Source: an uncultured Neomegalonema sp. (lineage in GTDB: Bacteria; Pseudomonadota; Alphaproteobacteria; Rhodobacterales; Rhodobacteraceae). From it: a stretch of DNA of 37,624 nucleotides. Positions 1-37,624 of this stretch are shown here, in pieces. Every line of letters starts with the position of its first letter. Positions within the stretch are counted from its first letter, which is position 1. Below the pieces are notes generated by a model that was not told the DNA's origin, searched no databases, and worked only from the letters and a program-made list of their open reading frames with translations. The stretch covers positions 1 to 37,624 of the forward strand of contig CALFWP010000122.1 in assembly GCA_937927905.1 (NCBI GenBank). Direction: 5' to 3'. The position numbers and the translations under genes are program-made.

Positions 1-543
1 GAAAGCCTGGTCATTGGCGGTGCCGGTGGTCGGAGCGGCATATTGGGGATAGAGCGGAAAAAACACGATACGCTCACATCCCTTTTCTTGCATCTCTTTG
101 ATTTTATGAATCGTCGAGGGGTTTCCGTAACGCATACAGAAATCAACCTCGACCCGGTCGCCGTAAAGGGCGTGCAGTCTGACTTTCAGCTTCGCCACCT
201 GATCCTTAGTAATAGTCAGCAAGGGCGATTCATTACGTTCTTCATTCCAAATCGATTTATAGGCTTCACCGGAACTGAACGGACGCTTGGTCAGAATAAC
301 CAGATTAAGCAGCGGCCACCAGAGGGCACGGTTTACATCGACAACGCGGCGGTCACTGAGAAACTCTTTCAGATACCGGCGCATAGACCAGTAATCCGTC
401 CCGTCTGGCGTGCCCAGATTCGCAACCAGAATACCGACCTTTGCCGCCGGCACTGCCGGATGGTCCTGATCCGCATGACGCAGACGCCCCTCTTCACCAG
501 GGTGATGTATCACAGGGCAAATATGATTTGTGTCGTCCAGCAT
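1..543 (-). CDS. hemH: ferrochelatase, N-terminal part (3' end of the gene lies outside the window)
   Basis: Own translation of the minus strand from the ATG at 543: MLDDTNH...KVGILVANLGTPDGTDYWSMRRYLKEFLSDRRVVDV...RIVFFPLYPQYAAPTTGTANDQAF. This carries the ferrochelatase N-terminal signatures (LGTPD, YLxEFLSDxRV, PLYPQY..TTG). It is absent from the ORF track because it runs off the window edge. Confidence 0.85.
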   Translation of the reverse strand, partial: MLDDTNHICPVIHHPGEEGRLRHADQDHPAVPAAKVGILVANLGTPDGTDYWSMRRYLKEFLSDRRVVDVNRALWWPLLNLVILTKRPFSSGEAYKSIWNEERNESPLLTITKDQVAKLKVRLHALYGDRVEVDFCMRYGNPSTIHKIKEMQEKGCERIVFFPLYPQYAAPTTGTANDQAF

Positions 544-667
544 CCGAATCTCCGCAGTGAATAGATTGGAAGCTATGTTTTTGTTGCAGCGCGTCAATGC
601 TGCGTCACCGCCAGCAGGTCATTACCCTTAAAATAACGTATTATTGAAAGGCGCTTTGGACAAAAAT

Positions 668-916
668 CTAATTTCCCAGACGGAGATTCTGTTTGCATTC
701 GACAGGCGGATTGCCGGTAGCGGAATATCCTGTGACACCGCAAGTTTCGCAACGGTATTCACGCAGTCGTTTCTCAGGGTCACCCGTTGCGATCCATTGA
801 CAGTTCTTTTTGGGTGATGCCGAGTACGCACCGCCGCCGCGCGCCGCAATTCCGCGCCGGTTATAAAACACCACAACCGCAATCAGAACAATAACGCCTA
901 TGAGCGGACCGATCAT
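668..916 (-). CDS. small hypothetical protein with an N-terminal TM helix and a four-cysteine C-terminal part
   Basis: 82-aa ORF. Its ATG overlaps the pgsA stop as ATGA (913-916), suggesting translational coupling. It has a hydrophobic N-terminus (IGPLIGVIVLIAVVVF) followed by C-x16-C-x2-C-x14-C. No family recognised. Confidence 0.5.
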   Translation of the reverse strand: MIGPLIGVIVLIAVVVFYNRRGIAARGGGAYSASPKKNCQWIATGDPEKRLREYRCETCGVTGYSATGNPPVECKQNLRLGN

Positions 917-1557
917 GATGGCGGCACCCTGTCAGCCTCGCGGATATAGCGCATGCCTTTACGAAAATAATCAAGGCCCGTAATCAGCGTCAGGGCGGCG
1001 GCAATCCACAACAGGCTCATGGAGATGTAGAACACATACCCCCCGCCGACCCGGGCGATTTTCAACTTGCGGGTGGCGATTTCCCCAGCGGCCTTCACAT
1101 CGGCAATGTCAAAATACGTGTTCCATCCGGCGGCGAGAAACAACCCGCCGATGGCCAGCATCTGTGCGGTGGTTTTCCACTTGGCCAGCCGCGTGACGTC
1201 CAGTTTGATATCACCGAGGTATTCGCGCAGGCCCGAGACCAGAACTTCGCGCAGCAAAATTATGGTCGCCGGTATCGCGAACCACCAGTTCACCCCGTAA
1301 AGCGCAGCGAGCGAAAACATGGCGATAATCACCATCGCTTTGTCCGCTATCGGGTCCAGCATTTTGCCGAAGGCGCTGGTGGCGTTGAACTTGCGCGCAT
1401 ACCAGCCGTCTACAAAATCGGTCAGTGCGGCACCGGTGAACAGCGCAAACGCCACCCAGTCGGCAAAGGGCCGCTCGAACACAGCAAATGAAAATGCCAC
1501 AAAAGGCGCGGCAATCACACGGATAATTGTGAGAATATTCGGTACAGTCCAGATCAT
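913..1557 (-). CDS. pgsA: CDP-alcohol phosphatidyltransferase, most likely CDP-diacylglycerol--glycerol-3-phosphate 3-phosphatidyltransferase
   Basis: 214 aa. Contains the CDP-alcohol phosphatidyltransferase motif DFVDGWYARKFNATSAFGKMLDPIADK, the N-terminal PNILTIIRV typical of PgsA, and multiple TM segments. Confidence 0.75.
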   Translation of the reverse strand: MIWTVPNILTIIRVIAAPFVAFSFAVFERPFADWVAFALFTGAALTDFVDGWYARKFNATSAFGKMLDPIADKAMVIIAMFSLAALYGVNWWFAIPATIILLREVLVSGLREYLGDIKLDVTRLAKWKTTAQMLAIGGLFLAAGWNTYFDIADVKAAGEIATRKLKIARVGGGYVFYISMSLLWIAAALTLITGLDYFRKGMRYIREADRVPPS

Positions 1558-1598
1558 GGGGCCTTGATAGCGCCTGAGACGCCACTTAGGAAGACACC

Positions 1599-2078
1599 AT
1601 GAGCAGATTAGACAGTGTTATTCGCCGCCTCACAGCCCAGAGGGACTGCCTCGGCTGGGCCGTGCACCATGCGCCCGCCGGACCGTGCCTTGATATCGGC
1701 CTTGGCAACGGGCGGACGTATCATCACTTGCGCGAGATTGCTCCCGGGCGCGACCTTTGGACAATCGACCGCGCGATGAAGGCGCACCCGTCCTCGATCC
1801 CGCCGCCGGAATTCTATCTTGAGGGCGAAGCGGTGGAGATGATCGGGGTGCTGGCAGAGCGCATCGGGCGCGGTCTGGCTCTGGTACATTATGACCTCGG
1901 CATCGGCGTGCCGGAACAGGACCGCCCCCTTGCCGATGCGGTGGGCGCGGTTCTGACACAGGTTCTGGCTCCCGGAGCACTGATCGTTACCAATGCCAAG
2001 TTTGCGGATTATCCCGAATTGCCGTTGCCGGAAGGTGTGCCCGAGGGCCGGTATTTTATTCAGTGCGCAGAAGATTGA
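1599..2078 (+). CDS. small conserved protein, possibly a class I SAM-dependent methyltransferase-like protein
   Basis: 159-aa ORF with coding-like composition. The motif CLDIGLGNGRTYHHLRE resembles a glycine-rich SAM-binding loop. The assignment is from memory of similarly sized alphaproteobacterial annotations and is weak. Confidence 0.4.
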   Translation: MSRLDSVIRRLTAQRDCLGWAVHHAPAGPCLDIGLGNGRTYHHLREIAPGRDLWTIDRAMKAHPSSIPPPEFYLEGEAVEMIGVLAERIGRGLALVHYDLGIGVPEQDRPLADAVGAVLTQVLAPGALIVTNAKFADYPELPLPEGVPEGRYFIQCAED

Positions 2079-2116
2079 TTTTTGATGTCCTGATGGCAAT
2101 AATTTTGGCCAGCACC

Positions 2117-2124
2117 TTAATTTT
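2117..2124. repeat. left target-site duplication TTAATTTT
   Basis: The identical 8-mer TTAATTTT directly abuts the outer end of both terminal inverted repeats (2117-2124 and 4756-4763). An 8-bp duplication is the size typical of the IS1595 family. Confidence 0.8.
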
Positions 2125-2149
2125 GGGGCCTATATATTTAACTAGCCAA
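2125..2149. repeat. left terminal inverted repeat (IRL)
   Basis: GGGGCCTATATATTTAACTAGCCAA matches the reverse complement of 4731-4755 at 24 of 25 positions. Confidence 0.85.
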
Positions 2150-2182
2150 AAATAGCTTGCAATCATTTTGATTTTTGGCTAG
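2142..2182. repeat. subterminal 11-bp perfect inverted repeat (CTAGCCAAAAA / TTTTTGGCTAG, 19-nt spacer) overlapping IRL and the transposase 5' region
   Basis: Read directly: 2142-2152 CTAGCCAAAAA and 2172-2182 TTTTTGGCTAG. The spacer contains a possible TTGCAA -35 hexamer at 2156-2161. Confidence 0.6.
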
Positions 2183-2210
2183 CTATGTTCGGGAGACAAC
2201 GAGGTTCCCG

Positions 2211-3140
2211 ATGAGTAAGCCAGATACCCTTAGCACTTTCGAGTTTTTTCAGAAGTTCCCTACTGAGGAATCCGCTCGTCAGTTCTTTGAAGCCCGTCGC
2301 TGGAATGGCGAAGCTGTATGCGGTCACTGCGGTAGCGTTTCTGCAAGCGAGTGCAAAGACCACAAGCCAATGGCTTACCGTTGCAAAGATTGCCGCAAGC
2401 ACTTCAGCGTCCGTACAGGAACCGTCCTTGCTGAGTCCCGCCTTCCCCTTCAGAAGTGGCTTCTCGCGATCTTCATGCTCACCAGCGCGCGTAAGGGTAT
2501 TCCTTCCACTCAGATGGCTCGTGAACTCGGCATCACTCAGAAGTCGGCATGGTTCCTTGCGCAGCGCATCCGCGAAACATGGCTTGGCAATGGCGGCGGA
2601 ACCGATATGGGCAACCATGTTCAGGTTGATGAGACTTTCGTTGGTGGCAAAGAGAAGAACAAGCACGCCAACAAGAAGCTTCACTCAGGGCGCGGTTCGG
2701 TTGGCAAGACTGCCGTTGTCGGCATCCGCGACGAAAACGATCAGATTCGCGCAACGCCAGTCCCGAACACAAAAGCCACCACACTGAAAAGCTTCATCCG
2801 CTCTAACGCGCCCGCTGGCGCAACAGTCGTGACTGACAGCTTCAATTCCTACAATGGCCTTGCCGCCGAAGGCTTCGAACACAAGACGGTCAACCACTCT
2901 ATTGGCGAGTACGTCCGCGACAAGGCTCACACGAACGGCATCGAAAGCTTTTGGGCGCTCCTGAAGCGCGGTCACTACGGCGTCTACCACTACATGAGCG
3001 CAAAGCACCTGCATCGCTATGTCGATGAGTTTACTTTCCGTCACAACACATCACAAGCCGGAACGCTTCAGTTCATCGGCATGACCATCACTCGCATGGC
3101 GCACAAGCGCTTGACCTACAAGGAACTCATCAGTGCCTAA
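2211..3140 (+). CDS. IS1595-family (ISXO2-like) DDE transposase with an N-terminal zinc ribbon
   Basis: The ORF is open from TTG 2175. The ATG at 2211 follows GAGG at 2201-2204. It has an N-terminal CGHCGS...CKDCRKHF zinc ribbon and an HTH-like segment (IPSTQMARELGITQKSAWFLAQRI). The catalytic-like motifs VQVDETFVGG, VVTDSFNSY and NGIESFWALLKR are present. Confidence 0.9.
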   Translation: MSKPDTLSTFEFFQKFPTEESARQFFEARRWNGEAVCGHCGSVSASECKDHKPMAYRCKDCRKHFSVRTGTVLAESRLPLQKWLLAIFMLTSARKGIPSTQMARELGITQKSAWFLAQRIRETWLGNGGGTDMGNHVQVDETFVGGKEKNKHANKKLHSGRGSVGKTAVVGIRDENDQIRATPVPNTKATTLKSFIRSNAPAGATVVTDSFNSYNGLAAEGFEHKTVNHSIGEYVRDKAHTNGIESFWALLKRGHYGVYHYMSAKHLHRYVDEFTFRHNTSQAGTLQFIGMTITRMAHKRLTYKELISA

Positions 3141-4143
3141 GAAGAAGCCAGATGACATTGAGCCAATTAACGCGTCCTTTGATGAGGTGGTTGGCGCGAT
3201 CACCCCAAAAGCCAAAAATAACAGTGCCCTAGTGTCTGCGCCGGGGGCTTCCGCGATCACCCCCGGCCAAGGGATGCTCAACCTCCAAATCGAGAAGCAA
3301 ATTGAGGTTGATGGCGTTGGGATGGGAGTGCTTACCGATGGCACTCCGTTCCTTACGGGCCGAGGCCTAGCTAGGCTTTGCGGAATCAACAACGCTAGGA
3401 TCGTAGAGTTAAGCGCAGACTGGACTGACGAAAGGCGGGCGCTCACAAAACGGGTTAAGGAAATACTGGCATCAAAAAGCATCGTCGTTGACGCGCCGCA
3501 CATCGAAATTAATCAGCGCAGCGGTGCATTTTATGCCTACCCTGACGCGCTGTGCATTGCGGTCCTAGAATACTACGCATTTGATGCCGGTGAAGGCGTT
3601 CGCGAAACCGCAATCGCCAATTATCGCCTTCTTGCAGGCAAGGCACTTCACGACTTCATCTACACGCAAGTTGGATATGACCCTGACCAGCATGTCCCCG
3701 CTGTCTGGCGGCAGTTTCATGATAGGGTTTCTCTAACCTACAATTCAGTGCCAACCGGGTATTTCAGCGTCTTCAAAGAGATCGCAGACATGATAGTGAC
3801 GCTTGGCCAAGCTGGCCTAGCTGTCGATAGTTCTTTTGTCCCCGATGGGAGTGTTGGGACTCATTGGTCCAAGCACTGGAAGTCCAATAATCTCGCAGAG
3901 CAGTTTGGAGAGAGGATGGAGTGGGAGCACAACTATCCAGAATATTTTCCGCAGGCTCGATCAAATCCTCAACCAGCCAAATGCTATCCTGAATCCGCCT
4001 TGCCGGAGTTTCGCAGATGGATGCGCGAAAACTATATCGGTGATGGAAAATTCACGAAATATCTCAACACGAAAATCAAACAAAAGCAGCTTCCGGCATC
4101 GTTCTCCCAGATCGTCATCGAGGCTTACGATTTAGATGACTAG
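3133..4143 (+). CDS. passenger protein of unknown function, weak resemblance to P63C-type phage/virus regulatory proteins
   Basis: 336-aa ORF. The GTG start at 3133 overlaps the transposase stop (3138-3140) by 8 nt. Segments GVLTDGTPFLTGRGLARLCG, FYAYPDALCIAVLEYYAFDAGEG and LLAGKALHDFIYTQVGYDP are laid out like P63C-domain proteins as I remember them. The start codon is uncertain (no in-frame ATG until about codon 48). Confidence 0.7.
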   Translation: MPKKKPDDIEPINASFDEVVGAITPKAKNNSALVSAPGASAITPGQGMLNLQIEKQIEVDGVGMGVLTDGTPFLTGRGLARLCGINNARIVELSADWTDERRALTKRVKEILASKSIVVDAPHIEINQRSGAFYAYPDALCIAVLEYYAFDAGEGVRETAIANYRLLAGKALHDFIYTQVGYDPDQHVPAVWRQFHDRVSLTYNSVPTGYFSVFKEIADMIVTLGQAGLAVDSSFVPDGSVGTHWSKHWKSNNLAEQFGERMEWEHNYPEYFPQARSNPQPAKCYPESALPEFRRWMRENYIGDGKFTKYLNTKIKQKQLPASFSQIVIEAYDLDD

Positions 4144-4199
4144 CATCGTGAACAAAATATGACTCCATCTGTTGACACTCGAAGCAACGGAGTGCTGAT

Positions 4200-4427
4200 C
4201 TAACGAAATCGTGAGATGATTCGCTGGATCATGCTCCCGGTAGGAACAGGCACCTTGGCTTTTATCTCGCCTTGATACCGCGCCCAAGCCAGCGACTTAA
4301 GGCGCTCCATAGCGTCATCAGGCGAACGAGCAGAAATCTCGATGCCCCATTCCGCGTCATCGTGTCGATACTCGAATAGGTATCGGCTGAACTTATTGTC
4401 TGAATCACAGAAGGATCCATCAGACAT
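4200..4427 (-). CDS. small passenger protein of unknown function (75 aa)
   Basis: The ATG at 4427-4425 is preceded on the minus strand by AAGGAAG, 6 nt upstream. The sequence MSDGSF...RYLFEYRHDDAEWGIEISARSPDDAMERLKSLAWARYQGEI is protein-like. I believe similar small proteins occur in alphaproteobacteria but cannot name a family. Confidence 0.5.
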   Translation of the reverse strand: MSDGSFCDSDNKFSRYLFEYRHDDAEWGIEISARSPDDAMERLKSLAWARYQGEIKAKVPVPTGSMIQRIISRFR

Positions 4428-4596
4428 GTTTTACTTCCTTTACAAAGATTCTGCCGACCAGTGGCGGTGGACCCTCTACGCCAGCAACAATCGAAAGATT
4501 GCCAACTCCGGTGAAGGGTACTTCAACAAGGCTGATTGTCAGCACGCGATTGACCTTGTGAAAGGTTCAAGGCAAGCGCCCGTTTACGAACGCTAG
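4426..4596 (+). CDS. DUF1508 / YegP (UPF0339) family protein, single-domain, 56 aa
   Basis: MFYFLYKDSADQWRWTLYASNNRKIANSGEGYFNKADCQHAIDLVKGS matches the YegP repeat pattern (F.xYxD..G.WRWrL.a.NgeiIa.S.eGY.sk..a...I..vk). AAGGA at 4411-4415 precedes the ATG at 4426. The track ORF start at 4342 is an antisense extension into the 75-aa gene. Confidence 0.85.
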   Translation: MFYFLYKDSADQWRWTLYASNNRKIANSGEGYFNKADCQHAIDLVKGSRQAPVYER

Positions 4597-4625
4597 CCCT
4601 GAACTGGTAATTGCAAACTTACCTT

Positions 4626-4652
4626 GGCCCCGTTCACGCGGGGCCTTTTTTT
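4626..4652 (+). terminator. rho-independent terminator after the DUF1508 gene
   Basis: GGCCCCG (4626-4632), a 6-nt loop, CGGGGCC (4639-4645), then TTTTTTT (4646-4652). Confidence 0.8.
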
Positions 4653-4730
4653 ATGCTCGTGAATCATTAACCAAATCTTTCGATGCGCAAAGTAAAAAAT
4701 TACATGCACATACGGTTATATCAATCTAGC

Positions 4731-4755
4731 TTGGCTAGTTAAATATATAGGTCCC
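4731..4755. repeat. right terminal inverted repeat (IRR)
   Basis: TTGGCTAGTTAAATATATAGGTCCC is the reverse complement of IRL with one mismatch. Confidence 0.85.
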
Positions 4756-4763
4756 TTAATTTT
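4756..4763. repeat. right target-site duplication TTAATTTT
   Basis: Identical to 2117-2124 and directly abuts IRR. Confidence 0.8.
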
Positions 4764-4822
4764 GGCCAGTACCTTGCCGCTTAATTGCGAAAATAACTTA
4801 TTGATTGATGTGAATGGATTTT

Positions 4823-5095
4823 TTAATAACTGCCGAATTCCATTTTCTTAAATAAAGTCGGCGCATCTTTTGCGTCCATGTTGTATTTTACGCACATTTT
4901 TACAGTATAAAATATATCTATTATCATTAAAAATACGATAAAAACCCAAAAATTAAATAATCCGCCAATTATCTTGTGATTTATATTGTTGATATTTTGC
5001 GCAAAATATAAAAGATATATTATAGATGAAATTTTAATCCATGGTAGCGATATTGTATATATCATACTTATTGTTTTTATTATCATGCTTTGCAA
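4823..5095 (-). CDS. small hydrophobic protein encoded in an extreme AT-rich islet
   Basis: A 90-codon ORF stays open in DNA that is about 18 percent G+C (11 of 60 counted on 4901-4960), where stop codons should be frequent. It has two long hydrophobic segments (ISMIYTISLPWIKISSIIYLLYF and IIGGLFNFWVFIVFLMIIDIFY). The start is either TTG 5095 or ATG 5086, and no clear RBS is visible. Confidence 0.45.
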   Translation of the reverse strand: MQSMIIKTISMIYTISLPWIKISSIIYLLYFAQNINNINHKIIGGLFNFWVFIVFLMIIDIFYTVKMCVKYNMDAKDAPTLFKKMEFGSY

Positions 5096-5212
5096 GTATA
5101 TATAACATTGATTAAAAAATAATATTTTACATTTAAAAATTATTCATTTTCAGAAATCAGATTACCAGAGTTTTTGGTGTTATACCTGATAACGGCCCGG
5201 CACCGGTATATC

Positions 5213-6562
5213 TCACACCAAATCCCAGAACGCATATTTGCGGCCATGACGTTCGCGCAGACCGCTGACGAAAGCCTCATGGCTGTTGAGCGGACCGTAA
5301 TCGTCGATAACGGCATCGGCGCTTTCGCATTCCAGCATATGCCGCGCGGCGTGTTTATAGCGTTTGGATTTACCGCCGTTGAGCGTATCCTCAATCATCG
5401 CACGGCGCAGAATGGTGGCGGCAAGCGGCTGTTTCGCCTCCAGCGCATCCGCCGCCGGTGCCAGCAGAAAGTAACTGCCGCCGTTGATCGTGCCAAGCTG
5501 TGCCAGGATCAGCGCCGCCGCGCGGTCATGGTCCGGCCAGGTGATCAGAAACGACAGCGCGCGGTCAAAGCCGTGTTCCCCGGTCACATAGTTCAAGGCG
5601 CGTTCTTCGGCCTCGACATCGTCAAAATCAGGCAGGCGTTGGAGATGTTCGCGCAGATACTCCCCGTTCAGCGAGGCTTTGAAAGCCCGCCAGCGCATAT
5701 CCTGTGCTTCGTCCCCCAGCTCCAGAGCATCAAGCGCATCAATCCGCGCGCGGGTCCATTCCGGCGGGCGTCTTTCGTCGTGATCGGCTCCGTCCAGCAA
5801 AGCAAGCGCTTCACCCGGCCTGCCCGCCTTCAAAAGGCGGAATGCGATTTTTGCGGCTACTTTCGGCATCCGCCGCATTTCAGGCTCAAACTGTGCCGCG
5901 TAAGCGTCCGCATCCCCAGCAAGATCGGCCAACTGCATCAGCCCGATGCGTAAAACCGCATCTCCGTCCCATACCGGATCATCCAGCGCCGCTGTGTAGT
6001 GTTGCGTCAGCGTGTTCAGGCCTGCTTCGCCCAGCGCTTCTTGCAGTTTCGGGATCAGCTCTCTGAAAATACCGAAAGCACCGTCGCCTGTAACGGTGGT
6101 AAACACCCTCTCCGCCAAAGCGACCGGCTCAATCTTTGCGTTCAGGGCAATTTCGTTCAGATGCGGGCAGGCATCATCATAGAGCATCAGGATTTCTTCC
6201 AAATCGCCGCCCGTCCTGTCGATCACGGGTGATGCGGTTTCCAGAAATTGCCAGAGCAGATCATAAGCTGTCTTCGGGTTATCGGGTGCAATCCGTGTCG
6301 TTATAATATCACGTTGATTGGTCAGGTCGCGTAGAAACGTCTTACGCTTACGCCAGCTGATATAGGACCGTGATCGCCGGATGGTGGCCAGCCGTTTGCG
6401 TACTTCGGTGGCCAGTGCCTCTGTGCCGGACGCCTCCAGCAAAGCGGCCCGGGCCTCCCGCTTTAATGGCGCGCTCCCCTGCACCAGCGTCATCACCAGT
6501 TCCGCCAGACGCTCCGTCCCGAGTGCCTGCAAATTTTTCGCATTGAGGGTTTTTCCGGCCAT
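5213..6562 (-). CDS. conserved hypothetical helical protein (possibly DUF6880-like)
   Basis: 449 aa with host-like GC. The N-terminus reads LNAKNLQALGTERLAELVMTLVQGS...RKRLATIRRSRSYISWRKRKTF and the C-terminus reads RERHGRKYAFWDLV. I recall this architecture from alphaproteobacterial hypothetical proteins. No catalytic motif is seen. Confidence 0.75.
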   Translation of the reverse strand: MAGKTLNAKNLQALGTERLAELVMTLVQGSAPLKREARAALLEASGTEALATEVRKRLATIRRSRSYISWRKRKTFLRDLTNQRDIITTRIAPDNPKTAYDLLWQFLETASPVIDRTGGDLEEILMLYDDACPHLNEIALNAKIEPVALAERVFTTVTGDGAFGIFRELIPKLQEALGEAGLNTLTQHYTAALDDPVWDGDAVLRIGLMQLADLAGDADAYAAQFEPEMRRMPKVAAKIAFRLLKAGRPGEALALLDGADHDERRPPEWTRARIDALDALELGDEAQDMRWRAFKASLNGEYLREHLQRLPDFDDVEAEERALNYVTGEHGFDRALSFLITWPDHDRAAALILAQLGTINGGSYFLLAPAADALEAKQPLAATILRRAMIEDTLNGGKSKRYKHAARHMLECESADAVIDDYGPLNSHEAFVSGLRERHGRKYAFWDLV

Positions 6563-6594
6563 AGGCGTATTGTGCCTCTCCGGTCATGTTATGC

Positions 6595-6624
6595 CAACAA
6601 AAAACCCCCGCACGAGGGCGGGGG
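6595..6624 (-). terminator. rho-independent terminator of pnp
   Basis: On the minus strand: GCCCCCGC, a loop, GCGGGGG, followed by a T-run. On the plus strand this is the A-run at 6595-6604 with stem arms at 6605-6611 and 6618-6624. It lies about 25 nt after the pnp stop. Confidence 0.8.
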
Positions 6625-6649
6625 CTTACTGTGGTTTTGTGCGGCGTGA

Positions 6650-8761
6650 TCAGCCTGCGGTCAGGTCTTCACCGGTGGATTGATCCACGGCTTTCATGGA
6701 GAGTTTGACCTTGCCGCGATCGGCGAACCCGAGCAGCTTGACCTTGACCACATCGCCTTCTTTGACGTGATCGGACGGCTTGCTTCCGCGCTCATTCGAC
6801 ATTTCCGAGATATGGACTAGGCCGTCTTTCGGGCCGAAGAAATTGACGAATGCGCCGAATTCCATGACCTTGACGACCTTGCCGTCATAGATCTTGCCGA
6901 CTTCCGGTTCGGCGGCGATGTGCATGATCATCTCTTTCGCTTTCTCGATCTGCTCGGCATTCGAGGAGGCGATTTTGATGATGCCTTCGTCGTTGATATC
7001 AACCTTTGCACCTGATTCCTCCACGATGCCGCGGATGACCTTGCCGCCCGAGCCGATGACTTCGCGGATTTTATCGGGGTTGATCTGCATTGTTTCAATG
7101 CGCGGCGCATGGGCGGAGAATTCGTCGCGGCCTGAGGACAGAGCCTTGCCCATTTCGCCGAGGATGTGATTGCGTCCGTCATGGGCCTGACTGAGCGCCT
7201 GTTTCATGATCGCTTCGGTAATCCCGGCGACCTTGATGTCCATTTGCAGCGAAGTGATGCCTTCGGAGGTGCCCGCCACTTTGAAATCCATATCCCCGAG
7301 GTGATCTTCGTCACCGAGGATATCGGTCAGAACAGCAAACTGCCCGTCATCTTCCAGGATAAGGCCCATTGCAACGCCCGCCACCGGACGGGTCAGGGGA
7401 ACGCCTGCATCCATCATCGACAGCGAGCCGCCGCAGACCGAAGCCATCGAGGACGAGCCGTTGGACTCGGTAATCTCGGAGACGACACGGATGGTATACG
7501 GGAAATCCGTTGCCGCAGGCAGAACCGCGTGGAGCGCCCGCCATGCCAGCTTACCGTGACCGATCTCGCGGCGACCCGGAGGGCCGAAACGACCGGCTTC
7601 ACCGACAGAATAAGGCGGGAAGTTATAGTGCAGCAGGAAGCGTTCGCGGTAATCTCCGTCAAGGGCATCAATGCGTTGTTCATCATCGCCGGTACCGAGG
7701 GTTGTTACGCACAGCGCCTGAGTCTCACCCCGTGTAAAGAGGGCCGAGCCGTGGGTGCGCGGCAGCATGCCGACATGGGATTCGATGGCACGTACCGTGG
7801 CCAGGTCGCGGCCGTCGATGCGCTTGCCGGTCTTAACGATATCCCCGCGCACGATGGATTTTTCCAACTTTTTGATACATCCGCCGACGGCGCTGCTGTC
7901 TTCCATCTCTTCTTCGGACAGCCCCCCCTGGATCAGGTCACGGGCGGCGGAGACTTTTTCCTGACGCTCGGTCTTATCGACGGTGCTGAAGGCATCGCGC
8001 ATGGCGCTTTCGCCGAGGCCTTTGACCTTGTCGTAAAGGGCGGAGTGATCGGCCTGTTGCACATCGAACGGCTCTTTAGCACATTCTTCGGCCAGCGAGA
8101 TAATCATGTCGATCACCGGCTGAATGGATTTATGCCCGAACATCACCGCGCCGAGCATCACATCTTCACTCAGTTCGGAGGCTTCGGACTCCACCATCAT
8201 CACGGCGTCCTGGGTTCCGGCCATCACAAGATCAAGTTTGCTGTCCGCAAGGTCTTCAGAGGTCGGATTCAGCTTGTATTCACCGTTGATATAACCGACG
8301 CGGCACCCGCTGATCGGTCCCATGAACGGCGCACCGGAGATGGTCAGGGCGGCAGAGGCCGCAATCATCGCCACCATATCCGGGTCGTTCTCAAGATCAT
8401 GACTGAGAACGGTACAGATCACCTGGGTTTCGTTCTTGAAGCCGTCAACAAACAGCGGACGGATCGGCCGGTCGATCAGACGGGAGGTCAGGGTTTCTTT
8501 TTCCGAAGGACGGGCTTCGCGCTTCAGGTATCCGCCCGGGATTTTACCGGCGGCATAGAATTTTTCCTGGTAATGGACGGTCAGCGGGAAGAAATCGAAC
8601 CCGGGTTTCGGCTTTTTCTCAAAGGTAACAGCGGCCAGCACGGATGTCTCGCCGAGTGTTACAATCACGGCTCCATCGGCCTGCCGTGCAACGCGCCCTG
8701 TTTCGATCGAAAGGGTTTCCCCTGCGTATTCTATTTCTTTACGGACGATATCAAGCATCAT
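6650..8761 (-). CDS. pnp: polynucleotide phosphorylase / polyribonucleotide nucleotidyltransferase
   Basis: [34 protein letters not shown]..., two RNase PH domains, then KH ([16 protein letters not shown]) and S1 ([15 protein letters not shown]) domains. The start is chosen at ATG 8761, after AAGGAAAG, giving 703 aa. The 59-codon upstream extension in the track ORF is judged non-coding. Confidence 0.95.
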
Positions 8762-8896
8762 TCTTTCCTTGCGTAAGCGGATCGGGGCCTTCCCCGTGAT
8801 CCGCAATGCGGCGTAGTCAGACGCCGCGCGGTTCGCGCCGGATTGCGCGAAGGCCCTGGTTTGTTTGTCGTGGCGAAGGGCCGGAACGCCGGAGTT

Positions 8897-8930
8897 ATAA
8901 ACACCAAAGCCCCCGCAGGCATGCAGGGGC
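8897..8930 (-). terminator. candidate rpsO terminator/attenuator hairpin
   Basis: On the minus strand, GCCCCTGCATGCCTGCGGGGGC forms an imperfect stem and is followed by a U-rich tract (TTTGGTGTTTAT), about 65 nt after the rpsO stop. Confidence 0.5.
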
Positions 8931-8994
8931 ACCGCCACGCCCTATGGGATGCGGCACGGTGGGTATAATTTGTATAGCGTAATCACCGGCCCGC

Positions 8995-9264
8995 TTATTT
9001 GCGGATGCCGAGCTTTCCGATAAGGGCCTTGTAAGCCTCTTCATCGTTTTTACGTATATAATCAAGCAGCTTGCGGCGGGTGCTGACCATTTTCAGCAGA
9101 CCACGGCGGCTGTGATTGTCTTTTTTGTTTGTTTTGAAGTGTTCGGTCAGATTGGTAATGCGCTCTGTCAGAATCGCGACTTGCACGGGGGCGGAACCGG
9201 TATCACCATCAGTGATGGCGTGTTCCTTGATCAGTTCCTGTTTGCGTTCAGCGGTAATCGACAT
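8995..9264 (-). CDS. rpsO: 30S ribosomal protein S15
   Basis: [15 protein letters not shown]...[33 protein letters not shown], 89 aa. GGAGAAAG precedes the ATG at 9264. Confidence 0.95.
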
Positions 9265-9268
9265 GGAT

Positions 9269-10192
9269 TTATCTTTCTCCGGCACCGGTCAGAAGTAAAA
9301 CACGCTCAGGGTGCAGCAGACCGGCCTTTATCCGGCCTATGGCAACCGGCACTCCGTCAAGAGAAGCCCATGCCGTCTGGCCGTATTCGTGACCGGAAAC
9401 AGCCACAGGCACCGCCTGCCCGTTTGTGAGCCTGTTTGCCTGCGCCTCTGTCATGGCAAGGGCCGGGATGCCGTCCAGCCCTGTCGCAACAGAGAGTATC
9501 CGTGCGTTGGAACCGTGCGTATGACGCATTTTTTCCAGAACTTCCAGTGAAATCGCGTCTTTAAGCGTAAAAGGCCCGGTTCGGGTGCGTCGCAGTTGCG
9601 TAACATGCCCGTAACACCCCAAAGCAAGCCCCAGATCGCGCCCGATGGCCCGGACATAGCCGCCCTTTCCGCAGGTCATCTCAAAAACGGCAGTATCTTC
9701 ATCGGGCTGTTCCACGAGGGCCAGTTTATCCATGCGAATCGGTCTTGCGGAGAGTTCCGGTGTTTCACCCTTGCGGGCGAGAGCATAGGATCGTTCGCCG
9801 TTGATTTTGATCGCTGAATAGGCGGGGGGAATTTGCTGAATGGTGCCGGTAAAACTTGGCAGGACGGCTTCGATCCCGGCGCGGGTCGGGCGGCGGTCCG
9901 AACGCTGCGTGATCTCGCCCTCGGAATCGTCGGTATTGGTGGCCGCGCCCCAGCGCACGGTAAAGCGGTAGGATTTGTCCCCGTCCATGACGTAAGGAAC
10001 GGTCTTGGTCGCCTCGCCCAGTGCCATGGCGAGAACACCGGTTGCCAGCGGATCCAGAGTTCCGGCATGACCGCATTTTTGCGCGTTCAACGCCCAGCGT
10101 GTTTTGCCAACCAGCGGCGTGGAGCCGATGCCGGAGGGTTTATCGAGGATCAGCCAGCCATGGACCGGATTGCCTTTGCGTTTTCGTGCCAT
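9269..10192 (-). CDS. truB: tRNA pseudouridine(55) synthase
   Basis: [13 protein letters not shown]...[14 protein letters not shown] (catalytic Asp motif), 307 aa, in the conserved truB-rpsO-pnp order. Confidence 0.92.
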
Positions 10193-10225
10193 GGGTCGCG
10201 TGCCTAAGGCCCGTGCGCCGACGGG

Positions 10226-11662
10226 TCAAGCGGGTGTATTCTCTTTCGCTTCCAGTCTTTGCCGTACCCTTGCAAGGTCACTGACAAGCGTATGATAGGC
10301 CCGCTCGCGCTCTTCGGGTACGGTTTGCCGCAACACGGCGGCGGGGTGCAGACCGGCAAAGGCTAACCCGCCGTCAAAACAGGAAAAACCTTCCCTTGCC
10401 CCTGTCACGCTCAGCGTTTTGCCGTGCAGCGCCCGGATCGCGGTTGCACCCATAGCCAAAGTCAGGCGGGGTTTGATCCACGAGCGTTCAGCCTTCAGCC
10501 ACCGACGGCAATGGTCGATATGGGCGGTGCCAGGTGTGCGGTGCAATCGGGTCTTGCCTTTAGGGATAAAGCGGAAATGTTTGACCGCATTGGTCAGATA
10601 AAGCGCATCGCGCGATAAACCGGCCCCGGCCAGCGCCTCATCGAAAACCGCTCCGGCGGGGCCGGTAAAGGGCCGTCCGGTTATATCCTCGGTATCCCCG
10701 GGCTGTTCACCGACGATCATCAGCGGGGTATCCGCCGGACCTTCGCCGAAAACCGTTTGCGTGGCATGACAGGCATGATCGCATAAAGTACATCCGGCGG
10801 CCTCACGCCGCAAAGTATCAAGCGCATCGGCGGGCGTTGCGCACGGATCGGAAAATTCATAGCTGGCCTCACGCTTAACCGGTGTCGGTGCCGCGCTGAC
10901 CATTTGTGTTTCCAGCGCGCGGGCCGAGGCGATCAGCGGTTCTATCAGGTCGGCCTCAGGCAGGTTTTTCCAGTATTTTTTCGGCATCTCCGATGTCATC
11001 GCCTTTACCTTGAGGCGGGCCGGGTTAAAAATGCTGCGGAAATATCCGCGCCACAGGTCCTCCAACTCATCCCCGTCCGGAGCCTGTGCCGCCGTTGTAC
11101 CCTCTGAATAGGTTAGTGTTTCACGGTCCCAATGGGCGCAGCAGTCCGGTGTCAGGATCGACCAGCGCATATTCGAAAAACGGCGCATGAAAAACGGCGC
11201 AGCCAGTTCCGTAATCCGGTGTTCGGGTTCGAACCACGCAACAAAAGTTTCCTCCGCCTCGCCCTTAACCTCTCGGAACCTTACGAAAGCATGCATTTTG
11301 TGCCGGTCGCGCCGGATGGCTTTGGTCAGCTTGTGCAGCGTGTGGACATCCTCATCGACGCTGTTTGCAAGCAATCCGGGCATATCCTGTGACCGCCAGA
11401 GCAGGCGGTAAAGCAGGTCGAATCGTGCCGGATCACGGTGACAGACCGCCATCTGCGCATCGGTCAGAAAGGCGCGCGGCACGGTAATCTTTGCCTTAGG
11501 CGCGGTGCCTGTATCACGGGTCATGACATCGAACAGATCCGCCTCCTCTGTGCAGACACGCCAAACCACATCTTCGGGACGGATACCTGCGCCGAGCAGG
11601 GCACGGGCGTGATCCCGCCAGCCGCTGAAATCCGTCTCATGACCGATATGAACGATCCGCAT
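10226..11662 (-). CDS. DUF4130 (TIGR03915-like) fused to a UdgX-type family-4 uracil-DNA glycosylase domain
   Basis: The C-terminal half has the Fe-S cysteines (CTLCDHAC), family-4 motif A (VGEQPGDTEDITGRPFTGPAG) and the UdgX-like insertion KGKTRLHRTP (compare KRRIH). The N-terminal half resembles the DUF4130 partner domain. The start at 11662 overlaps the upstream radical-SAM stop (TGATG). Confidence 0.8.
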   Translation of the reverse strand: MRIVHIGHETDFSGWRDHARALLGAGIRPEDVVWRVCTEEADLFDVMTRDTGTAPKAKITVPRAFLTDAQMAVCHRDPARFDLLYRLLWRSQDMPGLLANSVDEDVHTLHKLTKAIRRDRHKMHAFVRFREVKGEAEETFVAWFEPEHRITELAAPFFMRRFSNMRWSILTPDCCAHWDRETLTYSEGTTAAQAPDGDELEDLWRGYFRSIFNPARLKVKAMTSEMPKKYWKNLPEADLIEPLIASARALETQMVSAAPTPVKREASYEFSDPCATPADALDTLRREAAGCTLCDHACHATQTVFGEGPADTPLMIVGEQPGDTEDITGRPFTGPAGAVFDEALAGAGLSRDALYLTNAVKHFRFIPKGKTRLHRTPGTAHIDHCRRWLKAERSWIKPRLTLAMGATAIRALHGKTLSVTGAREGFSCFDGGLAFAGLHPAAVLRQTVPEERERAYHTLVSDLARVRQRLEAKENTPA

Positions 11663-12900
11663 CAGAGCGCGAGCGAGAGCTGTTTTGCGGGCGGAGCCAA
11701 CAGGTCGCGCAAATCCGCCCGATCGGTTAAGGCGGTCGGCCTCCAATCCGCCGCCTCGATAAACGGTCTGATCTTTTTGATATTCCGGCACAGGCGCCCG
11801 ACATGCTCCAACCGCAAGCGGGTGTGCCGCCTTGCGGAGAGGATTTTACCTACGCTGCCTATGCCCAGGCCCGGCACTCGCAGCAGTATTTCTTTCGGTG
11901 CTTTATTCACATCCACCGGAAAGGCCGCCCGCCGGTTCAACGCCCAGGCCAGTTTCGGATCTATATCAAGAGGCAGCATCCCGTTTTCCATGCTGTGGGA
12001 AAGGTCATCGAGACCAAAGCCGTAAAACCGCCAGAGCCAATCCGCCTGATAAATCCGGTGCTCGCGCATCAGCGGCGGGCGTATCGGCGGCAGGTCTTTT
12101 GAGGCATCCGGAATCGGGCTGAACGCGGAGTAATACACCCGCTTGAGCTGATACGATCCATAAAGGTCAGCGCTGGAGCGCAGGATTTGCACATCTTTCG
12201 ACCCGTCAGCCCCGACGATCATCTGTGTGGACTGACCGGCGGGTGCAAAGCGCGGGGTACTTTTGAATTTTTTGCGCTCGTCTTTCCATTGCGCAATCCG
12301 CGCACGGGTCACGGCCATGGTGCTTTTGATACGTTTATCGTCCTTTTCGGGGGCAAATTTCGCCAACCCCTCACGGGTGGGAAGCTCGACATTAATCGAC
12401 ACCCGATCCGCCAGCCGTCCGGCTTCCGCAATCAACTCCGGATCGGCATCGGGAATAGTTTTGAGATGGATATACCCGCGAAAATCCAGCCTGTGCCGCA
12501 GGATACGGGCGGTTCCAACCAGTTGCTCCATGGTGTAATCGGGCGAGCGGATGATTCCGGACGACAGGAACAACCCTTCGATGTAATTGCGCTTGTAAAA
12601 GTCGGTGGTTAATGTAGCGAGTTCTTCGGGGGTAAACCGTGCCCGCCGGACATTCGAGCTGGAGCGGTTTACGCAAAACCGGCAATCAAACATGCAAACA
12701 TTGGTCATCAACACCTTCAACAGCGAGATACAGCGCCCGTCCGGAGTATAGGCGTGGCAAATCCCCATGCCTTCAGAAGATCCCATGCCCTTACCGCCGC
12801 GCGAATCGCGCCGTGTTGACCCGGACGAAGAGCAGGACGCATCGTACTTGGCCGCATCCGCGAGGATTTCGAGTTTTTCCAACCGTGTAATCGACGCCAT
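11662..12900 (-). CDS. putative DNA modification/repair radical SAM protein (TIGR03916-like)
   Basis: SITRLEKLEILADAAKYDASC..., radical SAM motif CMFDCRFCVN, about 412 aa from ATG 12900 (the track ORF begins at TTG 12912). This is the canonical partner of the DUF4130/UdgX gene. Confidence 0.85.
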   Translation of the reverse strand: MASITRLEKLEILADAAKYDASCSSSGSTRRDSRGGKGMGSSEGMGICHAYTPDGRCISLLKVLMTNVCMFDCRFCVNRSSSNVRRARFTPEELATLTTDFYKRNYIEGLFLSSGIIRSPDYTMEQLVGTARILRHRLDFRGYIHLKTIPDADPELIAEAGRLADRVSINVELPTREGLAKFAPEKDDKRIKSTMAVTRARIAQWKDERKKFKSTPRFAPAGQSTQMIVGADGSKDVQILRSSADLYGSYQLKRVYYSAFSPIPDASKDLPPIRPPLMREHRIYQADWLWRFYGFGLDDLSHSMENGMLPLDIDPKLAWALNRRAAFPVDVNKAPKEILLRVPGLGIGSVGKILSARRHTRLRLEHVGRLCRNIKKIRPFIEAADWRPTALTDRADLRDLLAPPAKQLSLAL

Positions 12901-12944
12901 AACCTTTACCAAACTATGCTGGAGCTATACCTGGATACGGGAAT

Positions 12945-12959
12945 GTACATCAAATGTTC
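12945..12959. promoter_or_regulatory. near-consensus alphaproteobacterial LexA (SOS) box, GTAC-N7-GTTC
   Basis: GTACATCAAATGTTC has one mismatch to GTTC-N7-GTTC. It lies 45-59 nt upstream of the radical-SAM ATG, in the divergent intergenic region shared with chvI. Confidence 0.5.
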
Positions 12960-13093
12960 CGCATAGCAAGGGCTGCGGATTGTCGCGGAGGCTGTCCGCA
13001 GTGCAAATTGTGCCGTTAACCTTCCTGCCATTGTCTCGCCCTTCAGGGAAGCTTATGCTCTGTTGAGATGAATTTTTCCGGAGTGCCGCTCTT

Positions 13094-13798
13094 ATGGTGA
13101 CGCCCACAATTGCGTTGGTCGATGACGACCGTAATATTCTGACCTCGGTATCCATTGCGCTGGAGGCCGAGGGGTTTGATGTGAAAACCTTTTCCGATCC
13201 AGCTGCTGCTCTGGCCGCGCTGAGCCAGTCCCCGCCCGATATCGCCGTGCTGGATATCAAAATGCCCCGCATGGATGGTATGGAACTGTTGCGACGTTTG
13301 CGGTTGAAATCCGATCTGCCGGTGATCTTTCTGACTTCGAAAGACGAAGAGATCGACGAGGTGCTGGGCCTGCGCATGGGGGCCGATGATTATATCCGCA
13401 AGCCGTTCTCACAACGACTGCTGATCGAGCGTATCCGCGCAGTTCTACGCCGCCGCGATGTACAGGTCGATGGCGGCGAGCGGGCGGAAAAAGACAAAAT
13501 CATGACGCGCGGCAAGCTGACCATGGATCCGCTGCGTCATTCCTGTATGTGGGATGGTGAACCTGTCACCTTAACGGTCACGGAATTCCTGATCCTGATG
13601 GCACTGGCCCAGCGGCCCGGTTTCGTCAAAAGCCGCGACAGCCTTATGGATGCCGCCTATGATGATCAGGTCTATGTTGATGACCGCACGATTGACAGTC
13701 ATATCAAGCGTATCCGTAAAAAGTTCCGCATGACCGATGATGAATTCGCTTCGATCGAGACACTCTATGGCGTCGGATACCGATATCGCGAAAGCTGA
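13094..13798 (+). CDS. chvI: OmpR-family response regulator ChvI
   Basis: [23 protein letters not shown]...[57 protein letters not shown] is very close to the ChvI/BvrR signature, with a winged-helix C-terminus (YGVGYRY). Confidence 0.9.
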
Positions 13799-15557
13799 GC
13801 CTTTGCCCGATTCCGGCGTTACTGTTGTTCAGGAACAATCTGATGGAAAAGGCGTTCCGCCGCCTCTGGATACTGATCTCTCCGGCGGGGATTTACCGGT
13901 TCGGCGGCAGCGGACCAGACGCAAATTTTCATTCCGGTCTCTTTTACGGAAAGCGGATGTCCGAAGCTGGGTAAGAACGTTAAGCCCTTTAAGCAGCCTG
14001 GCCCAACGGATTATTGCTATTAATCTGATTGGCCTTGCAATGCTGGTGGCCGGTGTTCTGTTCCTGAATCAGCTGCGCACGGAGCTGATTCAGGTCCGTG
14101 TGAATTCTCTGGCAACCCAGGGAAAGATCCTGGCGACCGCTGTTGCGGAGCTTGCAGCCGGACCCCCGGATGTGAACCGCTATGATGCTTATGCCGCAAA
14201 TGATCTGTTGCGGCAATTGACGCTGCCGACAGGTCAGCGGGCGCAACTTTACACACGGGGACGACTGACCGGGGATACCCGCAGTTTTGATTTTACCGGT
14301 GTGCCGGTGGAAACGGAATTGCTGGAACCGCCATCACAGAAAACCGGGGGGTTTCTGGGCCGGGTAGAGAGTCTTTACAGCCGTTCGGCCAAGGCCTTTT
14401 TCGATGATGACCTGCCGCTTTATATCGAAACGCCCGTAGCCGGTATCACAGAGGATGCCGAAGTATACGAAGCCGCCCGTGGTACGGTGTCATCGGCGTT
14501 GCGCGTCAATTCCGGTGGACAGCTGATCGTTTCCGTCGCGGTCCCGATCCGGAAACTGAAAGCGGTGATGGGCGTGCTGGTGCTGTCCACCGAAGGCGGG
14601 GATATCGATCGTGTGATCCGTGTCGGACGTATCGAAATTTTACGTGTTGTCGTGGTTGCGGGCTTTGTTTCACTTTTGCTGGCGTTCTTACTGGCACGCG
14701 GGATCGCCAGGCCGCTTCGGAAACTGGCCGTCGCTGCAGAAGCCGCCGGAGTGCAGGAAGATATGCAAATCAGGCCGGACCGCATAGAAATTCCCGATTA
14801 CACAGCCCGTGCGGATGAAATCGGTGATTTATCGGGCGCTTTGCGCCGCATGACCAGGGCGCTTTACTCGCGCATTGATGCTATCGAGTCTTTTGCGGCA
14901 GATGTGGCACATGAAATCAAGAATCCGCTGACCTCCCTGCGCTCTGCTGTTGAGACGATGGAGCTGGCCAAAACCGATGCGTCCCGCGCACGTCTGCTGG
15001 AGGTGATTCAGCATGATGTCACCCGCCTCGACCGGCTGGTAACGGATATTTCGAACGCCTCGCGTCTTGATGCGGAACTTGTCCGCGAAAAACGCGCGCC
15101 GTTTGATCTTGGTGCCCTGATTGAGACCATGGCGGATATTTCCTCTGCAAAAGATCACGGTGTGCTCTTTTCCATATCGGTCCCGCCGACACCGCTGATC
15201 GTACAGGGCCTTGAAAGCCGCATCGGTCAGGTACTGGCCAATCTGATTGAAAATGCAGTGTCTTTCAGTGGAAACGGCAGCCACATTACACTGACAGCAG
15301 GCCGGGGGGAAGACGGGGCGGCCTGGGTGCGCATTGAAGATGAAGGGCCGGGGATCCCCCCGGAAAATCTGGAAAGCATATTTCAGCGGTTTTATACGGA
15401 ACGCCCGGCACAGGAAGAATTCGGCCGCCATTCAGGGCTTGGCCTCTCGATTTCAAAACAGATTATCGATGCTCATGGCGGCACGATCCGCGCGGAAAAT
15501 ATTATCACGGATAAGATGACGAAAGGAGCGCGCTTTACGCTGCAACTTCCCGGTTAG
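13767..15557 (+). CDS. chvG: sensor histidine kinase ChvG (ExoS/BvrS type)
   Basis: Arg-rich N-terminus, TM segment ([20 protein letters not shown]), periplasmic domain, HAMP, H-box ([19 protein letters not shown]) and HATPase motifs. The start is uncertain (13737, 13740 or 13767), and every option overlaps the chvI 3' end. Confidence 0.88.
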
Positions 15558-15706
15558 AGGCACACAAGGGGTATTAGCCCGGTTCTCGACCGGCTTTTGT
15601 ACTGACCGTCCTGTGCTTCAAATATGAAACCTGCCATGACCGTCAGACTTTGCATAAAATATATGCAGGCGGATACAGCACCTTATACGCTATGCAGCCA
15701 TAAGCT

Positions 15707-16429
15707 TCACGGCGTGTTACTGTGGGTGTGATCATGATGATGCTGATAAAGCGCCAGTGCACCGGCGGTACCGGTTCCGAATAATGCACGGTATTCAGGG
15801 GCTTCTGAAACAACAGTCGGTGTGCCCTCGCAACAAATATGACCGTTGACGCACAGCACGCGGTCCGATGCGCTCATCACGACGTGCAAATCATGACTGA
15901 CCATCAGAACACCGCATCCGGTCTGTTCACGTACCCGCTCGATCAGGTGATAAAATGTAACGGTTGCAGGCTGATCCAGACCCTGTGTCGGCTCATCAAG
16001 CGCCAGCAGGTCCGGTTTACGCAGGATGGCGCGCGCAAGCAGAGCGCGCTGAAACTGTCCACCTGAAAGTGTCGATAACTGTTTATTTTCAAGATCTTCA
16101 ATACCGGTATCTGCAAGAGCGGACCTTCGTTCCTCAGGCGTGCTTTTCGCACTGAGAGATAAAAAACGTCCGATTGTCATCGGCATTGTTTTATCTACGG
16201 ACAGCTTCTGCGGAACATACCCGATGCACAGATTATCACGGCGTTTAACCGTTCCGCTGCTGAGTCTGACCGCGCCGGTCAATGCGCGCAGTAACGTTGT
16301 CTTACCCGACCCGTTAGGTCCGACAATGGTGACGATTTCACCCGGAACGACCACCATAGATATATTATCAAGGATCGTATTGCCGCCAAAACTGACGCTG
16401 ATTGAGTTCGCTTCGATAAATGGCGTCAA
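15707..16429 (-). CDS. znuC: zinc ABC transporter ATP-binding protein
   Basis: Walker A GPNGSGKTT, signature LSGGQFQR, Walker B LLALDEPTQGLD, the ZnuC-typical CVNGHICCEGTP, and a His-rich tail YQHHHDHTHS. The TTG start at 16429 follows GGAGG. Confidence 0.8.
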   Translation of the reverse strand: MTPFIEANSISVSFGGNTILDNISMVVVPGEIVTIVGPNGSGKTTLLRALTGAVRLSSGTVKRRDNLCIGYVPQKLSVDKTMPMTIGRFLSLSAKSTPEERRSALADTGIEDLENKQLSTLSGGQFQRALLARAILRKPDLLALDEPTQGLDQPATVTFYHLIERVREQTGCGVLMVSHDLHVVMSASDRVLCVNGHICCEGTPTVVSEAPEYRALFGTGTAGALALYQHHHDHTHSNTP

Positions 16430-16546
16430 GGGGGCCTCCGGCTTTACGTTATGGCCGTCAAAAGTTACCTAAAAAGAGATGCCGATAAGCAAGAGAGGTT
16501 CTGCATGGGCAGATGTCTGCTTGCCAATTCTTCGAAAACCCAAATC

Positions 16547-17041
16547 TCACCATAACTTTTCCGGTTTTTTTGTATGAACAGTTTCCAGTATCCGGCGCAT
16601 TGTTCCGGGGTCAGTATCATCCGGCAAATTGTTAAAATCAAAATAGGCGGCTTCAGCTATTTCTAAAGTGAATCGCTTTTGGCATATGTCCCCTTCGACG
16701 TCACAATGATATGCAAGCACATGGTCCCGCTTGCTGGCTATTTTATTGTAAAATACACCATGGAGCTTGGGGGGAGCCGACAGTTCCAGGCCTGTTTCCT
16801 GGCGCAGCTCTCTACCTAAAGCCTGTTCACAGGTTTCCCCTTTCTCAACCCCACCCCCCGGAAAGTGCCACCCTGGTGTGTAAGTGTGACGCACAAGAAG
16901 GAATTTGGTTTCATCCGACTGTACAATCGCACGAACACCGATGGTCAAACCACGCGACACAAAAAAATAAGCATGAAATAACCGGTTCAGCATAGCTCGA
17001 CCCAGTTGCACTGCACTGTTTTGCCTCCAGATAAACGCCAT
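16547..17041 (-). CDS. NUDIX hydrolase
   Basis: Nudix box GGGVEKGETCEQALGRELRQETGLEL, 164 aa. Confidence 0.85.
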   Translation of the reverse strand: MAFIWRQNSAVQLGRAMLNRLFHAYFFVSRGLTIGVRAIVQSDETKFLLVRHTYTPGWHFPGGGVEKGETCEQALGRELRQETGLELSAPPKLHGVFYNKIASKRDHVLAYHCDVEGDICQKRFTLEIAEAAYFDFNNLPDDTDPGTMRRILETVHTKKPEKLW

Positions 17042-17079
17042 GCGAGGCGATTTCCAAACATCTCCAGCGCTGATCCGGA

Positions 17080-18999
17080 TTAAGATTCAATGGCGGAACG
17101 CCACAATAAATCGGATACGTCATCATTCGCCGGGGCATATTCTATCGGTAAGTCTCCAAGGATTGTCATGATCTCAGAAAAGTCAAATTTTTCACAGGCT
17201 TGCCGGAGGCGGTCCAGCATGACGAGCAGTTCGGATTCTTCAAGATATACTTCTGACGCCGTCCAGATACGGGTATGGCGTGTGCTGGACGGATTATTGC
17301 CGATCAAAAGCTCTTCGTAAAGTTTCTCACCCTTACGCAAGCCTGTAATACAAACCGGAATGTCGCCATTCTCGGCATCCGATTGATCAGAATTCGCGGC
17401 CAGATACGGTTTCAAGCCGTGGTATTTGACCATACTCATGGCCAAATCCACGATTTTTACCGGCTCGCCCATATCAAGAACGAAAACATCCCCGCCTTTG
17501 CCAAGCGCCCCAGCCTGAATGACCAGTTGTGCCGCCTCACAGATAGTCATGAAATATCGTGTGATATCCTTATGGGTAACAGTAACAGGGCCGCCGCTTT
17601 TAATCTGTGCGGTGAAACGCGGTATAACGGATCCGGAGGACCCGAGGACGTTGCCGAAGCGGACCATAGAGTACACTGTACCGGGTGTTTTTTGTGCCTG
17701 ACATATGAGTTCAGCGATACGTTTGGTCGCTCCCATAATATTTGTCGGCCGAACCGCCTTATCGGTCGATATCAAAATAAAGTTTTCGACATTGAGTTTC
17801 GCAGCAGCCGTCACAATGGCGGCGGTTCCGAACACATTGTTCTGAATGCCCTCAATCACATTTTCCTCAACCAAAGGAACGTGCTTATAAGCAGCTGCAT
17901 GATAGATCGTCTGAACACCGAATGTTTTTATGATCGTTTCCAGTCTCCGGCTGTCCCGCACCGATCCCATTGCAGGAACAACTCTGGTTTTGATACCCAA
18001 GCGCTGTGCGGTGGCAGAAAGCTCCTGTTCGATCTGATACAATGCGTATTCGGAGATTTCGTACAGTATCAAAATTTCAGGATTCTGGTTCATAACCTGA
18101 CGACAAAGTTCACTACCGATAGAGCCGCCGGCACCGGAAACCATGACAACTTTGCCTGTAATATTCTTACCGAGCAATTCAGGGTCAGGTGGTATCGGAT
18201 CGCGTCCTAAGAGATCTTCCGCCGACACCGCACGCAGCTCAGATACCAGTGTTCTTCCGCTTATGATATCCGACATATCAGGAATTGTTTTGATCTCGAG
18301 ATGCAAATCCTCAAGTGCGCTTACAATTTGCCGTCTGCGCACACGACTAAGCTCAGGATCTGCGAGCAAAACAACGCGCGCTCCCGTTTTCTGAACAAGA
18401 TCCGGTATTTTTTGAGGCGAAAAGACAGTCAGTCCTGCAACTCTCAAATCCTGCAAATCCGTATTATCATCAACAAGTGCTACAGGTTCGTACTCGTAAC
18501 CGTGAAACAATGAGTTCAAAAGCTGTAAGCCGGAGTCTTCCGCTCCGTAAATGATAACCGGTTGCCTTTTCAAATGATTCAGGCTGCGAAAAAAGGTGCG
18601 GATTATAAACCGCGAGCCGCCAACGGATAAAAAAGTCAAAACAAGATACAGTAGAGGAATTGATACTGAAATATCAACACCCAGGGCAAGGCCGAGCCCG
18701 TACAGCACACCCGCAGAAATCAGTGCTCCCTTACCTATAATGATAAGGATTTTTCCGGTTATAAACCGAACAAGTGCACGGTAAAGACCTGAAAAATAAA
18801 AAAGAATTAACGTCTGAGAAACACTGAAAAATGCAACGGCCCATACTTTTGACTGAGCGAGTAGAGCCGTGCTCCCAGAATGCAGAAGTATGGCAAAAAT
18901 CAGTGAAAAAGAAACCAAAATAAAATCCAACCCGAGTTGAATCGCGACTTTATTCCGCCGGTTCATAGCCAAAAAATAGTTCGGCAAAAATATCATCAA
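17080..18999 (-). CDS. membrane-anchored polysaccharide biosynthesis protein, PglF/WbpM/CapD-type NDP-sugar 4,6-dehydratase
   Basis: 639 aa. It has an N-terminal block of about 4 TM helices, a linker Rossmann region, then VMVSGAGGSIGSELCRQV and the SDR dehydratase core (STDKAV, YxxxK region MGATKR). Confidence 0.85.
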   Translation of the reverse strand: MMIFLPNYFLAMNRRNKVAIQLGLDFILVSFSLIFAILLHSGSTALLAQSKVWAVAFFSVSQTLILFYFSGLYRALVRFITGKILIIIGKGALISAGVLYGLGLALGVDISVSIPLLYLVLTFLSVGGSRFIIRTFFRSLNHLKRQPVIIYGAEDSGLQLLNSLFHGYEYEPVALVDDNTDLQDLRVAGLTVFSPQKIPDLVQKTGARVVLLADPELSRVRRRQIVSALEDLHLEIKTIPDMSDIISGRTLVSELRAVSAEDLLGRDPIPPDPELLGKNITGKVVMVSGAGGSIGSELCRQVMNQNPEILILYEISEYALYQIEQELSATAQRLGIKTRVVPAMGSVRDSRRLETIIKTFGVQTIYHAAAYKHVPLVEENVIEGIQNNVFGTAAIVTAAAKLNVENFILISTDKAVRPTNIMGATKRIAELICQAQKTPGTVYSMVRFGNVLGSSGSVIPRFTAQIKSGGPVTVTHKDITRYFMTICEAAQLVIQAGALGKGGDVFVLDMGEPVKIVDLAMSMVKYHGLKPYLAANSDQSDAENGDIPVCITGLRKGEKLYEELLIGNNPSSTRHTRIWTASEVYLEESELLVMLDRLRQACEKFDFSEIMTILGDLPIEYAPANDDVSDLLWRSAIES

Positions 19000-19106
19000 A
19001 ATAACTCAGGATAAATTGTTAACAAAAATTTAACTGCATGTGTAACCGGATGCAAATACATAAATTAATCCGGTCATGGGTTGAAATTACAGTCTCGGAA
19101 TCCGGC

Positions 19107-19430
19107 TTAGGCGGCGTGGACGGATTTGATCAAGATGAAGACTGCTGCGAGGGCGGCGAATGCGCGGAAGTTCCGGGCGGTTTTCTTGCAGCGTAGGGCG
19201 ATGCGCTTGAAGCGTTTGAGCTTTCCGACGGCCTACTCGATGCGGGCACGGCCTTTGTAGAGTGCTTGCGCGAAACGCTTTGGGATGGCCTTTCGGTTCT
19301 TGCGATACGGGATCACCGGCACCGCCCCGCTTTTGCGGGCAAGATCACGATTGGCGGCGCTGTCATATCCCTTGTCGGCGACGACCGCAGGGGGCGTGAT
19401 GCCTGGGCCTGATCCCCATATTCTTCCCAG
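19107..19430 (-). pseudogene. IS5-family transposase, C-terminal fragment with an internal stop
   Basis: Own minus-strand translation: ...AVVADKGYDSAANRDLARKSGAVPVIPYRKNRKAIPKRFAQALYKGRARIE*AVGKLKRFKRIALRCKKTARNFRAFAALAAVFILIKSVHAA*. This is the typical DDE_Tnp_1 C-terminus. There is an in-frame TAG at 19233-19235, and no N-terminal two thirds of the gene is present. Confidence 0.8.
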
Positions 19431-19663
19431 CTATTGCTGCATGTCGGCCACTGGCCAAAACAAGCAAAACGAAATTTAGGTTCAAAATTTCCTGTATTTG
19501 ACTTAATAGCGTATTACGGGAGAAATAATGCAATACATACAGACTTTAAATTACCATTCGCCAAGTTTTCCTCAATGTAGTAAAATGTAATAATCGTTGA
19601 TTTGGTTTAGCTGCGCCGGAATGCTAACAACTCCGCAAATTACAGCAAAATTTTGAGGCCCCG

Positions 19664-20584
19664 ATGCAGAATACATTGGCCCGTCCCGTCCATATGACAG
19701 GGATAGGTGTTCATCGTGGTGTGACAGCAAATATTCGAATTCTACCTGCTGATCCCGGGCACGGCATTTTATTCAAGCGCACCGATATAACCGGTACGGA
19801 GAACATTGTTCATGCAAAATACGACCTTGTAACAGATACTGCGCTTTGCACCACGATCAGTAACTCCAAGGGCGTTTCGATATCGACAATCGAACATTTA
19901 ATGGCTGCGCTCGCAGGATGCGGTGTTGATAATGTTGTTGTAGAGCTTGACGGCCCCGAAATTCCAATCATGGACGGCAGCTCAGGGCCCTTTGTCAAAG
20001 AAATCCTATCCGCAGGGATCGTTGCACAGGGCAAACCTCTCAGGGTTCTGAAGATTTTATCACCGGTTTCCGTTGAACATGAAGGCCGCACCGCCGCACT
20101 CTACCCTTCGGAAACATTTGAAATCGAATTCAGGATTGATTTCAGAGATGCTGCAATCGGAAAACAAGTCCGCTCTGACAGGTTCGCCGATGACAGTTTT
20201 ATCCGCAATTATGCTGACGCGCGGACTTTCGGCCGCCTGGAAGATGTTGAAAAGCTACGCTCACTCGGATTCGCCAAGGGCGGATCGCTAGAAAATGCTG
20301 TTGTCGTCGATGGCGCCATGGTCCTCAATAAGGGTGGATTACGATACGGCGATGAATTTGTAAGGCACAAAATGCTCGACGCTGTCGGGGATCTCGCGCT
20401 TGCCGGTTCACCGGTGATCGGGAAGTATACCGGCGTAAAATCGGGGCATGACATGACGAATCGCCTGCTCCATAAACTTTTTGCGACACATGGTGCCTGG
20501 CGTTACGGAACCGTGAATAAGCGAACGGGGATTTTGCCGGATTACAGCAATAAATACGTTCACAATGAAGCAATCGTAGCATAA
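19664..20584 (+). CDS. lpxC: UDP-3-O-acyl-N-acetylglucosamine deacetylase
   Basis: GIGVHRG...ILFKRTD...TTISNSKGVSISTIEHLMAALAGCGVDNVVVELDGPEIPIMDGSSGPFV, HKMLDAVGDL, 306 aa. Confidence 0.93.
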   Translation: MQNTLARPVHMTGIGVHRGVTANIRILPADPGHGILFKRTDITGTENIVHAKYDLVTDTALCTTISNSKGVSISTIEHLMAALAGCGVDNVVVELDGPEIPIMDGSSGPFVKEILSAGIVAQGKPLRVLKILSPVSVEHEGRTAALYPSETFEIEFRIDFRDAAIGKQVRSDRFADDSFIRNYADARTFGRLEDVEKLRSLGFAKGGSLENAVVVDGAMVLNKGGLRYGDEFVRHKMLDAVGDLALAGSPVIGKYTGVKSGHDMTNRLLHKLFATHGAWRYGTVNKRTGILPDYSNKYVHNEAIVA

Positions 20585-20605
20585 TTGTAACGCTTTAAAG
20601 ACATA

Positions 20606-20620
20606 GAACTTCTTGAGAAC
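20606..20620. promoter_or_regulatory. perfect alphaproteobacterial LexA (SOS) box, GAAC-N7-GAAC
   Basis: GAACTTCTTGAGAAC read directly, about 95 nt upstream of the bamD start. recN follows bamD after a 3-nt gap. Confidence 0.6.
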
Positions 20621-20714
20621 AAATTGCATCCGCATACTTGGAATTTGACATCTGCGCGGATATAAACATGAAAATACAGCAAGCTGGTTTTCCCGCATGA
20701 GTTTGGAGAGAGTG

Positions 20715-21575
20715 ATGTCGATTGGTAATATCCGGAATTCTGTCCGTGCAACCGTAACCTGCCTCAGCCTTATGGCCCTTTCAGCATGTGGCGGATCAAC
20801 CGGGACTCTGTTCGGTGAAAGCAAACCGCCGATCGAAACGCAATCCCCGCAGGATATTTTTGCAGATGCGCAAAAAGAGCTGGCAAAGAAAAATCACCGC
20901 CGCGCCGCTAAGATGTTCGATGAACTGGAGCGCCTGCATCCCTACTCCGATTTATCGAAAAAGGCGATGCTGCTGTCGGCATATTCCTCATATGAAGCTG
21001 CGGAATATGATGATGCGGTTACATCCGCACAGCGTTATGTCGGATTTTTCCCAAGCGATGACCAGACCGATTACGCACGTTACATCGTAGCACAAAGCTA
21101 TTATGAGCAAATTGTCGATGTCGGCCGGGATCAGGGTATTACCGAGGATGCACTCTCCGCATTCCGTGAACTTGTGGCCCGGCATCCTGACAGTGATTAT
21201 GTCGATGATGCACGTTTAAAAATGGATACGGCGCTTGATCAGTTGTCCGGCAAGGAAATGACGATCGGTCGATATTACCTTAAGCGCGGTGATTATCTTG
21301 CCGCCATCAACCGGTTCCAAACCGTCGTTAAGCAATATGACACAACATCACATGTACAGGAGGCCCTCCACCGTCTGGTAGAGGCCAATCTTGCGCTCGG
21401 TCTGGTTGGAGAAGCCAAGTCTGCCGGTGCTGTTTTGGGACATAATTACCCCGGATCCGAATGGTATGCAAACAGCTATGCAATGCTTACGGAAAGCGGT
21501 GCCGTTGTCGGCGGCGATAAAGACGCCTGGTACAAGCGTGCATATCGTCAGGTAATCAAAGGCGAGTGGCTCTGA
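20715..21575 (+). CDS. bamD: outer membrane protein assembly factor BamD (lipoprotein, TPR)
   Basis: Lipobox LSACGG, TPR-like repeats (YSSYEAAEYDDAV, YARYIVAQSYYEQI, RYYLKRGDYLAAINRF), in the lpxC-bamD-recN order. The ATG at 20715 follows GGAGAGAG; an alternative ATG lies at 20697. Confidence 0.88.
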   Translation: MSIGNIRNSVRATVTCLSLMALSACGGSTGTLFGESKPPIETQSPQDIFADAQKELAKKNHRRAAKMFDELERLHPYSDLSKKAMLLSAYSSYEAAEYDDAVTSAQRYVGFFPSDDQTDYARYIVAQSYYEQIVDVGRDQGITEDALSAFRELVARHPDSDYVDDARLKMDTALDQLSGKEMTIGRYYLKRGDYLAAINRFQTVVKQYDTTSHVQEALHRLVEANLALGLVGEAKSAGAVLGHNYPGSEWYANSYAMLTESGAVVGGDKDAWYKRAYRQVIKGEWL

Positions 21576-21578
21576 CAT

Positions 21579-23264
21579 ATGCTGCGCCGTCTATCGGTTC
21601 GTGACATTGTCCTGATTGACACGCTGGACCTGGAATTTGAACCGGGCCTGGGGGCAATGACCGGTGAAACCGGTGCGGGCAAGTCCATACTGCTTGATGC
21701 ATTGGGTGCCGCGCTCGGGTCGCGTGTTGCGGGCGCTTTGGTGCGGGCCGGGGCCGCTAACGGCACTGCTACAGCTGAATTTGACGTTACGTCCGGCCAT
21801 ACGGCCTGGGACTGGCTGCGGGAGCAGGGCTATGACATCGAGGATGAAACATTAATCCTCCGCCGCGTCATCGGCAAAGAAGGGCGAAGCCGCGCTTTTA
21901 TCAATGATCAGCCTGCAAGTGTTTCCGCCCTTCGGACCCTTGGCTCTATGCTGGTTGAGATACACGGACAATTTGACGACCGCAGCCTGACAAATCCTGC
22001 GGCACACGGCTTTTTGCTGGATGCCTATGCCGGTCTTGATGGCGATGTAACAAAACTGCGCAAGTTGCATGCGGCGTGGCGTAGTGCGGAAAAGGCGCTG
22101 GTGGCAGGGCGTACTGAAATTGAAGATGCCCGTAATGACGCCGAATACGTCCGGCACTCGGTTGAAGAACTGGAAAAACTGGCACCCGAAAATGATGAGG
22201 AAGCCAGACTTGATGCGGAACGCCGTTCCATGCAACGGGCGGTTTCGATTGCCGAAGATGTCGCGAACGCAGCACAGGCTCTTGGCAGCAAAGGAGCAGA
22301 AGGGCGATTGGCCGAGGCGGTGCGCTGGCTGGATACGGCTGCACCGAAGGCGGACGGGCGGCTGGACGCGGCACTTGCCGCACTTGACCGGACAATGTCC
22401 GAAATGTCCGAAGCTATCGGCGAGGTTGATAGCGCGTTAGAGGCATTGTCTGTCGACCCCAATGTCCTGGAACAGATTGAGGAGCGGCTCTTCGCCTTGC
22501 GCGGTCTGGCGCGCAAGCACCGGATGAGTGTCACCGACCTGGCGACATTGCGCACAAAAATGAACGAACGGCTCAGTTTCATCGAGGCCGGTGAAGAACG
22601 GCTGGCGGAACTGGAACAATCGGCGCGGGATGCCCATAGTGCTTACCTGAAAAAAGCCCGTGCGCTAAGCGCGGCGCGGCACAAGGCAGGCGGGGCACTG
22701 GACAAGGCCGTTATGAAGGAGCTGCCGCCGCTGAAACTGGAACGTGCCAAATTCCGCACGGAAATCACAGTCGATGAAAATAATGGAACATCCGACGGAA
22801 TTGACCGTGTTTCCTTTACCGTTGCAACAAATCCCGGCTCGCCCTTCGGAGCAATAGACAAAACCGCATCCGGCGGGGAATTGTCGCGCTTTCTGTTGGC
22901 GCTCAAAGTTTGTCTTGTGAACAATGCAAATGACAAGACGACGATCATCTTTGATGAAATTGATCGCGGCGTCGGCGGTGCAACGGCCGCGGCAATCGGT
23001 ATGAGGCTGCGGCGACTGGGCGATGCGGGTCAGGCTCTGGTTATTACCCACGCGCCTCAGGTTGCGGCGGAGGCCTCCAGACACTGGCGCATTAAAAAGG
23101 CGGTTACGAAACAGGAAGGACAGGACATCACAACCACCCGCGTGGCTGTTTTGTCCGAAAAAGAGCGCGTTGCGGAGCTGGCGCGGATGCTGGCCGGTGA
23201 AACCATCACCAAAGAGGCCCGTGATGCCGCCCGAAGCCTGTTAAAAAAGGTTCCAGCCGCGTAA
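21579..23264 (+). CDS. recN: DNA repair protein RecN
   Basis: MLRRLSVRDIVLIDTLDLEFEPGLGAMTGETGAGKSILLDAL (Walker A), a long coiled coil, and a C-terminal SGGELSRFLLALK plus IFDEIDRGVGG, 561 aa. Confidence 0.93.
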   Translation: MLRRLSVRDIVLIDTLDLEFEPGLGAMTGETGAGKSILLDALGAALGSRVAGALVRAGAANGTATAEFDVTSGHTAWDWLREQGYDIEDETLILRRVIGKEGRSRAFINDQPASVSALRTLGSMLVEIHGQFDDRSLTNPAAHGFLLDAYAGLDGDVTKLRKLHAAWRSAEKALVAGRTEIEDARNDAEYVRHSVEELEKLAPENDEEARLDAERRSMQRAVSIAEDVANAAQALGSKGAEGRLAEAVRWLDTAAPKADGRLDAALAALDRTMSEMSEAIGEVDSALEALSVDPNVLEQIEERLFALRGLARKHRMSVTDLATLRTKMNERLSFIEAGEERLAELEQSARDAHSAYLKKARALSAARHKAGGALDKAVMKELPPLKLERAKFRTEITVDENNGTSDGIDRVSFTVATNPGSPFGAIDKTASGGELSRFLLALKVCLVNNANDKTTIIFDEIDRGVGGATAAAIGMRLRRLGDAGQALVITHAPQVAAEASRHWRIKKAVTKQEGQDITTTRVAVLSEKERVAELARMLAGETITKEARDAARSLLKKVPAA

Positions 23265-23792
23265 CTGCACGCCGAAATCCGTCACCCTGAAAACGGCACG
23301 CCCGCCCCATCCGATTTCCAGTCGCGTAGTATGATCAAGCGGTATTCCGAGAAGATGCGCCGCAAGCACCCGCCACGGTCCGCCATGAGCAACGGCTATG
23401 ACCGTCCGGTCCCGGGGTTGCTTTTGCCACCAGTCAATAGTGCGCGCGGCAACACTGCGCAACGACTCTCCGCCCGGCGGGATGTAACCGGACAGATCAG
23501 TTGCCCATGCGTCCAGCTCCTCGCGGGGTAGATCATCCCAGCACCGCATTTCCCAATCCCCGAAATCCATTTCAACCAACCGCGCATCGGTTTCCACCGG
23601 TCCAAAATATTCGGCCAGGCGCATTGCGCGCTGCATCGGACTGGAGATAATCCGCACATCCGATGGCATCACGGCCCGAAGGCGGGTAACATCGGATGCA
23701 AGGTGCTTCGGGTCGGCCTCAACATCTGTGGACCCGTAACAGGTTCCGTCTGCAACAACAGTTTTCGGATGGCGGATCAGGATCAGATCCAT
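23241..23792 (-). CDS. cobC: histidine phosphatase family protein, probable alpha-ribazole phosphatase
   Basis: N-terminal ILIRHP(K)T...G motif of the phosphoglycerate-mutase-like family and a later AHGG. It is last in a cobT-cobS operon and overlaps the cobS 3' end by 10 nt. Confidence 0.7.
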   Translation of the reverse strand: MDLILIRHPKTVVADGTCYGSTDVEADPKHLASDVTRLRAVMPSDVRIISSPMQRAMRLAEYFGPVETDARLVEMDFGDWEMRCWDDLPREELDAWATDLSGYIPPGGESLRSVAARTIDWWQKQPRDRTVIAVAHGGPWRVLAAHLLGIPLDHTTRLEIGWGGRAVFRVTDFGVQLRGWNLF

Positions 23793-24559
23793 GCACTCAA
23801 CCCCAGTAAAAACGCAATTTCCGTGGCCTGTTGTACAGCGCCCGCAGTGTCCCCTGTCCAGCCGCCGAGTTTTTTACGGAACAGCCGCCGCAGAAACAGT
23901 GTTGCAATGACGGTTGCCGCAACAGCCGCAAACACTGTATCCGCTCCGAATGTGATCGCACCGGCAACAAGCGGGAGCGCAATACTCAGGAATGCTACCG
24001 CAATGGAAAATGTCCCGGCTTGCCCGGTCAGCGGTGGCACCTTTGCACTATCTGCATCGCGGGCATAGGGAAGCGACCAGATTATAACCAGCATTGCACC
24101 GCGGCTGATCATATGCGCCGCGATAAAAACCGGGCCCGCCGTCCGGATAATGTCCGAAGCAAATATATCACCGTAAAATGACACGCGCAGCGCAAATGAT
24201 ATGATCAGTGCAAGCGCGCCATAGGTACCGATTGTGCTGTCTTTCATAATCGCAAGCCGCCGCGCGCGGGTCTGTCCGCCGCCAAGACCATCAGCTGTAT
24301 CGGCCAAGCCGTCCTCATGCAACGCTCCGGTCACCAGTACGCCGCTTCCTATGGCCAGGACCAGCGCAGGCACCAGTTCAAGGCCGCAAAGTTTTGCCAC
24401 AATAAAAACCGCAGCGCAGACAGCCCCCACAACAGCACCCGCAAGCGGAAACCATTTGGCGGCACGGTCCAGCCGGCCCTCCTCCCATCCGGGATCGGGC
24501 ACCGGCAGGCGTGTCAGGAACTGCAGGGCGGACAAAACCGCAAGCCATTCGCGTTTCAT
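23783..24559 (-). CDS. cobS: adenosylcobinamide-GDP ribazoletransferase (cobalamin synthase)
   Basis: ALQFLTRLPVP N-terminal signature, polytopic membrane protein of 258 aa, ATGA overlap with the cobT stop. Confidence 0.88.
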   Translation of the reverse strand: MKREWLAVLSALQFLTRLPVPDPGWEEGRLDRAAKWFPLAGAVVGAVCAAVFIVAKLCGLELVPALVLAIGSGVLVTGALHEDGLADTADGLGGGQTRARRLAIMKDSTIGTYGALALIISFALRVSFYGDIFASDIIRTAGPVFIAAHMISRGAMLVIIWSLPYARDADSAKVPPLTGQAGTFSIAVAFLSIALPLVAGAITFGADTVFAAVAATVIATLFLRRLFRKKLGGWTGDTAGAVQQATEIAFLLGLSAWI

Positions 24560-25584
24560 CGCGGGTAATCGGCCAGATCGGTCAGGATGGCATTGGCCGC
24601 CCGCACCAGAGGGATAGCCAGTGCCGCGCCTGAGCCTTCGCCGAGGCGCAGATTAAGGTCAAGCAAAGGCTCCGCCTGTAAAGCTTGCAGAAGGATTTGC
24701 GCGCCCGGTTCAGCAGATTGATGGGCAAAAACCATCCTCCCGCGCGCTTCCGGTGCGATCCCGCAGGCCAACAGAGCCGCCGCCCCTGCAATAAACCCGT
24801 CCACAATAACAATCCGGTTTTCGGCCGCACCGCCGAGCATAAAGCCGCACATCATGGCAATCTCGAATCCGCCGAATTCCGTCAGCACATCAAAAGGACC
24901 GGTTGCATCCGTGCGTAACGCCGCCTTTTCCAGCACCGCCCGTTTCCGGTCCAGTCCGGCATCATCAAGACCGGCGCCGCGTCCTGTCACTTCCGCTAGG
25001 TCATAACCCGTCAGGCGATGGATAATCAGGCTTGCGGCGGCGGTATTCCCGATGCCCATTTCGCCGGGTGCCAGAATATCATACCCGTCCGCAACGGCAT
25101 CCCTGGCCAGTGCAATGCCCTTCTGCAAGGCCGCCCTGCACTGGGTGCGGGTCATAGCCGGTTCAAGTGCGGCGTTCCGCGTGCCCGCTGCGATACGGGC
25201 ATCCGTAAATCCCGGACCGAGTGTAACAGGGAATGCAACACCTGCATCCACGACATGCAGATCCGCTCCGGCAATATGTGAAAAGGCGGATATTGTGGCA
25301 CCGCCGGCAATGAAATTCTGTACCATTGCCGCTGTGACGTCCTGCGGATGGGATGAGACGCCCTCGACGGTAATGCCGTGGTCACCCGCAAAAATCACGG
25401 ATAGTGCTTTGCCGAGCCTGGGTTTAAGCGCACCGCGTATCAGGCCAATCCGGATGGCCAGATCTTCAAGCCGCCCCAGCGATCCGACAGGTTTTGCCTT
25501 TTCATCGAGCAATGTCTGCAGTTCCGGCTTCAATTTAGTATCCAGCGGCGCAATGTCGATTATAGCGCTTTCTGCGCGTGTCAT
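24556..25584 (-). CDS. cobT: nicotinate-nucleotide--dimethylbenzimidazole phosphoribosyltransferase
   Basis: KPVGSLGRLEDLAIRIG, FAGDHGITVEGVSSHPQDVTAAMVQNFIAGGATIS, GEMGIGNT, 342 aa. Confidence 0.9.
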   Translation of the reverse strand: MTRAESAIIDIAPLDTKLKPELQTLLDEKAKPVGSLGRLEDLAIRIGLIRGALKPRLGKALSVIFAGDHGITVEGVSSHPQDVTAAMVQNFIAGGATISAFSHIAGADLHVVDAGVAFPVTLGPGFTDARIAAGTRNAALEPAMTRTQCRAALQKGIALARDAVADGYDILAPGEMGIGNTAAASLIIHRLTGYDLAEVTGRGAGLDDAGLDRKRAVLEKAALRTDATGPFDVLTEFGGFEIAMMCGFMLGGAAENRIVIVDGFIAGAAALLACGIAPEARGRMVFAHQSAEPGAQILLQALQAEPLLDLNLRLGEGSGAALAIPLVRAANAILTDLADYPR

Positions 25585-25603
25585 GTCCGCTCTCCCGAAG
25601 GCA

Positions 25604-26980
25604 TCAGTTCAGAGATATCATCTTACCCGGGTTAAGGATGTTCTGCGGATCAAAGGTACGCTTGATTTCCGCCATAACACCGTAGGCCGCACCGTGTTCG
25701 GCCTCCATATATTTGATTTTTCCGAGACCCACGCCGTGTTCACCGGTCACGGTTCCGCCAAGGCGCAACGAGCGTTCCGCAACCGCATGGGAAAGCTTTT
25801 CAGCAGCCTTCAGTTCGTCAGGGTTTTCGGGATCAATCATGATGGCGAGGTGAAAGTTTCCGTCGCCGACATGGCCGACCATAGGCGCAATCAGGCCGCT
25901 TTTTCTGATATCTTCCTTTGTCTCCAGAATGGCTTCCGCAAGCCTGGAGATCGGAACGCAGGAATCAGTGATATAACCGCGTTTACCGGGCCACATGGCT
26001 TTCACACCATAATATGCGTCATGCCGCGCACGCCAAAGGCGGTTGCGATCCTCCTCACGGGTGGCCCATTCAAAGCCCAGTCCGCCATGTTCAGCCGAGA
26101 TTTCCCCGAAGCGCTCGGCCTGTTCCGCAACACCGCTATCCGTACCGTGAAACTCCAGAAACAGCGTGGGGCGCTCGGGAATACCCATCTTTGAATAGGC
26201 ATTCATGGCTTGTAACTGCAATTCATCCAGAAACTCGATCCGTGCAACCGGCATCCCGAGCTGGATCGTTTCAATCACTGATTGTACCGCACCCTCGACG
26301 GTTTCAAAGCCGCATGTCGCCGAAGACACCGCTTCAGGCTGTCCGAAGAGTTTTACGGTCAGTTCCGTCATGATGCCCAATGTACCTTCGGACCCGACGA
26401 ACAATTTACACAAGTCATACCCGGCGGAAGATTTGCGGGAGCGGGATCCGGCGCGGATCACACGCCCGTCGGCCAGAACCACTTCACAGGCCAGCACACA
26501 TTCGCGCATAGTCCCATAACGGACGGCATTGGTACCGGAGGCCCGCGTTGCCGCCATGCCACCTATACTGGCATCCGCGCCGGGATCGACAGGAAAGAAA
26601 AGGCCGGTTGCCCGTAAATCCTCATTCAGCTGTCTGCGGGTGACACCGGGCTGGACCACGGCGTCCATATCTTCCTGATTAACCTTCAGGATAGCATTCA
26701 TACGACTCATATCGAGGCTGATGCCGCCCCTGACGGGCACAATATGCCCTTCCAGAGATGTGCCTGCTCCGTATGCAGTGATCGGACAGCCGGTTTCGCG
26801 GCATATCTCCACAATATTGCGGACATCCTCTGTGGAATGCGGGAACAGCACGGCGTCTGGCCTGACCGGTGCATGATGGGCCTCGTTCCGCGAATACTGC
26901 TCGCGCATTGCGTCCGTTGTCACACACCGGTCCTGAAAAGCGTTACTCAGGCGCTCAAGGGCATCCGCAATAGACATCAT
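25604..26980 (-). CDS. FAD-linked oxidase (GlcD / D-lactate dehydrogenase family)
   Basis: FAD_binding_4 pattern (VLFPHSTEDVRNIVEICRETGCPITAYGAGTSLEGH) and a C-terminal GTVTGEHGVGLGK, 458 aa. Its stop is 19 nt upstream of the cobT start. Confidence 0.85.
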   Translation of the reverse strand: MMSIADALERLSNAFQDRCVTTDAMREQYSRNEAHHAPVRPDAVLFPHSTEDVRNIVEICRETGCPITAYGAGTSLEGHIVPVRGGISLDMSRMNAILKVNQEDMDAVVQPGVTRRQLNEDLRATGLFFPVDPGADASIGGMAATRASGTNAVRYGTMRECVLACEVVLADGRVIRAGSRSRKSSAGYDLCKLFVGSEGTLGIMTELTVKLFGQPEAVSSATCGFETVEGAVQSVIETIQLGMPVARIEFLDELQLQAMNAYSKMGIPERPTLFLEFHGTDSGVAEQAERFGEISAEHGGLGFEWATREEDRNRLWRARHDAYYGVKAMWPGKRGYITDSCVPISRLAEAILETKEDIRKSGLIAPMVGHVGDGNFHLAIMIDPENPDELKAAEKLSHAVAERSLRLGGTVTGEHGVGLGKIKYMEAEHGAAYGVMAEIKRTFDPQNILNPGKMISLN

Positions 26981-27063
26981 CCGCTTTCCTTCATACGGGC
27001 ACTCTGTTTACCGCAGGACACGCTGTGGGAAAGCTGAAAATAGCACAATCGTTTTATCAGCAT

Positions 27064-27108
27064 GAAAAAAATAAAGCCCCGGCATGCACTGCTCCGGGGC
27101 CTTTTGTC
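27064..27108 (-). terminator. rho-independent terminator (usable in both directions) after the PPIase gene
   Basis: GCCCCGG (27076-27082) pairs with CCGGGGC (27094-27100). The stem is flanked by an A-run on the plus strand (a T-run on the minus strand) and by CTTTTGT downstream. Confidence 0.75.
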
Positions 27109-27129
27109 TTCACATCCACAATCCGCACT

Positions 27130-28023
27130 TTATTCTGCGTCGGAATACATTTCCGGACGGCGGATAAGGAAAGCAGGCGGTGTATCGTCGGGTTTGGTCA
27201 CATCAGTGGTTTCTTTGATTTCCAGGATAATCGCCTGTGCCGTGCTCTGTGTCAGTTGCTGGCGCAGCTGTCCTTCCACGTCCTCAAAGGCAGGCGGCTG
27301 GGTCATGCGACGGTCTTCAACCTTGATGACATGCCACCCGAATTGCGTTTTAACCGGGTCGGAAATCTCGCCGGGCTTCATCGAAAAGGCGGCTTCCGCA
27401 AACGGTGCGACCATATCGCCCTTTTTGAAGTACCCCAAATCCCCGCCGGACGCTCCTGATGGACCGGTGGATTTTTCTGCAGCGAGCTTTGCGAAATCCG
27501 CATCGGTATCCCGCAGGGTTTTTGTCAGGTCTTTCGCATCATCCTCTTCATCAACCAGAATATGCCGTGCACGGACCTCTTCTTCTTCCGAAAAATCGGC
27601 AGTAAGCTTGACATAAGCTTCACGCATGGCTTCGTCGGTGACTCGTTCGGCAAGTTCCGCAGCAATATAAGCCTCGGCCAGTGTTGCACGCCGGGCAGCG
27701 GCAAGCCGTGCCTTTACAACGCGGGTTTTTTCGAGACCATCCTCCAGCGCCTTATCCATCAAAGCGTATTCACTGATCAGCTGTTCCGTAATTGCCTCAA
27801 GCATAACAGTGTCCGGCTGCGAACGCATCTGATCCGGCAATGTCGAGAATGTCAGCGCGGCATCACCGATTGTGACCTTGTTTTTGCCCACAATGGCCAA
27901 CACTTCACTGCCGTCATTCTGGGAGAGGGCAACTTTCAACTCACTGTCGCCAACAGATTGGGCGGATGCCGTGCCAATGCCCAAAGCCAAAACGATCATG
28001 CTTGTAAGTGTGGTTTTCATCAA
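27130..28023 (-). CDS. periplasmic parvulin-type peptidyl-prolyl cis-trans isomerase (SurA/PpiC-like)
   Basis: Signal peptide [23 protein letters not shown]. Rotamase domain ARHILV...[21 protein letters not shown]...[22 protein letters not shown]. It is divergent from secA, as is common in alphaproteobacteria. Confidence 0.85.
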
Positions 28024-28266
28024 AAGTCTTCCTTGATTAGCGCAAATAGCGGTGCCTGTGCCTTATGGCGTATTGAGGTAACATTGACATACTCTTACCC
28101 GCTGCATAAGTCTCCGGCCAGTCCGCAAAACAGTGCTTTTCCGGTTTAATGCCCTGTAGCAATCCTTTAAAGTCCTTAGGGTAAGGACCGGTTCGCGGGA
28201 GACAATGGCTTTCGCATGGCCGGAATAAGACAATGACGCGGGAAAACCGCAGAAAGGCAGTGTCGC

Positions 28267-31011
28267 ATGTTGGGTCTCGACAAAGTCGCTAAAAAAATAT
28301 TCGGGACCGCGAATGACCGCAAGGTCAAGGCGGCCATGAAGTCTTTAACGGGTGTTGAAGGACTTGAAAGCGGCCTTGAGGCGCTGTCTGACGAGCAATT
28401 GCGCACCAAAACACAGGAATTCCGTGACCGGCATCAAAAAGGTGAAACGCTTGACGCTCTGATGAACGAGGCGTTCGCTGTGGTGCGCGAGGCAGCCAAA
28501 CGCTCTCTCGGCCTGCGGCCTTTCGATGTGCAGTTGCTCGGCGGTTATATTCTGCACCAAGGTAACATTTCCGAGATGCGCACCGGTGAGGGTAAGACCC
28601 TTGTTGCGACGCTACCGGTCTATCTCAATGCGTTGGCCGGTAAGGGTGTGCATGTTGTCACCGTCAATGATTATCTTGCCTCCCGCGATGCGGAATGGAT
28701 GGGGGCGGTCTACAAATTCCTCGGCCTGACGGTCGGCACGATCATCGCCGGTATGGATGATGACCAGCGCCGCGAAGCTTATGCCTGTGATGTGACCTAC
28801 GCGACAAATAACGAACTGGGTTTCGATTACTTGCGCGACAACATGAAATATTCCGTTGAGGAGATGGTGCAGCGGGGCCACCATTATGCGATTGTGGATG
28901 AGGTGGACTCGATCCTTGTGGACGAGGCGCGTACCCCGCTGATCATTTCCGGCCCTGCGGAGGATTCCAGCGAACTGTACATGGCGGTTGACCAGTTAAT
29001 TCCGCAACTGACCGAAGAGCATTTCGAGATTGACGAGAAACAGCGGTCTTCAACTTTGACCGAGGACGGTAACGAGGCGGCAGAGAAACTATTGCGGGAA
29101 ATGGGCGTGCTTCAGGCGGAAGCCTCACTTTACGATCCCGGCAATGTCTCGATCGTCCACCATGTCAATCAGGCGCTGCGGGCGCATAAAATTTTCCTGC
29201 GCGACCGGGATTACATGATCAAGGATGGCCGGATCATGCTGATTGACGAGTTTACCGGCCGTGCCATGGAAGGCCGCCGCCTCTCCGAAGGGCTGCATCA
29301 GGCGATCGAAGCGAAAGAGGGCGTGCAGATCATGCCTGAAAACACCACGCTCGCCTCGATCACCTATCAGAACTATTTCCGGCTTTATGAAAAGCTGGCG
29401 GGCATGACCGGCACGGCACTGACCGAGGCAGAGGAATTCGCCGAAATCTACGGCCTTGAAGTCATCGAGATTCCCACGAACCTGCCGGTTGCCCGCGAGG
29501 ATGTGGATGATGAAGTCTACCGCTCCACCCGCGAGAAATACGATGCAATTGTCGAAGAGATCGAGGCGGCACGCGCCAAGGGACAGCCGATACTGGTCGG
29601 CACAACATCCATCGAGAAATCGGAATTTCTGGCAAAACTGCTGACTGAAAAGGGCTTTAAGCTTAAGGACACCTCACAGGTGAACGCCTTCGAGCCGCTT
29701 TATGACGGGGATAGCGGCACCGATGCCGAGCAGGTCTTTGCCGTTCTGAACGCGCGCTATCACGAACAGGAAGCCGCGATTGTGGCTCAGGCCGGTGTGC
29801 CCGGTGCCATCACGATTGCCACCAATATGGCGGGTCGGGGAACCGATATTAAACTCGGTGGAAATGCGGAGATGCGCATTGCCCATGAGTTGGGCGAGAC
29901 GCCGGACGAAGCAAAGGCGCAAGAGATCCGCAATGCCGTTCAGCAGCTTGAGGCCAAGGCAAAGGCGGCAGGCGGTCTTTACGTGCTGGCGACCGAACGC
30001 CATGAAAGCCGCCGTATTGATAATCAGCTCAGGGGGCGTTCCGGGCGTCAGGGCGATCCCGGAAAGTCGAAATTCTATCTGTCGCTCGAAGATGATCTGA
30101 TGCGGATTTTCGGCTCCGAGCGCATGGATAAAATGCTGCAACGCCTCGGACTTCAGGAGGGCGAGGCCATTGTCCACTCCTGGGTCAATAAGGCGATTGA
30201 ACGGGCACAGGGCAAGGTCGAGGCCCGCAACTTTGATATCCGTAAAAACGTCCTCAAATACGACGACGTGATGAATGATCAGCGCAAGGCGATCTTTGAA
30301 CAGCGCCTTGAGGTCATGGAAGCCACGGATGTTGCCGAAACCGCCCGCGACATGCGCCATGCCCTGATCGACGATCTGGTTGCACAGCATATTCCGGAAA
30401 ATTCCTATGCAGAGCAATGGAATATGGATGGCTTGGGTCAGGAGCTGGCCAATATCTTCGGTCGTGAATTCCCGGTTGCGGACTGGGCCGATGAAGAAGG
30501 TGTGGCGGATGAGGAAATCCGCGAGCGCCTCTATAAAATGGGCGATGAAGTCGCAGCCGAAAAAACCGAGCTGATCGGTGAAGACCAGATGCGCGCGGCC
30601 GAAAAGGAACTGATTTTGCGCGCCATCGACGACGAATGGCGTGCGCACCTTTTACGGATGGAGCATCTGCGTCAGGTTGTCGGTCTGCGCGGCTATGCAC
30701 AGAAAGACCCGCTCAACGAATATAAAACCGAAGCCTTCACCATGTTTGATGGCCTGCTGACGCGCTTACGCGGCGCGGTGACCCAGCGCCTGATGCGCAT
30801 TGACGAAGCCATGGAGAACCAGCGGCGACAATTCCTGATGATGTTCCTGCAATCCGATGAGGGACAGCAGGCCGTACAAAAGGCGGTTGTTGAGTCCGGT
30901 GTGCGTCCCGAAAATGGCGATACGGAAGTCACGATCGAAACACCTTTCGGTCCTGCAACCATACGCCTGACCGCTCAGGAACCGCCAGCACAGGGACAAG
31001 GCGTCGCCTGA
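28267..31011 (+). CDS. secA: preprotein translocase ATPase SecA
   Basis: [12 protein letters not shown]..., Walker [49 protein letters not shown], 914 aa. The C-terminus lacks the CxCxSGxxYKxCH zinc motif. Confidence 0.95.
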
Positions 31012-31043
31012 TTACCCGCCGGAACCATTCGAATGAACAGAAT

Positions 31044-31068
31044 ACCCGGCGGATATGCCGGGCATTTT
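31044..31068 (+). terminator. candidate rho-independent terminator of secA
   Basis: CCCGGC (31044-31049), loop GGATAT, GCCGGG (31056-31061), then CATTTTT. Confidence 0.6.
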
Positions 31069-31101
31069 TGGCTGTAATACCGGATTAACAGGGCCGCCAA
31101 T

Positions 31102-31473
31102 TTGCAGAAAACCACACTCCGCATTGATCGCCTGAACCTGCCGCTGTTTATCGGTGTGCTGGATCATGAACATGAAGCGCCACAGAGTGTTATCATGTCG
31201 ATTGATATGCAGGTTGTGATCCCTGACCGCCCCAGTGAGGCGGAATCGGACTATGTGTCTTACGCCCCGGTCGTGGAGTACTTGCAGGCCCTGTCGGAAA
31301 GCGGACGGCATATTGATCTGGTTGAGGAACTGGCCGACGAAATTTTCCGTTTTATTTTCAAAGATACGCGCGTCAAACATGCACGGGTGGAAGTTATGAA
31401 GCCCGACATATTTCCCGAAGCGGCCGGTGTCGGCATCGTCATTGAACGGGAAAATCTCCACTCGAACGCCTGA
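31102..31473 (+). CDS. folB: dihydroneopterin aldolase family protein
   Basis: 123 aa with a TTG start. IRIDRLNLPLFIGVLDHEHEAPQSVIMSIDM and a later VEVMKP match the FolB pattern (tunnelling-fold family). Confidence 0.7.
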   Translation: MQKTTLRIDRLNLPLFIGVLDHEHEAPQSVIMSIDMQVVIPDRPSEAESDYVSYAPVVEYLQALSESGRHIDLVEELADEIFRFIFKDTRVKHARVEVMKPDIFPEAAGVGIVIERENLHSNA

Positions 31474-31537
31474 AAAACCGGCACTGCTTTTAAAAGCGTC
31501 GTTTTTTCGTCCCGATTTGCAGTGTTCTGTGTCAGTC

Positions 31538-31564
31538 TATTATTCTGATAAAAGCAGAATAATA
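31538..31564. promoter_or_regulatory. perfect 10-7-10 palindrome, candidate operator upstream of the solute-binding protein gene
   Basis: TATTATTCTG ataaaag CAGAATAATA read directly. It ends 33 nt upstream of the ATG at 31598. Confidence 0.45.
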
Positions 31565-31597
31565 CAACATTTACAAATCTGTACTCAGGGAGAGAAA

Positions 31598-33193
31598 ATG
31601 ACCGACGATCAAAAACTTATAGAGAACATTCTGGCGGATAAAACCGCCTCCCGCCGTGATTTCATGGTCGGTGCGATGGCGCTGGGCATGACGGCAACCT
31701 CCGCATCGGCGCTCTGGTCAGGCCGCGCCCATGCAGCAAAACCGAAAAAAGGCGGGCATCTCAAGGCCGGCCTGAACGACGCGAACACGATCGATTCACT
31801 CGATTCGGCGACGTATAACGCGACATTCATGATCGTTGTCAGCCGCGCGTTCCGCGACAGTCTTGTTGAGGTCGGACAGGACAATTCCGCCTCCCCTGCT
31901 CTTGCGGAAAGCTGGGAAGCCAGTGATGACGCGACCGAATGGCGCTTTAAACTGCGCAAAGGCGTCGAATTCTCGAATGGCAAGAGCCTGACGACGGAAG
32001 ACGTCATCAACTCGATCAACACTCACCGCGGCGAAGATTCGAAATCCGGTGCGAAAGGCGTATTTGAAGCCATCGAAGACGTCACCGCCGACGGTAAGGA
32101 TACCGTGGTTGTGAAACTGGCTTCGGGCAATGCGGACTTCCCGTTCCTGATGACCGATTATCACCTGACTATCGTGCCCACCGTGGACGGCAAGCCCGAT
32201 GTGAATTCAAAGCACGGCACCGGCACCTATCTGCTCAAAGATTTTGAACCGGGTATCCGCGCCAGCTTTGAAAAGAACCCGAATTCCTGGCAAGGCGACG
32301 AGTTCGGTCACTTTGACAGTGCCGAGCTTGTGGCGATCCTCGACGATACCGCACGGGTCAATGCACTGGTCACGGGCGAGGTGGATGTTATCAACCGTCC
32401 GGCGCTGAAGACAATCAACCGTCTGCAACGCAAGCCCGGTGTTCAGATCATCGACGTGGAATCGAACCTCGCCTTTACCCATCCGATGCGGATGGAGGGT
32501 GCGCCGTTTGACAATTACCACTTCCGTCAGGCGCTTAAACTGTCCACAAACCGTGAAGCTTTTGTTGAAAAAGTGCTTTACGGCTACGGTAAAGTCGGTA
32601 ACGACCAGCCGCTCGGACCGCAATTTGCCAGCTATGATCCAGATCTGAAGGTCGAAATGGATCTGGATAAAGCCAAGTTCCACCTGAAAAAATCCGGCCA
32701 TGCCGATACGAAGATCAAGTATTTCTTCGCTGACACGGCCTATGGCGGTGCGGGCGATGCGGCGGAACTGTTCCTTGAGGACTGGCAGGCCGCAGGTATC
32801 GACGTAGAGCTGTCGCGTGAACCGAAAGACGGATACTGGTCCAATGTCTGGAACGTAAAACCGTTCTGTGCCTGTTACTGGGGTCCGCGTCCGGTCGAGG
32901 ATATGATCCTCTCGATCTGCTATATCGGCGGTGCACCATGGAACGATTCCAATGTCGATATCGCCTCGGTCAATACGCTGGTGAAAGCCTGCCGTGCGGA
33001 GCTTGATACCGCCAAGCGTAAAGACATGTACCAGACCGTGCAGCACCTCTTGTCGGATCGCGGCGGCACAATCATTCCTGCCTTCGGTAAGGATGTTGCC
33101 GCAGCCTCCGAGAAAATCGGCATCGGCGGGAAACTCGGAGGCGGCTGGGAAATGGATGGCGGCCACTTCATCAAACGTTGGTGGATGGCATAA
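31598..33193 (+). CDS. ABC transporter substrate-binding protein, family 5 (peptide/nickel/opine type), Tat signal
   Basis: The ATG at 31598 follows AGGGAGAG. The twin-arginine-like signal is SRRDFMVGAMALGMTATSASALWSGRAHA. The body is typical of SBP_bac_5 (NDANTIDSLD, WRFKLRKGVEFSNGKSLTTEDV). The track ORF start at 31427 overlaps folB and is rejected. Confidence 0.85.
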   Translation: MTDDQKLIENILADKTASRRDFMVGAMALGMTATSASALWSGRAHAAKPKKGGHLKAGLNDANTIDSLDSATYNATFMIVVSRAFRDSLVEVGQDNSASPALAESWEASDDATEWRFKLRKGVEFSNGKSLTTEDVINSINTHRGEDSKSGAKGVFEAIEDVTADGKDTVVVKLASGNADFPFLMTDYHLTIVPTVDGKPDVNSKHGTGTYLLKDFEPGIRASFEKNPNSWQGDEFGHFDSAELVAILDDTARVNALVTGEVDVINRPALKTINRLQRKPGVQIIDVESNLAFTHPMRMEGAPFDNYHFRQALKLSTNREAFVEKVLYGYGKVGNDQPLGPQFASYDPDLKVEMDLDKAKFHLKKSGHADTKIKYFFADTAYGGAGDAAELFLEDWQAAGIDVELSREPKDGYWSNVWNVKPFCACYWGPRPVEDMILSICYIGGAPWNDSNVDIASVNTLVKACRAELDTAKRKDMYQTVQHLLSDRGGTIIPAFGKDVAAASEKIGIGGKLGGGWEMDGGHFIKRWWMA

Positions 33194-33238
33194 ACCTCAG
33201 GCCCGGGGCCGCAAACCGGCCCTTATCAAACAAAAAGA

Positions 33239-33269
33239 GCCGCCGGACTGCTTTTCCGGCGGCTTTTTT
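33239..33269 (+). terminator. rho-independent terminator of the SBP gene
   Basis: GCCGCCGGA (33239-33247), a 7-nt loop, TCCGGCGGC (33255-33263), then TTTTTT. Confidence 0.85.
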
Positions 33270-33305
33270 CATGTCCGTGCGCGGTTACGAATAACGGAAA
33301 AGCTC

Positions 33306-33330
33306 AAAAAAACCCGCTGCAGGAGCGGGC
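33306..33330 (-). terminator. rho-independent terminator of the DUF333 lipoprotein gene
   Basis: Minus strand: GCCCGCT, loop, AGCGGG, followed by TTTTTTT (plus-strand A-run at 33306-33312). Confidence 0.75.
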
Positions 33331-33378
33331 TTTCAAGACCATTATGTGTCGCGCAAATATATACGCGATGCGTATTCC

Positions 33379-33717
33379 TTACTGGAACGGCTCAAAAAGC
33401 TGGACCGAGGCCAGCGGATATTCGCTGCCATCCGCAAGGCGGCAGTTTTTCGTCGCGCCGCCTTCTGCGTTTACGTCAGGCCATTCACCGATTGTGCCGC
33501 CTTTGCTGAGGCACAGATCCGCATTCGCATCGCCGCTGCTGGTAACTTCCGGTGCGGGTGGTGGTGCCTTATAGGTCACTTTCGCCGGTGCGCTCGTAAC
33601 GGCATCCGCTGCACTTCCGACAGCAGACGCAGCGTCATCAACGATTTTATTACCGGCAGCACATCCGGCCAAACCGAGCACGGCAACGGAAAGCGACGTG
33701 AGTATAATGTGTTTCAT
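33379..33717 (-). CDS. lipoprotein with a DUF333 (putative hemolysin-like) C-terminal domain
   Basis: The ATG at 33717 follows AGGAG. Lipobox LGLAGCAA. The C-terminal ANADLCLSKGGTIGEW...GGATKNCRLADGSEYPLASV resembles the DUF333 NPAsvyC..kGG....G...C.l.dG pattern. Confidence 0.65.
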   Translation of the reverse strand: MKHIILTSLSVAVLGLAGCAAGNKIVDDAASAVGSAADAVTSAPAKVTYKAPPPAPEVTSSGDANADLCLSKGGTIGEWPDVNAEGGATKNCRLADGSEYPLASVQLFEPFQ

Positions 33718-33987
33718 GAATTGAACTCCTGATTTTGGTCTCCGCTTCGCGGTACGGCGAGGGATATGCGTTAAGAATTCCGGAAAAGCATGGCCCGTCA
33801 ATGCGTGAACTGCATATGAGCAGGTTGACCATGATCAAAGCGCCTACCTGACACCATTTCGTCACAGAGTTGACCACTTGCAGTCCCGGAAAAAAGACTT
33901 ACATGAAAGCGCTGACCGCCTCCGGATACTGTTGCACGGTAATGGTCATATCTGTCACGAAAACACGGCCTGATAAGGAAACACAGG

Positions 33988-34389
33988 GTGAAGATCGGCG
34001 AAGCGGCAAAGCACGCGAATCTTCCGGTCAAAACCGTCCGCTATTATGCTGAAATCGGCCTTGTTGTTCCGAATGGCCGTACCGCATCAGGATATCGTGA
34101 GTACAGCGATACCGCGGTGAGAAAATTACAGTTCGTTGCCCGGGCGCGGGCTTTCGGCTTTGCAATACCGGCCTGTAGAGAGCTGTTGTCATTGTACGAG
34201 GACCGTTCGCGCGCGAGTGCGGATGTAAAGCGGATTGCCTCGGCGCGAATTGACGAGATTGAGGAAAAATTGCAGGAGCTTGCCGGACTCAGGGACGAGC
34301 TGGCGCATCTTGTGGAAAGCTGTGCCGGAAACGCCCGGCCCGATTGCCCGATAATCACCGGACTTTCCGGACAATCACGCGGTGTGTGA
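33988..34389 (+). CDS. cueR: MerR-family Cu(I)-responsive regulator (CueR/HmrR type)
   Basis: MKIGEAAKHANLPVKTVRYYAEIGLV...GYREYSD (MerR HTH), a dimerisation helix, and the C-terminal CAGNARPDC (C-x7-C) metal loop. The start is GTG, after AAGGA. Confidence 0.75.
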   Translation: MKIGEAAKHANLPVKTVRYYAEIGLVVPNGRTASGYREYSDTAVRKLQFVARARAFGFAIPACRELLSLYEDRSRASADVKRIASARIDEIEEKLQELAGLRDELAHLVESCAGNARPDCPIITGLSGQSRGV

Positions 34390-34452
34390 AAAACGGTTCT
34401 AAGACCATCCGGAAACTGTCATACAATTGAATTTCTGATAAGGAGTGTTGCG

Positions 34453-35100
34453 ATGTTCGGACTGTTCAAATCCTCCACCATTCCGACGGCTGAGACGGCT
34501 TTGCCCGGCCGGTCGGAGGCAATACCGACAGCTGAGACGCATACCGTTCTCGGCACCCCCATCAAACCGCCCTTTCCGGAGGGGATTGAAACGCTCTATT
34601 TCGGCTTTGGCTGTTTCTGGGGTGCGGAACGCCGGATGTGGAATGTCGATGGTGTTTATGCCACCGCTGTCGGTTATGCGGGCGGGCACACGCCAAATCC
34701 GACCTATAAGGAAGTCTGCACCGGCAAAACCGGCCATAACGAGGTGGTTATGGTTGCCTATAACCCTGCAAAAGTCAGTGTACATACGCTAATGAAAGTG
34801 TTCTGGGAAGCACATGACCCAACGCAGGGTATGCGCCAGGGCAATGATGTCGGGACGCAATACCGCTCCGGTATTTATGTCACCTCGGAGGACCAGCGCA
34901 CGGCAGCACTTGAAACGCGGGATGAAGTGGCGGCCCAACTGTCGGCAAAGGGGTATCCGGCAATCACGACCGAGATCCTGGATGCGCCAGAGTTTTACTT
35001 TGCCGAAGACTATCACCAGCAGTACCTGGATAAAAACCCGGGCGGGTATTGCGGCCTGCGCGGAACCGGTGTCACCTGTTCTATCGGTGCCGCCACGTGA
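34453..35100 (+). CDS. msrA: peptide-methionine (S)-S-oxide reductase
   Basis: [13 protein letters not shown]...[30 protein letters not shown]...[23 protein letters not shown], 215 aa. Confidence 0.93.
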
Positions 35101-36005
35101 GCAGTGCAGCGGGTGAAATACACACCATCTTCGCTACAGTTGACGGTGAAGGCCGTGCACAGGCCCTCGCCGATGCGATGGAAAAAATGCAACCGGAACC
35201 GGCAGGTGTCGGTTGTTTCGAGGTTGACGAGGATAATGACGTCTGGGAGGTGGCCGGATATTTCGGCGCCAACCCGGACGGTCTGTCATTATCACTGCTC
35301 GGGCTTGCCTTTCCGGATGCGAATTTCGTCGTGTCAAAAGTCCCGCCGGAGGATTGGGTTGCAAAAGTCCGGCGGGAACTGACACCGGTTCAAGCGGGGC
35401 GCTTTACACTCCATGGCGGTCATGACCTCGGCAATGCGCCGCCCTCTTCGATCCGCCTGCAAATCGAAGCGGCAATGGCATTTGGCACGGGGCATCACGG
35501 CACAACACGCGGCTGCCTGATGGCAATGGATGAACTTGCCAGACAGAGCCTTTATGCCCGCCGTGTACTGGATCTGGGAACCGGTACGGGTGCACTGGCA
35601 ATGGGTGCCGCAAAATTATGGAAAGCAAAGTGCATTGCCACGGATATCGATCAGGTTGCCGTCGCCACCGCCCGTGAAAACATCCGCTTTAACGGGACCG
35701 GTGCCTTTATCCGGACCTACGAAGCAGGAAGGGCAACCGGCCCTGACGTGTTGCGCTATGCGCCGTATAGTCTCGTGTTCGCCAATATCCTTGCCGCACC
35801 GCTCAAACGGCTTGCCCCACAGATTGCAGCGGTGACAGACTCGGGCAGCGCCGTGATCCTATCCGGTCTTTTACACCGTCAGGCCCCCGGCGTGGCCCGG
35901 GTATTTGAGGGCTGGGGCATGCACGTCAAACAGCGCATCAGACTTGGGGAATGGACAACCCTTCGCCTGCAACGCGCGCACAAATACGGGTGTCAGGACC
36001 GATAG
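35097..36005 (+). CDS. prmA: ribosomal protein L11 methyltransferase
   Basis: The GTG at 35097 overlaps the msrA stop (GTGA). [19 protein letters not shown] and [18 protein letters not shown]...ATDID are PrmA signatures. The track ORF start at 35049 lies inside msrA. Confidence 0.85.
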
Positions 36006-37207
36006 AAATCAGCCAGGAATCGTGGGATTTTCTTTTTTATTTTAAAAAAACCTGCAGTTGCCGAAGGCCAGACAGCCTGATCCCAGTCCCTTTGTATTTC
36101 GACCAGCGTAATACCCGCCTCATCCAGATACGGCATAGCCCCGCCGACCCAATCGCGGGTCGGACCAACAGGGATATAGGGCGTTACGACCTGCAGAATA
36201 TTATTTGCCTGCGCCCACGTCACAAGACTGCGCGGAGTGTCCGGATCAAGTTTATCCGCCTCCGGCGCGCCAGATTTCTGCGCCCGTATAGCGGCATCAG
36301 CAAGTGAGGCGGCATCAAAGGCCCGGATAGTTTCGGCGGCATGATCCGGAGATATCTGAAGCGTCGCCGTCGCCCTGAACGCTGCGTTAAAGTCATTGCA
36401 ATGCTCCGCCGAACAATCTTCAAGCGTCAGAAGCAGGCCGGACGCTTTCGATGGATCAGCCTGTTCTGCGGACCGGACTCCCCCTGCGGGTCCGTAATCA
36501 TACGTCTCCGTCAAAGGCTCCGGGTCCTGCGCCAGCTGTGATGCATCCGGCATAAAACGCCCGTTAGTAAAACGGGCGATATTCTGTGCAACGGCGATAT
36601 AGTTTTTGCCGCGCGTATGCAGCCCCGCAACCCAGCGCCAGCTGAGCGTATTCGATGCCGGATCCCCATCCAGCAAATGCCGCAAGAAAAAATCCGCACC
36701 AAGCTGCCACGGCAGTTCAAGTGTAAAAATCCAGATCGAAGCAAACCACATCCGGGCGTGATTGTGCAGGTAATTGGTTTCCGTAAGCTCCCGCGCCCAG
36801 AAATCAAAACAATCTATACCGGTTTCACCACCTTCAGCCCGTTCCAATCGTAAGTCCCTTTTGAAACGGGTTTTTGCACCTTCAAGTCCCTGAAGGTAAT
36901 CCTTCCAGACACCGGGCCGTTGCTCAAGCCACCCTTTAAAATAGCTGCGCCAGAAAACCTCTTGAATAAACTTTTCCGAATCCGCAGCACCGTGTGTTTC
37001 CAGGGCCGCCGCAACGACTTCTTTTTCGTTGATCAGACGCCGCCTCAGATAAGGGGACAAAAGCGAAATATTCGACCTGTCGTCCGGGCCGAAATCAGTA
37101 TTACGCCGAGCCGCATAACGCCCGCCCATAAACGGCGCAAAAGCCGCATTATGCATCAGGGCAGCCTGACGCTCCGGCACCCACATTGTCTGATTTGTAC
37201 TGATCAT
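35993..37207 (-). CDS. photolyase/cryptochrome-related protein with swapped domain order (FAD-binding helical domain first, alpha/beta-like domain last)
   Basis: 404 aa. Residues about 30-215 (LLSPYLRRRLI...FIQEVFWRSYF...TGIDCFDFWARELTETNYLHNHARMWFASIWIF...LLDGDPASNTLSWRWVAG) align by eye with the C-terminal FAD_binding_7 region of E. coli PhrB. The last 150 aa or so (LLLTLEDCSAEH ... TRDWVGGAMPYLDEAGITLVEIQRDWDQAVWP...GFFKIKKKI) resemble the photolyase N-terminal alpha/beta domain. Confidence 0.8.
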   Translation of the reverse strand: MISTNQTMWVPERQAALMHNAAFAPFMGGRYAARRNTDFGPDDRSNISLLSPYLRRRLINEKEVVAAALETHGAADSEKFIQEVFWRSYFKGWLEQRPGVWKDYLQGLEGAKTRFKRDLRLERAEGGETGIDCFDFWARELTETNYLHNHARMWFASIWIFTLELPWQLGADFFLRHLLDGDPASNTLSWRWVAGLHTRGKNYIAVAQNIARFTNGRFMPDASQLAQDPEPLTETYDYGPAGGVRSAEQADPSKASGLLLTLEDCSAEHCNDFNAAFRATATLQISPDHAAETIRAFDAASLADAAIRAQKSGAPEADKLDPDTPRSLVTWAQANNILQVVTPYIPVGPTRDWVGGAMPYLDEAGITLVEIQRDWDQAVWPSATAGFFKIKKKIPRFLADFYRS

Positions 37208-37270
37208 GCATCCGAGTTAGCGCACAAACCCCGGCCTGCCATCAGAATGAAAAATTTTTACAAACTCCGC

Positions 37271-37299
37271 TTGCGACTCGCAGTCCGGGGGGGTAAAGA
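37271..37299 (+). promoter_or_regulatory. candidate sigma70 promoter of tRNA-fMet
   Basis: TTGCGA (37271-37276), a 17-nt spacer, TAAAGA (37294-37299), ending 11 nt before the tRNA 5' end. Confidence 0.4.
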
Positions 37300-37310
37300 A
37301 GCATCTCTGT

Positions 37311-37387
<77 letters not shown>

Positions 37388-37446
37388 AAAATCCTAAATA
37401 TCGACGACCGTTTCGCAGGGCTGACATCAGCCCCGCGCGGTATTCG

Positions 37447-37624
37447 TCAGTAGTCCAGCTTCCACTTCGCACTGGCCTCTGCTTCGTCGGCACCAAACTG
37501 ACCTTCAAGTTCGATATTTTCGAAAACTTCGATCTCGACGAAGGCTGATGTTCCACCGGTTTCAAGGTTTTGTTTCGCGCCGACAAAGATATCTTCAGTC
37601 AGGTACTTTCCGGTCGAAATGCTG
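37447..37624 (-). CDS. tamB: C-terminal end of a TamB-like (DUF490) translocation and assembly module protein; 5' part outside the window
   Basis: Own minus-strand translation: SISTGKYLTEDIFVGAKQNLETGGTSAFVEIEVFENIELEGQFGADEAEASAKWKLDY*. The GKYL...V...beta-strand pattern ending in W-K-x-D-Y resembles TamB C-termini. Confidence 0.55.
   Translation of the reverse strand, partial: SISTGKYLTEDIFVGAKQNLETGGTSAFVEIEVFENIELEGQFGADEAEASAKWKLDY

Follow-up and report, generated by a model that had tools for sequence, protein, structure and literature searches.

Introduction

Prophages, satellites, ICEs, integrons and Tn7-like transposons are known vehicles of anti-phage defence genes. The abortive-infection protein BstA was described in 2021 from the Salmonella prophage BTP1 by Owen et al. 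(PMC8585504). An N-terminal KilA-N-like DNA-binding domain was found in it by HHpred, and two homologues, BstA-Kp and BstA-Ec (48% and 42% identical to BTP1 BstA), were shown to be functional (PMC8585504). The typical site of the gene was downstream of a prophage repressor. Anti-phage activity has also been reported for the RhuM/PDC-S05 protein (PMC12881386). Transporter insertion sequences (ISs) of the IS1595 family, which carry passenger genes, were described by Siguier, Gagnevin & Chandler (2009), cited here through PMC3129680 and PMC8496243; family features are taken from PMC8101967, where the IS1595-type N-terminal zinc ribbon is present in every subgroup but IS1016.

The DNA analysed here (the window) was a stretch of 37,624 nt from an uncultured Neomegalonema sp. 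(contig CALFWP010000122.1). Positions 2125–4755 of the window are an IS1595-family transporter IS holding BstA and two smaller genes, ORF3 and ORF4, between its inverted repeats (IRs); its relatives are bounded by target-site duplications (TSDs) and carry BstA or RhuM. With high confidence, the locus is read as an intact, single-copy transporter IS that carries, as its conserved passenger, a gene of the BstA abortive-infection family working by the mechanism proposed in the Discussion. The parts are known and their combination is apparently undescribed; no searchable paper was found to name both BstA and IS1595.

Element boundaries and mobility

The ends of the 2631-bp element were read from the sequence, and the following features define it as a transposable unit:

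2117–2124, no strand: left 8-bp TSD (TTAATTTT, same as 4756–4763)
2125–2149, + strand: left inverted repeat, IRL (GGGGCCTATATATTTAACTAGCCAA; 24/25 match to IRR)
2171–2185, no strand: inverted subterminal repeat of the inner IRL segment, pairing with 2139–2153 (15 nt, 93% complementary)
2211–3140, + strand: IS1595-family DDE transposase, 309 aa, intact (PF12762, PF12760, NF033547)
4731–4755, − strand: right inverted repeat, IRR (reverse complement GGGACCTATATATTTAACTAGCCAA)
4756–4763, no strand: right 8-bp TSD (TTAATTTT)

The transposase matched PF12762 (DDE_Tnp_IS1595; 8.1e-42) and NF033547 (1.8e-57), carried a PF12760 zinc ribbon in residues 17–64 (9.8e-9), and had homologues at 72–92% identity. 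As IS1595 membership requires, the 25-bp IRs begin with GG and are bordered by an 8-bp TSD, here and throughout the nine window-type elements described below. The terminal GGGnnCTATA resembles the ends of the ISNwi1 subgroup of IS1595, a candidate placement for the element. The IR pattern occurred at just two positions in the window when up to 3 mismatches were allowed (0.00 expected, 100 shuffles). An equivalent of the subterminal repeat at 2171–2185 was present in locus L004 and visible in L228 and L236. An Rfam scan of positions 1900–5200 gave no match.

The original prediction had proposed an intact IS1595-family element with 25-bp IRs identical at 24 of 25 positions, the same 8-mer on both flanks, and about 0.93 kb of its 2.63 kb given over to transposase. 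The profile matches, the IRs at 2125–2149 and 4731–4755, the copies of TTAATTTT at both ends and an ORF of 930 bp within 2631 bp bear this out. Its reconstruction of the empty site is consistent with a near-tandem repeat at the target, TAATTTTGGCCAG[C/T]ACCTT, at 2100–2118 and 4757–4775.

Elements of the window type, with IRs and perfect 8-bp TSDs around transposase and BstA, numbered nine (the window, L002, L004, L005, L016, L062, L140, L199 and L203) and shared the IR consensus GGGRNYTATATAYYT..CTAGCC. Loci L057, L059, L051 and L023 were also IR- and TSD-bounded, BstA-carrying IS1595 elements, with other IR sequences and more distant transposases. Because independent related insertions each have their own perfect 8-bp duplication, the 25-bp IRs are what the DDE transposase recognises, and the segment bounded by them is inserted whole at AT-rich targets of 8 bp. 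The expectation that cargo lying inside the IRs moves with the IS thus agrees with nine independent elements of the lineage.

It is extremely improbable that a plain 1-kb IS sits here beside chromosomal genes, with 4731–4755 being the solo IR of another, decayed copy. Such an arrangement would suit the presence of one copy of the element in the window and the failure to recover an empty site, for which a search via the upstream flanking protein led to one other contig of 1.5 kb, ending 17 nt past the upstream gene, just before the IS position. The 8-bp duplication exactly outside both IRs speaks against it, as do the nine related elements, which occupy unrelated sites, have their own perfect 8-bp TSDs and enclose transposase, BstA and more genes between their IRs. 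Relatives with an IRR straight after the transposase, the outcome named beforehand as adverse to the transporter reading, were not encountered: no IRR-like sequence followed the transposase stop in any of the nine, because the BstA ORF overlaps that stop.

Across the wider collection, an IS1595 transposase no more than 1.3 kb from BstA was found at 14/64 loci of species-representative genomes, at 11/24 from metagenomes and at 0/35 from viruses. Transposases accompanying BstA ranged from 26 to 69% identity and occurred in at least three gene arrangements. No IRs were found around the distant transposase–BstA pairs (L053/61/63/64/65 and L047/58/70); a block of ~2.3–2.5 kb comprising transposase and BstA was conserved between pairs of these same loci. 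When the element was compared with plasmids by megablast, one match was returned, a truncated, frameshifted transposase remnant on pSC52_2.

The BstA passenger

The largest cargo gene begins at the end of the transposase gene:

3133–4143, + strand: BstA-family abortive-infection protein, 336 aa (PADLOC, PHROG and BTP1 BstA homology)

Its identification came from PHROGs and PADLOC. The PADLOC BstA profile matched the 336-aa ORF at 9.4e-118 over 287/292 profile positions, and phrog_6287 ('BstA abortive infection system') matched at 6e-96. BTP1 BstA (st313-td/BstA) aligned to residues 17–330 with 43.8% identity (93% of query; E 8e-83). Local copies of Pfam and NCBIfam gave no match for the BstA ORF (ORF2) or ORF3, and the local Pfam copy returned no PF26567 match to the window BstA; among 1748 BstA homologues, PF26567 (BstA_C) was precomputed in all 120 listed, down to 60% identity. 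For the N-terminal region, no Pfam KilA-N match was obtained at E ≤ 1, a weak PADLOC HTH match covered residues 73–183, and plasmid relatives annotated 'KilA-like' aligned to residues 69–247. An AlphaFold2 model built from a 22-sequence alignment (mean pLDDT 55.3, pTM 0.41) was too poor for fold inference; Foldseek of this low-confidence model against the PDB gave nothing at E ≤ 0.001, and a PDB sequence search gave matches only at E > 1.

The cargo had been put forward as three ORFs of no assignable function. In fact the large ORF is clearly homologous to BstA, and the last ORF encodes a DUF1508 protein. The accompanying guess of 'defence' appears right by homology, a defence role for the window BstA being predicted from its 44% identity to BTP1 BstA. 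The cargo was also proposed as a candidate undescribed system, a status that the 2021 description of BstA (PMC8585504) rules out.

That 79% of 72 BstA homologues were prophage-borne (PMC8585504), and that ORF3 and the DUF1508 protein both match PHROG families, could suggest the remnant of a BstA-carrying prophage hit by an IS insertion. This origin is given almost no weight: BstA lies within the IRs and not beside them, the flanking genes are housekeeping genes (among them CDP-alcohol phosphatidyltransferase, a methyltransferase, PNPase, TruB and LpxC), and an IS1595 transposase was present in 0/43 viral BstA loci. No phage genes were found among the window neighbours, and the gene does not have the prophage location downstream of a repressor.

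Small downstream genes and terminator

The remaining cargo features lie between BstA and IRR:

4200–4427, − strand: ORF3, 75 aa, convergent with BstA (phrog_2920, 1e-9)
4426–4596, + strand: ORF4, 56 aa, single-domain DUF1508 protein, YegP-like (PF07411, 6e-13)
4626–4652, + strand: intrinsic-terminator-like hairpin with T-run (8-bp stem, 7 GC pairs, then TTTTTTT)

ORF3 had 33 homologues (to E 7e-34), with Mesorhizobium, Rhizobium and Shinella among the hosts, and gave only weak matches when compared with plasmids. The start of ORF4 overlaps that of ORF3 in a CATG palindrome. Neither gene had a homologue in any other fetched locus, and the genes 3′ of BstA vary between elements; ORF3 and ORF4 are copy-specific accessory cargo of this copy. 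The view of the cargo as a three-gene module therefore fails, since BstA alone recurs, and the three ORFs were not seen together elsewhere among the sampled loci. Recurrent accessory proteins of ~250 aa and ~78 aa returned nothing by Pfam or PADLOC. The predicted terminator at 4626–4652 was recovered, with the hairpin itself at 4626–4645 closing the + strand transcription unit.

The transposase–BstA junction and exchange of cargo

Transposase and cargo genes overlap as follows:

3120–3140, + strand: putative coupling junction (AAGGA at 3120–3124, GTG at 3133, TAA at 3138–3140)
3133–3213, + strand: lineage-specific N-terminal leader of the cargo ORF (MPKKKPDDIEPINASFDEVVGAITPKA)

The Shine-Dalgarno-like AAGGA falls within the 3′ end of the transposase gene, and the GTG start of BstA precedes the last base of the transposase stop codon by 8 nt. 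This geometry makes translational coupling of BstA to the transposase probable. The same 8-nt overlap was present in L001, L002, L004, L005, L219, L220, L223 and L228, a purine-rich motif upstream of the cargo start was conserved, and BstA proteins carried by the IS kept the leader even where core identity fell to 44%. A search with the leader alone (30 aa) among 1.84 billion representatives yielded 3 spurious matches to very long proteins, the query being too short.

The slot behind the leader is exchangeable. IRL–transposase modules of ~100% DNA identity were joined, inside the leader, either to variants of BstA or to RhuM/PDC-S05, an unrelated defence protein. In the nearest relatives of the transposase, the RhuM/PDC-S05 gene sits in the BstA slot, again with the 8-nt overlap and the shared leader. 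RhuM-type cargo shares 18/24 leader residues with BstA cargo, and the breakpoint in DNA identity between the two cargo types falls in the leader (3133–3213). Some contigs combine flanks and cargo inconsistently, and metagenome assembly may have obscured part of the cargo-exchange picture; the joint within the leader itself cannot have arisen as an assembly artefact. In-situ replacement of cargo at one chromosomal site was considered and rejected, as left flank, cargo and right flank come in inconsistent combinations across metagenome contigs, the outcome expected of assembly across a 1-kb exact repeat.

A broader proposal is offered tentatively, at somewhat less than even chances: that the IS1595 lineage is dedicated to shuttling anti-phage systems that consist of a single gene. 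Its constant IRL–transposase module would end in the conserved leader, which would serve both as coupling point and as crossover site for defence cassettes, each bringing its own IRR, with the BstA variants and RhuM/PDC-S05 as the cassettes so far.

An aba-like repeat pair within the BstA gene

A pair of direct repeats lies near the 5′ end of the BstA ORF:

3195–3263, + strand: aba-like element (direct repeats CGCGATCACCCC at 3195–3206 and 3252–3263)

The repeat starts are 57 nt apart, and the second copy of CGCGATCACCCC aligns with the second repeat of BTP1 aba. A repeat spacing of 56 or 57 nt was found at 84/175 BstA loci, compared with 3 in shuffles. The correspondence to aba, an element with terminal direct repeats at the 5′ end of the locus, is one of architecture only; the pair is taken as the putative counterpart, by position, of the self-immunity DNA 'aba' in BTP1. 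Both repeats are in frame within the BstA ORF and encode the peptide AITP, so peptide-level selection may act on them in the window lineage.

A BstA-like protein serving the IS and not the host, whether as a DNA-binding accessory factor, a transposition regulator or an addiction module with the internal repeats as operator, was considered unlikely. The gene overlap and the IS-lineage-specific leader do tie it closely to the transposase, BstA accompanies IS1595 transposases as divergent as 26–69% identity in at least three arrangements, and BstA, for which a DNA-binding N-domain is reported (PMC8585504), has a conserved repeat pair in its own gene. Yet an unrelated RhuM-family protein uses the same slot and leader, which favours interchangeable cargo over an essential transposition factor. 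Moreover, the BstA core is 44–70% identical to prophage and plasmid BstA proteins with no transposase nearby, and the repeat architecture is common to those non-IS loci.

Discussion

In the favoured account, a transporter IS carrying an abortive-infection passenger, the BstA ORF carries a short N-terminal leader peculiar to the IS lineage and would be translated by coupling to the transposase. From the 44% identity to the BTP1 protein, BstA would be expected to gather at replicating phage DNA and block phage DNA replication, and the infected cell to die without phage release. Protection of the IS-carrying clone would then give a selectable benefit to an otherwise selfish IS. The single chromosomal aba-like copy would be inert; amplification on a replicon would enable it to silence the cognate BstA.

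A one-gene IS with a complete single-protein abortive-infection system would rank among the smallest self-mobile defence units, and IS carriage would explain some of the BstA homologues classed as 'prophage-independent' by Owen et al. (cf. the 14/64 loci above). Three features offer directly testable handles: exchangeable BstA and RhuM cargo behind one leader; an aba-like pair kept by an element without a lytic cycle, which is relevant to the true role of aba; and the family-wide 56/57-nt spacing, relevant to how BstA recognises cognate DNA. If the shuttle proposal is true, the lineage would amount to a minimal, transposable counterpart of integrons or defence-island hotspots, and hopping into replicons could bring phages or plasmids BstA together with an aba immunity site. 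If BstA instead acts for the IS and not for the host, the finding would be still more surprising.

Among described systems, BstA–aba of BTP1 (PMC8585504) is matched by a protein homologous over its full length and hit by the same family models, and by short GC-rich direct repeats 56–57 nt apart at a homologous position 5′ in the gene. It differs in context, since the window BstA lies in an IS, overlapping the transposase stop, and not in a prophage downstream of a repressor. The extra N-terminal leader puts both repeats of the window gene inside the ORF, whereas the first BTP1 repeat precedes the start codon. With IS1595 transporter ISs, as characterised in PMC3129680, PMC8496243 and PMC8101967, the element shares the zinc ribbon and DDE_Tnp_IS1595 domains, IRs starting with GG, the 8-bp TSD and passengers inside the IRs; compared with those descriptions, it is set apart by an anti-phage passenger with a conserved leader overlapping the transposase stop, and by relatives in which a different defence gene fills that slot. 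The RhuM-family single-gene defence that is PADLOC candidate PDC-S05 (PMC12881386; PMC3710099) shares slot, overlap and leader, but belongs to a protein family unrelated to BstA and is absent from the window. Tn7-like transposons with defence cargo (Benler et al. 2021, PMC8649781) likewise carry anti-phage genes as transposon cargo. They are large multi-gene transposition machines with long variable cargo regions, whereas the window-type IS has one transposase, a length of 2.2–3.4 kb and a single defence gene probably coupled to that transposase.

Boundaries and gene content of the element

The window element is a 2631-bp IS1595-family insertion sequence with the following features.

2117-2124 and 4756-4763: target-site duplication (TSD), TTAATTTT at both ends
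2125-2149: left inverted repeat (IRL), GGGGCCTATATATTTAACTAGCCAA, matching the right one at 24/25 positions
2211-3140: intact IS1595-family transposase (PF12762, 8e-42; zinc ribbon PF12760; NF033547, 2e-57)
3133-4143: BstA, 336 aa (PADLOC BstA model, 9.4e-118, 287/292 profile positions)
3195-3206 and 3252-3263: direct repeat CGCGATCACCCC, copies 57 nt apart
4200-4427, minus strand: ORF3, 75 aa (sole match PHROG 2920, function not assigned there)
4426-4596, plus strand: DUF1508/YegP-like single-domain ORF (PF07411, 6e-13)
4626-4645: terminator-like hairpin and T-run
4731-4755: right inverted repeat (IRR), reverse complement GGGACCTATATATTTAACTAGCCAA

The inverted repeats, duplication and hairpin of the original prediction were all recovered. 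The inverted-repeat pattern (≤3 mismatches) was found at just 2 sites in the 37.6-kb window (0.00 expected from shuffles). The insertion target is a near-tandem 18-19-nt repeat (TAATTTTGGCCAG[C/T]ACCTT, 2100-2118 and 4757-4775) in an AT-rich intergenic stretch, and the neighbours are housekeeping genes (CDP-alcohol phosphatidyltransferase, SAM methyltransferase, DUF6880, PNPase, TruB, UDG-family protein and LpxC); these surroundings are not those of a prophage and form no obvious defence island. An Rfam scan of the element region matched no family, and neither the search for an empty site nor those of plasmids returned anything decisive. The inner IRL (2139-2153) recurs inverted at 2171-2185, 17 nt further in and just upstream of the transposase start, as it does in L004 and L228/L236 (loci fetched around BstA or transposase homologues); this copy might bind the transposase as a second site or form a structure blocking read-through expression. 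Positions 4760-5200, in the gap separating the IS from the DUF6880 gene, are very AT-rich (GC 37-45% vs ~56% elsewhere in the window) and contain a minus-strand ORF for a hydrophobic 90-aa product (4823-5095).

The cargo had been thought to have no assignable function; its 336-aa ORF is BstA, which also matched PHROG 6287 ('BstA abortive infection system, replication inhibitor') at 6e-96, and its last ORF encodes a DUF1508 domain. Aligned with st313-td/BstA of Salmonella phage BTP1, the window BstA shows 43.8% identity across residues 17-330 (E 8e-83). The BTP1 protein was demonstrated to cause abortive infection, to co-localise with phage DNA and to inhibit its replication, and its aba self-immunity DNA was established in that work too (PMC8585504). 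Because two further homologues, 48% and 42% identical to BTP1 BstA, both defended when tested (PMC8585504), the window's 44% falls in the functional range; its BstA would, by homology, act in anti-phage abortive infection. An AlphaFold model of BstA (pLDDT 55) searched with Foldseek and a PDB sequence search returned nothing decisive. ORF3 has 33 homologues, including proteins of Mesorhizobium, Rhizobium and Shinella. ORF3 and the DUF1508 ORF begin back to back in one CATG palindrome (4425-4428), which leaves no intergenic room for a promoter of either; for ORF3 the sole promoter-like match falls within the DUF1508 ORF (4562-4535, minus strand).

Mobility of the transposase-BstA unit

Contexts of BstA homologues were collected by exact-protein look-up, from one genome per species and from metagenomes. 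Nine distinct elements enclosing transposase and BstA were bounded by a common inverted-repeat consensus (GGGRNYTATATAYYT..CTAGCC), each with its own perfect 8-bp TSD.

Elements of the window lineage (TSD, length)
Window: TTAATTTT, 2631 bp
L002: ATCGAAAT, 3013 bp
L004: GATATACC, 3382 bp
L005: ATTCTTTT, 2931 bp
L016: GTTTATTT, 2696 bp
L062 (Bdellovibrionales MAG): CTTTGAAA, 2515 bp
L140: TTATTTTG, 2814 bp
L199: CAAAATTT, 3035 bp
L203: TTTGCTTT, 3054 bp

All nine TSDs are AT-rich. These elements rule out that the right-hand repeat belongs to another copy, and the cargo is thus mobilised as a unit in this lineage, as originally proposed. The other half of that proposal, a three-gene module, failed, since ORF3 and the DUF1508 ORF had no homologue among all other fetched loci. 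Gene content past BstA varies: a divergent pair encoding ~78-aa and ~250-aa proteins recurs in L004 (7006-7984), L199 (5045-6014, inverted) and L203, and probably in L002 (7017-7974); L136 (3626-4504) carries the large gene alone, and in L139 (810-1734) the pair adjoins a BstA gene without transposase. This pair, which had no Pfam or PADLOC match, may be a partner or a second system. Other tails hold a GIY-YIG-like, HTH_37 or DUF3223 ORF. The element is therefore a transposase, BstA and a variable tail.

A decayed copy was found in Roseobacter fucihabitans CP143423 (L001, 5090-7763), with the transposase split by a frameshift, IRL lost and IRR degenerate; its BstA ORF (83% identical) and direct-repeat pair are both intact, a pattern consistent with selection on BstA after IS death. 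The L002 contig also carries, 3.5 kb downstream of its IS-BstA element, a second, unrelated IS1595-family transposase (10518-11450, 37% identical).

Association of BstA with IS1595 transposases

Scoring for an IS1595-type transposase ORF within 1.3 kb covered the BstA loci that were flanked on each side by 1.3 kb of sequence or more. One was present at 14/64 loci of species-representative genomes, at 11 of the 24 metagenome loci and at none of 35 viral-contig loci. All such transposases in the genome set adjoin BstA, though 8 kb per side was open to search; the association is non-random. Hosts are mostly Alphaproteobacteria (Hyphomicrobium, Aurantimonas, Belnapia, Sulfitobacter, Sphingomonas, Bradyrhizobium, Methylocapsa and Profundibacterium).

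Four more elements bounded by inverted repeats and TSDs have other repeat sequences and transposases just 38-43% identical to the window's: L057 (repeat GGGGMTTATATACG..., TSD GAGTTTAT), L059 (TSD CCGTAATG), L051 (repeat GGCGATATTATAC..., TSD TTTTTTTT, BstA convergent with the transposase) and L023 (TSD TTTTTATT, BstA divergent from it). At eight further loci (L053, L061, L063, L064 and L065, all at about 6440-8870, plus L047, L058 and L070; genera including Bradyrhizobium, Methylocapsa, Sphingomonas, Belnapia, Sulfitobacter and Profundibacterium), BstA adjoins a distant IS1595-type transposase (26-31% identical). A search of these eight pairs found no inverted repeats or TSDs, and a ~2.3-2.5-kb transposase-BstA block is conserved between pairs of the loci, which may be immobilised or domesticated.

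Cargo junction and alternative BstA and RhuM cargoes

In the window lineage the cargo ORF begins 8 nt before the end of the transposase stop (GTGCCTAA or ATGCCTAA), an overlap placed by the gene caller in every locus, with a conserved purine-rich AAGGA-like motif upstream of the cargo start. Cargo translation, including that of BstA, would on this arrangement be coupled to the transposase. The first ~27 residues (MPKK..IEPI[DN]A.F[DE].V...[IV][AT]P) are kept in IS-borne BstA even at 44% core identity (L062, L199), and BstA proteins not borne on an IS have a different N-terminus; this leader is therefore translated and specific to the IS lineage. A search of 1.84 billion proteins with the 30-aa leader returned nothing decisive.

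Among the closest relatives of the window transposase, P0175 (80% identical) is followed by BstA. Behind P0158 (82%) and P0197 (78%) comes a 365-aa Virulence_RhuM protein, again overlapping by 8 nt; it matched PDC-S05, a PADLOC candidate system, at about 1e-100. Against T7 and T5, a PDC-S05 gene with a RhuM domain protected roughly 1000-fold (PMC12881386), and an earlier proposal had made RhuM a toxin domain in defence loci (PMC3710099). Complete RhuM-type elements were found in L219 (4414-6991, 2578 bp, TSD TAACTTTG) and L228 (2181 bp, TSD TTTGAAAA); the loci with RhuM in place of BstA, or with either cargo, are L219, L223-L230, L233-L235 and L237. One 311-aa transposase (P0168, 17 contigs) is joined to RhuM, BstA variant 1 or BstA variant 2. 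RhuM and BstA cargoes have the leader alone in common (18/24 residues). DNA identity between cargo types is ~100% from IRL through the transposase to the first ~30 nt of the leader; beyond that point it falls sharply to about 45-50%, as between unrelated sequences, and remains so up to IRR, which itself differs slightly between types. This breakpoint delimits a constant IRL-transposase module and alternative leader-cargo-IRR modules that meet within the leader. The junction could have arisen either by cassette exchange or by gene conversion that made the transposase module uniform across resident copies. Replacement of cargo in situ is not claimed, because flank/cargo combinations are inconsistent between contigs, as expected of assemblers crossing a 1-kb exact repeat.

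The main rival to a defence role would have the BstA-like protein work for the IS itself, as a regulator or addiction factor. Two observations weaken this reading: RhuM and BstA are interchangeable as cargo, and IS-borne BstA proteins closely resemble non-IS ones. Under the defence reading, the cargo would benefit the spread of the IS.

aba-like repeats at the start of bstA

The aba of BTP1 is 63 bp long (-29 to +34 of bstA), with essential terminal CCCGCC direct repeats 56 nt apart (PMC8585504). With the proteins as anchor, the second repeat of BTP1 (ATCACCCCGCC, SISPRQG) aligns to the second window repeat (AITPGQG). A pair at this spacing, differing in sequence, was present in every locus inspected (AATCCGCGCGCCCCTA in L005, AAGGAAATCACCTC in L062 and CGCGCACC in the non-IS locus L011). 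Across 175 non-redundant BstA 5' regions from the fetched BstA loci (L001-L215), the longest direct repeat (≥7 nt) had a spacing of 57 in 63 loci and 56 in 21, against 3 at spacing 56-58 in shuffled controls. Repeats of at least 7 nt at either spacing occurred in 97 loci in all, with 81 different sequences, and in nearly all of them the conserved EVDG motif follows the first copy at a distance of 96-120 nt. Repeats that keep their place and spacing and co-vary in sequence look, at sequence level, as cognate aba elements would be expected to, and the window pair may function as one. A spacing of 56 is out of frame, so the repeat there is no peptide repeat; that of the window lineage is in frame, and peptide-level selection is possible. 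A single chromosomal aba copy did not suppress BstA (Owen et al., PMC8585504), so an aba-like element would be silent in a chromosomal IS; the pair may be retained as intrinsic to BstA function or regulation, or for an IS landing on a multicopy replicon.

Comparison with known systems

IS1595 transporter ISs, BstA and RhuM/PDC-S05 are each known. Owen et al. classed 21% of 72 BstA homologues as 'putatively prophage-independent' and did not mention transposases (PMC8585504), and our literature search found no paper naming both 'BstA' and 'IS1595'; within that literature, ISfinder lying outside it, an IS1595 transporter IS with BstA or RhuM appears to be undescribed. The aba was found described for BTP1 only, and the 56/57-nt spacing is its apparent family-wide signature. 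What appears to be new is the combination of known parts in one minimal IS: its defence gene is fused to a leader specific to the lineage, can be exchanged for one of another defence family and keeps an aba-like site.

Follow-up and report, generated by a model that had tools for sequence, protein, structure and literature searches.

What is the protein encoded directly behind the transposase at this locus, and does it travel with the element that the transposase moves? The window, by which we mean the whole 37.6-kb stretch of DNA analysed, is a region of housekeeping genes (pnp, rpsO, truB, recN, secA) in which we found no phage genes. The original prediction described a 336-residue open reading frame at 3133–4143 on the plus strand, with a GTG start overlapping the transposase stop by 8 nt, and proposed that a phage-type protein rides here on an insertion sequence (IS). 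The reading frame and its overlap are as described, and the proposal holds: the protein matches BstA profiles, and the boundaries of an IS enclose its gene.

The passenger protein and its element

The 336-residue protein matches the PADLOC BstA profile PDLC02356 with an E-value of 9.4e-118, its residues 43–332 aligning to profile positions 3–287 of 292, and matches PHROG 6287 at E 6e-96. It is 43.8% identical to BstA of prophage BTP1 (st313-td/BstA; E 8e-83, with the alignment covering 93% of the query), and retains all family-invariant residues of both BstA domains. By these sequence comparisons it is a full-length member of the BstA family. Its predicted layout comprises a disordered extension (residues 1–50), a KilA-N-like domain (about 52–170) and a BstA_C domain (about 185–336). 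The C-terminal 130 residues, in which no motif had originally been assigned, appear to correspond to this BstA_C domain (PF26567), which is precomputed on 120 of 120 homologues listed, including the 91%-identical P0001. The local copy of Pfam, which lacks PF26567, gave no matches to the protein; this reflects the missing model and does not make the protein an orphan. A search of NCBIfam likewise gave no match. The original prediction had named two outcomes that would count against it, placement in a well-characterised family with a mundane role and homologues lacking a conserved context. The protein is confidently placed in a characterised family; the role is not mundane, and an IS-cargo context recurs among the homologues.

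Both tnp and bstA lie inside an IS1595-family element of 2,631 bp, bounded by a pair of inverted repeats of 25 bp and, outside them, a target duplication of 8 bp, TTAATTTT. These flank the two genes together, confirming that the protein is encoded by an IS passenger gene. The element and its edges are laid out as follows.

2117–2124, no strand: target-site duplication TTAATTTT, left copy; the same octamer follows the right inverted repeat
2125–2149, plus: left terminal inverted repeat (IRL), GGGGCCTATATATTTAACTAGCCAA, matching the right one at 24 of 25 positions
2139–2185, no strand: subterminal inverted repeat, 93% complementary (TAACTAGCCAAAAAT / ATTTTTGGCTAGCTA), in the space from IRL to tnp
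2211–3140, plus: IS1595-family DDE transposase (tnp), 309 residues from ATG 2211 (PF12760, PF12762, NF033547)
3120–3124, plus: Shine-Dalgarno-like AAGGA, 8 nt ahead of the bstA GTG and within the final tnp codons (Y-K-E-L)
3133–4143, plus: bstA, BstA-family abortive-infection protein, 336 residues (PADLOC, PHROG, PF26567 on homologues, identity to BTP1)
3195–3206, no strand: first copy of the aba-like direct repeat, CGCGATCACCCC, starting 88 nt ahead of the codon for Leu51
3252–3263, no strand: second copy of the aba-like direct repeat, CGCGATCACCCC, at a spacing of 57 nt from the first
4200–4427, minus: 75-residue open reading frame, extra cargo inside the IS (phrog_2920, E 1e-9)
4426–4596, plus: DUF1508 (YegP-like) protein, 56 residues, extra cargo (PF07411, E 6e-13)
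4626–4655, plus: hairpin GGCCCCG...CGGGGCC with a T-run behind it, resembling an intrinsic terminator, just within the right end
4731–4755, minus: right terminal inverted repeat (IRR), pairing with IRL
4756–4763, no strand: target-site duplication TTAATTTT, right copy, where metagenome contigs with other flanks join

The transposase is intact, with matches to PF12762 (E 8.1e-42), PF12760 (E 9.8e-9) and NF033547 (2e-57; 194.7 bits, cut-off 75) that all exceed the curated cut-offs; its N-terminal zinc ribbon (PF12760) and ISXO2-like DDE domain (PF12762) are those of the IS1595 family. Upstream of ATG 2211, its reading frame extends back to a TTG at 2175. The subterminal inverted repeat is possibly a transposase-binding or regulatory region, and a second GGCTAG motif stands at the matching place in the related loci L004, L035, L036 and L038. 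A promoter scan found no convincing consensus sigma-70 promoter in the left end of the IS; one candidate noticed by eye, TTGCAA-17-TAGCTA at 2157–2185, was dropped, as it fails the -10 consensus. Metagenome contigs join other flanks to the element at positions 2123 and 4756. No close relative of the whole IS was found in PLSDB, where partial matches comprised a tnp fragment (73%) on a plasmid from Rhodobacteraceae and a short stretch matching a DUF1508 gene. The two small genes downstream of bstA have no counterparts in related elements, which carry other small reading frames, and the 75-residue one is absent from 80 genome loci and from the cargo of L082–L085; we therefore treat both as variable cargo, outside any conserved system.

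Related tnp-bstA elements

Neighbourhood analysis of homologues, a check suggested with the original prediction, revealed that the IS-cargo context is recurrent. An IS1595 transposase lies about 2 kb or less from bstA in 14 of 80 species-representative loci, a count that, like the others given here, overstates independence because the loci share ancestry, and in 11 of those 14 it is directly upstream on the same strand. Elsewhere in the ±10-kb flanks of bstA loci there were no tnp matches, and none of 44 viral contigs has an IS1595 transposase. In seven related elements, inverted repeats surround both tnp and bstA, and each of the seven has its own 8-bp duplication: L004 (GTTTATTT), L036 (AATTTTTA), L038 (TAATATTT), L042 (CTTTTTTT), L054 (TAAAGTTT), L083 (ATCGAAAT) and L085 (GATATACC). 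The consensus GGGryCTATATAyyTAACTAGCC ends six of these, and L054 has only the outer end GGGACyTATATAC in common with it. The insertions occupy unrelated genomic sites in different genomes, and L038, at 2,235 bp, consists of tnp and bstA alone. Among the matches listed, 11 of the 15 closest homologues are on contigs of at most 4.6 kb. In Roseobacter fucihabitans (CP143423), bstA is intact and tnp is frameshifted.

The identities of the two proteins do not run in parallel: the window element and L085 share 62% of transposase and 82% of BstA residues, versus 74% and 46% for the window element and L035. This incongruence indicates that tnp and bstA are two modules, and that the bstA/aba module has been exchanged between IS1595 backbones.

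Start codon, direct repeats and rival readings

The bstA GTG occupies 3133–3135 and the transposase TAA 3138–3140, so that the two genes overlap by 8 nt. The identical overlap occurs in three of three close homologues examined (BstA 82–84% identical), which have differing housekeeping neighbourhoods, and the junction across genome and encoding-contig loci is an overlap of 4, 8 or 11 nt, except in L042, which has a 5-nt gap. At the homologous position in seven of seven related elements, a start codon (six ATG and, in L085, one GTG) overlaps or abuts the tnp stop, with AAGGA, AAGGG or AAAGG at the matching place. Given this conserved overlap and the Shine-Dalgarno-like sequence upstream, the co-transcription and translational coupling with the transposase that were originally proposed are probable. 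The sequencing runs that hold this sequence are DNA metagenomes only, none RNA. An N-terminal peptide, M[PA]KK..IEPIDAxF[DE][DE]V, is kept down to about 45% BstA identity; its conservation in related elements, together with that of the homologous starts, supports GTG 3133 as the true bstA start.

Translation could instead begin at the internal ATG 3274 (Met48), which would leave the 47 upstream codons as untranslated sequence holding the aba DNA and would remove the coupling to tnp. Such a start would suit a BstA profile match that begins at residue 43, a pLDDT below 50 for residues 1–50, and a BTP1 BstA that begins at about the residue 35 position; moreover, the repeats straddle the start codon in phage loci, and the first BTP1 repeat is non-coding. 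However, Met48 is missing from close homologues (Arg in L082, Asn in L085), and L085 has no alternative start ahead of the conserved domain. The N-terminal peptide is also kept through synonymous changes in elements at 45–84% identity, and each of the seven related elements compared has the start at the tnp stop together with its Shine-Dalgarno-like sequence. We consider initiation at Met48 unlikely.

At the 5′ end of bstA, the two copies of the 12-nt direct repeat CGCGATCACCCC are exact and both coding. They lie within a few nucleotides of the BTP1 aba repeats, copy 2 overlapping the homologous position of the second BTP1 CCCGCC; in the BTP1 locus, two CCCGCCA copies with a spacing of 56 nt occupy the corresponding position. 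The aba element was described as a 5′-terminal stretch of the bstA locus, about 63 bp long and flanked by short direct repeats, and a point mutation in either BTP1 copy abolishes immunity (Owen et al. 2021; PMC8585504). Across the family, the best direct repeat has a spacing of 56/57 nt at 50 of the 78 genome loci and at 30 of the 42 viral ones, as against 16 of 390 shuffles and 16 of 234 in-gene control windows. Pairs scoring at least 8, meaning exact apart from rare mismatches, occur at the expected place (in the window, a first copy 88 nt upstream of Leu51) in 58 of 129 loci and in 0 of 131 shifted controls. There are about 25–30 different repeat sequences in the family, and both copies change together. 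One repeat sequence, AAGGAAATCACC, is predicted to be cognate to the BstA of L038 or L054.

In many non-IS loci the first copy lies outside the reading frame, and a spacing of 56 nt is not divisible by 3, both of which mark the repeat as a feature of the DNA; the window reading frame is extended by about 35–47 codons relative to BTP1, which makes both of its copies coding. Among four close homologues, the codons of conserved residues are identical at 6 of 8 positions in the repeats versus 25 of 229 elsewhere (Fisher p = 7e-5), indicating that the repeat codons are frozen at synonymous sites by a DNA-level constraint. The window repeats thus appear to correspond to the aba (anti-BstA) element, with a function predicted from BTP1. 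We found no publications on the aba mechanism after 2021 in the literature searched.

These repeats also enter into a different reading, in which a BstA-like protein was co-opted in the IS lineage as a transposition accessory, acting as a DNA-binding regulator or target selector with no part in phage defence. The conserved coupling to tnp and the DNA-binding type of N-terminal domain would fit such a role, the conserved repeat pair within the gene could be the protein's binding site, and IS-borne proteins share an N-terminal extension that is missing from 44 of 44 viral contigs. Yet the family-invariant residues are kept in both domains, and the same 56/57-nt repeats are found in prophage loci that have no transposase. 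Moreover, L042 and L082 retain an intact bstA beside a truncated or frameshifted tnp, which argues for selection on bstA independent of transposition. Nor did we find bstA beside other plasmid-borne IS1595 transposases, among plasmid records of which 474 have a tnp homologue and 13 a BstA homologue, counted separately. We find an accessory role distinctly improbable, and favour an abortive-infection passenger.

The original prediction saw in the central region a weak likeness to P63C-type regulatory proteins of DNA viruses. The segments on which this was based (GVLTDGTPFLTGRGL and YAYPDAL) are present, as is the C-terminal stretch HWSKHW...GDGKF that it quoted, and the general flavour was right, the protein being phage-derived with a DNA-binding domain said to come from the group of Iyer et al. 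2002; that work reportedly described both P63C and KilA-N, as different domains. The region appears instead to be the KilA-N-like N-terminal domain of BstA. HMMER searches of the protein and 26 homologues for P63C (PF10546) and KilA-N in Pfam gave nothing at E ≤ 1, and the BstA profiles match strongly over the full length, leaving a P63C transcriptional regulator very hard to credit. The AF2 model is only moderate (mean pLDDT 67.7, pTM 0.41), and we therefore draw no conclusion on the C-terminal domain from it. Foldseek with this model, another check suggested at the outset, returned weak N-domain matches to KilA-N, Bro-N and antirepressor proteins in BFVD (E 4e-4 to 0.1) and nothing significant in the PDB (best E 0.17, DdrC); a sequence-profile search of solved structures gave a chance match only (E 0.2). 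HHpred assigns KilA-N to the BstA N-domain (PMC8585504), and it is from this literature and the weak Foldseek matches that we provisionally call the domain KilA-N-like.

Accidental adjacency, with an IS1595 element inserted beside a resident bstA, would suit the distant-transposase loci L051, L056, L057 and L060, where (as at L082) no inverted repeats enclosing bstA were found, and L011, L058 and L064, where the transposase is on the opposite strand, but it is the least credible reading of all, given inverted repeats and 8-bp duplications around both genes in the window and in seven relatives at unrelated sites, and genes that overlap.

Proposed action and comparison with known systems

The analysis shows that the protein belongs to the BstA family, where the IS ends, that the arrangement recurs with its overlap conserved, and that the repeats have a common architecture under DNA-level constraint. 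On this basis we consider with good confidence that 2125–4755 is an IS1595-family IS carrying bstA as its first, conserved passenger, a putative single-gene abortive-infection defence with aba-like repeats and probable tnp-coupled expression. We infer the expression, coupling, defence phenotype and aba function as follows. The two genes would be transcribed as a single unit, and ribosomes that complete tnp would reinitiate on the GTG that overlaps its stop and has AAGGA 8 nt ahead of it; BstA levels would then be low, constitutive and tied to the one gene that the element always expresses. BstA, via its KilA-N-like domain, would associate with replicating phage DNA and block its replication, and the infected cell would consequently die with no progeny released. 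DNA with enough copies of the two repeats would escape the cognate BstA. The unit of tnp, bstA, aba and variable small cargo would move by DDE transposition, with 8-bp duplications at AT-rich sites.

The defence action is predicted by homology to BstA of the BTP1 prophage, Klebsiella and E. coli, for which abortive infection and an aba self-immunity element are described (Owen et al. 2021; PMC8585504); the tested BstA is only 43.8% identical to the window homologue. Coupling to the transposase gene could mean that very little BstA is made. An IS within a chromosome has no lytic cycle to protect, and the retained repeats may serve some other purpose, for example that of an operator.

Here a known defence family sits on a known IS family, and in the literature searched we found no report of BstA and IS1595 together or of the family-wide repeat pattern. 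BstA has been described as prophage-encoded; a whole clade is here on a minimal IS and probably coupled to its transposase, making simple IS elements possible vehicles for anti-phage genes. IS carriage may also help explain ‘prophage-independent’ BstA homologues. For aba, which is poorly understood, a testable picture emerges of two short repeats at 56/57-nt spacing with co-varying sequence, and since the repeats co-vary between homologues, it predicts the nucleotides that set cognate specificity. A bolder reading, which we offer tentatively, is that the IS-borne bstA/aba is a portable cassette of defence and self-tag, that the co-varying repeats are the aba specificity code family-wide, and that the cassette is shuffled among IS1595 backbones at the conserved tnp-stop/bstA-start junction. 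If so, any replicon entered by the IS (chromosome, plasmid or phage) would be marked exempt from the cognate BstA, and IS transposition could be a route for bstA and immunity between chromosomes, plasmids and prophages. The repeat comparison also raises the question of why an element without a lytic cycle keeps an immunity tag under selection.

In prophages, bstA lies directly downstream of the cI repressor gene, and 79% of BstA homologues have a prophage location, the remaining 21% being ‘prophage-independent’; the text of that paper mentions neither IS nor transposases (PMC8585504). The window bstA is not in a prophage or downstream of a repressor, and lies on an IS in a housekeeping region instead; a prophage setting is usual for the family without being a requirement. 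Like BTP1 BstA, it belongs to the same family over its full length (43.8%), has the same predicted two-domain layout, carries short direct repeats 56–57 nt apart at the homologous 5′ position, and stands directly downstream of its mobile element's maintenance gene, presumed here to be constitutively expressed. Unlike BTP1 BstA, its carrier is an IS, its upstream gene is a transposase rather than cI, its start codon overlaps the upstream stop, and its repeat is CGCGATCACCCC rather than CCCGCC. Viral KilA-N, Bro-N and P63C proteins resemble it in the weak structural matches of its N-domain to KilA-N, Bro-N and antirepressors, and differ in that it matches no Pfam KilA-N or P63C profile and has a BstA-specific C-terminal domain.

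Siguier, Gagnevin and Chandler reportedly described ISPna2 and ISNwi1 groups of the IS1595 family with cargo in 2009. The window element shares with such passenger elements a zinc-ribbon and DDE transposase, short terminal inverted repeats, an 8-bp duplication, and one or few passengers downstream of tnp within the repeats; it differs in that its passenger is an identified defence gene, is present clade-wide and overlaps tnp. Larger transposons and other mobile elements, including Tn7-like elements, integrative elements and prophage hotspots, carry defence cargo, and here too an anti-phage gene hitch-hikes on a mobile element. In contrast to these, the tnp-bstA carrier is near-minimal, at 2.2–3.4 kb with one transposase, and the defence system consists of one gene, bstA, with a predicted immunity tag of its own.

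BstA identity of the 336-aa protein

The ORF at 3133-4143 (+) is present at its predicted length of 336 aa, and its product belongs to the BstA family. The PADLOC BstA model matches over residues 43-332 (profile positions 3-287 of 292; E 9.4e-118), and the PHROGs family “BstA abortive infection system, replication inhibitor” (phrog_6287) matches at E 6e-96. The protein shares 43.8% identity, over 93% of its length, with st313-td/BstA of Salmonella phage BTP1, the experimentally characterised family founder (Owen et al. 2021, PMC8585504). BTP1 BstA localises to replicating phage DNA and stops its replication, leading to abortive infection (PMC8585504).

The original prediction had called this protein weakly P63C-like. 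All of the peptide segments cited for that label are found in the protein, but searches of it and 26 homologues gave no P63C or KilA-N Pfam match at E≤1, and the BstA models match instead; we therefore do not favour a P63C regulator. The label picked the wrong domain from the correct group of viral DNA-binding proteins. The C-terminal region, thought to lack any assignable motif, corresponds to the BstA_C domain (PF26567), which is found on 120/120 homologues among the database matches listed; our Pfam set lacked PF26567, and for this reason gave no match for the window protein. An AlphaFold2 model built from 88 input sequences was of moderate quality (pLDDT 67.7), with residues 60-170 confident and residues 1-50 disordered. 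In the Foldseek comparison proposed earlier, the model had no significant match in the PDB, and weak matches in BFVD to KilA-N, Bro-N and antirepressor proteins, in agreement with the KilA-N-like N-domain reported for BstA (PMC8585504).

Other BstA homologues (P0086, P0095, P0019, P0022 and P0026 in alignment A1) are extended at the N-terminus in differing ways: a Cro/YdaS-type HTH domain (PF14549, PF15943) is fused to some, and others have the motif AKGGxAR..LS..R..IAKKAAxARW, which scores as Phage_CII in four members.

bstA as cargo of an IS1595-family element

The gene lies within an insertion sequence whose inverted-repeat ends, matching at 24/25 positions (GGGGCCTATATATTTAACTAGCCAA and GGGACC...), lie between the two copies of an 8-bp direct duplication, setting the length of the element at 2,631 bp.

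Features of the element (window coordinates)
2117-2124 and 4756-4763: 8-bp direct duplication, TTAATTTT
2125-2149 and 4731-4755: 25-bp inverted repeats
2211-3140 (+): tnp, IS1595-family transposase, profile matches
3133-4143 (+): bstA, BstA profile matches
4200-4427 (-): orf75, 75 aa, phrog_2920
4426-4596 (+): DUF1508 protein, 56 aa, domain match
4626-4645: terminator-like hairpin, inside the element

The transposase gene is intact (ATG 2211 to 3140, 309 aa) and matches PF12760 (zinc ribbon), PF12762 (DDE domain) and NF033547 (194.7 bits; cut-off 75). orf75 and the DUF1508 ORF diverge from a palindromic CATG (4425-4428) with overlapping start codons, so that each promoter and ribosome-binding site would fall within the other gene; one start may be misassigned. 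Copies of TAATTTTGGCCAG[C/T]ACCTT border the element on both sides (2100-2118 and 4757-4775; 95% identical), so the target site forms a tandem repeat of its own. This sequence resembles the element's subterminal motif TTTTGGCTAGC, and could mark a preferred target or be left over from an older end.

Outside the element, the 37.6-kb window is ordinary chromosome of marine metagenome origin, where we found no phage genes. It holds one tRNA-Met, Pfam-annotated genes (truB, a UDG/radical-SAM pair, a histidine kinase, a recN-like SMC-N gene and secA), and pnp, rpsO and a CDP-alcohol phosphatidyltransferase-like gene assigned by eye, the first two from their translations. It also encodes a 449-aa DUF6880 protein (5213-6562, E 7e-150) and a DUF4130-UDG fusion adjoining the radical-SAM protein (10226-12912).

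Our survey covered 80 bstA loci from as many species, with flanks of up to 10 kb on either side. An IS1595-family transposase is present in 14/80, always within ~2 kb of bstA and never elsewhere in the flanks; in 11 of those 14 it lies directly upstream on the same strand. All three of the closest homologues looked up (BstA 82-84% identical), one of them from the complete Roseobacter fucihabitans genome, share the tnp-bstA pair and its 8-nt overlap, in unrelated housekeeping neighbourhoods. Seven related elements have inverted repeats of a shared consensus (in L054, at the outer end only) and their own 8-bp duplication around tnp and bstA.

Target duplications of related elements (L-numbers, bstA loci from other genomes or contigs)
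L004: GTTTATTT
L036: AATTTTTA
L038: TAATATTT; 2,235 bp, tnp and bstA only
L042: CTTTTTTT; tnp without its 5' half, bstA intact
L054: TAAAGTTT
L083: ATCGAAAT
L085: GATATACC

As inverted repeats and duplications enclose both genes in the window and these relatives, an accidental adjacency of tnp and bstA is not favoured. The transposase and the N-terminal extension are both absent from all 44 viral contigs with bstA. Metagenome contigs, from the source and one other metagenome, join different flanks at 2123 and 4756, and contigs that are near-identical over the 3' end of tnp part ways at the junction. Among the matches listed, 11/15 closest homologues lie on contigs of ≤4.6 kb, as expected of a repeated element that breaks assemblies. 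Tnp and BstA identities to the window disagree, at 62% and 82% for L085 and 74% and 46% for L035; L054 Tnp is 43-47% identical to all others, and its BstA 65-67% identical to those of L035, L036 and L038. There is thus no simple co-divergence: either bstA has changed IS backbone among related elements, or the backbone has changed its bstA. We also do not favour the BstA-like protein being an accessory factor of transposition.

The transposase is 5'-truncated in L042 (~9514-11105) and frameshifted in R. fucihabitans (L082, 5090-7011), each beside an intact bstA. As L042 keeps both inverted repeats and the duplication, it may be mobilisable in trans. L034, from a Verrucomicrobiia MAG, has bstA and a degenerate IS1595 tnp flanked by a 30-bp repeat that is direct, not inverted (8983-9012 and 11264-11293). 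Cargo 3' of bstA is variable, with orf75 and DUF1508 in the window and other small ORFs elsewhere. L083 (7017-7974) and L085 (7006-7984) share, inside the element, a mutually homologous pair unlike the window's, a 78-79-aa ORF (-) and a 223-230-aa ORF (+) without Pfam match in precomputed tables; a remnant persists in L082 (7318-7773). The L083 contig encodes another IS1595-family transposase (10569-11453), ~3.5 kb downstream of the element and with no accompanying bstA.

The tnp/bstA junction

As predicted, bstA from its GTG (3133-3135) and the end of tnp (TAA 3138-3140) share 8 nt, with AAGGA 8 nt 5' of this GTG. Related elements keep the junction as ATGGCTAA or ATGGCTGA, each an 8-nt overlap; others have ATGCCGCCTAA (11 nt), ATGA (4 nt) or, in L042, a 5-nt gap. 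At every junction compared, AAGGA, AAGGG or AAAGG falls within the tnp Y-K-E/G-L codons. The GTG start recurs in L085, the N-terminal peptide M[PA]KK..IEPIDAxF[DE][DE]V is kept in the alignment down to ~45% BstA identity, and Met48, the internal start that is the rival reading, shows no conservation among homologues. The conserved peptide and unconserved Met48 indicate that GTG 3133 is the true start, and bstA is likely translated by coupling to tnp.

Direct repeats resembling aba

BTP1 carries aba, a 63-bp DNA element that straddles the bstA start codon, has CCCGCC direct repeats at its ends, and frees the carrier prophage from its own BstA, with a cognate aba for each BstA (PMC8585504). In the window, CGCGATCACCCC occurs at 3195-3206 and again at 3252-3263, a spacing of 57 nt. 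In the 185 nt 5' of the conserved domain, we looked for direct repeats at all spacings between 35 and 80 nt. The best pair was 56 or 57 nt apart in 50/78 genome loci and 30/42 viral loci, versus 16/390 shuffles and 16/234 in-gene windows. A pair scoring ≥8 (exact bar rare mismatches) lay at the expected place in 58/129 loci, versus 0/131 in a control window shifted by 400 nt. The repeat varies by lineage, in ~25-30 sequence classes (for example AAGGAAATCACC, ATCCGATCAC, AGGAACTCGAC, TTTGGTCACCA and GGGCGCCATG), and its two copies always change together.

Three observations show that this is a feature of the DNA and not of the peptide: many loci have a spacing of 56, no multiple of 3; the first copy lies 5' of the ORF in many non-IS loci (L006, L015, L030, L032, L041, L050); and, between the window and its three close homologues, conserved-residue codons are identical at 6/8 positions inside the repeats versus 25/229 elsewhere (Fisher p = 7e-5). 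In BTP1 itself, two copies of CCCGCCA are spaced by 56 nt and lie no more than a few nucleotides from the homologous position. The pattern also holds for phage CL707 (spacing 57) and Pseudomonas phage D14H (CCGCCAG, spacing 56), and a Klebsiella phage gave no clean fit. The window thus retains the family's aba architecture, and in the IS lineage the bstA ORF has been extended upstream through both repeats up to the tnp stop. The second repeat is enclosed by a CCGGGGG ... CCCCCGG inverted repeat with a 7-bp stem (3241-3265); shorter ones (CGGGG/CCCCG, CCGGG/CCCGG, GGTG/CACC) occupy the equivalent position in L082, L085 and L083.

At the level of sequence, our comparisons show family membership, the IS boundaries, recurrence as cargo, the conserved overlap and module incongruence, as well as a repeat architecture under DNA-level constraint. 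We propose that tnp and bstA would share one transcript with coupled translation, that BstA would block phage DNA replication and cause abortive infection, and that the 12-nt repeats would act as aba. An IS has no lytic cycle; selection to keep aba there may come from protection of recipient plasmids or phages, or from a second role as an operator for BstA.

IS1595 elements with passenger genes have reportedly been known since 2009. BstA has been known since 2021 (Owen et al., PMC8585504); the text of that paper leaves transposases unmentioned, and the bar chart of co-occurring Pfam domains in its Figure 2A might list such a domain. We found no report linking the two in the literature searched. 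In their text, Owen et al. describe such repeats for BTP1 only (PMC8585504), and our searches returned no later paper on aba repeats; the family-wide repeat rule is the most likely useful part of the finding.
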